A stretch of 64,000 nucleotides of DNA from Lama guanicoe. Lineage: Eukaryota. Positions 1 to 64,000 of the stretch are shown in pieces. The position numbers were made by a program, and so were the translations under genes. The notes beneath the pieces are model-generated. The model searched no databases. It was not told the DNA's origin and worked only from the letters and a program-made list of their open reading frames with translations. Where the stretch lies: the NCBI GenBank assembly GCA_013239625.1, contig MU053873.1, positions 882,524-946,523 on the forward strand. Reading direction: 5' to 3'. Position 1 is the first letter of the stretch. Each line of letters starts with the position of its first letter.

Positions 1-463
1 TGGTGCAGGGAGCTGCAGGTCCTGGAGCAACCTGGGTACTGGTCACCTGTGAGGGCTGTACCCCAGGCCACAGCCAGAGTGGAGGGGCTGTGGAGACCGA
101 CCCTGCTATTCTGGCCCAGATGCCAGAAGCAGACTGGGAAACCTGAGGACCAGGCCAACAGACTCATTTCACAGGTGAGGAAACAGGCTTGGGGGTGGTG
201 GCGGTGGGAGGGTGGCACCCCAGGGTCTGGTGGCTCCTTGCTCTCCTGGCCTCTCTGACGCTGTAGCCATGACTGGACACCTGGGGGCTGCTCACCGACC
301 CTCACTCCCCAGCTGGCCCCTAGGAGCCCCGGCCTCAAAGCCCTGTTCTGCAGGTGGGTAGCGAAGGCCACTGAGAAGAGGGGAGAGGCTCCTGGCCCTG
401 CCCAGCTGCCCCTATCTAAGCACACAGAGACCAGGCTGGGGGTAGGGAATCGGGCTGGGGGCC

Positions 464-469
464 TTTATT
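464..469 (-). terminator. EMID1: EMID1 polyadenylation signal AATAAA (3' UTR about 445-1094)
   Basis: TTTATT on the plus strand; GU-rich downstream element (tctctgtgtg) near 421-430 on the minus strand. Confidence 0.75.
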
Positions 470-1094
470 GGCTGATATACATCTACCTCCTGGTGTCTGT
501 CACAAGCATTTGTGGGAGCAGGTGGCCCTCCCCTCTCCATACACTCACTACCCGGCCATGGGAGGGGCTGAGGGTTCAGGGGTCAAAACTGAGACTAGGA
601 GGTCTCAGTCAGATCAGGTAGCTTGACCTCAGAGAAAACAGCACCGGAAAACAAAGGGAGGAGAGGTACAGGCTCGCCCCCAGGCCTGGCTGGGGAGGAG
701 GGGTGGCGACACTGCGCTCCATCACCCCTGCCTGTGCCTGAGGGAGTTCCGACTCCCTCAGCTGCTTGGGGCCTGGAAGGCCAGGCAGTAGATGAGACAG
801 GAGCTGCCGGCTGCCACGCCCTCCCCGCAGGCCGGCCCTGCCCCTTCACAGAGGGAAATGGGCCCAGGGCCCTGAGCCTCGCCTCCCTCTCAGGCCCCAG
901 TCCCGGCCCAGCCCCATGGGGCAGACGTGCACGGGGTGCCAGAACCAAGACCTGCCTACCCCAAAGGCCTAGGTGGCAGAAGGGACCCTGAGGATATTAA
1001 TAAATATGGACGCACGGACCCTGGAGGCAGCGGGCCACATCCAGGCTGGGCAGGGAAGCCTGGTCCGGCCATACTGGAGGGGCCGCCACCACCC

Positions 1095-1219
1095 TCAGTC
1101 TCTCTCGTTTCGGCTCCTGGGGGCCACGATCCGGTAGTTGGCTGCGTATCCTCCCCTCTTGCCCCGCAGGAGGCTGGGGGTGCCTGTGCCGGCAGGGCCT
1201 GCCCCCGACCCCTCTGGTT
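1095..1219 (-). CDS. EMID1: EMID1 last coding exon ([41 protein letters not shown])
   Basis: Acceptor ccggcag, TGA at 1097-1095, matches the recalled EMID1 C-terminus. Confidence 0.94.
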
Positions 1220-4200
1220 CTGCCGGAGGGAAGGAGAGAGGCCGGGTTAGTGAGATCTGTGTGCAGGGCCCGCCTCCCCTCGGCCCACGGTGGGTGGAGG
1301 GTGGGCTCTCTGCCCTGGCTTCTGGGAGGCAGAGCTGTGGGAAATACGGGGGTCTTCACAGCTGGTTAGTGCCCCTCCTCCCAGGAGTTATTAGCCCTTA
1401 ACCCAGCTAGCACACTCAGGGCCTCTGATTTTCTCTGTCAAGTGGGGATGAGCGAATCCACCATATTTCTGAAATGATGAGCACATGTGAATGTTCCATG
1501 AAAAGTATGGCTTTTTCTCGTTAACACATTTTGGGGTGGACATGTGCCCTGAATCATCGCCATTTCACATCTGGGTAAACTAAGGTCAGGCATCAGACCC
1601 TTCCTCTCTCCTCGGGTTAGGCCACCTGTAGTGGGGAAGGGTTTAGGAAGGTCAGGCTCTACCACTGACCTGGGTGGCTTTGGACCTCTGTCAGGGCCTC
1701 AGGTTCTCATCTCTAAAACCAGGGGGATGATTCCAAATACAATGAGGCCCTGGCCAGCTCCAATAATTACTGAAGTCAATTCCAACTTGGCTATGGTGAG
1801 ATATGACCTAACCTGCAAATAAGCTGGCCTCCAAGAGTGAAACTGAATAATTGGCATTCTTCCCATCTGGAAAACTACTCAGCCTTCAAAACCCAGAACA
1901 GGGCCTACCTTCTCCAGGAAGCCTTCTGTGACTTTTACCTCAGTCTCTCAAAGTTAAATGAGGTGTTAGGTCAGGAGGATGGACTTTTTCCAAGGGAGAG
2001 GCCCAGGATGGAGGACTTGGCTGAGCCTCCAAAACCCTGTTCATAGGACGGACACTTGGACTCTGGGAGCACCAGCTTCCCACTGAAGGCACTGCCAGGG
2101 CAATGAGCTATACCCTTGTAACCTGTCTTGTGCCCTGACCCTGTGCGCTGTAGCTTCCCATGTACTTCTGGGCTGAGATTTGAGGCCCCTGGGGCAGACA
2201 GGTATCTGCGGTCACAGTCAAGGAACATATCGTGCCCTAAACCAGGGAGCACAGGAGGAGGGCAGCACAGAGCTCAGGTTCCACATCATCCAGGGCCAAG
2301 TCCTGGCCCCACCATGTCCCACTTAAGTGGCCTTGGGCAAATCCCAGAATCCTTGGGCCTCACTTGCAACATGGGGATGACACTCCTGTTGTCACACCCT
2401 CACAAAGTGTTTAAAATGACCAGGAGTGGAGAGTGGTTTCCACAGTAAATTCTGGATCACTATGGTCACTTGATTGGTGTGCTTTCAACCCGGTCTCCTG
2501 CAGGTCTGGTCACTGTGAGTGGGTCATGAGATGGTGTTCCGACAGGATCAGATGTAGGCCCTTGGTCTCCCCTGCCTGGGCCCCACTCAGTGCTGAGCAG
2601 AGCAGAGGGGTCAGTGAACCTTTGCTGATGGAGCCCAAAGAGCCAGCACTTTAGAGGACAGGCCTAGGGCAGATCCCTGACCTCACCATCACTATCCCTG
2701 TGTCCCTGGGGGAGTCACGCTAGCCCTCCGAACCTGTTTCTTCATCTCTGAAGTGCGCACGGTATCACCCACCTAGAAAGCTTGTTGCAATGACTGGAGA
2801 CAGTTGATGTAAATCCCCCAGCGCATGTGGGCTGGGTGTATGACAGCTGATAACTATTATCATTATTGACTAGAATCTAAACATGAGCCCCATCTGGGTC
2901 TTCCCTTAGCACCTGTTGTGTATGATGGGCCAGTGAGGGAGGTCCCACCACCTCTGCTCCTCTCCTCCCACACAGCCCCTTCTAGGCCCACAACGCACAC
3001 TGGCTTGCGGGGCCGCTCTTTCAGGCTCATGGCCACACTGAACCTGAGCCTTCCCAGGAGCCTGGTACTTCCTCCCCAGGCTGCCGGAGACAGCTGGCTG
3101 AAGGCGGGTGGGATACAGATCCAAGGCCACATCCTCCTGGCCCAATCCTCCTGAGAAGGGAGGTGGGGGACACCTGAAAAGGAGCTGAGAGCCTGGGATT
3201 TGGTCCCTGGTCCCTCTTTTGTGAGAGGGAAAGTCTGGGAGATGGTGACACTTTCAGAAGTTAGGGAAGCCACGTGGCCTGGGGAGAGGAGTTTTGGAAG
3301 CAAGACCCCGCACACCTTCCAGCCTCCAGGCCTTTGCCCACACCAGGCTCTGTAAGGGCTGCCTTTCCCACCTCCTCCTGGCACACTCGTAGGGATCATT
3401 CATAACTTAACACGGGCTCCATCTTCCAGGAAGGCTTCTCCGCTCACACACCCTTTGGCGCTACTGTACCCCATGACCCATGACCCTCATCTCTAGAGGT
3501 GTTGGGGATCCCCCACTCAATGGGCAGCTCCCCCAGGCAGGGACTCTGAGATCTGCCTCAGCACCTGCCCAGACCTGGCATGCTGTAGGTACACCCTACA
3601 GTTCTGCTGAATGAATGAGGCTTGGCTTTAACCTTGGCTCTCCTTCCTGCTTAGGGCCTCAGTTTCCCCATCTGTAAAACAGACGCGAGGTTGGGCATGA
3701 TGTCTGAAGCCAATGTGCACTGATGTGCTAGGACTGGGCTGTGAGATGGGGCAGCTGGAAGTGGGAGAAGGGCAGCTGTTGGGGTCTCTTCGTGGGTAGC
3801 TGAGGAATGGGGCTCAGCCCCGAGGGCCGCCAATCCCTGGTTCTCTCCAGGGCCAGCCACAGGCTTCAGTTTAATGCAGAGAGACCTCCTGAGCCCCACT
3901 GTGACAGCCAGGTAGTGTCTAACCTTCTGTGCCTCCCCAACCTACCTTTGAAGACCTCAAACAGGGCCCTGCCAGATCTTCTAGCCTGTTCTCACCCCTC
4001 GGCAACCTCACGGAACAATCCCTCTAGGTTCTCTCTGGCCTCTTGGCTTTTGTCCATGCTGTTCCTCTGCCTGTTCACTGTCCCTGGTCCTTGCCTTTCA
4101 TGTCTCCTCTTAGACACTTCCTCGTCCAGGAAGCCCTCCCTAGATGCCCTCTGCCATCTCCCCATCTATGTCAGGAGCACTTCTGTGCTTTCGTGGCTGC

Positions 4201-7200
4201 CTGTGATATTCCTCACCATAGGTTTAACAGCCAGTTCCAGGGCTCCCTTGCCAGCACCCTAAGCTCCACGAGACCAGGACTGTTATCTGTTGGAGCCTGT
4301 GCTCATTCACTCAAGAACTAGTTACTGGAGCTTTCTCTGTGCCAGGCACTGTCTGAGGGCTGGATGGAAGGGCTAAGAGCAAGGGTCTGCTAGCATGGGT
4401 CCAGCATTGGAAGGTGCCTTCTGTGTCCCCCAGGCCCTTCCTGGAAGGGGCTGCCCCTGCCTGCCCGCCCTGCCGTTACCTGGCCAGATGATGGCTTCCA
4501 GCAGGGTGACCCGTCTGGCCAGGAGCTCCAGCTGAGCCTGCTGCTGCAGGAAGCTCTGTAAGCTAGGAGCCTGATGGGAGATCGAGAAGAGCAGACGGTG
4601 CGAGTCCGGCCTCCGGGGTCTGGGCCAGGGAGCCAAGGGCGGGGGCAGGGCTCCTAGGCAGGAGCCTGGGCAAGTCTCAGTTGAGACCCTGGTCTCTCCT
4701 TCTAAGTGGGGATGGGACTGGCCTGGCTCCTCAAGTGACCAGATGGGTGATGAACTGGTGGGTGAATGCCTGGGGAAGGGTCTCAGCCCACTAAAGGGGA
4801 ACGCTGGGGCCAGGAGAGCCTGCTCAGTGAGAGCCTCTGGGGTCGGAACTGATGGGTGGTACATTCCCCAGAGTCTCCTGGGGCCCGAGCCTGGCTCTGT
4901 CACCCACAGCCCCCTGCACTTCTGGAGTCTAGCCCCATGTCTGTTGCCCTGTGGATGTGCACACTGGCTCTGTTCCCCACAATTTCTCTACAGCCAAAGC
5001 CTCGCTGGAGTCTTGGGTCCATTACCCATAATTCTCCGCTGGGCCTGGGCTCTGACTTTATTACCCACAATCCCCTGCACTGCTGCAGTCTGGCTGTTAC
5101 CCACAGTCCCCTGCTGCTCTAGAGTTTGGCTCCATTGCCCATAATTCCTTTCAGACTCGGAATCTGTTAGCACTGGTTCCCCTGCAGGCCTGGAAACCAC
5201 ATTACCCACAATGCCCAGAGGCCCGGGTCTGACCGCAGGGGTAGGGGCCCGGGTTGCTAGGGCCTCCGTTCACCTGTGGACAAGGGACCAGTCAGTCATT
5301 GAGGGAGGGGTGGTCTTGGCCTCTCAGGCCCCCACCTGCCTGGGGCAGGTCCATTCTCCAGCCTCTTGACTGGGGAAGGCTGGCGGGCGGGGGCTGGGCT
5401 GTCTGTCCGTCTGTCTGTCTCTACTCACCGTAGAGCCCAATCATTGTTTCCAAGATTAAAACCCTTTCAGCTAAAATCTTCAAAGCCTCGCGTAGTTGGT
5501 GCAACCCCTCCCCCTGTGGAGGAAAGAGACAGATGCAGCCGTGAAGGGGGCAGGGGAGGGGCCCTGCAAAGCTTCTTGGTGGCCCATGCCCCGCCCTGGA
5601 CATGCACCTGCAGCCCCGCACCACCTGCCGCAGCCCAGGGCCCACGGACAGCAGGGACAAGGCCAGGGGAGGATGGGAGAGGGATAAGGCAGGCGGAAGC
5701 AGCCCCCTGGTAAGATCCCACCCAGCTGGCTGCTCTCTCCCCACAACCCTGCAAATCCTGCTGCGCTGGGGGCAAAGGAGGCCAGTCTGCAGGGCAGCGC
5801 TGCCTTCCCCTGCCCCGGAACCTGCCCTGGCCCCTCCCCCAGCTCTGTTGCCTGAAACCAGTTGTTCTCACATCATCTGCATGATCCCTGCCACATCCCT
5901 GGGCCACTTATACTTTTGTTTACCTAATATTCTTTAAATTGACCCAATTTTGCCTTATATACTACGTTTGTCTCATCCTAATTAACTCCGTCAGTGGGAT
6001 CAGGCTATTTACCAACATCCTTCCCATTCACTTCAAAACGAACATACGAGTAAAATTACAAAATGTTTGAGGGCTTCGCTGTTGGGAAGCTATGCTTTAA
6101 ACGCTGGCAAAGCTGAAGTTCAGGCCCAGGTGCCCCCTCCACAGCCTCTGGGCTCATACCTCCCTGAGCTGTGACTACTCCAGGTCCCTACACTGCTCCT
6201 CCTAGTGCCCTGGCCTCAGCCCCGCCCTCTCTTCTCAGCTGAGTCTCCAGCATCCACACCCAGCAATGCGGCAGTAGCCCACAGGCCAGCAGCCCCTGGC
6301 CTCCCTGCTCTGGGAGTCTCCTTTCTCAAGTGGTGCCAGCTGCTGCCTAGGGCTCTGGCCAGGGACCACAGCTGGCCCTCACCTTCACTCCCTCCCAATC
6401 TGTCCTTTCCTTCCCCAGCACCCAGTCCATGGTCTTGTCAAAACTCCACAGCCCCTCACTCCTTCCTCTTCCCTAGTCCAGACTGAAGCTATTCCAGAGT
6501 GTAGAACTCTTAATTCCGACAGAGCACCAGGGTGGCAAATAAACTATTCCAGCCCTGACAGATCTGGGCGTCTCTCTCACAGTCCTTTACTTAGTACAGG
6601 TTAAATGAAGGGATGCTGTATAATATACATCTTGGTACAATCACTACCTTCAAGGTTGCTGTTCCCACAAAAACATCAAACAACCCAATGTGTTCTAAGT
6701 GAGCCCACTGAGGCCATGCTGGGACTGTCCGTTATGATCCAGGTGTTCTGTCCACGTCATATGGATGGGGCTACCCTCAGGCCACCAACTGGCCATCAAG
6801 CCTGGGGGTCACAGGGTCACCAAGGGCTGCACCCTAAAGTAATCTCTCTTTAAGCATTACCTCCATCTAAAAATGGATGGGCTCCACAAATTACATTAAG
6901 CCACTGCTGGCATGGACAGTGGGACAAGCTGACATCACGAGCCTCCTGAGCAGATGCAGTAAGAGGGCACTGCATCTCCCACCAGTGCGCTGGCCAAGGG
7001 TATTGAACCTGCATCTCATCACCAGGGAACAATCAGACAAATCTAGACAGTGGGATAGTCACAAAAAGACAAAGACAAGAAAAAGAAGAAAAAGGCAGGG
7101 GGCCTGTTCTAGGTTGAAAGAGACTAGAGAGAAATTTATGGCAACCAAAGGCAATACATGAATCTTGATTTTTTTTTTTGAAAACCAGCTACAAAACACA

Positions 7201-10200
7201 TTTTGGGGACAACTGGTAAAATGGATACATAAGCTGTATATTAAGAGGCGTCACTTCAATGAATTAATGTCACCTTGCTGTCACAGTGGTATTGTGGTTC
7301 TTTGGGAGAAGGCCCATATTCTTTCAAGACACACTGACGTGTTATGGGAGATATGGATGAGGTTTGCAAATTACTTTCAAGTGGATTAGAACAAGGGCTG
7401 TAAATATATACAGATAGAGCAAATGTGGCAAAGTACTAATAATTGATCAGTCTAGTAGAAGGGGACAGCTTTTCTGTTTGAAATTTTTTAAAGTAAAAAT
7501 CTAGGGGAAAAATTTTAAAAAATTCTGGTGAGTGGCCTGCTGTTTGCACTGGTGACACCCCAGTCCCCTCCCAGCCTGGCCTGAGTGTCCAGGGCCTGCT
7601 GGATACCCCACTTGGCTGTCACACAGACGTTTCCCATTTTCCATGGACAAAACTCAGCAGGCTGCATCTCCTGGCTCTTTTACTATTGTAAACATCTCCC
7701 TTAACTTCTCGCTCCCCCTCACAGCCAGGCTAGCACCCAAGCGTTTCTTAGCTTCACTGACATCTGCCCATCCTCTCTGTCCCCCCTCCCGGTTCAAGCC
7801 CCCAGAGTCTCTTGCCAGGATGACCGTGACAGCCTCCAGCCTAGTCTCTCTTTCGGCTACCACATTGCTCTCTTCTCCCATCCGTTCTCCACACGGCAAT
7901 CAGAGGGATCTTTTGCAAACAAAAATGTGATCACTTCATTCCTCTACTTATAAATATTTCAATGACTCCCCACTGTCCATAGAGCAAAGTTCAAATTCCT
8001 CAGCTTGGCCTCTTATGTGCTAAAAGCCCCTTTGACCTCTGTATCACCCCTTGCCTGACACACTCTGCCACGGCAAGTATTTGCAGCTCTTCAATCACAA
8101 CCAGGCTCACTCGTGCCCCAGGGCCCTTGCATGTGATGTTCCCACTCCTCTGCCTGCATACCCTTTGTCTGGTTAGTGCACCTTTCAGGCTTTAGCCTGG
8201 GTCCCCTCATCCAGGAAGATGCTAAATCCTCCCACATCACAGCTGAGCTCCCCCGTCCTGTCACTGCTGGTACTGGTCTGTTTTCCCCCCACCCCACTGT
8301 GACCATCCTGAGAGTGGGGACTATGTCCAAAATACATCTATTGCCACAGTGCCTAGCCTGGGGCCTGGCACCTATCAAGGAGGTGCTTGGGGAAAGTTAG
8401 ATGGCTCCTCCAGTCCTGGGAGCTGAAAAGCCTGGGCTTCAGCTCCAGTTCTGCCAATAAGTCGCTTTATGGAGTTGTGCGTCAGTTTTTCCTGTCTAAG
8501 TAAGGGGTAGAAGCTTTGGTGTAGATGGGCCAGCTCAGCCCTGTCGCTCCGAGGCAGTGCCTGCAGTGCATCCTCATAACCACCGGGTGTCACTGCTGAG
8601 TCACAGCCAGATCAATAGCTCCAGAAGCTTCACTAAGTGGGGGTTGGTAGGTGGATTTGTGCATAGGAGCTGTCAGGGCCCTTCCCCACATGAACCTCAT
8701 CCCCACCTGCCCCCAACAGAGCTGGTCCCCCAGCCCCCAAAGCCTCATGCAGCCCCCAGGCCAGCGGGTCCCATCCCAGGCGGGCAGCAAGCAGGGGCAG
8801 GAGAATGGGTGAAGGGGAGGCAGGTGGATGGGCAGGGGCCCTGCTACCTCTTGGGGGGCCCCCTCCCACAGGTGGTCCTGAGTTTGAGGCCTGTTCTGGG
8901 AGAGTTCAGGCATCTGTTCTGCATGGGGTCCCAGATGGAGCTGCTCAGCCTAATTCAGCCTTCATCTCACCTCTCCCTCCTCCCCTGGGCTGGGTGAAAA
9001 ATGTTTCCAAACCAAGGGTCTCTGGCAGAGGCCAGTGAAGGGGCCTCGGGGAGGTAGAGGGCTGGCTGACCCCCACTCCTGTTCACGCCCGCCCCGTGCT
9101 GACAGGATGCTTAAGAGGCTCTGGAGTGCGTAGTGGGTGGAGGGGGGTGAGGGAGCAGGGTGGCTGCGAGGGGCTGGGAGAGGCTTGCCAGAGAGGTAGC
9201 AGGGCCCCAGAAGTCATGGAGAGCCATGGGGGAGGGCTCGTGCAGGGTGGGGGGCTCCCACGGCTGAATCCGTCACTGACCCCACAGTCAGGAGCAGAGA
9301 GAGCAGGGCAGGCGCTGGGTGCTTCCCATGTCTTCATTAACTAGTGCCTGCCAGGAAGCAGGGCAGCCCAGCCAGACTGCACCGGGGAGAGGGGTGGGGG
9401 GACGGGGAGGCACAAACCAGCCTCCAAAAGAACGTCCCAGTTGTCTCTCCCGTCTGCCCCCATCCCAGCCATTTTCCAGATGTCTCCTGTGTCAGCAGTG
9501 GTTTCCAGGTCCCTGCCTTGTGGGGCTTTTGGTCCTCCCCCATGTGTCTCCTGGGTGGGGAGATTTCTAGGCCCTGAAATTCATTCAGTACAACTCTCTC
9601 ATGATTGTGAAGGTTTCTAGGTTCCCTTTCCCACTTACTCCATTGTATGTGAGTTTCTAGGCCTCCCTTCCCATTCTTCCTGGGCTGCTTTTGTGTACAG
9701 TGGTTTCTAGATCCCCTCGTCTTCATTTTCCATGGTTCTGCCATGCGTACGACAGCTTCTAGGCCGCTCCTCCCACTTCTAATGTGTTTCCTACGCATGT
9801 GATGGTGTCTAGGACCTCATGTTAATTGTAGGTCCTTTGAGTATAGTGGATCCAGGTCTTCTGACCCCATGTACCACGTACAATGTGTACATGGTGGTTT
9901 CTAGGCCTCCCTTCCTATGATTCATGGGTTTCCTATGTGTCTGGTGGTGTCTAGTTCCCCTGTTCCTTTTACCAAAGAGCTCCTGTGTACCTCAGCATTT
10001 CTGCCCCTCCCTTCCTTTGCTCCACGGCTTTCCTAAGGCCTCCTGTCCCATCCTTCTCTGTGGATATTGTTTTCATGTTTCCCCTTCTTCTGCAGACAGG
10101 GGAGCAGCAGCCAAAGCCCTCGCTGGGAGGGGACTCTGGAGGCAGGGGATGCAGTCTGGACTGGGTCAGCCCGAACTGCCCAGGAGGAACAGGCAGGGTC

Positions 10201-13200
10201 ACCCTGGCCCGGAAAGGCCACAGAGGGAAGGCAGAGGCAGGGGCAAAGACAGAGAGAGTGGAGCGTCTGCGGATAAAGGCGGCGCTGCCCACTGGGGATA
10301 GACGGACGGATGGGACAGGGAAGGGGGCTGGGGCTGAGACCTGTCAAGGCTCCTCCCTGGGAGACCAGGTGGCAAAGAGGATTTGGATGGGGTGCCCCCA
10401 CCCCAAAATAATCTCCTGAGTGCCCAGGGCAGGATGAGGCAGCGGGAGGTCAGTGCTGGGCGAGAGCTTACCCAGTGGCTCTTGTCACCAGGGTCTCCTT
10501 TGGGGCCAGGTTCCCCCTGCAGGAGGGAACTAACATGAGATCAAAGCGCAAAAAACAACTGCCAGATGGCAACGGAAAGTGATAAAGAGCAGCCAGAAAC
10601 GGAAAAATACCTGACCCTTGAAAGAAGGGAACCACACTGGGTAACGTCCATGTATTTACGGCTCTTCCTCTAGGGGCTCACCCCAGCCCTCTCCGCCTGG
10701 CACACAGCTCAAGTGGAAAGCTTTAGTCTCATTGGCCTGAGGAGTCAGAGGTTGGGGTTGATATGGCCAGAGGAGGAGGAAACTGAGAGGAAATACTGGC
10801 AAGCAGGGAGCCCGTAGGGGAGCAAACTCTATAAATACTCTTCTCTAATCCTTGGCTGGTCGGTAAAGTCACAAAGTGAGTCCGAGCGACATCCTAAAGC
10901 AAAAATCAACACTTTCCAGAGGAAGATTTCCCCCCACTAAGTCATCTAAAATTGTCCAGTATGCAACACAAAATTATTAGACATGTGAAGAAGCAGAAAA
11001 ATGTGACCTATACTCAAGAGGAAAACCAGTCAGTAGAAACAGATCCATAGCCAACCCAGATGCTGGAATTAGCAGACACAGAGCTTAAAGTATCAATGAT
11101 GAATGTTAAATTTTATGTTAGAGAATCTAGTGGAATTGATATAATGTGTGATGAGATGGGGAATTTCAGGAGGGATGTAAACATGGTAAAACAAACAAAA
11201 AAGAACCAAATAGAAATCCTGGAAATGAAAATGGTAACACTTGAAATAAAAAATTCATGGGGAGGGTAGAGCGCCTACTTAGCTTTCAGGAGGTCCTGGG
11301 TTCAATCCCCAGCACCTCCGTTAGGGAAAAAAAAAGGAAAAGAAAAAATTCATCAGCTGGGATTAACTGAAGATGGGCCATTAACGGAAGAAAGAATCAA
11401 TTAACTTGATGACAGGTGAATGCAATAATTCTAACTGAAGCACCGAGAGAAGATTTTGGGGGGGAGGGGCGGGTAATTAGGTTTATGTATTTACTTATTT
11501 TAATGGAGGTACTGGGGATTGAAGCCAGGACATCCTCGTGCATGCTAAAGCACACACTCTACCACAGAGCTATACCCTCCCCACAAAAAAGATTTTTTGA
11601 AAAAAAAACAGTACAGCCTCAATGACTCACGGGAGCCTCGATTAAGTGTAACTGGAGTCCCAGAAGGAGAGAAGAGAGCACAAGGAACAGAAAAAAAAAA
11701 TTTGAGGATATGTCAACCAGCTTTCTTCCAAATGTGATTGAAAAATAAAACAAAGCAGATTTCTGGTTTGGCGTATAAAGAGCTCAGAAGTCGCCATTCT
11801 GTCCTAACAAGTAAGAAGCCAAACAAACTGAAAAATCAACAACTCTTCTTTGAGGAGCCAAAGCCGTGAGGTCACAGAGCAAACCACTGCCCCCAAAACT
11901 GTAGAGACAGACAGGCGGGTCACAACCGACTGGACCGGAAACCTCCCTGGGACCCACTGCCCAACAGTGAAACCTAAATGTGATGACGAAATTCTGGAGG
12001 CTCAGTGTGCACCACACTGAGAGTTAAAACCTCCAGGGGGACCCAGTCTTTGCAAGGGACTCACACTTTTTTGAGTTTTACCTCCAGGGGCTTGATCTGG
12101 TCCCACTACGAACACTGGAGAAAAGTCCCCAACTGCTTTGGTCAGAGGGAGAGGGGAGAGGAGAGAAGGGAGACGGGAGAGGGGAGAGGACCCACCCTGA
12201 AATACCCCAGAGCATTCTGTTCTTCCTCACAAGGCCGGCCCGCAGGAGAAACTATTTCACCAGAGCCTAACCTGCTGGCGTCTTATCGGTGCCTAATTGA
12301 CGTGGGGGTAGGGACACACCCAACTTTAGCCAATTTTAGCCTTTGCGGGGAGGGAACTATCCCAACTCCAGACCCCTCTGGCCACCTTGTCCCACTTAAG
12401 GGGGAAAAACCAAAACAAAACTGGGAAGAACTGGAGGAGTTCACAGTCCAGGGGCACAGGCCCACCGGAACCCTGAGACCTAATCATACAACAATACATC
12501 ACTGCCTCCCCCACCCCAGCCCCTCACCACTACCTCACTAAAGGCCTGCTGACTGCAGTTTCCTTCACTCAGTACATCACGGCTACCTTTCAGCAAAAAA
12601 TTACAAGGCATATTACAAGGCAAAAAACACAGTTACAAGAGGCCGAATATCAGAACCAGAGTCAGATAGGCCACAAATGTTGGAATTCTCAGACCAAGAA
12701 TTTAAAATAAAAAACAACCATGATTAATATGCTAAGGACTTTCATGGAGAAAACAGACAACGTTTAAGAGCAGATGGCTCATATAAGCAGAGAGATGGAA
12801 ATCCTAAGAATCAAAGAGAAGTGCTGGGATTCAGTTGAAGGTCCTCTTCACAAGGTCAGTTAACTCAGGGCAATTAGATTCTTCCCAGGCCTCTTAAGAA
12901 ATTCTCTAATCCAGAGGGTGAGGACAGCTCAGTGGTACGCTGCGTGCCTAGCATGCACGGGGTCCTGGGTTCGATCCCCAGTGCCTCCATTAAGAGAGAA
13001 AGAAATACTCTAATCCTAGCAAAGGCCCTTCTTGCTGGTATCAGAGCCGTGGTCTGTAAACACAAATCCAGCAGAATTTCAGCCATTTATCTCCCAGATC
13101 ACCCCCTCCCTGAAGTTCAACCTAGAACAGGAAAAAATCATGAAAACTCTACCTACAGTCACAAATTCTTCAGTTTCCTGGCCAAGATTTCATGTTCCCT

Positions 13201-16200
13201 CTAAGGTACATTTCAAGGGGTAAGTGACAGGGGAGGAGCACCTGGGGGCTTCAAAGGTACTGATAAGGTTCTATTTCTTGGGGGGTAGGTGGGTGTAGCT
13301 CAAGTGGTAGAGCACGTGCCTAGCATGCACAAAGCCCTGGGTTCAATCCCCAACGTCTCCTCTAAAAGTAAATAAATAAACCCAATTCCCCATCCCCCAA
13401 AAAGAGCAAAAAAAAAAAAAAAAGATTCTATTTCTTAAGCTTGTTTACTGGACACATGGGTGTAAGATTTAATATTATTAGAGTTTTCATGTTAAAATAT
13501 TTTGCATATGTATTTAAAAGGAAATGAAATACTAGAGATAAAAAGTGTGTTAACAGAATGAAGAATGCCTTTGAAGGACTTATTAGGAGACCAGACATGG
13601 CTGAGGAAAAAAATCTCTGAGCTTGAGAATATGATGATAGAAACTTCTAGAACTGAAAAGCAAAGTGAAAAAAAGACTGAAAAAAGCAGAACAGACACAT
13701 TAGGTACACGGGAAGAACAATAAGTATGACAGCCAGTCTCTCATGAGAAACTGTAACTGTCTACGTGAGCCGGAGACCCCAGAACAACATCTTGAAAGTA
13801 ACAAAGAAAGAGTAAACTGCCAACCTATCATTTTATATCCAGTGAAAATATCTTCCAAAGATGAAGGTTAAACACAGCTTTAGATAAACAAAAGCAGTGA
13901 GGATCTGTTGCCAGCAGACTCACGCTACAAGAAAGGCTAAAGGATGTTCTTTAGGCTGAAGAGGGATGATACTATATGGAAATCTGGACCTAAGGAAGGT
14001 ATAAAGAGTATCAGAAATGATAACTGCATCATTCGATGTAAAAGACTATTTTTCTTTGTTGTTTTTTTAAATACTTCTTTAAAAGTCACCTGGCTGTTTA
14101 AAGCAATAACAAGGTGCTGAGGGTTTATAACAAATGCAGAAGTAAAACATAAGACAGCAGTAGCACAAGGACAGAAGGGGATGAACTGCAGAGTTGTGAC
14201 GATCTTACTTATACATGAAGTGGTATAATAATAATTCAAGCAAATGATGCTAAGCCAAGGATGTGTGTTGTTACCCTTAGAGCAACCAAGGAAAAACTAA
14301 CAGAGAGAGGTGTAGCTAAAAGGTCGTTGTGGAGAGAACACAGAATTGTCAACAATTCTCAATCCAAAAGAAGGCAGGAAAAGAAGAGGAAAAAAAGAAA
14401 TAGAGGAGAGATTGGGGTAAATAGAACAGAAATAGCAAGATGACTGACTTACAGGGAACCATATCAGTAATGATACATACCATTAAATGTAAATGAACTC
14501 AACTTTTTTTTTTAAGTAAGATTCAAGCATGTGTCCTTTTTTTTTTTTTTTTTGACAAGAGGCACTTTAAATGGAAAGACTTGTGGGGAGGGTATAGCTC
14601 GGTGACAGAGCGCATGCTTAGCACACACAAGGTCCTGGGTTCAATTCCCAGTACCTCCTCTGAAAATAAATAATAAACCTAATTACCTCCCCCACCCCAG
14701 AAAAAGGAAAAACCAATGACTCAAAAGCAAAAGGACTGGAAAAGATACGCCATGCAAAACAAAGTGTAAGAAAGCTGGTATGGCTATTTATTTATTATTT
14801 TTTTTAATGGAGGTACTGAGGATTGAACCCAGGACCTCATGCATTCTAAGCATGTGCTCTACCACTGAGCTATAACCATCCCCACAGCCACAGGTGTGGC
14901 TGTTTTAATATTAAACAAAGTAGAATTCAAGACAAAGATTATTTTCAGAGGGAAAGCTATCCACCTCACAAAGATAAAAGGACCAAGAAGACATTACAAT
15001 CTTGAATATGTATGCACCTAATAACAGAGTTTGAAAGTACATGAAGCAAAAACTGACCAAACTAAAGGGAGAAATAGCCAATCTACAATCCTAGCTGGAG
15101 AGATGGAGAGGAAAATAAGAGTCAGAGAGATGCAGACAGAGGTAATGACAGAGAAAGAGAAACAGGTACAGAGACACAGAGCAGGAGTGAAGGAGACGGA
15201 GAGGCCTGATTCTAAGAGGCTGATGGGACCCTGAGACAGGGGGCAAGAAAGGAGATGGGCCATACAGGACCTGGACCAGACAGGGAAGGTCAGGGGCTCT
15301 GGCCACAGGGGATGGAGCCAGAGCAGGGGTCTGGGCCTGTGGGATCCAGGCTGGGCAACATCACTTACCCGCTGCCCCATGGAGCCTTGAGGGCCGGGCT
15401 CCCCACGCAGTCCCTGTACAGGAGAGGAGAGGAATGGAGTCAGCTGTCAGAGGGTCTGACCCAGGGTCCCCAGGACTCCCCAGAATCCCCCACCCAAAGC
15501 CACCTCAATACTCACTCTCTCGCCCTTCTCTCCTGGGTGGCCAGAGATTCCTTTGGGTCCAGAGGGGCCTGGAGGTCCCTGAGCAACAAGACAGGACCTC
15601 AGCCTTGCGCTGGGGCCAGGTAGAGTGGGCAGGGACTCAGGGGACAGGGAGGTGTGGGAGGGAGCCCCAGCTTGGCTTGGACCCCTGGGTCCTTCACCAC
15701 ACACCCAATGCCCAGCACACAGTGGGGAAGCTGCCACATGCTGGCCCCAGCCGAACAGCAAGAATCTCCACCTTTCTTGGCCTTAGGTGATAACAATACT
15801 TGCTTCTTGTTACATGGATTGAATAAGAAGATTTATGAAAAGTAGTCTGTATATTAAGTTCTCCATAAATGCTTGAATGAATGAATGAAAGGATGGATGA
15901 ATAGATGATGGATAGATGGGTGGGTGGGTAACCATGTGAATAGATTGGTGGGTTGGGTGGGTGGGTAGATGGATGGACAGATGGATGGAGTACTTGGAGA
16001 CATACTCACCATGTGTCCAGGACTCCCAGGGATGCCCATGGGACCAGGAGGTCCAGGAGGACCTGGAACAAGACAGGATGTCCTCAGGACCAAAACAGTG
16101 CAATGCCAGAAAGTCCACCACCAGCTCCCTCCTGCCAGCCAGCCCCGGTCTCTCTGCCATCCCTCAGCCCTGCCCCGCACCCTAGACCTGGACTCAACTT

Positions 16201-19200
16201 ACCCATGGGCCCTGGGGGGCCGGCCGGTCCCTGGGGCCAGTGGCTGCTGGTCTCAGTGAAGGTGTTGGACAGGAATGGGTCCCCTGGGGGAGAAAAGATG
16301 ATGGCTGAACAGGGCTGGGCTGGCCAGGCAGAGTGGGCAGTCAGTTTTAACCTGCCACTCCTGCCCTGTGGGACAGCCTGCAGTGTGGCTGGGGCCACCG
16401 GACACCTGCTCCAAGGTGGATGGAAGGGGACTGGGGGGACTGTCGGCCATACTGGACCAGGAGGCAGGGAGGCCTGGATTCTAACTCTGCCAGAATCTAG
16501 CCAGTGACATTGAGCAGAACTCTCCCTTGCTGAGCCTGTCACATGTCTAATGGGGACAATAATTAAAGCTACCATTTTATGGCACCTACTTTGTGCCAAG
16601 CTGCTGTGCATGGTGTCACAGAGCTCTGGGAGGCCCGCACGGTCACTGTCCCCATCGTACAGATGGGGAAGCTGAGGCTCAGAGTGGGAGGATGAATGGG
16701 AGGATGAATGAATGGTGCCCGGCCATGCACCAAAGATGTGCCGCAGATGCGGTTGAACCTGGCACTCAAAGCCCTTGACCCCTGGCAGCAGGCATGTAGG
16801 TCAGGCTTCAGAGAAGGTGAAGGATGCCCTCAGGGCCCAGCTGGGTGGAGGGGCTGGGCCTCTCTAAGCACAAGGGCAAGGCTGTGGCCTTCGGCATTCA
16901 GGGCTTACTTCCCGTGGCCAGGCCTTGAGCTTCCTGGTGCTCTGAGGGCTGCACCCTGGACAGCTCCAAGGCTTGGTGGGAGGGCTGGATGCTGGTGGTT
17001 CCCAGCACAAGCTCTTGAGGCGGCATGGATTTGAAGCCGCGCCCCCCATGTCCTGACTGTGTGACGTCCCCTCTCTGGGCCTTGGTTTTCCTCATCAGGG
17101 AGCACCCATCAGAGGATTAGGTGACATGCAGCCCGAGGGCAAGCCTGGTATACAGGAGGTGTCTGGTAGACAGTCATGCCAGCCCCACTCCACCACCACC
17201 TCGACCTGCTGTGACCCCGAGGGACTCACCATGCTGGGAGATCCGGGCGTAGGGTGGTCCAACAGGGGCTGGGGGGCCAGGAGGCCCTGGAGGCCCCGGG
17301 GGGCCTGGAGGTCCCCTCTCTCCAGGGGTGCCCACAGCTCCAGCCTGGCCAGGGCTCCCTGGGGGACCCTGCAGACCTGCAATGAAACCAGGGGGTCTGG
17401 TGGGTGTGCAGAAGGCACAGTGGCCCAGGGAGGCTGCAAGGAGAGGGGGACCAGGTGGCCTGGGGCAGCAGGCACATGAGGGCTCCAGAGGCCACAGGCC
17501 AGGGCAGGTCCTGGCTCTGACTTCCTGGCCATTTATGTGGGGGATGAACACAGCCCTCTCCTGGGGCTCCAGGACAGTGGACATTTGGTATACAGTAAGT
17601 GCTTAGCAGATGTTGATTTCCAGAAAATTCTCCTCTCTCCCTTCCAGGTTTTTGCATGAGTCGCGTCCTCTATCAGCTCTCCCTTTGCGCTGCCTGGCAT
17701 GTGCCTGAGGCCTCATCTAAGATGTCACTCCCCCTGGAAGCCCCCCCACCCCCGCAGGGAGGCTGGGTCTGGGCTTCCTTCCCTGGGACTCCCATACTGG
17801 CAACACCCCCATAATAACCCTGGTCACATGGGGTGGACGCTGTTTCTCCTCTGCCTAGGCCCAGCCTCCCTAGCCTCCCCAGTCTGCGAGCCCCAGGAGG
17901 TCAGGGTCTGGTCTGACCCACCCCCTGGGGATAGGTGCCCAGGGAGGACAGGCCGGGGGATGCAAAAGAGAGTCTGGGGAGCCCAGGCAGGAGAGGGGGC
18001 CCTTGGAGGGCTGGTAAGCTGAGAGACAAGGGAGCAGAAGGGGCCCGGGCCACGGCTGACTGTGGCAGGGTCGGGGAAGGAAGGCCCCAGTCTGGGTCCA
18101 CCTGTGGGAGCGGCCAGGGGAGCTGGAGGGGGCAGGGCTTTGGGCACTCACCTGGCGGGCCTCTCATGCCCGTTGGGCCCCGGCTGCCAGGATCTCCCTT
18201 CGGGCCAGTGGGCCCAGGAAGCCCCCGGGCACCAGCTCGATCTGGGGGAGAAGGTTCATCAGGTCCGCAGCCCCGGCCTTGCTCCTGCCCGCCCCGGGCC
18301 CACCCTCAGCCAGCACCTACCATCTCCAGGGAGCAGCGGGGCCCTCGCATTTTCTCTGGCTCCCGGGAGCCCTGGGGTGGGGAAGGCAGTGTCACCAGCG
18401 TTCCTGCTCCCAGTTCCACCAGGACTCCAGTGCTCAGGAGACAACCCCTTAGGCCCACAAGGGGTCAAGCTGGGAGTCAGCAGCAGGGAGGGGGCTGGAA
18501 CCTCACTCCCCAAACTCATTCCCCTGTGGGACTGTGTTCTGCGCTGGCCCACTCACCTCGGAAGCCTCCATCCCCAGGGCTGCCCTGGGCAGCTGGGGAG
18601 CCCCAGAGCGGGGCGGGGTCCTCGGGGGCAGCTGGGGTTGGGGGCACTGCCCGCTCGGTGGCTGTCAGCACCGCCACCTGTGGAGGAAGAGGACGATAGG
18701 GATGGGGTGGGTACCAGGGTCTCACCAGGGACAGGCCAGGGGAGGGGCCCCCACTTGAGGGGCAGGAGGCACATGCAGCCAGCAGAACCCAGCCTGGAGT
18801 GGAGACCCAGGCCCACAGGGGCCCAGAACTTCCTCCGAAGTGACTGTGGTTTTCAAACTGCACAATTCATCACATTCGTTGTAGGAAAGTCATCACCACC
18901 ATCATGGCCACCCACGTTGAATTCTGTGACTGTCCTCGTGTTTGCTGGGCCATGTGGTATTTTCCTATGCTTACCTGGCATGTGAACAAGTATATTTATA
19001 TGTATTTATATGCATAAATAATATGAAACTTCTCTTGATCTGTTAAAGCACCACAGGCTGGAAGAATTTTTTTACATTTGAAGGGAAATTTGAGAGGGTC
19101 TGACATGAAACAGAGGCCCTGAGATGTGGATAAAATCACTTTGGACCCAGTGTGGGGGAGAGGCTGGTGGTGGGCCCTGAGCAGCTGACTGAGGATTACG

Positions 19201-22200
19201 AATGCCCACTGACCGGGGTGGGGGACCGTGGGGGTCCACGGAGAAGTTGAAACTCTCGGGAAGACCCAGAACTGAGAACCATCCCCTAGATCTGAGACTG
19301 AGTTGCCCCTCATGCCAACTGCCCCTGGGAGGGAGCTTGGGGAGTGGGGTGGGGTGTTCCCGGGGTGCTCATACCTTATAATGGGGCTTCTAGCACATGT
19401 TGCTTACAAGTTTGGTTTTTCCACCTGATAGATACCTCAGGGACATCTTTTCACGTTAGAAAACGGAGGTGTTGCTAACAGCTGTCTAGTGTGCCAGGGT
19501 GCCACGCCCCCTCATTATGCAAACACCCCTTCCATTGTTTGGTTTTCAAATTTCCCTCTTAATAGTTAACACTTTAGTAAACACCTTCGCATCTAATCTC
19601 CTTAAGATAAATTCCCAGAGGAGGGAATGATAGAGAAATGGATCTGCAGACGAAGTATAAATGCCTCTATGTGTTTACAAAATCTGGAAGAAAAGATGCT
19701 TAAATGTTGATAATCTCTCTCTCTCAGGGCACAGGTGATTGACTGCTGTCAGTGATTTTCTGGCAGGTTTTTCATGGTTCTGAGTTTTTCATGTTTCTAA
19801 ACATAGAATGTCTTTCGTTTGAATTGTTAAGAACTTTTCATCTGGAAATAATTTGAGATGTGCAATAGATGACAGGGAAGATGGCATTTTGGGGAGGACA
19901 GGGCACGGAGGGGACCCAGCCATGCGTCTCTGGTTGGGACGGGGATGGGGCGCCTGGAGGAAGAGCAGGCCAGGCTGTCTGGCTGTGAGCAGGCTTCCCT
20001 GGAGGGAAGGCTGAAAAAGCGAGATAGGAACCAACGGGAGGGTGGTGCCTCCTGGCAGGAACACTGCTCACCCACCTTGGCCTCCAGCACCTTCAGCCGC
20101 TCCGTCAGCTCCGACACTTTGCTGCAGTTGAGACAACCTATGGGGAGGGAGGAGGCTGGGCCGGGGCTCCTGGGTTCCGCTCGGAGCCCCTCAGCCCCTG
20201 GGCGCGGGATGGTGGGAGAGGACAGATACCTGATGACCCCAACCCATAAGAGAGCCCATCGCAGGGAAGAGGCTATAGAGCCACAGCCTGTCTAGGGTGG
20301 GCCATGTCCTGCAGGGGTCCTTGGCTATGGCGCCCAGAGGGGACTGTTTCTCCCAGAGCAGGACCAGGGATGGGACCGACTCCTGGCAGCCTCCTCATCC
20401 CAGGGACCCCTTTTCCAGAAGCCAGGGTGGGAAAGCCTGTTGCTTCCCACCTGGGCAGGGCTGGCCTCGGCTTGCCGGCTTTGGGGACCGCACATCACAG
20501 TCCAGACTGGGGTGGCCTCAGAGGTGCCACCCTCTGACCCTCCTCCAGAACCACCATCCAGCTCTTCTGGCCTCCTCAGCGATACCCCTAAGTTATTTGT
20601 AAGAATGCCAGGCACCAGCCAGGCCCTCCACAAGCTCATCTCTTTGGTTCCCACCACGACCCTGCATGTTAGGATCAGTGTCACCCCCATTCACACCTGG
20701 GGATGCTGAGCTCACAGCGAGGGTGGAATGACAGGCACGAAGCCAGGGGTCAAGTCCCAGCGCTGCCCCTTCCTGGGTGTGGGGCCTCGGGAAGGGCATG
20801 TCCCCTCTCAAACCCTCAGCTTCCCCCTCTTTAAAGTGGGGACAATGATGCCTTCCTGGGGTGGGGGTACACTGTGAGGTTTAAACGCATTGACAATAGA
20901 AAGCTCCATCAGTGTCTGAAAGATTCTGGGGGTCCTGTGTCTCGGGGTGCCTGGGCCCAGGTTGGACTCCCCTTGAGGGCCCTTCCTCTTCCTCCCCCTC
21001 AAAGTTTTCTTTCCAGCCTGGTGTGGACCAGGGCAGGGCGCTGTCCCTGACCCTCCACTGCTGGGCCCAGATGGCTTTTAGGACGGTCACCACCAGCCCT
21101 TCCAGGTCTCCCCTAGTCCAGAGGGACCCCAATCAGCTGCCCCAGGACCCACCTGAGAAGGCTGTGGGCTGAAGTGCCATCCGCCGCATGGCACTGCCCG
21201 GCCACCCGGGCTCCACGAAGCCAGAGGAGCCTGAAACTGAGGGACAGTGAGGATAAGCACCCTGCTGGCTGTGACGCTTCATTTTGTCCACCCCCCACTC
21301 TCCCACCTGCCACTGTAGCTGCAGCAGGGATCCGTATTCCCCTTAGTGCAGAGGGAGACAGAGGCCCAGAGAGGTGGGGAAGTTTACCTGTGTCACACAG
21401 CATGAACTGGGCTGAGCTGGAACATGGCTGTCAACCTGATGGGCCTGGGAGAGGGGCTGGCAGTGGGTGGGGGCTTCCCAAGCAACCCTAGCCAGCTGCA
21501 TGGATTAAGAGCTTAGAGAGAGGAGATGCAAGGTTGGGGCCCCACCCCACCACTTGCTGACCCGTGCGACTTGCCCTCTCTGAACATCTCTACAAGGGGT
21601 CAGAAGGCCTCTACGCCTCCAATTGGCATGACGCCTGAGGACAGCGATACGTGCAAAGGGCCCACTGTGCGCACGCAGGGCCTGACACGCAGTAGGCACT
21701 CAGTACCGCAGCCACGTCCACCCTCTCTCTGCCCCACTTGGGTAAGAAGACACCCAAGTGGATCCAGCCCTGGTTTTAAATGAAAACCAGAGGGAGGCTG
21801 GCTGCCTGGGAGGGCATGGCGGGGGGGGGGCCGTTCCCGGAGCCCACCCCTGCCACCACCCCTGTGAGGAGCAGGCCGCCCTGGCTGGTCAGGCTTTGGA
21901 AGCCTGGCTTTCTCCACAGCTGGAGGCTTGGGCTAGCCAAGCCAGGGGTGGGGGGCGCAGCTGGAGGGGCTCTGAAGCCAGCAGTGACAATTGCCCCCCT
22001 CTGCACCCCCCCAGGCCTGCCTTTTAAGGCCACGAAGTGTCGCCTGGGGGGAGACAAGGCCCAAATAAGGCATGGGCCTGGCAGCTCAGAGCCAGCCTGT
22101 GGCTTAGTGCAGGGAGAGAGAGGCGCCGGGAACTCAAACCAGACGGGTCCCTCTGGCCAGCCCCCAGAGGGGAGGCTGCCAGGCCCTCTCGGGGTCCCAC

Positions 22201-23901
22201 CACGGGGCCTTCGCTCAGGCTGGGCCCGCAGCCCCAGCAACCCCTCCCTAGGGGCCTGCGACTTGCCCCCTCGCAGGGAGTAAACCCACGGAGGCAGTGG
22301 GCTGGCAGCCCAGGACGGGGACGGGGGATGGTGTGTGTTGGGGGTGCTATGCCACTGGGAGCCATGCCTGGTGCCAGTGCTCCTCGGGGCCCAGCCCGAT
22401 CCCACAAGGTGGATAATAATAATAGTAGCAGCCAATGCTTGTTTAGTGCTTGCTCTGGGCCCAGCCCATCCTGAGCACGTCTCATACACAGCCTCAACTC
22501 ACAAAGCTCCATGAGTGAGTGCTAGTGTCACCTCCGCTTTACAGATCAGGAAACTGAGGCACTGACCACTTCGGTATCACCAGTCCTGTGTCCCTCATGA
22601 TCAAGTAAGTGGATGAGTGAATATAAATATTTCCCTTCAGGGAAACAAGGCAGTGAAGTGACCAGGAGCCCAGGTGATGAAGGCTGGAGCCTGGATTGGA
22701 ACCCAGGAGTTCCGGTCCAGCCTCCTCTCTCCTGGGCCGCCTGGCACCAGGAGTCAGTCCCTAAGTCCCACTGGGCAGGGACAGGGTGACCCGGCGCCCG
22801 TCAGGAACACTGGCTCCTGAGAAGCCCAGCCCCATCCTCTCTGCTCCCAAGTGAAGATGTAAAAGGCCATTTGATGGCTCTTTTCAGGAAGTTGACCAAA
22901 CGAAGCAAGTGGCCGTCCCTCCAGCCCCGTGGAAGTTGGGGTTTTCTCTGAGATGAAGTTTGGCGAAGCATCCGCCCTGCCCGCCCCGCTGTCCTTTTTC
23001 CACGGCACTCTGCACCCCCGACATGCATGTGCTGTGCCAGCTCCCCAGTCTGGTCTTCCGCCCCCCTGGCTGGAACAGGAGCCCCACCAGGCAGGGACTT
23101 CGGCCATATTTCCCTTGACTGGGAAAAGTGCCCGGCGCGCAGTAGGGCCTCAGAGGCCTCAATAAACCTTTTGTTGATGAATGCATGAATCATTGGCAGA
23201 AAATGAATTTAAAACAAGCAAACAAAATTAAAGGCAAAATAATGTGGACAGCAGACACAACGGTTGAAAATGAGTATAAGTGTTCTAACGTCACAATGGG
23301 GTGTCCCTGAGTTATTAATTTGTGAACTTGTGGTTGGAAATTCTTTTTCAACCCATTTGCTTTGGGACATTTCACTGGGAACCAGAGAGAACTAGAAAAA
23401 CTAATGAAAACATGGCCTGACCAGCAGTGCAAAGAAATTGCGAGTTCAAATTTTATAAACAAGAAAAAAAAGTTTAAAGAAATAACAAAAACTGTCAAAA
23501 AGACCACAGAAAAGCTGGCTCTGGATTCAGGATTCACAAAAATCCCCAAACTCCCCCAAATTCTGATAAACAAACAGAAATACTTTAGGGGCTGAACCAG
23601 ATTGTAAATGGTCCAATACCGCACAAAATTCCAGTAGGGGAAAAGCCTAGGGCTGGGGGAGGTCTCGTAAGGGACAAAAATGTCACAGCCCTCCCAGCGG
23701 TGTTGAGTCGGGGCCCCCGGAGCAGGCCCCAGTGGCTGAGAGCCCCCTTCACCCTGGCCTGGTAGTCCTCCCTTTAGGGTCCCTCCCCACCCCCAACCTT
23801 GCCCTCCAAGGAGCTCCCAGTTAGTTCTAGGACCACAAACCCCGGCTCCATTCTGGGACCCTGTGGGCCACTTCCCACCACCTGGGAGGTCCTGGCCATC
23901 C

Positions 23902-23945
<44 letters not shown>

Positions 23946-26900
23946 CCTCCCACTCCCAACCCCACAGTTGCTGCTCCCATGTCACCTCCTCCAGGAAGCC
24001 TTCCCAGACAGACCAGGGAACCCGCCAAAGACCACCCCCCACCAAAGCTCTCATCACTCCAACTTGACCTCCACAAAGCCATCTGCAGTCTCTAGCCCTG
24101 TGCCCCTATAAGCATCCGTCCTTCCCTCTGCCCAGTGTCTCATGCCCCTTCTCAAAGGATCCTCATGAGAACACTGAGGCCCAGAGACGAGAGGCTGGTG
24201 GTCCACACAGCAGGAGAAGGGTGGGGGATGGGAGAGCAGGGCACGGGATTCAAATCTCACCCTCAGCTGGGGACGGCTGTGAGAAGTTGGGGGGTTTCCC
24301 CGGGCTCCATTTCTGACTTCCTCTCCAAGGGGCTTGCTCCTTCATGACCCTCGCCCGAGGTCTGCTGGATCCACTGACCACAGGCCACATGGGCACAACC
24401 TCGCCTGACCCAGCCTAGCTCCCTTCCTGGGAATTTACTTTGCAAATGTAAATATTTGCTGCTGTTGGCCTGAGCCAGGGCTCAGGGCTGGGGCTGGGGC
24501 TGGGAGCTCCACAAACCCTCCAGCAGCCCTCTGGGAAGCCCCAGGCTGTGTCTGTCCTGGTCCTCCTTGGGGTAAAATGAAGTTCCCACTCATTTCCCTT
24601 GCACCCACCTAACGCCAGACCCGTGCCAGGAACCAGAGAGACGGAAGTAGTGGGGGAAGGGTGGGGGCCCCTGGAGCCACGTGGGAGCTCAGGAAGGTCG
24701 CAGGCAGAGAGGACAGCCACTGCGCAGGCTGAGGGCTGGAAGAGAAGGACAGTGTGACCAGGGCTAAAATGGAGTGAGGGCAGGGCTGGGGCACATAGCT
24801 GGGGAGCGGGGAGGGTGGAGAGGGGAGCCCCCCTGGCTGGGGGGGGGTGGAGGATGCACTGGCAGGGGTTGGAGGTGAGGGCCACCGAGCCTTCCAGCAG
24901 GGTGGCAGATATGGCAGATTCGTGCAGTGTTAAACCTGCGGGATTCTGAATCTGTACAGGAAGGCACCGCACCTGGCATCTGGTTAGAGCACCAAAGATG
25001 CTGCAGGAAGGGCCGGCCCTGGACAGCGGAGAGGCCGAGGCAAGGACAAATCATGTGCCCAGCATGGAGGAGGCAGCCGCTCTCCTCCCTCTCATCATTA
25101 TGACCGCAGAAGGGTCTGAGGAAGGGGTACGCTGCAGACCTCGGGTCCAAGCACTTGAGAGAATCCTGCCCACAATGCTTGCTTGCTGTGTGACCTTGTG
25201 TGAGACCCATACCCTCCCTGAGCCTCACTTTCATTATCTGGACAATGGGGCTAATGGGTGAGAGATCATGTCACCCAGAAGCAGGGTGACATGGTGGCCA
25301 CTACAGTCCTGCCCTTAGAAGAGCCCAACAGCCCAGGCCACTGAGTGGGTCAGGACAGCCCACATGACACATTTTGGCCTTGGCCTTTCCTCGCCTGTTG
25401 TTTCTGGTAGGAGTGGACAGCCAGGTGACAGCCTCAGCCAGTCACCCTCTCTGCCATCCAGCCCCACGTCCCAAGGCCCGGAGGCACTGACAGATGGACT
25501 CAGGCTGGTCCCAGTCCTAGCTCTCACATGCTGAGTGGCCCCAGGCCAGCCCCCTCGCCTCTCTGAGCCTCGTTTCTCCACCTGTAAAAAGAGGCCCATT
25601 CTAGCCCCTTCCTCATGGTTGTCATGAACATCAGAGCCCATCCTCACTCATCATCGCAGAATCAACATTCCCATTATGCAGATGGAAAACTGGCCTCATG
25701 AACATCAAATCTAGAGACTAGAGGCCTGTTTGCTGAGCAGCTGACTGAGAAGTGGGGTCTCAGAGGTGGGAAGCAGGGCAGAATACCCAGCACAGGGGGC
25801 TGAAGGGGAGAGGAAGACATTTATTAAGTAGCAACGGTGGAGGTGAGTCTCTGGTCCAGATAGAGACGGGGTTCAGAGTGGTGAAGGGCTTGCCCCAGGT
25901 CACACAGCAGAGCACAGCTGATCCAAGGCTGGATTGTGGAATGACAGACGTTCCCTTTCCCTCTTTGGCTCACTTGGGGCCCTGTTGCCTCTGGTGATGC
26001 AGCTCTTTGGCCCCAGGTCATGTCACAGCACTGGACAGACCAAGAGGGCAGTCACCAGCAAGGGAAACAGTTGGGGAAGCCAAGCCTGGAGCTGGCTGTT
26101 GTAGGAAGAGCAAGGCCAGGCATGGGTCAGCAGTGTCCTCATGCTTCCCCGCCTGCCCATTCCTAGGGGATGGGTTTTCCAGAGTGGTTTTCCAGAATAT
26201 CGAGGCCTGGGCATCCCTTTACTCAGCTCCGACCTGCAGCTGGGGAAGAGGCCCTTCTTGTCCCACTGGATATCATGTGCTGTCCACCTCGGCTGCCACA
26301 CCACCTGCAGGGTCTTTTCTGCTTCATTTCATTCCTGCAATGTCCCTGGGAGGGAGACGATATGATCCTGCCCATTTCACAGGTGAGGACACTGAGGCTC
26401 AGTGCAGGAGAGCCCCGCACTGTTGCAAGAGCACAAGGTTGCGTGGTGACCCTTAGGGAACTCGCCCCTCCCTCCAAGTGGGCACAAGACGGGCACCGCC
26501 TGAACTGCAGCCTCCCCAGCCCCCAGCCCCCAGCCCGATGCCCTTGCACGACTTGCACATGGCACGGGGAGTCCCCCGCCCAAGGCCACACAGCTGGTGT
26601 GCAGTGCAGCTGGCCTGGCCCGCGAAGCCCTCAAGACCCTGCAGAGGGAGACTTCGGGGCTGGCCTGTCCCCAGTCCTCGTCTTGCACCCTCACCTCACC
26701 ATCAGCAGAGCCCTGGCCTTTAGCTTGGCTCCTGGACAAATGGCCTCCAGCTGCTGGACTCAAGGGCACCTGCGCTGCCCCCACCTGTCCTCTCACCACA
26801 CCTGCACTGATGGCCCCACCGGCGAAGGTCTGCCCTTGGGAGGGGAGCCAGGGGCAGAGTGGCCTATGTCTAGGCAGGCCCTGCTCTGCACCAGGGGGGT

Positions 26901-29900
26901 GAGGACCCGCCCCCTCCTCACCACCAGCCCCTCCTGGCTGGCTCCTCTCCTGTTCCAAGGGCCCACTGCCTTCCCCTCTGTTTTCCATCCTCCCACACCC
27001 ACCTTGGTGGCTGCCTCTCTGTATGGGACCCCCGCTGGGCATCGGGCAGCTCTCCTCTGTCTCTAGTCCCCCGCAACATGGAAACTGCTAGGCCCCCACC
27101 CTGCCCCACTCTGTGGTCCGTCTGCCCCCTACCCCATCTGACTCTGGGCATGCGACCACCTCTCTGGGCCTCTGCCACCCCATCTGTGAACTGGGGCTGT
27201 AGTAGGGTCCTGGAGGGTGAAGCATGTAATCTCTCAAGAAGCACCCATGAATGGTTCTGGCAGCACCTGCTGTCTCAATTTGTAAGCCGTTTTACTCGTT
27301 CTTGTTCCTGGAATCATAATGTACCTTTCAACCAACGTTCACATTCACGTGCTGCCTGGGGACCTGAATGCCTCTTTCCATTGAGGGGCCCACAGGCCTG
27401 GTTCTCAGGCTGGCTGTGGCCAGTCCATCCTCTTTATGGCCATTCTTGGGAGCACAGTCCTTGTTGCCCCAAATCTTCCACTCACGGGGTTCAGCCCGAC
27501 AGTGAGGGTGGATGCAGCCTGGACTGCTCAGCAGAGGCAGCTGCCCAGGAGCCAATGGGAGGAGACGGCTCTCTGGGTAACTGTGTGGCCAGGCTCCGGG
27601 AGGTGCCGGCTGCCTCCTCTGTGCCCCTCCTGGGTGCTCGGCCCCAGGGCATCCGAGCTGCACACAGAAACTCTGCCTGGGACACACTCCACACACAGGG
27701 TGCCCAGCAGAGTCCTCCCATCCCTGAGGGCCTGGGGGAAGCCAGGCAGACCTGGGATCTAATCCTGCCACTTATCCCAAGCCTCGGTTTCTCACCTGCA
27801 GGATGGGCGTAACCCTCCCCTTGCTGACCCACTGCCCCGACAAGTGGTGCTTTGCTTCCCTGAAGTGTTACCACCTCCCATGGAAACGTCCACATCGGCT
27901 TTCCTCAAATTTGGAGGAAAGGCTTGGGATGTGCGACTTAAGATGTACACGACACAGCATGTATGGAACCTCCTCCAGGGGTTCTCACAATCCCCCAAAA
28001 GGCAGGCGGTCGACACCCGTGGGACAGCAGACACCCATGGAGGCCGGGCTGCGTCTCACCGGTAGCTCTGTGCAGTGGGCCTGGCACGCGTGGCACTGTG
28101 TCCCACAGCACCGATCGGCTGAGAAGAGGCACCCAGCTCGCACCACAGGGCAATCCTACCTTCCTCGCAGCTTGCCCCCGAGTACCCGGGGCAGCACCTC
28201 CACTCGCGGGCCGTCACCGTCTTGTACATCACCTTGTATGTGGGTCTCACCACGGTCCTGTAGCTGAAAGAGTGCCCAGGTGGCCTGGCTCAGACAGGGC
28301 CTTCCACCATCTCTCCCACTGTCCATGAGGACAAGCCCAGAGCCTTCAGGGTCCTCTGCCACCTCTATCCCCCTCTGGAGCCTCTTTCCACCTGCATTCT
28401 GGGGTTCAGCCCGCCCATCCTCTCCCCAGTCCTCAGCCGAGGGGATCTAGAGACCAACTGGACAGGAAGCCCTCATGAGCTGTTCCCAGCGGTAAATGCT
28501 CACTAAGTAAAGGCGTGTGGGTGAATGGTGGAATCTCTCCTCCAGGAAGCCCTCCAGGGTGGCCCAAGCGCACAAGGGGAGGTGCCGAGAATGGCCAATG
28601 GGCAATGGTTCCTCTGTCCACCCACTCTTGGGGTCCCAGGCTTCCCCTGCACTCCCGATGCCACCCCAGCACCAACACTGGGACTAGGCTGTGCCCCCAC
28701 CAGGAACGCCAGCAGCTCCTTCTCCACATGGTCTCACTTACCTGTTCCCAGGGCAGCTCATAGGCCAGGGGCAATTCTGCAGCACTCGCTGAAGGTAGGT
28801 GCCATTCTGCACATGGCACGACACGGTGCGGGTCACCACGTATGAGCACCAGTTCCTGAAATAGACCCACAGAGAAGACGCTCAGGTGCCACACACACCC
28901 CCGTGTTCTCTTCAGGAGCCCCACGTCTCCAGGCAGAGAGACCACTGAGCTCTCAGAGTCCCCTGGGCCCTCGTGGGAGTCCCTGTGCTACCATGGCTGA
29001 GCAGTGATTTCAGCGGGGGCGGCTGTGCTGGGGGGTCTTGGGGAATGAGCGGCAGAGGCACATGGAAGCACGGCATTTTCACTGGGGCTCTTCCTCTGCA
29101 ACATCTCTCCAGCCCTCACCTGCCCAGGCCACCACTGCCCCAGCCTCCCACCTAGACAACGGCAGTGGCCCCTCCACCTTGCCCCTCAGTCTCCCCCCAG
29201 ATGGAGGGTCAGACAATGGAAACCTGGCCGTGTCCCTTGCCTATCCCCACCCTCAGCCCTCCATGTCTCCTGTGCCCACACTTGTCGGGGATCCCTCACC
29301 TCCAGGTCTTCGCTCGTGCAGGGCCTGCTGCCTGAAGCACCCTTCCCCCACCTCCCCAGGTGGCACCTCCTCCCTTCAAAGTCCTGCTGTGCTGTCACCT
29401 CTCCCTTTGTCCTCTCCCACTTCCACCCCCATCTGAGCAGAACTGATGGTTCCCTGCCCCGGATCCGCAATGCTCTGTATACCTGACATGCTGAATTGAG
29501 CTGGTGATTCACGTCTACCACCTCCCTCCCCATGGCATGTAAGAGAGACGCCCTGTCTCACTTATCTTCAGGTCCCTCTGTGTGACAGGATGCACAATCA
29601 ACATTCCAAGTGTGGAGGACTGACTTCTCCAAATGCCAACTAATAATCACTGTGCACTGCACATATTGAGCACCTACTGCATGCCAAAAGTATTTACATC
29701 ACCTTCCCACATTAGTGAGCCAGGAAAGCACCACCCCACCCCATTCCCATTTAACAGAGGGGTAAACTGAGGCTCAGGGAGGGAAGACAACTTTTCATGT
29801 CACAGAGCTGGTGCATGGCGGACTGGATTTTAACCCAGGAATGTAGGGGCTCAGCCCAGCCCCCGACTCCATGCCAGAGGCCTCAGATCCTGTCTCCTCC

Positions 29901-32900
29901 CCACCTCCTGAGCCACGGTCTGTGGCTCTGTGAAGTCCCCAGCCTGGGAACCTGCTGACCCCAGGCTCCAGGCCACAAAGGAAAGTCTGGTGGGGTGGGG
30001 GCTCAAGCTGAGAAGGGTCACCTGAAACGGCCTCTCCTTTCCCAGCCCTGGCAAAACACGCAGGCCCGTGACCCCGTGCAGGGCTGAGGGCTGGTGAGCA
30101 CCTGGAATGTCCCAGCCATCATGGGGGTGCCCACCACCACCTAAACCCAGCCCCCAGCTGCTGCTCCGCCCCAACCCTGGCCCACCTGAAGGAGAGTCCT
30201 TGGAGGGGACCAGTCGACACACTCGCTATGCGGCTCTGGGGAAGTCCCTGTACTGTTCTGTGTCATACTGTGCCTGCTTGGGAGACATGGAGCTAGGGGC
30301 TGGCTAGCAGACTTTTTTTTTTTCTGGCTAGCAGACATTTTAGACACTCAGATCAGGTAGGGTTCAAGGTCAGCCCCTCATGCCCTCCACGTTGGGGGTA
30401 GGGCACCAATAACTATGCCCCTCCCTCACTGGCCTTGAAGATGCAGCCCCACTATCCCCAGGATACGTCTGTACGTATCCTGGCCTGGCTCCACCGCCCT
30501 CCCACCTGTCCGTCTACTTTCCGGGGCTCTGCTGGCCTGGAGTCCACAGCCCATCGCCCTGCAAGTGCTGATGCTCTGTCTGTCACACTTGTGTGGCTGC
30601 TTTTCCACCCTCCTGCCCTCCCTCCTGTGTGCATGTTTTCCCATCTCAGATCTTTGCATTCAAGATTCCTTCTGCCTGGAAAGCCCTTCCCCTGCCCAGC
30701 AAACTCCTATTCATCCTTTGGGTCTCAGTCCTGAGGTCCCGGGCACAGTTGGGCAACTGCAGGGGCCCTCCTCAGCCACTCACAGCAGCCCTGAGCTTTT
30801 TCCTCTCCAGAAGGTGCTGGGAGAGGGCACTGGCAGGGACTAAGCCAGTATGGGGCTCAGCCTGAGGGCACGAGGTTTGCTGAATGACTGAATGACTGAC
30901 AACAAACAGTGGCCCTGGGCAGAGGAGCCAGGACCCAGGTTCCCAGAGATGGGCGCAGTCCTTCCTGCTGCCCTTGGGAGCTTCTTTTCGGGGGTATGGT
31001 TGGTGACAAGCTGCCCGAGAACCCGGTGAGGCTGGGTTAGCTCCCGTGGGATGGGGCAATGGCAAGGGCTGGGAGCAGCCTGCAGGTCTCTGCTGGGCCT
31101 GCCACTTCTGCCCACTCAGCACCTCCTGGGCCCCCAGAGGCAGCCCACTGGGAGGAGAGAAAACAGGCCAGACCAGCTCGGCCTGGCATCGGCCACCCTC
31201 ACTAGGGCCCCCCACCTGCCCTCCACCCCCTGCCACGAGGGGCCCAGGGGACTTTGTCTCCATGAGGCTCAGGGCTGTGATCCGGAACAGTGATAGGGGC
31301 TAATTGCAGGAGGCAGTGAAGCGGGCCGGGGTCCAAGGGCCGTTATGAAAAGCAGAGGAAAGAAAGAAGACATACAGGATGGGGGCAGCTGAACAGAGCC
31401 AGAACCTCACACCAGAGGTGAAGCTCCAGTCCTGGTCTGCTGCTCCCTAACTTGGTGACCTTCGACACGGCCCTGACCCTCTCTGGGCCTCACTTTGTCC
31501 ATCTGCAAATGGGAACAAGAGAACCCTTGCCAGCAGGGGAGGTTTCACTCAAAGCCCGGAGCACAGCGCTGATGGCTATTGGTAATTCTTGTTCCTGGAC
31601 TGTGAACGGGCCCTACACCAGGCAGCTGTGGTCCAGGTGCTTCCCTGAGGGACACCAGCACCGCACCTTCCGCACAAGGCCCTCCCCTTTACTTCGGGAT
31701 AGGAACTGTTAGGCTCTGCATTTTACAGAGGAGAAAACTGAGGCTCTGAGAGAAGTCACCTGCCCAGGTCACCCCCATGGGTTTAGTGCTGGGATTTGAG
31801 GTCCCAGGAGAGGAACTGCTGTGGAAGAAAATTCTCCACTCTCCTTGAATCTTGGATTTGCCTGAAGGAAGCCAGGACTGCAGGGGGGAAAGGCCTGGGC
31901 CAGGACACCAGGGATGGCTTCAAATCTAGAGCCACAGCACTGAGATGCTGAGTTGGGTCCTTAAAGGAACCGGGCCTGATTCAGGCTTGAAGGGACCTCA
32001 GAGGGGCAGGAAGCAGCCCCACCAGGGACCAGGGGGCAGATGGGGCAGAGACAAGCCAAGGCAGCTCTGCACAGCTCCCGGGCACCCTGGTTCCGGGGGT
32101 CTAAAAGTCCTACCACATTCTTGGGCCTGGGGGCGGCCCTTTGGATGCCTTCCCGGGCCTCCCCCTCCCCAGGCACAAAGCCTCTTTTCTGCCTCTGGTC
32201 CCTCGGCTGCCAAGGGGCGCCTGGGGCGCCGGGCTGGGGGTGGAGGGAGGGCTGATGGGGCGCGACATCCCCATGCTGTCTCCGGCGATGCTGGGATGGG
32301 GCCACAAGGGGAGTTCCTGGCAGCCGAGAACCACAGATTCCTCTGGCTAGGGGTCCCTTCCCCCACCTAATGTTAGTGATAGCAGGAACCACTGTCCTTT
32401 CACATGGGGGGCTGTCCTCAGAGCAGACCCATGAGCAAGGGATGAAGGGAAGGAAAGAGGGGCACAGTGAGGAAACTGGGAGGGGAACTGAGACCCAGGG
32501 CAGTGAAGTGATCGGCCAGGCTCACACACTGAGTGGGTGAAAGAGTCAGGAATAAAACCCTGCTCTATCTGAGGCCACAGCTGCCTAATCCCTAACCATG
32601 ACCTGCAAACCTTTCCCAGCACCCTAAGCTGACCACTGCTCTCCCTCCTCCAGGAGAGCCACTGGGGTGACAAGAACACTGTCTCTGGAAACTGCCTGCT
32701 TTGGATTGAGGTACCACCTCTCCTCTCTGGGCCTCAGTCTTCTTATCTGTAAAATAGGAGCAACAGCATTGCCTACAGGGCTTTCATGATGCTCAGGCCA
32801 CTGTGAGCCTCGTATGAATAGATGGGGTGACAGTCACCATCCTGCTCCCACACCGGAAGCCCTAGGGGGCAAGGAAGCCAGGCTGGGAGGCCCTGCTGCA

Positions 32901-34463
32901 GTGAACTGGCTGAAGGGTAGCCCAGGCCTTAGGCCCTCTCAACCATCATCCTGAGTTTGACACTGGGAATTCTGAGTTCAGAGTCTTGGTCATTACAGCA
33001 TCTAGGACCCTGGGAGTTCACAAACATGCCCTGAGCAGGTCACATGCCCTCTCTAAGCCTCAGCTTCCTCCTCTCTGAAATGAGGACCATAAAAATGTGT
33101 GCCTCCCATGGCAGTCAGGAAAACCCCAGAAGCGATGGATACAGGTAAAATGTCAGCCCGGGTCAGGTATGGTCGGCCCGCATGGTGGTGGCTTTGACAT
33201 CTGCCATCAGTCAGTCCCTGTCTCAGGCAACTGCTCCTCTGGCCTCTGACGCCTTTGCCACCTCTGCCCTCCAGCCTTGCCCATGTCACCTGGTCTTGCA
33301 AGCCCAGCAGGGGCATGCTGGCCCCTGACCACTGGGAAAGGGGAATTTCTGAAAGGAATTAAAGAACTGAAGCCGTAGGGGGTGGGGGCCGGGCAGGCCT
33401 TTGAATGGGATGAAAAGGCCTGGAGAGGCCTGGCTACTCTGTATTGTCTGCCTTAGACAACAGCGGCTGGCCTTTGAGAGGGGACCCCAGCAGGGGCAGG
33501 GGCAGGGGCAGGGGCTACATCCAGGACTGGGCAGGTTCAAATCGTGTCATCAAGGCCAGAAAGACACAGATTCGAATCCCAGCTCTATGGCCAATGAGCC
33601 TAGAAGAGTATGTTAATTCTCTAGGGCCTCAATTTGCTCATCTGGTAAATGGGGACAATGACACTACCTGTTACTTCAGGGTAAAAATTACCTTGAAGGA
33701 TTAATGATGACATTGCATGTAAAAGGCCCCCCTCACTAGTACTGGAGGACACCCCAGAAACACCAGGAGAATGTTCCCTACTCCTGGAAGAGTGGCAGGA
33801 AGACAGAGACTTCCTCCCATCTCAGTCCAAAATGCCAGGTCCCTGGGGGCCCGCACTGACCCTGGGTCTGTGAAACTCCACCCCAGTCTTTCTCCTTCAA
33901 GGGAAATAAATTGCCAGGGTACTGAAAAAAAGCCAGGAGCATCGTAAAGTGGGGAGGGTCCCCAAAGTGTCAGTTAGAGGGGGTCCTGGGCTTGTCCTAT
34001 GTGCAGGGAGGGAGCTCTTGGGCGAGGGCCGGGGAAGTTCTGGAGGTATCCTGCCTCTTGCCTCTTCCCCCTGCCCCGGGGCTCCAGAGTTAAAGTGCTG
34101 GTGGGTGGAGAAGGCTGTCTCCCGATATGCTAAGTAGGGACCCCGGGGACCCCCACCCCGTGCACTACATTGCCGGGAGCTTCTGCCAGACAGCGGGGAG
34201 GCCCGGGGTCCCTGCCCCCACCCGCACTGGCAGTGAGGTGGGGAAGCGGGTCCTTTTCCCAATCTCGGGGTTGCACGGAGGTTGCGGGGGAGGGTGCCTG
34301 GAGTCCCGATCCCCAACCCCGGGTTGGTAGGGGACAGAGGTGGTGTGCGGGGCAGCCCTTACCTGCGTGCAGAGAACGGGGCTCCCCCGACGCTCCACGC
34401 GGCGCTGCCTCCGGGGAGCAGGAGCCCGAAGCAGAGCAGCGCCCAGGCCTGCGGGCCGCCCAT
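1095..34463 (-). CDS. EMID1: EMID1 spliced CDS, 15 coding exons, 439 aa (441 aa with alternative exon 14b): signal peptide, EMI domain, coiled coil, collagen-like Gly-X-Y segments, C-terminal coiled coil
   Basis: Exons joined by hand with GT-AG sites and matching phases (101+114+104+84+62+121+90+147+81+53+63+45+45+85+125=1320 nt). The peptides [52 protein letters not shown] and LLRGKRGG match EMID1 as I recall it. Confidence 0.96.
4480..4570 (-). CDS. EMID1: EMID1 candidate alternative exon 14b ([30 protein letters not shown]), mutually exclusive with 14a
   Basis: 91 nt, same phase 0-1 as 14a; acceptor tcttctcgatctcccatcag, donor CAG|GTAAC; 8 of 15 aa identical to the 14a core. Confidence 0.78.
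4860..5220. repeat. Degenerate ~36-45 bp tandem array with core TTACCCAYAATYCCYYG (ZNF143/Staf-like)
   Basis: Cores near 4900, 4973, 5022, 5061, 5097, 5135 and 5202, plus degenerate units. Confidence 0.75.
5429..5513 (-). CDS. EMID1: EMID1 exon 14a, canonical C-terminal coiled coil ([28 protein letters not shown])
   Basis: 85 nt, phase 0-1, acceptor ccacag, donor G|GTGAG; motif shared with COL26A1/EMID2. Confidence 0.95.
6900..7520 (+). mobile_element. Old L1 3'-end fragment (L1MC-like)
   Basis: AT-rich; motifs such as ctgttctaggttgaaagagact and cattttggggacaactgg; recognised from memory. Confidence 0.55.
7560..8400 (+). mobile_element. L2 LINE fragment
   Basis: Pyrimidine-rich L2 3'-region motifs (tgtgatcac...ttcaatgactccccactg...aaattcctcagcttggcc). 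Confidence 0.55.
9440..10060. repeat. Degenerate minisatellite with recurring GGTTTCTAGGCCTCCCTTCCCA-like core
   Basis: About 9-10 recurrences of (G)TTTCTAGG-like words at roughly 45-70 bp spacing. Confidence 0.65.
10472..10516 (-). CDS. EMID1: EMID1 exon 13 ([15 protein letters not shown])
   Basis: 45-nt phase 0 exon, acceptor ctgcag, donor TGG|GTAAG. Confidence 0.93.
11259..11342 (+). mobile_element. tRNA-Ala-derived SINE, internally deleted
   Basis: B-box gggttcaatcccc, A tail, TSD AAAAAATTCAT. Confidence 0.75.
11458..11585 (-). mobile_element. tRNA-Ala-derived SINE
   Basis: Reverse complement of GGGGAGGGTATAGCTC...TTCAATCCCCAGTACCTCC. Confidence 0.8.
12913..12999 (+). mobile_element. 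tRNA-Ala-derived SINE
   Basis: A and B boxes; TSD AAGAAAT(T/A)CTCTAATCC at 12896-12912 and 13000-13016. Confidence 0.85.
13280..13421 (+). mobile_element. tRNA-Ala-derived SINE
   Basis: tagctcaagtggtagagc...gggttcaatcccc, polyA, TSD AAG(G/A)TTCTATTTCTT. Confidence 0.85.
14583..14712 (+). mobile_element. tRNA-Ala-derived SINE
   Basis: GGGGAGGGTATAGCTC head, B box, aaataaa-cctaattacctcccc tail. Confidence 0.85.
14790..14890 (-). mobile_element. tRNA-Ala-derived SINE
   Basis: Reverse-complement SINE head; flanked by the imperfect repeat ggt(a/g)tggct(a/g)ttt. Confidence 0.8.
15369..15413 (-). CDS. EMID1: EMID1 exon 12 ([15 protein letters not shown])
   Basis: 45-nt phase 0 collagen exon, donor GTAAGT. 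Confidence 0.92.
15516..15578 (-). CDS. EMID1: EMID1 exon 11 ([21 protein letters not shown])
   Basis: 63-nt phase 0 collagen exon, donor GTGAG. Confidence 0.92.
15875..15990. repeat. (GAAT)n/(GGAT)n/(GGGT)n simple repeat
   Basis: Seen directly. Confidence 0.8.
16010..16062 (-). CDS. EMID1: EMID1 exon 10 ([18 protein letters not shown])
   Basis: Gly-X-Y repeats, acceptor ttccag, donor ATG|GTGAG. Confidence 0.92.
16203..16283 (-). CDS. EMID1: EMID1 exon 9 ([27 protein letters not shown])
   Basis: Phase 1-1, donor G|GTAAG. Confidence 0.92.
17230..17376 (-). CDS. EMID1: EMID1 exon 8, collagen-like ([49 protein letters not shown])
   Basis: Gly-X-Y repeats, acceptor ttgcag, donor G|GTGAG. Confidence 0.94.
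18152..18241 (-). CDS. EMID1: EMID1 exon 7, collagen-like ([31 protein letters not shown])
   Basis: Gly-X-Y repeats, canonical splice sites. Confidence 0.93.
18557..18677 (-). CDS. EMID1: EMID1 exon 6 ([40 protein letters not shown])
   Basis: Acceptor ccacag, donor G|GTGAG, phase 0-1. Confidence 0.9.
20076..20137 (-). CDS. EMID1: EMID1 exon 5, coiled coil ([21 protein letters not shown])
   Basis: CxxC plus heptad repeat, acceptor ccatag, donor AAG|GTGGG. Confidence 0.93.
21153..21236 (-). CDS. EMID1: EMID1 exon 4 ([29 protein letters not shown])
   Basis: Phase 1-1 exon. A second in-frame acceptor 6 nt downstream would start the exon at 21230. Confidence 0.88.
22410..22570 (-). mobile_element. 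MIR SINE fragment (representative; similar fragments near 3660, 16650, 25200, 29700, 31720, 32730, 33600, 35000-35170, 51530-51790, 55720, 56650)
   Basis: MIR core tttacagat..ggaaactgaggc. Confidence 0.65.
23905..23940. repeat. (CA)18 microsatellite
   Basis: Seen directly. Confidence 0.97.
28160..28263 (-). CDS. EMID1: EMID1 exon 3, EMI domain C-half ([34 protein letters not shown])
   Basis: Hallmark WRCCPG motif, acceptor tttcag, donor G|GTAGG. Confidence 0.96.
28742..28855 (-). CDS. EMID1: EMID1 exon 2, EMI domain N-half ([38 protein letters not shown])
   Basis: Acceptor tttcag, donor AG|GTAAG, EMI-domain cysteine pattern. Confidence 0.95.
34363..34463 (-). CDS. EMID1: EMID1 coding exon 1 (signal peptide [34 protein letters not shown])
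   Basis: ATG in strong Kozak context (GCAGCATGG), hydrophobic leader, donor AG|GTAAG. Confidence 0.93.
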
Positions 34464-34547
34464 GCTGCGCCCGGCGCCCTCCGCGCGCGGCCCCTCGCCG
34501 TCGCCCCCAGCCTGGCGTCCCCCCTCGCCCGCCGGCCCTCGCCGCCC

Positions 34548-34603
34548 NNNNNNNNNNNNNNNNNNNNNNNNNNNNNNNNNNNNNNNNNNNNNNNNNNNNN
34601 NNN
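34548..34603. other. Assembly gap (56 N)
   Basis: Run of N characters. Confidence 1.
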
Positions 34604-36653
34604 GGGGGGCGAGCAGGCGCCCCCTCCAGGAAGCCCGCCAGGTGCCCACCTGCCCCTGGAGCCGTGCGCCGCGTGGCCCTTTTCGGGGCGGGGTGCCGGT
34701 TCCGAGGTGACTTCCCACGTGTTGCAAACTAGGGAATGGAGGCCGGGCCATGGTCTCAGATGCAGCCAGAACCCAAACCTGCCAATCCTGGGCTAATGAT
34801 GCGGGGCCCTCATCTCCTCCAGACATGTTTGAGGGATCCTGTTCCCGAGGCACGAAGGCTTCGTCCATCCGTGCAACAAAGGCTTCCTGAGCAGTGAGCG
34901 CCGCTGGGTGCAGGGCACCCCACCTCCGCTTCACGTCCTCTCTGGAGTTAATCGTCAAACCACCCCGGGTGAGGTGGGCGCAATCATCCTTATTTTACAG
35001 AGAAGAAAACTGAGGCCCGGGTCCCTCTGGAAGAAGACCTGGGCTGACTCCATAAAGTCAGTGTCCACTCTTACCACCATTTTACAGATAGAGAAACTGA
35101 GGCAGAAAGGGACTGTCATCTGCCTAAAGCATTCCATCAGTGGTGGAAGAGCTAGGATTTGAGTCCAGATCTCCTGACTTTAGGGGTGGAGAGTGTGTGT
35201 CAGCTCTTAGGCACAATTAGGGAAGAGTGCAGACAACAGTTGGTCTGGGCCTGGGGTTCCCTGTCTGCGACAAGGAAAGGATTGGCTTAGGATGCAGTTA
35301 CTGTATCTGGGGTGCACGAATGAGTTTCTGGGGAGAGGGCTGTGAATCCCTCTGGTGTTTGTGTGTGTGATACATGTGTGTGCATGTGTGTGATGTATGT
35401 GTCTGTGATAGGAGTGTGTGCCTATGGGGAGGGACTCAGAACCTTCCAAAACTCCAGGAGTCTCTGACCCACCTTCTGCTGGGACTGACGTGCATCAGGC
35501 GGTCCTGGGCTGGTGAAGCTATGACCAGTTTTGTGGTGCACCGGGGGCCTGTCACATGGGATCCTGCCGTGGCTTGTCCGATCCAGGACCTCTGCTAGAA
35601 ACACTCGAGCAAGAAGGGCAAGCTGGCCCCTACCCCTGATTCCCGGGACTGCCTCTCCTAAATTCACCAGGGCTGGGCAGCGCCAGGCCCTGGGCTGGGT
35701 CAGATTGGGGAGGGTGTGCCGGTGGAGAGAGCTGACCTCTGTCCCCTGAGGGGGCAGGCAGTGAGAGCTGGGTTCAAACCCTGCCTCTGCTCCCTCTGCC
35801 CCCTCTGCCAGCATGAGCTTGGGCAAGGCCTGCCCCTGTCTGAGCCTCAGTTTCTATTTGTAAGGAGGATAGTTACACGTTCATTACAGAGTGTGGGCAG
35901 GAATCAGATATCACAGCAACACCCTGGCACCCACTGTCCCCTGCTTCACGTGGTTCCCCAAGGGCTCCCCACATTCTCCAATGACAACATCATGGTGCCA
36001 ACTTTGCCCCCTTGGGGAGCTGCCTCCCTCTCTTCCATTGTGATTTTTGGGCACCTACAATGTGCCATCTGTCTGACCCCTCCAAAAAAATACAGCTTTG
36101 TGCCTCTCTGATTAGCTCTCATTCTTGACACACCTAGATCAGTGACTTATTCTCCTAGATGACTTGTCACTCTCAAGGGGCCTGGTCAGGCGGCCTGGAT
36201 CAAAACCCAACACCCCAAAGGGCACTTTGAAGGGCACACAGCTCTTTAGGAAGGGGAAGTTCTAGGCAGTTCCTTCTGTCTGGGGGGGTGCCTGGGAAGG
36301 CTGTCGAGGTGTCTGAGATTCCCAAAAGCTGTCACAGAACGAAGAAGCACCGCCAGGTCTGCTTGCAACGTGTCCAAGCTGCACCTGCGTACAGCTTCCT
36401 TTATCACCAAACATGTGAGAGCTCTGGCTACTGGGGAATTTCTCCAGCAATGGACTGTTCCAGGAAAAGCTGTTATCAACATTTTGACGTCGAAGGGGGT
36501 CCTGTCCTTGCTTAGGCTGGGATCCTGGGGGTTACCACGCAGGCTCGGCGCCCCATTGGCCTAGGTGTCAATTCCAGGGCAACCACTAAGCGTTGTGTGG
36601 TCTGGGAGACTCTCTGAGTCTCATTTCCTTGCCTGAAAAAGCAAGGCAGTTTT

Positions 36654-37198
36654 AAGACATGGAAGCAACCTAAGTGTCCATTGACAGATGACTGGATAAA
36701 GAAGATGTGTTATATATATACTATAGGATACTACTCAGCCAAAAAAAAGAATGAAATAATGCCATTTGCAGCAACATGGATTGGCCTAGAGACTATCATA
36801 CTAAGAGAAGTAAATCAGACAGAGAAAGACAAATATTGTATCACTTACATGTGGAATCTAAAAGAATGATACAAATGAACTTATTTACAAAACAGAAACA
36901 GACTCAGAGACATAGAAAACAAACATGGTTACCAAAGGGGAAGGTGGGGAGGGATAAATTAGGAGTTTGGGATTAACAGATACACTACTTCATATAAAAT
37001 AGATAAACAATAGGGACCTACTATATAACACAGGGAACTATATTCACTATCTTGTAATAACCTATAATAGAAAATAACCTGAAACTGTATATGTATAACT
37101 GAATCAGTTTGCTGTATACCAGAAACTAACACAATGTTGTAAATCAACTATACTTCAATTAAAAGAACAAAACAAAAAACAACCAAGCTAAAAACCCC
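36654..37198 (+). mobile_element. 5'-truncated L1 (ORF2 tail plus 3' UTR)
   Basis: Encodes DWIKKM..MPFAATW remnant; A-rich tail; TSD core AGGCAGTTTT at 36644-36653 and 37199-37208. Confidence 0.88.
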
Positions 37199-40100
37199 AG
37201 GCAGTTTTGAAGCTTTGGGTCTCTGTGTGGTGGTCCGGGGGCACGGTATGAAGGCCCCTTTCAAGGACACGCTTTCCTGGTGGTTGTCAGCCTGTTTTCT
37301 GGTCCTCTTTCCTCCCGGAGCAGGAAGGTCAGGAAACGCCGTGGGGACCTGGGTTTGGTCATTTGAGGTTTCAGTGTTTGCAGAGATGGGGAGGAGAGGG
37401 GCCCCCTGGCTCGAGGTCCCTATGGGCGGGGCCTCCTCCCTGGGGGCCGATCTTCCCCGCTGCCAAACCAGACCACAACTGCCAGTCAGGACAGCCACTT
37501 CCGGTCCGAGTGCTGACCGTGTGCCAGGCACTGTGCTAAGCATTTGGCTTGCATTGTCGCCTGCCCTCTTCTCCCTGACCCAGGGGGTGGCTCCATATTA
37601 TCCCCAGGTGCGGCCCGCCCAGGCCCACAGCTGGTGAGTGATGGGTCCTGGCCCTCACGCTCCCCATCAGGCCACACTGCCACCGTCTCGCCCAGCCCTG
37701 CAGGGGGGCTTCTTTGGACAAAAGGAGAACTTGGCTCAGATTTAGACTCCCTCTGGGAGCTGATGAGGTGAGAGAGAACACATGCACACACACACACACG
37801 TGTGGGCCACACAGGGACATGGACTCAGACACAGATACACCTCCTGCCTCAAAGCAGGCCGTGGGGTCCGGGAAATACAGCCGTTCTGGTGTGGATTCAC
37901 TGACATGTCCAGCCGGCCTAGTCCAAACAGGAAATGCTATTATCATAGCAAACAAACCTGGGTTGTAGCCTCCCTTCCTGGTGAACTCCCGCAGGGGCCT
38001 GTTCCAAGGGCCTCTTTCGGTCCCCTGTGTCCCACACCCCCGGCTGGGGGTGCCATAATACCAGCCCTGTTCACACACCAGCTCGTGGGAGCCCAGGCAC
38101 CCCACCTGATCTGCACCCTCATTGTGCCCATTCCGTGGGTGAAGGAGCAGCCCTAGAGGGCTGGGGTACCAGAGCCCATGGCAGCAGCCCCCAGGGGCCC
38201 AGGCAGCGCCCGCGGCCTTCGAAGCCTCTGCCCAGACAAAGGGCAGGGCCAGAGAGGAGAGCTGGCGACCCGCGCTTCCAGGTTAGGGAACAATGCCCGC
38301 TTTCAGTGCCTTTGATCTGGAGGCCTGGCCCAGCAGCGTGCCCTCTGCCCCAGAGCAGGGGGCACCCTGCTGGGCCGAGCGGGGTGCTGGGGGACCCAGA
38401 GAGCCTGCAGCTGCCCTGCTAAGTTATTTATGCTCCATGGAGCTGCCCTTCTCACCCAGCCCATTCCTTCCTCATGGAGCTGGGATGGGGCTGGAAGGGA
38501 GGGATAGGAGGAAGGAAGTTGTCAGAAAATCATAAATTCAGGCTCCGACAGGGCCTTCCTGCCCTCCTCAGGAATCCTCAGGGGAGAGGCGGGCACCTTT
38601 GGGGGTGGGGGGGCGGTGGAGTGGCAGGGCGGGCACAGGCAAGCTCAGCAGTACAGGGAGTGTTTGGAGTTAGGAGACCTGCATGTCTGCTTGATCTAGA
38701 GCAAGCCCCTTCTCTCCCAGCCTCAGGGCCCCCATCTGGAAACCAGGTAGTGGGCTGGGGTGGGGATACAGACCTGGGGACTCTCCTGTGACTGTGCCTT
38801 GTTGACTGTGAAGAAATGGGTGAATGAGAGGGCTGCTCCTTAGCGACATTTGTCCCACTTCCTTTCCTCCAGTTCCTTTCCCGGCAAACCCCCTCCTTTC
38901 TGCTCCCCACCTCTGCCCCACTTCCCTTCTTGCTCTGCTACTCTTTGCACATCTCTCCTCTGGCAAAGATGAACTAATGAGCTCTCCTTAGGAAGCATCC
39001 TCCTAGCTGAGGGGATAGAGGGAGGAGCTGTTGGGTCATTCATACTAGAGGATTAATGACTGATATATTTAATGTTAAATATTTGAGGGGCAGTTCATAG
39101 GGTTTCTTCCTCATTTAAATCCTAAATCACTAGTAGTGGAACTTCTAGGCTGGTAAGGGGGATGCTTGATGACCAAGAAAGGGTCTAGGAGTGCGGTCTG
39201 CCAAGTGAGAGGACCTTCTGTGTGGGAAGGTGTCCATCTCCTAGCCACAATGAGGTGACATCCACCCCTCTGCTGGACGCATCTGGGGTGGTGACCAACA
39301 GTCCATGCAGGTTAGATGGATCTGGCAGGCAACAGGAGCCACTCAGAGCTGCCTGCCTGCCCTTCCAGTCCCAGGTGTCAGCTGGACCCGGAGCACGCAG
39401 GCCCGCCCCTCCTGACACTCCCAGGATGGATGGTTTCCACCCCAGAGGAAGTGATTCTGAGGAGGAAGAGGTGAACGGGAGATGGAGAGAGAAACAGAGA
39501 GGCAGAAAATACTCTGAAAGAGAGCCAGCAAGCCAGAGATGGAAGGGGACAAGTGAGCTGGGCAGATGTAGAGAGGCAGACGGAAAGACAGAGAGACAGG
39601 ACAAGAGATAGACAGACAGACAGACAGGTACAGAGAGAAGAGCACTTGGGGAAGAGGACTCGGGTTGCTGGTCTCAGCTCCTGCGGGAACTGGGCAGAGG
39701 GGCAGGACCAGGGTGTCAGCCCAGCACCACCCCCAGAACCCGTCCAGCCTCTGCACCCACAGGCTCTGCCTCCCTCAGACTTGCACCCCTACACCCCAAG
39801 GGTGGGGAGCAGGTCCTTCCTCCATCTGCTGCCCATGCCTGGCACCGGCTGACCAGTGGGCACTGGGCTGCCTGCCGCTGGTATAAATCATGCGTGGGCA
39901 GACCCGTTAGGCAGATGGAGCTGCTGGGGCCCAGAAGAATTGGATTTTTAGCCCATGACTTGGCCCAGGGAGTCCTAAGTGAATGGACAGCATACGGGGG
40001 ATGTGGACTTCAGGCTCTCCCTTCCCCAGCCTCCTGTCCAGCCCTGGATCTTCTCCATCTGCTCTGTCCCTTCCAGTCCCCTCATCCACCATGGGATGTG

Positions 40101-40540
40101 GCCTTGGTCTCCTCGGTGGCCTCTCACCTCCTCTCTGAACCTTCCATCCTTCAGGATCTTCCCAGAGGCGAAGGGAAGCATTTCCCTGTGAGGGAAACCT
40201 TCAGCCCCACTACTGCTCTCGGGCTGAGAACTGAATGTGGCCCAGCCCGCTCTTCCTCCCTCAGCCCCAGACCCTGAGCCACCAAGTGAGTCTGCATTCT
40301 CCCAGCCAACCCTGTGCTCCCCAGCTGGCTGCAGGGCTTTCCCATCCCGTCCTGTCTGCCCACCAACCCCCATTCCCCTTCTGTCTCAGCTCAGACATCA
40401 CCCCTTCCAAGACCGGGTCCCGTGTGCACTGGGCTTCCCCGTTCACAGCCTTCTATGCGGGAGCCATCTATTGACTGGCTTTGCTGGCCCAGGGAACAGG
40501 TTCTTTTTAGAACCTGTGCTGATTTTAGTTGTACTCTGCC

Positions 40541-40574
40541 TGCAATTAGGAAGCTTCGCCACTAGGTGGCGCCT
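40541..40574 (+). promoter_or_regulatory. CTCF binding site (core CCACTAGGTGGCGC plus upstream TGCAAT module)
   Basis: Near-perfect match to the CTCF consensus at 40559-40572. Confidence 0.7.
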
Positions 40575-40957
40575 TTTGCTTGCACCTACACAGAAACGAG
40601 GTGGGTTTTTTGGTTTGGTTTGGTGTTTTTTGTTTTTTGTTTTTTTGGACCTCTCTGATCCTCCCCTAGAAGTTACATTTTGAGAAGATAGGGATACAAG
40701 AGACAGTCTTTAGGTTGGTGAAAGAGTACTGTGATCACGAAGCAATGTCTGCCTGGGTGAAGGAGTGGACAGTAGCAGGCGCTGTACCAGGCATCCAGCC
40801 ACCTCTAGCCTGTGCTTCTGAGAAGACAGGTATGTTTCCACTTAATACTTTTTTGAATAAGTAGGACTCTTTAAGACACTTGAGCATAAATATTAGAATT
40901 ACTAAGCACTGTTTAACAAGGGATCCTTGTAAGAATTAGTCTTGTAATAAAGAACAT

Positions 40958-41345
40958 ATTTACAGCAACATGGATGGACCTGGAGATTGTCATTCTAAGT
41001 GAAGCCAGAAAAAGAAAGAAAGACACAAATGAACTCATTTACAAAACAGAAACAGACTCACAGACACAGAAAACTAGAAGACAAATTTATGATTACCAGG
41101 GGGAAAGGGGGTGAGAAGGGTTAGATTGGGAATCCGAGGTTTACTGATACAAACTACTATATATAAAATAGATAACAACAAATTTCTTCTGTGCAGCACA
41201 GGGAAATATACTCAATATCTTGTAGTAACCTATAATGAAAAAGGATATGAAAACGAATATATGTATGTGTCTGTATGAATGAAACATTATGCTGTCCACC
41301 AGAAATTGACACAACGTTGTAAACTGACTACACTTAAAAAAAAAC
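40958..41345 (+). mobile_element. L1 3'-end fragment
   Basis: gcaacatggatggacctggag...cacagggaaatatactcaatatcttg..., A tail. Confidence 0.85.
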
Positions 41346-42304
41346 CTTATAATTTGAGAATGGATTTGCAGCAAGATATTTAAGAAAGCAAACATGAAGG
41401 TTCAGCCTTTCTTACTGGTCATGAGTGGTCAAGAATTTCCATTCCCCCCCACCAATCGTTTTGGAGAGAGAAACCGCTAGTGCTTTTTCTTACCTGCTTT
41501 TTCCTGTGTGCTCACAGGCCACTCCCGTTCTTGGAGCTGAGATGTCCAGAGCTTCCCTCAGGTCTGCGGCTGTCTGCTCACTCGGCCTCTGTCTCAGTGA
41601 GCCTGTTCTTGGAAGAAACTCTAAAGGAACAAGAAAGGCCTTCTTGGCTGCACTCTTCTTAAGAACTGCTGGGTTTTATAAAATCATTCTTCTTCATCAG
41701 TAATCCCTCAAAACCTTCTTAGAATCTTTTTAGTGGTAAAACATTATAATAATATAATGTCATTACTTTTTTTAAAAGAAGAAAAGAAATCACTTGTAAT
41801 CCATCCACCTTGATACAGTGATTCCCCAGGTTTTTGTTTGGGGTTTGGAGCTCTCTTCTTTTTAGTGCTTTTATTTTTTTCTTTTTTGCCAAAGAAAGAG
41901 AAGTCCCAGCCCTCTTGAAAATCTTTCCCCCACCTCCAGACAGCCGAAAATCCTTCTTTCTTAGCTGTTAGCTGTTTGTCCTTTGAAGTTAAAGCTGGTT
42001 TCATTTCTAATCTGAGCTGAGTGGTTTTCTATTGATAGTCACACGAGGGGTCAGAGGAAGCTGGACACAGGCTGTCTTCCGCAAGGGTCAGGCGTTGTCA
42101 CAGGTTCCACGTACACAGCCACCCGTTCCCCATCGTGTAAATAAGTAAGAGCTAAGGGATGTTTGCAGGGCTGGACATCAGATATCTTTGTTTATGGGGA
42201 CTGTGGGTGCGTCTGTATATTCTTGCTTCTAATCTGTCACTCTTTGATGATCTCTAAATGTTTCATGTTTGTAATTTAAAATATAAATTATTTTAAATTA
42301 AAAA

Positions 42305-42870
42305 AATAACCACATTCACCACTCCTAGGTATTGACCCAAGAAAGATGAAAATGTATATCCACACAAAAACTTGCACACAAATGTTCACAGCATCGCTAT
42401 TCATAACAGCTAAAAAGTTGAAACAACCCAAATGTCCATCAGCTGATAGGTGGATAAACAGTGGTCCAGGCACACCATGGAATATTATTCAGGCAATAAA
42501 AAGGAAGGCATTACTGACCCAGGCTACAATGTGGATGAATCTCGAAGACATTACACTAAGTGAAAGGAGCCTGACACAAAAGGCCATATATTGTATTAGT
42601 CCATTGATATGAAGTGTTCAGAATGGGGGAATCTATAGAGACAGAGAGCAGATTAGTGGTTGCCTTGGGCGGGGGAAGGGGTGCAGTTAGAGGGAAATGG
42701 GCTATGCCTGCCAATAGACATAGGAATTCTTATTGGGACAATAAAAATGTTTTAAAGTTGACTGTTGTGGTGGTTGCACAACTCTGAATATACTAAAAAC
42801 TATTGACTTATGCAGGTGAATTGTACAGTAGGTAAATCATATGTCAATAAAGCTGTTATGTACAAAATGA
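42305..42870 (+). mobile_element. Old L1 (L1MB-like) 3'-end fragment
   Basis: Encodes HTKTCTQMF..KQPKCPS remnant; 3' UTR ends aataaagctgtt. Confidence 0.82.
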
Positions 42871-43519
42871 ACACATACATTCACACAGAACTTACGGTTT
42901 TAAAGGTGAGGAAAAAAGTGTTTCCCTAGACTCTGAGGAAGGAAGATGGGCAGGCGTGGGAGGAAGGGTCCAGCCACGTCTGACCTCCACGTCCTCCCAG
43001 ACACACTGTGGGACACCAGCTGTGCCCTCAGCGGCTGGGGGCTGTTCCGCTGCGAGCAGGATGGCTATGTGATGTGGGCCCTGCTCTGGCCCAGCTCTCA
43101 GCCCGGAGAGCAAAGACAGGCGAACCACGTTATAACCTCCTGGGATAACACGTGACAGTGATAGGCCGTGGGAACTCAGGCCCCTGACTCAGCTGTCAAG
43201 GGAGGTGGAGGGGCACCTAAACTGAGAAGAGGCAGGTGAGCAAAAGTCATCCAGGTGAAGCCCAGGGAAGTGTCCCGGGGAGAGGGAGCAGTGGTAACAG
43301 CCTGGGGGAGGCCCGAAGGCAGCAGTGTGCTCGGACGCTGCAGGAACCAAGGACAGGTCGGTGCGGTGGGAACACGGTGGGCGAGGAGGCTGGAGACCCC
43401 GCGCCTAAGAGAGCAGCTGGGCAAGGGAGCCTGTGAGACCTTAAGCCTGGCCTCTTGCTTTAGAAAGATCCCTCTGGCTGCAGGCGCTGGAGGAGCTTGG
43501 ATGATGGTGGCTGGGAGTA

Positions 43520-43940
43520 TGAGGAGGGGCTGAATGGTGGCCCCTTAGCATCTGTCCATGTCCTGGAGCCTGTGACTCCATCCTCATCTGGAGAAAGTCT
43601 TTGTGGATGTAATTAAGGATCTTGAGATGAGATTATCCTAGATTCCTGGGGGCCGGTGGGTGGAGGCAGATCTGATGACAAACATCCCTGTAAAGGTTGC
43701 CTTGAGGGAAGATAGAGCAGAGATCGGAGAGGGACACAGCCACAGGGCAAGGAATACCAAGGAGCCACCAGAGGCTGCAAGATGCAAGGAAGAATCCCCT
43801 TCTAGAGCCTTCAGAGAGCGCCCTGCTGACATGCTGACTTCGGACTTCCAGCCTCCAGAGGTACGAGAGAATAAACTTCTGTCGTTTTAAGCCACCGAGT
43901 TTGTGGTGGTTTGTTAGGGCAGCCCTGGGACTGTAATACA
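43520..43940 (+). mobile_element. MaLR LTR (MLT1D-like)
   Basis: gtaattaaggatcttgagatg..., gacttccagcctccaga...aataaa...ttttaagcca...aataca. Confidence 0.78.
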
Positions 43941-44335
43941 GGAGGTCATGTGGGGATGGAGAGAAGTCACCAGATTCTGGAGACTTTTAGGAGGTAGAAG
44001 GAACCTCCCACACACACCTCCTCCCCTGCCTGAATCCCCAGCCATTGCCTTTTCCTCCAGCTGCAAAGATCTGAGCCTCATTCCTTCCACTGAGAGCGTG
44101 TCACCCACCTGTAAAATGGGATGGTAACAGCCGCCCGACCGCTAAGGAGCGTGGAACGTGTCTGCCTGGCGCCTGGAACACAGCGAGCATTCAGTACCTG
44201 CGACGATGGTTACAAATCCACAAAACTTTAGAGAGTATGTGAAATACCATTTCACTTGGCAAACATCCCCGACCCTCAGAACCTTCCCCACTGGCCTCCA
44301 GGGAGGCTGGGAGGAGTAAAAGCATTGTGGAACAG

Positions 44336-44746
44336 AGATGGGGATTGAAGAGCATCCCCTGAAAAGATGCTGAAGTCCTAACCCCTTGGAATGTGATGTT
44401 ATTTAGAAACAGGCTTTGCAGATGATCAAGTGAGGGTGAGGCCATTCGGGTGGGCCCTAACGCAACATGACTGTGTCCTTATAAAAGGGGAAACTCGGAC
44501 ACAGAGACAGACAGAGGGAAGATGACTTGAAGACACAGGGAAGCTATCTACAAGCCAAGGGGCACCTGAGACCACCAGGAGGCCGGAGAGAGCAATGGAA
44601 TAGATTCTCCCTCCCGGCCCCTGAAGGCACCTGCTGTCACCTCAGCTTCAGACTCCAGGCCTCCTGAGTGCTGAGGCAGTAAATGTCTATTGTTTAAGTG
44701 ACAAGTTTGCGGTATTTTGTTACCGCAGCCCCAGGGCACTGATACA
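44336..44746 (+). mobile_element. MaLR LTR (MLT1C-like)
   Basis: gaagtcctaacccc, gggtgggccctaa, gtccttataaaagg, tttgttaccgcagccc...gataca. Confidence 0.8.
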
Positions 44747-45284
44747 CGTGGGAATAAGATGTGTCTCAGTGTCTGGGGAAACTGGGCACCCCAGGGCCCA
44801 CGGGGATCCCTGGGGCTGGTGCCAACAACTCCCCCAGTCGCTGCCCAGGCCTGTGGCCAGGCTCTGTCCCCCACCGCCCCGGCAGGAGGGCACCAGGCGC
44901 TTCTAGGGCAGGATTCTGGGATGCATTTGGAAACCCTGGCAGAAGGGTTTCAAATTTGGCCCCATCCTGGTCAGCGGGGGACCTACCATCTGGATCCTGT
45001 GTGCTGTCCCCTGGCGGGGGGACTCTGAGCAGGGCTGTGGGAAGTGGTCAGGGAGGGGGTGGCTCCCTCTGTGGCTGGGGCCCTGGGTCAGACCCTGGGC
45101 CTGCACTTACTTGGGGGAGACCTTGAGCTGCTCACGTCACCTCCCTCATCCTAATTTTCTTACCTATTAAATGAGGACAGCAGGACAAGGTATCTCTGTA
45201 TGTTGCTGCCAGGATTCAGTGGGAGAATGGGAACAGCAGGATGCCTGGCGAAGGAAATTTTTAAATATTTTTTTACTTAAAAAA

Positions 45285-45645
45285 AAAACCTGTGATAAAA
45301 TATACATACTATAAATCTACCATTTTAACCATTTTTAAGTGTCCAGTTCAGCGGCATTAAGTGCATTCACATTGCTGTGCAACCAGCACCGCCACCCATC
45401 TTCAGAACCCTTTTCATCTTGCAGAACTGAAACCCTGTCCCTGTTAAACACTAACTCCCCATTCCTCCTCCCCTCCAGCCCTTGGCAACCACCATGCTGC
45501 TTTTCAGCTCTGTGAATTTGGCTACTCTAGGAGCCGGTATAAATGAAATCATATAGTGTTTGTCTTTTGTGACTGGCTAAGTGCACTCAGCATAATGTCT
45601 TCAAGACTCATCCACGGTGCAGCCTGTGTCAGAATTTCCTCTAAG
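45285..45645 (-). mobile_element. L1 3'-end fragment, antisense
   Basis: taccattttaaccatttttaagtgt...ggcaaccacca...ttttgtgactggct. Confidence 0.8.
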
Positions 45646-47924
45646 TTTTGTTTTTCACAAGAAGAGTATTGTCAGCAGCTTTGCACTGGGGAGAGCGCCC
45701 AGCCATTTGGGGGGAGGCGCTGAGCAGCCCCCTGCTTCCGTGGCAAAGGCACAGGTGGGCACCGCCGGCCTGGAGGAAGGAAGCCCTGGGACTGCGTCTG
45801 CTCTTGGGGCCGCCTGCCTCCAACCTCTCTTTTGGGGAGCTCAAAGGGGGCATTTTCTTAGGTGGGGCTGGAGCTCCTGACTCCTTCCCTTTTGAGTTTC
45901 TAAAGTTTCTAGAAGGAGACCCCAGGGTTCCAAAGACCTGCACTGGCCTGGGGAAGGCTGGTTCCAGGCCTGCCCGGGCCTAGGGTGGGGTGAGGAAATG
46001 GCTATGTGCAGACATGCTGTGTATATGAACCCGTGTGAACGAAAAAGACGTGGCTAAAATGCTGGGGGACCCCAGGCTAATTCAGGGTGGCTCAGCCAGT
46101 ACCAGATCCTAGAAATCTCCCCTCAAGGGCTGCATCTGAGTTCAGTTCCCACCGCTAACTGAAGCCAGGCTGGACTCTGCCTGAGAGAACCCCGAGGTTC
46201 CCAGACGCAGGATGGAGCCCCCGGCTTCTGGGTCCCTCTCAGCCTCACACATGGCTGGGTTTCCATGGCTCTGGCCTCCCGGCTCCCCAGGGCCTAGGGG
46301 AGCCTCGCTCCCAGCACATAAGTGGCCCTGGGCACCACTCCGAGACGGAATGGTTCTTGGGTGGATGGTGAACTCAGAAGGCCTTGGGGTCATCCTTCTG
46401 CACAGCGATCTTCACCATCCAGGGAGAAGGGAGTCCAGTGAAAGGTGGGACCAAGCATAGGCCCTGGAGGTCAGACAGATGTGGGCCACCCAGGGACCTG
46501 AGCACCTCCCCTCCCGTCTGCAGCCACAGTCTCCTCACCTGTAAACTGGAGATAACAACTGTGAACAGGCAGGGTGGGAGAGGATTCGGTGGGAGATGTA
46601 CTGTACGGCATCCAGCCTGCGCCTGGGGCATTAGGAGGAACCTGCTGGCTACCGCCGGGGGCGGGAGGGGGGCGGCGGCTGCCTGGGCTGACCGTGTATC
46701 AGGACGCCCCCTGGGATGCTTTTCTTGAGATGTGTCAGCTCACTTTCTAGCCACTGGCCTCTTCTAGAAGTTGCACACGGATAAAAGGTCCTAGTTAATG
46801 AGGATTCTAGTTAAAGTTTTAAAATTCACAGCAAGCTCACTCCGCATAATAATGTATTAGAAACACAACAATCCTTTAATCTAGAAGGAATTAATTGCTG
46901 GGCCCAGAAATTCAGGGCACGCTGACAGAATCCTTAATTTCTTGAGCTGATGGTTTCAAAAAGCGGCTGATTTTAGACTGGCTTCTCTCTACGCGTCAGT
47001 AAGACTCCCACAGCTCTGACAAAGGGCGAGATTGTCTTGATGTCTTACTCAGTAAGAATCATGCATGTGGGGTCTGAATTAATGTCAGCTCTGAATTTTT
47101 CCTGCTAGGTGGAACGTGGTGGACTTAAACCCCCAGGAGGCTCAATGCCAGCTCTGTGGCCCGAGCATACCCAGCCCTGCACAGGGAATGGCCTCACTCA
47201 CCCCCCACACGTTTGCTGGGTGCCCGCTGGGAGTCCAAGCTCAGGTTGGGTGCTGGATACACAGGAGCAGACACCACCAGCCTCGGGGACAGATCTTAGA
47301 TAAGCCCACAGTCAGACCATCGTAATTGCACATCCTGATAAGGAAACAAGGGGGAGGGTATATGAAAAAGAACAGCAGGGACATAATTTCATGGCAGGGC
47401 TGGGAGGCGGGGTGACTGCAGGTCACAGAAACTACGTAAGCTGAAAGCAGGAGGATGAGGGCAGTTAACTGGTGAAGAATGCAGACTGGTGTCGCTGGGC
47501 CAGGAAACACTCTGTGCAAAGGCCCTGAGGTAGGAATGTACAGCCATTGGGAGTCAGGAGCCATTCTCCAGGAGACTCCAGTGATGGAGGCACATGGGGC
47601 AAGAGAAGAAAAATCATCATCATCATAAGCGTCAGACGGAGGAGAAGCACCATAAATGCTTTGTCCAGGCTCAGGAGCTTGGGTGCTGTGCTATGTGCCA
47701 GGCGAACCTGAGCTCCATGTAGGCCCCTACAAGGACCATCTTGGGTGCAAATTGGGAGGCAGGAGACAGTTAAGGGCACAGACTCTGGGTCCGATAACCT
47801 GGCTTTGCCTCTTGACTCCCCTCTTAAGACAGAAGAGGAAGCCTCCAACCCTCAGCACACCAACTGCTTTCTTTGAAAATTTGCATTATATTATGCCATA
47901 CAGCAGATGACGTTAGTTATTTTA

Positions 47925-48420
47925 AATCGTTTTAATGCGGTGTAATTGACTACAACAAACTGTACACACTTAGAGTGTGCAATTTGGTCAGATTTGACAC
48001 CTGGAAAACCATCTCCGCAATCGAGACAATGAGCCTGTCCACCCCTGCCCCGCAGAGTCTCCCTGTGCCCTTCGTAATCCCATATTTTCTTTCAATCTGT
48101 GACTTGTCTTTGTAGTCTCTTAACATTGTCTTTCAGATGTTCTTAATTTTGGTGAAGTTCAGCTTATTGATATTTGATTTGGATTGTGATTTGTATCATG
48201 TCTGAAAAGGTCTTTGCCTAACCCAAAGTTGCAAAGGTTTTCTTTCCCTATGTTTTTTTCTAGAAGTTTTATAGTTTTAGGTTTTACATTTAGGTTTATG
48301 ATCTATTTTTGGAAACATTTTTTGTAGTTGTTAATGGTTTATGATCTATTTTTTGAGCTAATTTTTGTACATAGTACAAGGTGTGGATGAAGATTCTTTT
48401 CTTTTTTTTCTTTAAATTGC
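47925..48420 (-). mobile_element. Old L1 fragments, antisense
   Basis: T-rich, ttttctagaagttttatagttttagg L1 ORF2 antisense motif. Confidence 0.7.
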
Positions 48421-48774
48421 ACGTGGAAAAAGCTGGCCAGCCAGCAGGACTCCACTGCTGGGGTGGCCCTCAGATTTGTGCAAAGTGAGCCATGGAAGGC
48501 GGACCAGGTCCCCCAACAAGGAGGACATCCAGCCATTGTACTCCGCTTCCTGGGATGGGCTACTGGGAAAGGGGCGTGTCCTTGGACAAGCTCTGGGCAG
48601 CTGTGGGATGGGTGCCTTGGACCTGAAGGGGGATCAGGGCAGTCCCCCTCAGAGCATCCGCCACAAGGTTCAAGTTTGTAGACAAGTATGCTACCTCTTA
48701 GACCTGCTTCCCTCCTCGTCCTCCTGGCTTTCAGACCCCATCCTTCTGGAAGCAGCCACAGTGGCTCTGGCTCT

Positions 48775-49339
48775 GCAGGAAGAGGAAATGGAGATATTGC
48801 TTGTGTTTGAGACATTTCCTTATAAGCCTCTGATAAAAGAAATTCTCACATGCTGAGGTATGGGGAAGTCATTCTGACTTATACATGAATTAACTTGAGT
48901 TTTACGCTAACTAGAACAGCCCTTTTGTGGCCTCTCAAGCACACATTGTACATCTGCTTTAATATTAAAGAAAAGGGCACATGGACCAGAAGTAAAGATA
49001 GGCTGTGTTAAAAATAAAGATTAAATGCCTCCCTTCCCAGGACGCCAATGCTGGTCCTCCTTCAATGGTAAGACTCCCTCCGCCAGTGCCAAGGTCATAC
49101 TGACTCACGGGTACATGCTGATCTGTTTTTTTTTTTTTTTTGAAACCTTGAAGGAATGTATCCCTGACTTGTTTGATGTTCTTTGTTATGACAAGATATC
49201 AGACTGTGCTGAAAACCGTGTTTCTCTGGAGCAGTTCCTCAGAGTCATCTGAGGCTGACTTCCTGGCTATCATCCCCATTTTGGCTAAAACTCTTTTCTA
49301 TTCCTACCACAGATTGTTTATTGGTTATTTTCATCAACA
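48775..49339 (+). mobile_element. Probable solo ERV LTR
   Basis: AT-richer block with LTR-like U3/R/U5 character ending in CAACA; no TSD seen, family not identified. Confidence 0.45.
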
Positions 49340-50106
49340 CGGCCATCTCCAGCCCCGAGGCTTCCAGGGAAACCCCGAGTCACGGGGCTGCGGAGAGAGG
49401 GGGCAGTTCAGCCGACCTCTCCAAGCCCGGAGCACCGGCTGCAGGAGCCAGCTGGAGGCGCACCTCGAAGGCCATTTGTCCTCCTACAACGGTGACAGCA
49501 AACTGGAGCTTGCATACGCCAGGCACTGGCTAACGCACCTCAGAAGCCTCAGCCTGGGATCCTCACAACCCAGACGGATAGGTGTTAAGATGCCTGCCGT
49601 ACGGAGGGGGACGCTGACTGCCACGGGTCTGGTGTTGCCAGGACCTGCCTTCACAGTTGGTTTGTTTTAACTCCCAGCAGCTCCCAGGACCAGAGAGATG
49701 AACAGAGATGGGCTTTGACAACCTTTGCCAGCATCTGGCTAGAAGATAGAAGAACTAGAAGGAAGCTATTTTAATTCCAACAGGCACGAAGGTTTGGGTC
49801 TAATGGTTAATTTTGTTTGTTCGTGTTGTGATTGGCTATGGGGAGGGGAGGGGGCAGTGCCACCTTGTCATCAGCAGCCTCTGCAGGTCTCAGCTGGCTG
49901 TGTCCAACACCACTGTCCTGAACTTCTCTGCAATCCCCACCCCATTGTCACCTTGGTTCTCTCTCTGGCCCAGCTCCCACAAGGGCCCAGTTACCCTCAG
50001 CAACTTCAGGTCCCCCAGCAAGGGGACAGCCAGCTTCTCTGAGTGGCCTCTGTCAGCAGTACCCCACACCCTGGACGCAAGGTCATCATACAGATACCTC
50101 TGGACG

Positions 50107-50270
50107 CAGGGCTGACTACATAATCTGTGGGGCCCAATGCAAAATGAAAACATGGGGTTCTATCTTTGAAAATTACTAAGAATTTCAAGATCATGACAGC
50201 AGAGCCAAGCATGGGACCCTTCTGAACGTGGGGCCCTGTGTCACTACAGAGGTAGCCCCCATATGAAGTG
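50107..50270 (+). mobile_element. hAT MITE (MER91-like)
   Basis: cagggc..tacataat..gtggggccca.tgcaaaatgaaaa..tgggg signature. Confidence 0.6.
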
Positions 50271-50741
50271 GGACCTGCTGGCTGCCACGAGTCCCTGCTG
50301 CTGAGAACTCCCCAGTACCCCGTGTTTGCTTTTCCCTTCTGTTCTTTATTTTCATTCTCTCTCCCCCTTTGCATCCTCTTTTCTGGAGAGCCAGCCAGGA
50401 CTCTTGGCTGGTGTGGCCTCCTCTTGACATCTTCAGGGCTATTGGGTTTCCCTTAACATTCATCTGGAAGATTCTGCCTCTTGCTCTGGCACCATCTTGT
50501 CCCTCTCCTGCTGAGGCTGGACTGATGTCAGGGACTTGAGCCACACGGGGTTTGGTTGCAAATCTGTGCCCTCTCTCCCTCCGACTTTTTCACTGGTGTT
50601 TCTCACACTGGGCCAGCCCTTTTCTCCAGCATCACTCTGTAGCTTCTCCGATGTGCTGAGTGACACCCACACTGGACTTCCCTCAGATCTTCGAGGCATT
50701 TCAGGCCCTGAAGACTATGAGACTATGAGATTTTGAATAGC

Positions 50742-51070
50742 TGTGGCAGAACAAATGCTGTGGATTCACGGATTTCTTTTCCCACACTTCCTCACTCACA
50801 AAAGGACTACATTTCCCAGAGGCCCTTGCATCCAGCTAAGCCCACGTGACCTGTTACAGCCAATGGGATGTGGGAGGAAGGGAAATGCAGGGGAGGAGTA
50901 CACTCCTGGGTCCTGCCCCTAAAGTCTCCTGGGGACCCTCTGCTCACACTCACTCCCCACTCTGCCTATTTATGACACTAAGGGTGCCTTGAATCCACAA
51001 GATGCTGGAGCTAAAGATGGAAGCAGTGCACGGCTGACTGCAGAAAGGAAGAAACACCCTTAGAAACTGC
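50742..51070 (+). mobile_element. Old MaLR LTR (MLT1H-K-like)
   Basis: tgtggcaga..., actacatttcccag..cccttgca..., gtgac...gccaatgggatgtgggaggaag. Confidence 0.55.
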
Positions 51071-52669
51071 CACCCAGACTGAGGGCCAGGGAACATGCCA
51101 AAAGATCTGCTTTCTTCCCATTTTTCCAGTCCAGTGCTTGCCACCAGCTTCAATTTTTTTCAGAACGTTCCATGCAGCCATGGTAACGGCACTGATGGTG
51201 GAGGCAAAGTCATGGCTGTGACTTGGGTATGAATTCTGCCTTCTGGGCCTCAGTTTCCCCATTGGAAAGAGGGAGGAGGCAGATCCTTTGCGAACCACCA
51301 GCCTCTCATAATGGGCTTCTAAACCTGGGGGATGACAGCTGCCCCTCTCACTTCCTCTGGATACCCCCAAGGGGCAAGCTGACCTGCGCACTCAGCTCCC
51401 CTGGGTAGCTCCTGTGACTTCGGCATTGCTTCTGGAAGTCTGAAGGGTGTAAACTGTCATTTGTATGAGTGAACACTGACAGACAGGGATAGCTGGGTGT
51501 GACTTTGAAGTTGCAAAGCCCTGGGTTTCAATCCCAGCTCTGCCACCACTCGCCAGCTCGATGACCTCGAGCAAGGGCTATATTCTGTCTGAAGAAGAGA
51601 ATCTACCCAGCCAGGATTAAATGAGACTTTAAAAGAAAAAAGCAGACTTTATTTCTCTGAGACTCAATTTCCGCATCTGTGAAGTGTGACTATAACCTAC
51701 CCTACAGGGTGGTTGGAGGGATTAAATGAAATCATATGCAGAGTGTTGAGTTTAGCAGGGAGCCTGGTCCTTGGGCATTTAATAAATGTCCACCACTGAT
51801 GTGACTAAGTACCTGCGCTTCAGCAAATAGCCCCTGTGGTGGGTGCGCCTTGCTCCTCCTGGCTCCGTGTACATACCCATCACTGGAGTCTCGCCCCGAG
51901 TGGTCTGAATGCTGGAGCTGCTCACAACCCTTCACCTGGTGTGGGGGCTGCGGTGTCGGGGGCTTTCTCGGGGTAAGCCCCTGTGCCTAATTCAGAGTTT
52001 TACAGATGTAACCGGTGTGCTTTACAGAGAGCAGTCCAAGGCCTCAAAAGCCCATCAAAAGCAACGTCACAGCAGAAGCCCACATTGGCCACCCCCCGAA
52101 CCTGCTGCAGACTCGTTGGCCGAAGATCAGACACCCTGATTGCTAAGGGTTAATTACAAACTTGGCGCCCATGTGCTTGGGAGAACTTGCAAGAGTCTTT
52201 CTTTTTTCTCTTTCCAAAGGCATAAACATTTGTACTGCAACTAGCCCAGGGGGGCCTGGAGATGTTTATTTTGTAGTTAACAAAGAGAAGGACCTTTTGG
52301 CTTGTGGGCCCAGTGTTCTGCTGGCCCCAGGGAGAAGCCTTTGAGAGGCCCTCCTGCACCAGCAGGTGCCTCTGGGGGTGGCTCAGGGTGGGGTGGGGCA
52401 GGCCAGCAGCTTGGACTGGGCCCTGGGGCCCCAGGTGACTTCTGCAAGCAGGGGAAGTGCTGCTTCTCAGGGCTTAGTCTGTCCTGGAAACACATCCTCC
52501 AGCTTTTGGACTCTTTAACAGAAGAAAGAAGTGCTTTCTTCTGAGTGGTGGGCCAGCGAGAGACAAATGTTGCTCTTTGTTTTTTACACTTTCCAATTTT
52601 TTTCGGATAATCTAATGAACATTTTTCCCCCTGCAACATTGCACATTTAATTCAAGAATATAAAAGATT

Positions 52670-52813
52670 TGTGGGGGAGGGTATAGCTCAAGTGGTAGAG
52701 CACATGCTTAGCATACACCAGGTCCTAGGTTCAATCCCCAGTGCCTCCTCCGAAAGTAAGTAAATAAATAGACCTAATTACCTCCCCATCACCCTGCCAA
52801 AAAAAAAAAAAAA
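52670..52813 (+). mobile_element. tRNA-Ala-derived SINE, full length
   Basis: A and B boxes, polyA, TSD AAGAATATAAAA(G/C)ATT at 52654-52669 and 52814-52829. Confidence 0.9.
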
Positions 52814-53783
52814 AAGAATATAAAACATTCAAGTTACATGTAAGTACATCAAATAAAATATGTTGAATGGTGACGTAAAATTTCATAGCATACAGGTAGG
52901 ATAATTTATCTGCTCACTCCTCTGCTGATGGAATTCCTTTTATAAGCAGAAAAAAATGATGCTCTTAAATAAAGACCTTCCCGTTGTTGGATCCCATGGA
53001 TGCGGAGCACGTGCCTTCTGTACAGACAGTTTGAGAGCTTCTAGGTGTCACGGTGTGAGTGCAAGTCCTTGGTTAGCGACCAGGTTCAGGGCCCGGAGCT
53101 CTGCTGGAGACGGCGCTCGGGGCCGACGTTCTGCCGCAGCTCTCAGATCTTACCACTGGGCGGCGCTGGTGAGCAAGGCTGAGCTGGGGCGGTTCCGACA
53201 GGGACAGCGAGGGCGCAGGAGGCACGTCCCGCTGAGCTGAGGGCGAGCTGGGCCTGGGGGCTTAGCCTGCCTGTTGGCCCACTTGGGGCCAGGAGGGAAA
53301 CAGAAGGACATCTAAATTCTACATTTATTCCTGGCCTGATGCAACAGTTAAAGAAATCCACTGCAAGCAGGAGGCAAGCAGAGAAGGGTATTTCCATTCA
53401 ATAGATAATGTCCTTGAGAAGGTAACGGCCAGCAGGTATTTTTATAAAACAGGGCCACATATGGAATGTACTGGGGAAATTAGCTACTTAAAGGAACCGA
53501 GTCAGTAATTATTTTCTGAGAGAACTGACCTTACTTCATGTATTGTGTGCTTAGAGTTTGATAAACAGGGTTTCAATCCCAAAAGCAGGGCACATCTGAG
53601 GACCCTGTGCTCTTGGTGGTCCCATGAGGTCTGGGTGCAGGACCATGTGACTTGACTTCCATTTGCAGAGTCGGGACTAGGGCCCAGGCCTTTGACATGT
53701 AGACCCCCTCCGGACCTCTGTGGCTAGAGTGTCACTGCCCTTTGTTTACTGATGAAAACCATTAAAATGCCAGGGACAGAGCT

Positions 53784-55700
53784 AAAATCAGTTGCATTTC
53801 TTTACACTAACGATAAATCAACAGAAAAAGAAAGTAAAGAAACAATCCCCTTTAAAATAGCACCCAAAGTAATAAAATATCTGGGAATAAATCTAACCAA
53901 GGAGGCGAAAGAATTATACACAGAAAACTATAAACCATTGATGAAGGAAATTAAAGAAGACTTTAAAAAATGGAAAGATATTCCATGCTCTTGGATTGGA
54001 AGAATCAATATTGTTAAAATGGTCACACTGCCCAAGGCAATCTACAGATTTAATGCAATCCCTATCCAATTATCCAGGACATATTTCACAGAACTAGAAC
54101 AAATCATAATAAAATTTATATGGAACCATCAAAGACCTAGAATTGCTAAAGCATTACTGAAGAGAAAGAAAGAGGCTGGAGGAATAACTCTCCCAGACTT
54201 CAGACAATACTATAGAGCTACAGTCATCAAGACAGCATGGTATTGGTACCAAAACAGACATATAGACCAATGGAACAGAATAGAGAGCCCAGAAATGAAC
54301 CCACAAACTTTTGGTCAACTCATCTTCGACAAAGGAGGCAAGAATATACAATGGAATAAAGACAGTCTCTTCAGCAAATGGTGTTGGGAAAACTGGACAG
54401 CAGCATGTAAAACAATGAAGCTAGAACACACCCTTACACCATATACAAAAATCAACTCAAAATGGATTAAAGACTTAAACATAAGACAAGATACAATAAA
54501 CCTCCTAGAGGAAAACATAGGCAAAACATTATCTGACATACATTTCAAAAATTTTCTCCTAGAAGAAATAAAAGCAAGAATAAACAAATGGGACCTAATG
54601 AAACTTACAAGCTTCTGCAGAGCAAAGGAAACCAGAAATAAAACAAGAAGAAAACCTACGGAATGGGAGAAAATTTTTGCAAGTGAAACCGACAAAGGCT
54701 TGATCTCCAAAATATATAAGCAGCTCATACGACTCAATAAGAAAAAAATAAACAACCCAATCCAAAAATGGGCAGAAGACCTAAACAAGCAATTCTCCAA
54801 GGAAGACATACAAATGATCAAAAAGCACATGAAAAAATGTTCAATATCACTAATTATCAGAGAAATGCAAATCAAAACTACAATGAGGTATCACCTCACA
54901 CCAGTCAGAATGGCCGTCATTCAAAAATCCAAAAATGACAAATGCTGGAGAGGCTGTGGAGAAAGGGGAACCCTCCTACACTGCTGGTGGGAATGCAGTT
55001 TGGTGCAGCCACTATGGAAAACAGTGTGGAGATTCCTCAAAAGACTAGGAATAGACTTACCATATGACCCAGGAATCCCACTCCTGGGCTTGTATCCAGA
55101 AGGAAATCTACTTCAGGATGACACCTGCACCCCAATGTTCATAGCAGCACTATTTACAATAGCCAAAACATGGAAACAGCCTAAATGTCCATCAACAGGT
55201 GACTGGATAAAGAAGAGGTGGTATATTTATACAATGGAATACTACTCAGCCATAAAAACCGACAACATAATGCCATTTGCAGCAACATGGATGCTCCTAG
55301 AGAATGTCATTCTAAGTGAAGTAAGCCAGAAAGAGAAAGAAAAATACCATATGAGATCGCTCATATGTGGAATCTAAAAAACAAAAACAAACAAACAAAC
55401 AAAAACAAAGCATAAATACAGGACAGAAATAGACTCATGGACAGAGAATACAGACTTGTGGTTACCAGGGGGGTAGAGGGTGGGAAGGGATAGACTGGGA
55501 TTTCAAAATTGTAGAATAGATAAACAAGATTACACTGTATAGCACAGGGAAATATACACAAAATGTTATGATAAATCACAGAGAAAAAAATGTGACAATG
55601 AGTGTGTATATGTCCATGAATGACTGAAAAATTGTGCTGAACACTGGAATTTGACACAACATTGTAAAATGATTATAAATCAATAAAAAATGTTAAAAAA
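53784..55700 (+). mobile_element. Young 5'-truncated LINE-1: uninterrupted ORF2 C-terminal half (stop at 55377), 3' UTR, A tail
   Basis: [35 protein letters not shown] and the CCHC motif [18 protein letters not shown]; lacks the EN domain and the RT catalytic core. Confidence 0.95.
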
Positions 55701-56787
55701 TCATTATTATATTATTTAATCTTCACAACAACCCTACAAGAAGCTACTGTTACACCTATCTTACAGATGAGTAAACGGAGGTTAGGAAGGTAAAGCAACT
55801 TGCCTGAGGTCCATGAACTGGTGATGGCTGAACCCACATTGAACCCAGTCCCCACAAGTCCAGAGCTCATAGTCCTAACGCTCCTCTGATGAGGAATCAG
55901 GCTTCCTCTGTGAAGCTGCGTCGCCTGGCCAAGGTTGCGAATGCAGGTGTGACGGCGAGCCCGCCTCCTCCTCCCACCCCTCGCGCTGCTGCCTGCCTCA
56001 GCCCCAGCTTCCAGCCCCTGCCGCCCCAAACGAGACACAGGTGCCGCCTGGGCATCAGCGGGGGAGGCGTGGAGTCGGAGAGAGTTGAACAGATTCTTTG
56101 CTAAGACCCTTTGCTAAGAGATATGATGGTAAATCTCACCCAAGCAAGGCTGCATGTGAAAGGGCCACCCTGCCCGCCTCACCGAACTGAGAAGGCCAGT
56201 TTCTAGGAGACTGGGGCTCCCTACATGGGAAAGGGAAGTGGTTTCAGCTGAACATTTGGCTGGGAGCCTGGCTCGTGGTTCCAACTCATGGGTATTAGCA
56301 GAGGAGAACGAGGCATTGCTGAGGGTGGCAAATTGGTTATAATGAAGAGAACCTGGGAGACGCGAAACAATGTGAGGGCCACCAGCTGGCCTGGATCTGG
56401 GGCCTCTGTCTCTGGAGGATGGGCTCAGGAAAGCAGCCGCCCTCCCCTGCAGTGCAGCCATTCAAGCTAAGAGCCTCTCACCCATCTGCCCTCCCTCCCG
56501 CTCCCAGGGGCAGAGAGCTGCCATGTGCTCTGGGACCCCCTTTCTGCCCACCAGCACCTTTTCCTTCCTTTTCTCCACCATTTAAACTCACCGGGCTTGT
56601 CTCTTAGGTAAACAAACAGGCTTGGAGGTGGGTTCATGTCCCAGTTCCTGTGCTGTGCTTCTTGAAGGAGTTATTTAACCTCTCTGAGCCTCAGTGTCCT
56701 CATCTGACAAATGGGGATAATAACCAGGCCTAATCCATCCAGCTGTTGTGAGCATTAAGTAGGATACAGGAAGAGTGGTTGGCAAGG

Positions 56788-57219
56788 TGCAGGGGTTGGC
56801 CTGGGGGCTTGCCGCCTGTTTCTGTACAGACTGTGAGGTAAGAATGGTTTTTACATTGTTTTAATTGTTGGGGAAAAATCAAAAGGATATTGAGTGACAT
56901 GTGAAAGTTATATAAAATCCACATTCCAGTGTCCACTAATTAATTTTTTTATTGGAACACAACCTGCCATTTGTTTATATATTGTCTGTGGCTGTTTATG
57001 TGCAGGCCTCGGTGCCCACCTCCCGCTGCCCATCTCCATGCTTCAGAGTCACGGCACAGATTGAGGACTTGCAGTGGTGGGGTCCCTGGAGGCCCCTGTG
57101 GCTGTGCCCCCATCCAGTGCAGGCAGAGTTGAGAGGTTGTGACAGATCAGAGACTGTATGGCCCACAAAGGGGCCCCTACTATTTAGTCCTTTGCAGGAA
57201 AAGTTTGCTAACTCTTGGC
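56788..57219 (+). mobile_element. hAT-Charlie MITE (MER58B-like)
   Basis: caggggttggc start, aagaatggtttttacatt, ttattggaacac, ends gaaaagtttgctaactcttg. Confidence 0.72.
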
Positions 57220-60200
57220 ATAAGTAGCTGACACTGGATCAGTGATCAGTAGAATGCATCCATTGTTATTATTATTATTACTCTTTTGGTCTAGTTTTAA
57301 CTTCCAGGTACCATTGCTTAATGGAGAGATTCCGAACCTGAAGTCCATGGAAGGGTTTCAGGGTGTGGGAGGGGGTCTGAATCTCCAGAATTTCCATCTA
57401 GTTTTTTGTAGGCGAGGTCTTTTGGGGAAGAGCTTGATAACATTCATCTGATTCTCAAAGGGGTCTGTGTTCTCAAATAGGTAAAGGAATGTAGGTTTGA
57501 TCCCTTCTTCGCCCCAAGCAAATTGATCTGTACTCTCCCTGGGCTGTCTGGAGGCAACATCGATGATATTTGGGGGAGATATTTGGGGGCCTTGGGGCCT
57601 CCCTCAGAGCCCACCCCCCGCCAGGTGGGAGGGGCCTGCAGAGCAACAGGAACCAGGACCCCTGGCTTTGGAGCCAGCAGACGCGGGCTGAAGCCTGGCC
57701 TTGCCCTCCACTGGCTGGGCTGCCTCTCTGGGCCTTGGGCCCCGGCCGGGTTATCCCGCGGGTGCCTGGAGGGCTGAGCAGGGTCCGGGACACACGGGAA
57801 CTGCAGGAATGGTAGCTGCTAGTATTCTCATCATCATCTTGCACATTCAAAAGCTCTTTGTGCAGATCACCTGGGGCCCATAAAAAGCTGCCCCGTATTT
57901 GGCTAAGAATGAAGTTTGAGTTCCCATCGGTTGTTCTTGATCCGATTTTATCTTTGGTACGAGCAACCAAGGCGAGTTCATCAGACATCTTCTCATGATC
58001 GATATGCAAACAGCAGGCCCGCAATTAAGTTTTTAGAAGTTCAGTGGCTTCATTTGAACAGAGACAATGGTACACGTTCCTGAGAGCGAAATAAGTGAGA
58101 TCTGAAGCCTCTCTATTGCAAGAGCCTTGGCTGTTTCGAGTCTTTCCGTTTTTACACTCAAGCAGTTACTCTGGACCTCGAGCTTGGATCTGTCTTCCCT
58201 CTAAATGCTTCTCCATGGAGCCCAGTTTCCCAGCCCAGTCATCCACAGCTGGCAGGTTCATTCCAGAGCCCAGTGACTACCACCGAGAGGGCCGCGGGTG
58301 TCCCTGCCACCAGGCTGTCCTGGAGACAGGCCTCCCGGACACTGGCTGGTTCACAGCCAGCACAGCCGGGTGCTGCCGCCTCCAGTTGCTGGGCGTGGCC
58401 CCATTCAACAGGGGCCTGGTGGCTCCAGACAACAGCTGGAGACCAGAAAGGAAGACTTCCAGCTACAAGCAAATGTTGCTGCTTCTTGAAGTTGAAATAT
58501 TCTATCCCCAAAGTGTCCCTTTCAGCCAAGCAAAAACAAGCCCCCATGAGGACCCGACCCCACCACAGAGGAACAAAAGCTTCCCAGTTCTCTGAGTCCC
58601 AGAGACTGTCTGCCGTTTCAAGCACGCACAGCCCAGTGGGGAGAGGCGATGACCACGTGATTTCCAAGCTTGGAGACAAGGTCACCCTTGTCTAGCCCTT
58701 GTCTCGGCAGGAGGAAGAGCCCTGATTCCCTGACAGGGCGAGGCCGGTGCTGCCCTGGTGCTGGCTCCCAGGGGGCGGGTCCCGCAGGGTCCCCATCTCT
58801 CAGGATCGGGGGAAACAAGGAGGGGAGGTCAAGGTTAGTGGTCCCCAAAGTCCACTCACATGGATTTGTGAGGCTCTTCCCAGCCCTGCTCTAGGAAGCA
58901 CAGTTGCTCATTCTGGCTGTATTTATTTTTCTGTTGCAGGCGGAATCTGTGTCTAAGTTCCCCAGCGAGGCTGCCCCATTTGTTTTCTGCCAGCCATTAA
59001 AAATATTTTCCTTCAGGGAAGGGAAGAGCTTCTGTGAAAGAGAGAAGGCAAGCTCAGAGAAGATAAACACCCATGTGAAGCTGGCCTTTAAGGTGCCACC
59101 ATATTGCAAAGGACACAGCAGGTTAGGGCTGGCCGCACAGACGAAGGCCAAGGTCCGGAAGGGCGAGGGCAGCAGGAGACGGAGGGGCACAAACCCTGCG
59201 TAAGCAGTGTGCCTTCCGGAGAGGCATCTGGAATGACTGCTCTGCCGCACAGCTTCTTCCCCACCCCTCTCCGACCTTCAAAGTTGAGTAACAAATGCAC
59301 TGTGAACGGTGAAGGGAGCAGCCACCGGAACCTTCATTTCAGAAGCGAAGGTAACCACCAACCAGACTTCTCAGACAAGCTACAAGGGTTGTCACACTTC
59401 AGTGAGTGTCAGCATCTCTCAGAAGCTTCCCTGGGGTTCCCGCAGGTCTGGGGTGGGGCCCAGGAACCCGCATGCAGAACGAGCACACCAGGGATTCTGA
59501 GGCAAGCGGCCCAGGCACCTCTCTGAGAGACATGTCTGTGTCTAAGGCGGAGGTCATGTATCCCCTTTCCTTCCTGCCTGGACCAGGCAGTTTAGAAGCT
59601 TGGCTTCTGGGGCTGCCCCCTCTCCTGCCCAGGCTCCCCCTCATCTGCCTGAGTGTGTCCTGAGACAGTGTCCTCAGCTGCCTCCTGGATGGCCCCACAC
59701 ACACCCTGGGATGTTATCCGTGCCTGTTTCCATGGGCCGTGGTCCCCAGGCCTGACCCTGGGGCTCAGGCTGCCTGTCCTGGGCCCACTGGCAGCGCTGC
59801 CTCAATTCCTGCCGGGACATCCCTGGATGCTCCAGCCCAAACAGAATTCAGCACGTTTCCTCTCACACCCGGCACCCATTACGTCCTTTATGGCAAGAAT
59901 GGCCCCTCTCTCCCCAGCACCAGGTCAGAACACTTGGCATCACCCTAGACACTTGTTCTTAATCCCCCAGCGCTACTGCAGAATAACAAGAAGCACCTTC
60001 CAGCTACTGAAGACATACCACAGCTAATGACTCAGCACGACTCCATGAGGGAAGTATGATAATTGTCCCCCCCGTGACAGATGAGAACAGGCACACGGGG
60101 TAGGGGGACCACTTGCCCAAGGTCATGTGGCATGTGGTAGGGGTGGGGTGTGAGCACGGCCCCGGCCTGAGGAAGTGGCCAGCTGTCTGTCTCTCAGTCC

Positions 60201-61116
60201 CTTCCCTCCCTCCGCAGCGCTGGTCTGGGGGCCGGGCAGGCCCTCAGCATCTCCCTCTGCCCCGCGGGTCGATGAGCCTCCTGAATGGCATCCTCACCCT
60301 CGGTCTTACCCGACTCTGATCTGTTTTCCTGAATGCAAGTGGGACATCGTTCTAAACTGGGAATCTGACACTGCTCCCCACCGGAACCCTTCAAAGGCTC
60401 CCCATTTCACACCCCCGGCCTCACAGGGCGTGAACAGTGGGAGCTGAATCCCGCAGGCTGACTGGGGGCCAGGCTCTCAGTTACTGCCCCTCGCTCCTGT
60501 CTGAGCCTCAGCTTCTTCATCCGAAAACAGGGACGAGAGCCCAGCTGGAGGGGCTGCTGGGGCGCATGGCGCCGCAGGGGAGAGGGCCGGGCACAGGGTG
60601 GGCTGCTACCCGTATATCATATATCGTTAAAAAGGAAGAGGTGGGGAGGGAAAGGGAAAGGGAAAGGAGCTGGCTGCTCTGCGAGGCAGGGGGGCCACAC
60701 GGGGCAATAATTACACAGCACTTAAGCCTTCACGACCTGCTGAGCCAAAGGGACCGCTGCATTTTACAGGAGGGGAGGCTGGACTGACTGACTGACTCGC
60801 GGTCACTTCAGACCTCAGCTTTCTGAGCTCAAAGCCCCGTGTCCTTCCCGCGGCCTGCCCTGTCTCCGCCGAGTGTCGTGTTGGTTGGGAATCCAAGTCT
60901 TCAGATCTTACCGGCCGGAGAGCAGCTGTGGGTCGGAGGTGTGCGGAGCTGAGGGATCTGGAGACCCTGCCAGGAAGGACTGAGTGGGCGTTTGTACAGA
61001 GATAGAAGGAGCACGTGGTCTCCAGCCCGAGACACCTTCCTGGGCCCGGGGCTCCGGGAGCCTCCCATAAACACGACAACCCAGGGCCCAGCGCTGTTTC
61101 TACAACAATGAGAATA

Positions 61117-61122
61117 TTTATT
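61117..61122 (-). terminator. Polyadenylation signal of the upstream minus-strand gene (probably KREMEN1); about 61100-64000 would be its 3' UTR
   Basis: AATAAA at the end of an AU-rich block, GU-rich downstream element at 61069-61080, second AATAAA at 61280-61285. Gene identity comes only from recalled human synteny; no coding exon is in the window. Confidence 0.55.
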
Positions 61123-64000
61123 TTCTCCAGGCAGTAAAAATAACATTTTTCTCTCTTTTGTAAAAGTTAAGTACCATTACATTCCATTTTCTTAAATAAC
61201 AAAATCCTAAAAATATATATTAAATTGTATACAGTGCATCACACTTCATCTTATATTTTAAAATACATGATGTTTCTATTTTATTCTCAAAGTTGCATAT
61301 TAAGAGCATATTTACAGATAAAGCCTTGTCATCCAAAGTCAGGATCCCTGCGGGAAGGGGAGCCTGGATGTGGGCAGGTCTTGAGGCTGGGTGGACCCCA
61401 CGGAGCGGCCCCCGACCCCCCACCCCATTGTGTGCTCCTGAAGACACGTCCTTTCCGAAGCAGTGATTTACCTCGGACTTTCTCCCACATCCCCCTGCTG
61501 CCTCATTGTGACAAGACAGGAACCTGTGAGGTGGGCCCCCCTGGGGTCCCTGTGGGCAGAGAGTGAGGCCCCGTCTCCCCCAAGCCACCAGCCTGAGGGG
61601 AGGCAGCTGCGGCTGGAAGGTCTGAAAAACACCCCACGCCAGGCAGCTAAGCTGAGAGGCCTGGCCAGGAGGTAGAACAGTGCGGAAGGTAAACAAAGAC
61701 ACAGAGGAGACAATCAGAGGGGTAGACATTCCCAAGGGGATAGCAGAGCAGACGTCAAACACCAAGGAGGAGACGGGAACCCAAGAGGGTCGCAGTTGAC
61801 TGGGCTTCGGAGTGGGAGCTGGTCCGGCCCTGCAGACGAGGGGCCCGGGTCTCGGAGGCCGATCACCTTTAAGTGCTCTGGAAGATTAAGCGCCCAGGAA
61901 GCACGGGGCTTGGTGACGGGCTGTGTGCCCTGCTGGTGTCAGGATGACCTGGCCGGACACTGAGCAGGTCAGGCCGACTCCCGCCTTGGGCTGACAATGG
62001 GCCGTGCGGGCGGGGCCGTGCCCAGGCGCGCCCCACGGGTTTGGCCTAGGGGCCAGGGCAGCTGTGCTTGCTAGTGGTTTGATCTTTGCGGGTTTCCGAA
62101 CAACTGGAAGCTTGAGCCAGAGCCCACACTTCAGAAGTTACAGCAACCTGGTTACCGCACTCACACCCAGAGAGGGACCTCGACCCTGTTCTGACATGGG
62201 GGGCTGGGGGTGGGGTTCTGGGGGTTCATTCCTCCTCCTTCTCAGGGAAGAACACGGGCACCATGTGCCTCATAGAGAGGCCAGGAGACCCAGGTCCCGG
62301 CTGGCGGGGGTGGCGCACACTAGGGAGGCAGCACGCACAAGGATGAGGAGGGCACACAGCCTCCTCCACGCTCTGTCACCCCAGGGCTGGGGCTCTGGGC
62401 AGGATGTTTTCAGAGCCCCATCCATTATGGTCCCCGAAGCCCCTACCCTCCTTCTTTCCTAAGCTTCTGTGTGATCTGTAACATGCTTTTCTCAGGGTCA
62501 CCCTTTCCAGTCACCTCCAGCCCCCACTTTATCTCCTCCTTCGAAGCTTCAGTGAACACCTCCCCTCTTCTGGGACAATTTACATCTCCGTGTTTACTTA
62601 GCCACAGGGGGCCTGGGGGAGGCGGCTGACAGGTTCCAGCCAAGGCCACAGCTGGATTGTGTTTGTGGAGGGCAACCTGGGACAATTTATGGCGTCTCCC
62701 CAATGCTGTCCTGAGGCCGGTGTAGGTGTCCCGGGGCTGTTCCCGGGACAGTAAGTGGATCCAGGGGCACTGGGCTGTGCCAGGGCTGGCAGGAAGGAGC
62801 GCCCTGGGGTCACAGCACTTCCGGGACCTCCGAAAAAGGGCTGCTTCAGCTGCTCAGACGGCACACAGTGACCCTTCACCGTGACCCAAGTGTGAGGAGG
62901 GCAGGGTGGGCAGGTGGGCCGAGGGGCTGCACCAGAGGCCAGTGGTCAGAGTAAGCCCAACTGCCTCCCGGTCAGGCGAGCCCCTCCCAGGCGGAATCCC
63001 ACATTCCCTCTGTGCTGCACAAGGACCTATTCCCAGCACGGGGCCCTTTGTGACCACACGTACCTGACACTTGTGTTTGAGAGGAGATTCCATACAGGCC
63101 GGGAATAGCTTAGAGGGGAGACGGCACATGGCAGTATATTCCAGGGGTCCCTGGATGCAGCCGGCCTGTCTCCAGACTTGGGGCCGGTGGACAGCTGCTC
63201 CAGGGTAACGCCCTCTCCAGATCAAAGCACGAAGACAGCCTTGCGGCTCGGTGCCCGTGGCCTCAGCCGGTGCCGGGGCAGTGCCCCCGCCCTCCTGTGG
63301 ACACACTGCATTTCTCCCCGAATGCCCTCTGCCTGCCAGCTCCCAGCATCTCTCCTGGTTGGCCCTGTCTTTCTGGGGGCCAGGCGCAGACGGGTTGCTG
63401 GCAGAACCCTAGGGAAGGCCGCTTTTGGAAACCTGGGGAGGCAGGCAGGCAGGCAAAGTGCCCCAAGGAGGAAATCGGGGAGGCAGGAGGCCCAGCAAGG
63501 CCCAAGGCCCAGTGCCTGTGGGAGAGCCACGCTCCAGCAGAGCCCAGGCCTGGCCTTTGGAGGCACAGGTGCTGTTCCCAGCTGCTGTAGACAAAGCTGG
63601 CTTTTGACAGCGGGCCGTCTAAACAGGAGGTGGCACCAACTCACACAGCCCACAGCCGCCGCAGCTGCAGCTCTCAATCTTAGGAGGCCTTTCCTCAGAG
63701 GGTCTCCAGTTCCCAAACCCACCCTCCCCCTTGCACGCCACTCTGTGGGTTCCCCTCCCCATCTGGGGGGCAGGATGGTGTGGGACCAGGAACAAGAGCC
63801 CTCTCCTTCCTGGCCGAGCCATTCCAGACCCTACTCTGTCCCCATAGGAAGGGGCACAGAGGCCCAGAGAGCACAAGCTGGGGAGTATCTTTCATCCTTT
63901 TTAAAAATGAGGGACACTAAGGGAGGGACTGCTGGCACCCACCTCACACGATGCTGCCTGGATGCTAAACCACAATGTTTATACTCCCTGTTCTGAACTG

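Follow-up and report, generated by a model that had tools for sequence, protein, structure and literature searches.

Two old, homologous and frame-coupled penultimate exons of EMID1 that may exchange the surface of its C-terminal rod

We find that EMID1 carries two alternative penultimate coding exons, 14a and 14b, either of which connects exon 13 to exon 15 in frame. On balance, we favour the reading that they are very old, homologous, frame-coupled exons that switch the surface of the C-terminal rod together with its first core layers. Splicing would join exon 13 to 14a or to 14b and then to exon 15; either version would supply a C-terminal coiled coil after the collagen helix, with a common core in the last 2.5 heptads, and the swap would alter the exposed b/c/f face and the first core layers. 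The effect of the switch would fall on the binding targets or assembly partners of the C-terminal rod more than on its ability to oligomerise, and the choice would be controlled through a 21-nt branch-site region upstream of 14a. Few matrix proteins are understood as poorly as EMID1. In a 2025 review its mechanisms are described as largely unknown, and the sections available mention only a 'conserved C-terminal domain' common to EMID2 (PMC13326518). That this domain exists in two versions, both of them nearly unchanging throughout the bony vertebrates, offers a concrete handle on function.

The window, that is, the whole 64,000-nt stretch of DNA analysed, contains the features summarized in Table 1. 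Exon numbers 13, 14 and 15 are nominal labels, 14a and 14b being versions of the penultimate coding exon, and the numbering obtained by tblastn is noisy in the collagen part. A preliminary description had placed two exons here with 858-nt spacing, phases running from 0 to 1, good splice sites and in-frame joins on both sides; all of this, including the coordinates, holds on the minus strand. Exon 13, whose end is in phase 0, encodes the final Gly-X-Y triplets and then SHW, while 14a and 14b encode 28 and 30 residues, respectively. The introns measure 4958 nt (13 to 14a), 858 nt (14a to 14b) and 3260 nt (14b to 15). Both joins, 13+14a+15 and 13+14b+15, are open to one shared stop in exon 15, which is common to both isoforms and contains the dibasic site RGKR.

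Table 1. Features of EMID1 in the window. Slashes mark exon boundaries.
Feature	Position	Strand	Details
Exon 13	10472..10516	(-)	45 nt; 15-residue translation; donor TGG/gtaagc
Exon 14a	5429..5513	(-)	85 nt; phase 0 to 1; acceptor ctctttcctccacag/GGGGAG; donor ACG/gtgagt
Exon 14b	4480..4570	(-)	91 nt; phase 0 to 1; acceptor tcgatctcccatcag/GCTCCT; donor CAG/gtaacg
Exon 15, coding part	1095..1219	(-)	phase-1 start; stop codon 1097-1095
Exon 5	20040..20138	(-)	extra R-h-x-x-h-E motif (RLKVLE); located by tblastn of P0138 on the window
Conserved 21-nt intronic element	5527..5547	(-)	14-34 nt upstream of exon 14a
Degenerate repeat, core TGTGGGTAA	4900..5210	(-)	intron between 14a and 14b

Annotated or assembled isoforms containing 14b, most of them automatic database models, come from mammals, birds, reptiles, caecilians, lungfish and teleosts. 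The preliminary description had noted a similar peptide in database isoform entries, and isoforms with either exon are indeed present there. Matches at E <= 10 to 14b-containing proteins numbered 75 among 113 candidates; those with names came from mammals, turtles, crocodilians, squamates and many teleosts, and none bore the name collagen XXVI. A library-wide search returned 17 matches to 14b, all EMID1-like and including spliced bird forms. Six isoform pairs from five species, all other than the window's, differ by exactly the two additional residues expected of the 14a/14b alternative. In Apodemus sylvaticus, for example, EMID1 X3 (444 aa, 14a) and X5 (446 aa, 14b) contain the same two peptides, and the same alternative is found in Dasypus novemcinctus (X4/X3), Microcaecilia unicolor (X2/X1) and Protopterus annectens (X2/X1). 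These annotated pairs are automatic models that carry no description, and the literature searched contained no mention of the 14a/14b pair or of its role, which agrees with the lack of a functional description noted earlier.

Open reading frames assembled without introns exist for both the 14a and the 14b forms in other species. The 13-14b-15 frame P0009 was assembled in nine contigs (longest, 2213 nt), where introns in the window are 3.3-5.9 kb, and P0247 is a second such frame. It is scarcely credible that in the window's species 14b should be a relic without use or a product of faulty annotation: the protein matches include no isoform from the same species, the sequence closest to the exon 15 peptide sharing 97% identity with it, but the 14b frame is open, its splice sites are intact and its peptide is identical to that of other mammals. 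Clustering at 90% identity conceals 14b members in 8 of 10 clusters headed by a 14a representative (ostrich, lungfish, two caecilian clusters, macaque, wood mouse, marsupials and armadillo). Antibodies, constructs and evolutionary analyses built on the canonical 14a isoform alone miss the 14b form.

The pair is much older than the preliminary description assumed. It had proposed conservation of the 14b frame and splice sites in other mammals as a check, and both are kept far beyond mammals: the teleost genomic contig L009 contains 14a (85 nt), a 179-nt intron and 14b (91 nt) in the order and phases of the window, with donors (gtgagtag for 14a, gtaacg for 14b) identical to those of the window. 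Identical bases at codon positions 1, 2 and 3 between window and teleost amount to 22/29, 28/28 and 10/28 in 14a and to 25/31, 25/30 and 15/30 in 14b. The differences fall mostly at third codon positions, as expected under purifying selection at the protein level.

Within each exon type the peptide varies little. Positions 8-22 of 14a are invariant in all 139 proteins (13 distinct peptides), and across 91 proteins, teleost to mammalian, the C-terminal half of 14b, its last 17 residues, is almost constant. These figures refer to matches found through 5-residue words shared with the query, which favours conserved sequences, and the extraction patterns fixed columns 1, 22 and 24-26 of 14a and columns 19, 20, 23, 24, 28 and 29 of 14b. 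Residues at the exposed heptad positions b and f are nearly constant as well: K12, E16 and L19 of 14a occur in 139/139 proteins and T23 in 134/139, while in 14b A26 occurs in 88, E15 in 85 and T22 in 83 of 91, and R19, fixed by the extraction pattern, in 91/91. Position 10 of 14b (heptad d) is L in teleosts and the column as a whole is mixed (Q 44, L 44 and M 3 of 91), so that a polar layer at this point is not a conserved feature. No shark 14b appeared among the 75 and 17 matches of the two protein searches, which is weak evidence because clusters hide isoforms. Taken together with the paralogue comparison below, 14b is, as far as sequence can tell, an EMID1-only copy that predates the teleost/tetrapod split.

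Only either/or products keep the conserved C-terminus. With exon lengths of 85 and 91 nt, double inclusion of 14a and 14b leads to a premature stop after GLYGS, at the third codon of 14b and 83 nt short of the final junction, so that nonsense-mediated decay could act on the transcript, and skipping of both exons shifts the frame of exon 15. The wood-mouse model P0226 ends in GLYGS, as the double-inclusion product does, and the cat model P0019 contains both exons, linked by seven extra residues that rescue the frame. As models with both exons exist, exclusivity is enforced by the frame and not absolutely by the spliceosome. Of the mutual exclusivity that had been proposed, the part that stands is that the frame leaves no productive transcript with both exons; strict exclusivity is not supported, given P0226 and P0019. 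Steric and U12-type exclusivity are discounted, with introns of 858 nt (window) and 179 nt (teleost) and splice sites that are uniformly GT-AG with U2-type donors.

The premature stop would also suit a function of 14b mainly as a poison exon, added after 14a to lower the amount of EMID1, with the 13-14b-15 protein as a minor by-product. The position of that stop, the presence of the same +1-frame TAG in the teleost and the ending of P0226 are what such an exon would give. We nevertheless consider this very unlikely, since a pure poison exon needs only its stop codon, whereas in the 13-14b-15 frame the last 17 residues encoded by 14b hardly vary, the differences between window and teleost are mostly at third codon positions, and 13-14b-15 frames have been assembled free of introns (P0009, P0247).

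Exons 14a and 14b are neighbours that share the same flanking exons, a similar length and the same phase, as tandem exons do. Their 15-residue cores are identical at 8/15 positions in one heptad register, which reproduces the earlier count. The best ungapped BLOSUM62 score of the two peptides is 41, a value matched by none of 3000 shuffles of 14b, and profile-profile comparison with hhalign, using 13 distinct 14a peptides and 45 distinct 14b peptides, gave an E value of 9.6e-6 (probability 82.6%, 21 columns); yet pairwise BLASTP of the two peptides returned no alignment at E <= 100. Judged from these sequence comparisons, 14a and 14b are homologous exons, and the tandem duplication put forward in the preliminary description is borne out. 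In a search with a 14b profile, the COL26A1 exon (8.4 bits) and the window's 14a (6.4 bits) ranked first and third among non-self matches, with a 14-residue window ORF (8.0 bits) between them, scores that are too weak to stand alone.

The resemblance of 14a to COL26A1 (EMID2, collagen XXVI), also noted beforehand, is well founded. The penultimate coding exon of COL26A1 is, like 14a, 85 nt long, with the same phase and the donor gtgagtag, and 23 of 28 residues are identical between 14a and its counterpart in the same genome. Unlike EMID1, COL26A1 has a single exon at this place; its last intron in the window's genome (706 nt) is without any 14b-like ORF, and 14b has only one match in its own genome. 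The ancestral type is 14a, common to the paralogue. Exon 15 of EMID1 and that of COL26A1 are barely alignable.

The R-h-x-x-h-E motif of trimeric coiled coils is defined as R(g)-h(a)-x-x-h(d)-E(e), where a is I, L, V or M and d is L, I or V (PMC3653964), and RVLILE of 14a, RVTLLE of 14b and RLKVLE of exon 5, to which attention had been drawn before, all fit this published definition. The best heptad register, with hydrophobic residues at 8/8 (14a) and 6/8 (14b) of the a and d positions, is the one fixed by the motif. AlphaFold2 monomer models place a helix at residues 375-399 in the 14b form P0016 (pLDDT ~60-70) and at residues 371-395 in the 14a form P0138 (pLDDT ~55), both models being of low confidence overall (mean pLDDT 44.7 and 43.5); the exon 5 helix, residues 140-159, is present in both. 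The predicted helix of each exon begins four residues (SHW plus one) past the last Gly-X-Y triplet, placing a non-collagenous domain right beside these repeats. As a structure, each exon is predicted to encode a helix of about 25 residues right after the final collagen triplets, and both versions would give a parallel, oligomeric coiled coil of one kind, probably a trimer. Secreted EMID1 appears on western blots as dimer and trimer (PMC8361151). No solved structure was found for the EMID1 C-terminal forms, the best match to the 14b form being not significant; an ESM Atlas search returned EMID1 and COQA1 clusters only, with scores of 0.81 or less, and for both isoforms the Pfam matches were limited to the EMI and Collagen families.

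Identities between 14a and 14b are concentrated on one side of the predicted helix, with 8/13 at a/d/e/g positions against 1/9 at b/c/f by hand count (one-sided hypergeometric p ~0.025, computed by hand). In the last 2.5 heptads, 8/9 residues at a/d/e/g are identical, including the R...E pair, and 0/6 at b/c/f. This combination of a shared core and no shared exposed residue leads us to prefer a change of surface and first core layers to one that simply alters the trimer core. The exposed b/c/f face shows a charge reversal, from K..E in 14a to E..R in 14b, and in tetrapods the first core layers differ, a being L in 14a and F in 14b, and d being L and Q. As the c-position changes are conservative (I to L), the idea of a surface switch hangs on four b/f positions and the N-terminal third.

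The swap could alternatively act on chain selection, the change of partner choice or stability suggested in the preliminary description, such that the 14a form trimerises with collagen XXVI or with itself and the 14b form is confined to EMID1 or differs in stability. This reading is possible but doubtful. The match of 14a to the COL26A1 exon at 23/28 residues, when exon 15 of the paralogues barely aligns, the restriction of 14b to EMID1 and the tetrapod differences in the first layers (a, L or F; d, L or Q) all speak for it, as does collagen IX NC2, in which a helical domain adjoining the triple helix picks chains (PMC5126661). However, the 8/9 identity at a/d/e/g of the last 2.5 heptads, R...E pair included, makes mixed trimers look feasible, and with L at position 10 of teleost 14b the polar layer is unconserved. 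A second alternative, which we regard as rather improbable, is that the swap may tune how the neighbouring collagen helix folds (its nucleation rate, its register or its thermal stability), with partners and ligands unchanged. The start of the helix four residues past the last triplet, the different junctions to the triple helix (14a opens with G-E-G, 14b with A-P-S) and the two additional residues of 14b are consistent with such tuning, but exposed b/f residues are frozen within each exon type, which folding alone would not obviously require. Returning to the surface and first-layer switch, a more specific form of it can be put forward tentatively: a switch older than the teleost/tetrapod split that keeps the core and swaps the face might make EMID1 either collagen XXVI-like, with the same partners and possibly mixed trimers, or EMID1-only with a ligand of its own, under control of the branch-site element upstream of 14a.

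Regulation of the choice between 14a and 14b probably takes place at the 3' splice site of 14a, whose 21-nt branch-site region has been kept from fish to mammals. The element spans a branch-point-like CUUCAC and GGCUGCAUCUGUCU, and 18/21 of its bases match the teleost contig L009, with a local score reached by 0/1000 shuffles. It also surfaces as a read-through peptide, (H/D)G(C/W/S)ICL in 20/48 and LYLS in 4/48 read-through models, so that it can be followed from teleosts to mammals and, by read-through translation, to the elephant shark. The 2.05 Gb genome contains the 16-nt core of the element twice and a control pattern once.

Both EMID1 forms are already in databases, and the switch is of an ordinary kind; since frame-coupled mutually exclusive exons are well known, it holds no conceptual surprise. 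The human mutually exclusive exon clusters of Hatje et al. 2017, products of tandem exon duplication, likewise consist of adjacent, homologous exons that agree in phase, have similar lengths and are coupled by frame, which leaves double inclusion unproductive (PMC5740500). In the supplementary tables examined from that study 14a/14b is unlisted, though it may be in the remaining tables, and EMID1 appears there as cluster 1973 only, comprising exon 13 and an intronic candidate (PMC5740500). Coronin-1, ccbeta and engineered cortexillin-1 trimers resemble EMID1 in that the motif occupies g-a-b-c-d-e, has V at a and L at d, and falls within 3-4 heptads; these are short parallel trimeric coiled coils, to which the motif likens the EMID1 peptides (PMC3653964). 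Collagen IX NC2 (PDB 5CTD/5CVA) is, like the EMID1 exons, a short helical non-collagenous domain beside a triple helix and sets chain composition and stagger, which makes it a functional analogue; unlike the EMID1 versions, its chains come from three different genes and not from alternative exons of one (PMC5126661). Homology to NC2 was not significant (E 0.27 for the 14b form, the best, and 0.55).

Competing RNA structures were also considered as the switch and dropped for lack of support in the two species compared. In duplex scans, the conserved element had its best partners at differing sites in mammal and teleost, and folds around all four donors were no better than shuffles (z -1.0 to +1.18). 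Rfam recognized no family in window positions 1-11000, and in the repeat region of the 14a-14b intron TRF detected no tandem repeat, its sole find, elsewhere, being a (CTGT)5 run. Inverted repeats are present between 4300 and 5700, where GC-rich arms upstream of 14a match arms after 14a and before 14b (I6, I7 and D10). Repeat families D1-D5 were reported in the same intronic repeat region, which holds 6 of the 18 window matches to the TGTGGGTAA repeat (<=1 mismatch), including all three exact ones.

A tblastn search with a bat EMID1 protein as query placed exon 1 of EMID1 at 34463-34362 and its last coding exon at approximately 1220-1100 on the minus strand, and the window therefore holds the gene from its first to its last coding exon. 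Scripted joining of the exons listed in the table (numbered as in the preliminary description) confirmed that either of the two penultimate exons, 14a or 14b, links exon 13 to exon 15 in frame and leads to a common stop. Inclusion of both gave ...GLYGS followed by a stop 83 nt 5' of the last exon junction, and skipping of both gave a frameshifted tail. Transcripts whose stop lies more than 50-55 nt before the last exon junction are targeted by nonsense-mediated decay, so the double-inclusion transcript should be such a target. Given that neither exon length is a multiple of three, an either/or outcome is enforced, and the gene sequence thus shows 14a and 14b to be a frame-coupled either/or pair. 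Exclusivity through a short intron (the 14a-14b intron is 858 nt) or through incompatible splice-site types was ruled out.

Alternative penultimate exons of EMID1 and the exons flanking them
Feature	Position (length)	Strand	Splice sites or phase	Product
Exon 13	10516-10472	minus	donor TGG/gtaagc	15-residue reading
Exon 14a	5513-5429 (85 nt)	minus	acceptor ctctttcctccacag/, donor /gtgagt	28-residue peptide
Exon 14b	4570-4480 (91 nt)	minus	acceptor tcgatctcccatcag/, donor /gtaacg	30-residue peptide
Exon 15 (coding part)	start 1219, stop 1097-1095	minus	phase 1	

Both in the window (4562-4570) and in L009, a teleost-type metagenome contig (1782-1790), 14b has AGC as its third codon, with T as the preceding base, so that the +1 frame of double inclusion meets TAG at once in mammal and teleost, whether as a selected safeguard or by chance. 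Two predicted isoform models draw on the 14a-14b intron: P0019 (Prionailurus X6) uses it for a 7-residue linker that keeps both exons in frame, and P0023 (Hyaena X11) splices a long upstream extension from it onto 14b.

An origin of the pair by tandem duplication, as first proposed, is accepted on the basis of shared position, phase, near-equal length, and heptad register. The core does contain 8 identities in 15 residues; the highest-scoring ungapped segment has a BLOSUM62 score of 41 (offset three residues), a value reached by 0 of 3000 shuffles of 14b; and comparison of profiles from 13 different 14a and 45 different 14b peptides gave a 21-column alignment (probability 82.6%, E 9.6e-6). BLASTP of the 14a against the 14b peptide (28 and 30 residues) returned no alignment at E <= 100. 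Within the 2.05 Gb genome of the same animal, 14b matches itself only, and 14a has four matches: itself, two processed EMID1 pseudogenes, and an exon of the paralogue COL26A1 (82% identical, 85 nt, donor gtgagtag). The resemblance of 14a to COL26A1 noted earlier extends to 23 of 28 residues, and the exons that follow show hardly any alignment between EMID1 and COL26A1. The last COL26A1 intron, directly after this exon, is 706 nt, and the 14b profile detected no 14b-like sequence in the 30 kb downstream of the exon. Since a 14a-like exon occurs in COL26A1 and 14b in EMID1 alone, 14a is, on these comparisons, the form that both paralogues received from their common ancestor, and 14b an EMID1-specific copy older than the teleost/tetrapod split. 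Both pseudogenes (L002, G000:C1948:1-2881; L004, G000:C7496:23302-26373) are intron-less and derive from the 14a form; one carries substitutions and a frame shifted after GLY, the other TGA and TAA stops within the 14a part.

A protein search with 14b, extended by ten intron-encoded residues to meet the minimum query length, gave 113 candidates, 75 of them with E <= 10. Named matches were EMID1 of placental and marsupial mammals, turtles, crocodilians, lizards, snakes, and many teleosts, and none of the 75 was named collagen XXVI. The 14a search returned 219 proteins, with birds, caecilians, lungfish, elephant shark, and COL26A1 among the 120 matches listed. The database lists a single sequence for each 90% cluster, so EMID1 isoforms hide each other; opening ten clusters with a 14a-form representative (56 members) revealed 14b isoforms in eight, namely those of ostrich (1/5 members), lungfish (2/3), two caecilians (3/9 and 3/4), primates (1/5, a macaque), wood mouse (1/3), marsupials (1/12), and armadillo (3/5), with 0/5 each for emu and parrot. 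Six 14a/14b isoform pairs differ in length by exactly two residues, as expected of a clean exon swap. Database isoform entries do contain such a peptide, as first stated. No EMID1 isoform from the same species was seen in the database search, and no shark 14b in the protein searches, which is weak evidence either way. Scanning 1.84 billion cluster representatives with 14b as query yielded 17 proteins at E <= 0.001, all EMID1-like, including some neognath-bird-like forms with 14b spliced to collagen and exon 15. Conservation of the 14b frame and splice sites reaches beyond mammals: in L009 (2479 nt), 14a (85 nt) is followed, after a 179-nt intron, by 14b (91 nt), with the donors of the window (gtgagtag and gtaacg).

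A 443-residue human EMID1 isoform is presumably also on record. The canonical human isoform has 441 residues according to the accessible part of a 2026 preprint (bioRxiv 10.64898/2026.06.08.730821). In its readable supplementary tables, the human catalogue of mutually exclusive exons (Hatje et al. 2017, PMC5740500) has EMID1 only as exon 13 plus an intronic candidate, and the available portion of a 2025 review (PMC13326518) refers only to a 'conserved C-terminal domain'. A full-text literature search found no description of the pair, which, as far as could be searched, is undescribed and functionally unexplored. Isoforms are already in databases, and the switch is of an ordinary kind.

Comparison of the window with the teleost contig gave 22/29, 28/28, and 10/28 identical bases at codon positions 1, 2, and 3 of 14a, and 25/31, 25/30, and 15/30 at those of 14b, which shows selection on both peptides. 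Positions 8-22 of 14a are invariant in 139 proteins (13 distinct peptides). Among 91 proteins with 14b (37 distinct peptides), the final 17 residues of the exon hardly vary, and the first 13 differ between fish and tetrapods. Matches were retrieved through five-residue words in common, and the extraction patterns fixed a few of the columns. Both peptides are under long-term purifying selection. With a single isoform per species, the same preprint places EMID1 first for episodic diversifying selection, also towards the C-terminus. Several bats, among other species, had only a 14b model in the protein searches, so mixing of 14a and 14b isoforms could mimic that signal.

Pfam assigned only the EMI and Collagen families to both isoforms, and solved structures gave no significant match (best for the 14b form, collagen IX NC2, E 0.27). 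AlphaFold2 monomer models, of low overall confidence (mean pLDDT 44.7 and 43.5), place one helix over the alternative exon in the 14b-form protein P0016 (residues 375-399, pLDDT about 60-70) and the 14a-form protein P0138 (371-395, about 55), and another over the exon 5 motif (140-159) in both. The trimer-specifying R-h-x-x-h-E motif does lie in the same heptad register in both exons: of the seven registers, the one set by R(g)-V(a)-x-x-L(d)-E(e) has the largest number of hydrophobic a/d residues (8/8 in 14a, 6/8 in 14b). Across 22 aligned columns, counted by hand, 14a and 14b are identical at 8/13 a/d/e/g but 1/9 b/c/f positions (p about 0.025 in a one-sided hypergeometric test calculated by hand), and over the last 2.5 heptads at 8/9 and 0/6. 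Exposed b/f residues, almost frozen within each exon type across vertebrates, reverse charge between the two (K..E versus E..R), and the first core layers in tetrapods are L and L in 14a versus F and Q in 14b; teleost 14b has L at the d position that holds Q in tetrapods.

Both exons would form one type of parallel, presumably trimeric, rod directly after the collagen helix, and the swap would alter the rod's outer face and first core layers, and with them its binding partners or the chains admitted to it. The latter outcome, a chain-selection switch, was the original reading; it is still a live rival, yet an improbable one, ranked below a change of surface since 14a and 14b share the core that bears the motif. 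Blots of secreted EMID1 show dimer and trimer, and the existence of isoforms is merely 'assumed', in the accessible part of Kawata et al. (PMC8361151).

A 21-nt element on the minus strand (5547-5527, 14-34 nt 5' of 14a) comprises a branch-point-like CUUCAC followed by GGCUGCAUCUGUCU and matches the teleost contig at 18/21 bases, a local score reached by 0/1000 shuffles; the other three flanks have in common only donor hexamers/octamers and a CTGCTCT stretch. It is visible as read-through in 48 database models that translate through the end of the intron upstream of 14a: (H/D)G(C/W/S)ICL in 20 (including named lynx, tuatara, crocodile, turtles, and elephant shark), the teleost frame LYLS in 4, and neither in 24 (including 11 bird-named and all 4 COL26A1-type). 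Between the acceptor regions of COL26A1 and 14a, shared sequence is limited to GGCTGC and a terminal CCAC(C)AG. We infer a putative splicing-control element. No conserved competing RNA pairing was found around the two exons. Directly 3' of the 14a donor (5405-5428, minus strand), AGAGACAGACAGACGGACAGACAG is complementary to CUGUCUCU of the 14a polypyrimidine tract, and an equivalent run is absent in the teleost. The 14a-14b intron also holds a degenerate repeat (4900-5210, minus strand; core TGTGGGTAA) with 6 of the window's 18 matches at <=1 mismatch, among them every one of the 3 exact matches, at spacings of 36-105 nt, which could represent G-runs or pseudo 5' splice sites.

Exon 15 encodes a dibasic R-x-K/R-R (1140-1165, minus strand; LLRGKRGG in the window) about 18 residues past the helix, with counterparts in teleosts (RDKR), lungfish (RNRR), and COL26A1 (KMKR). 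It looks like a conserved proprotein-convertase site, cleavage at which would release the C-terminal tail.
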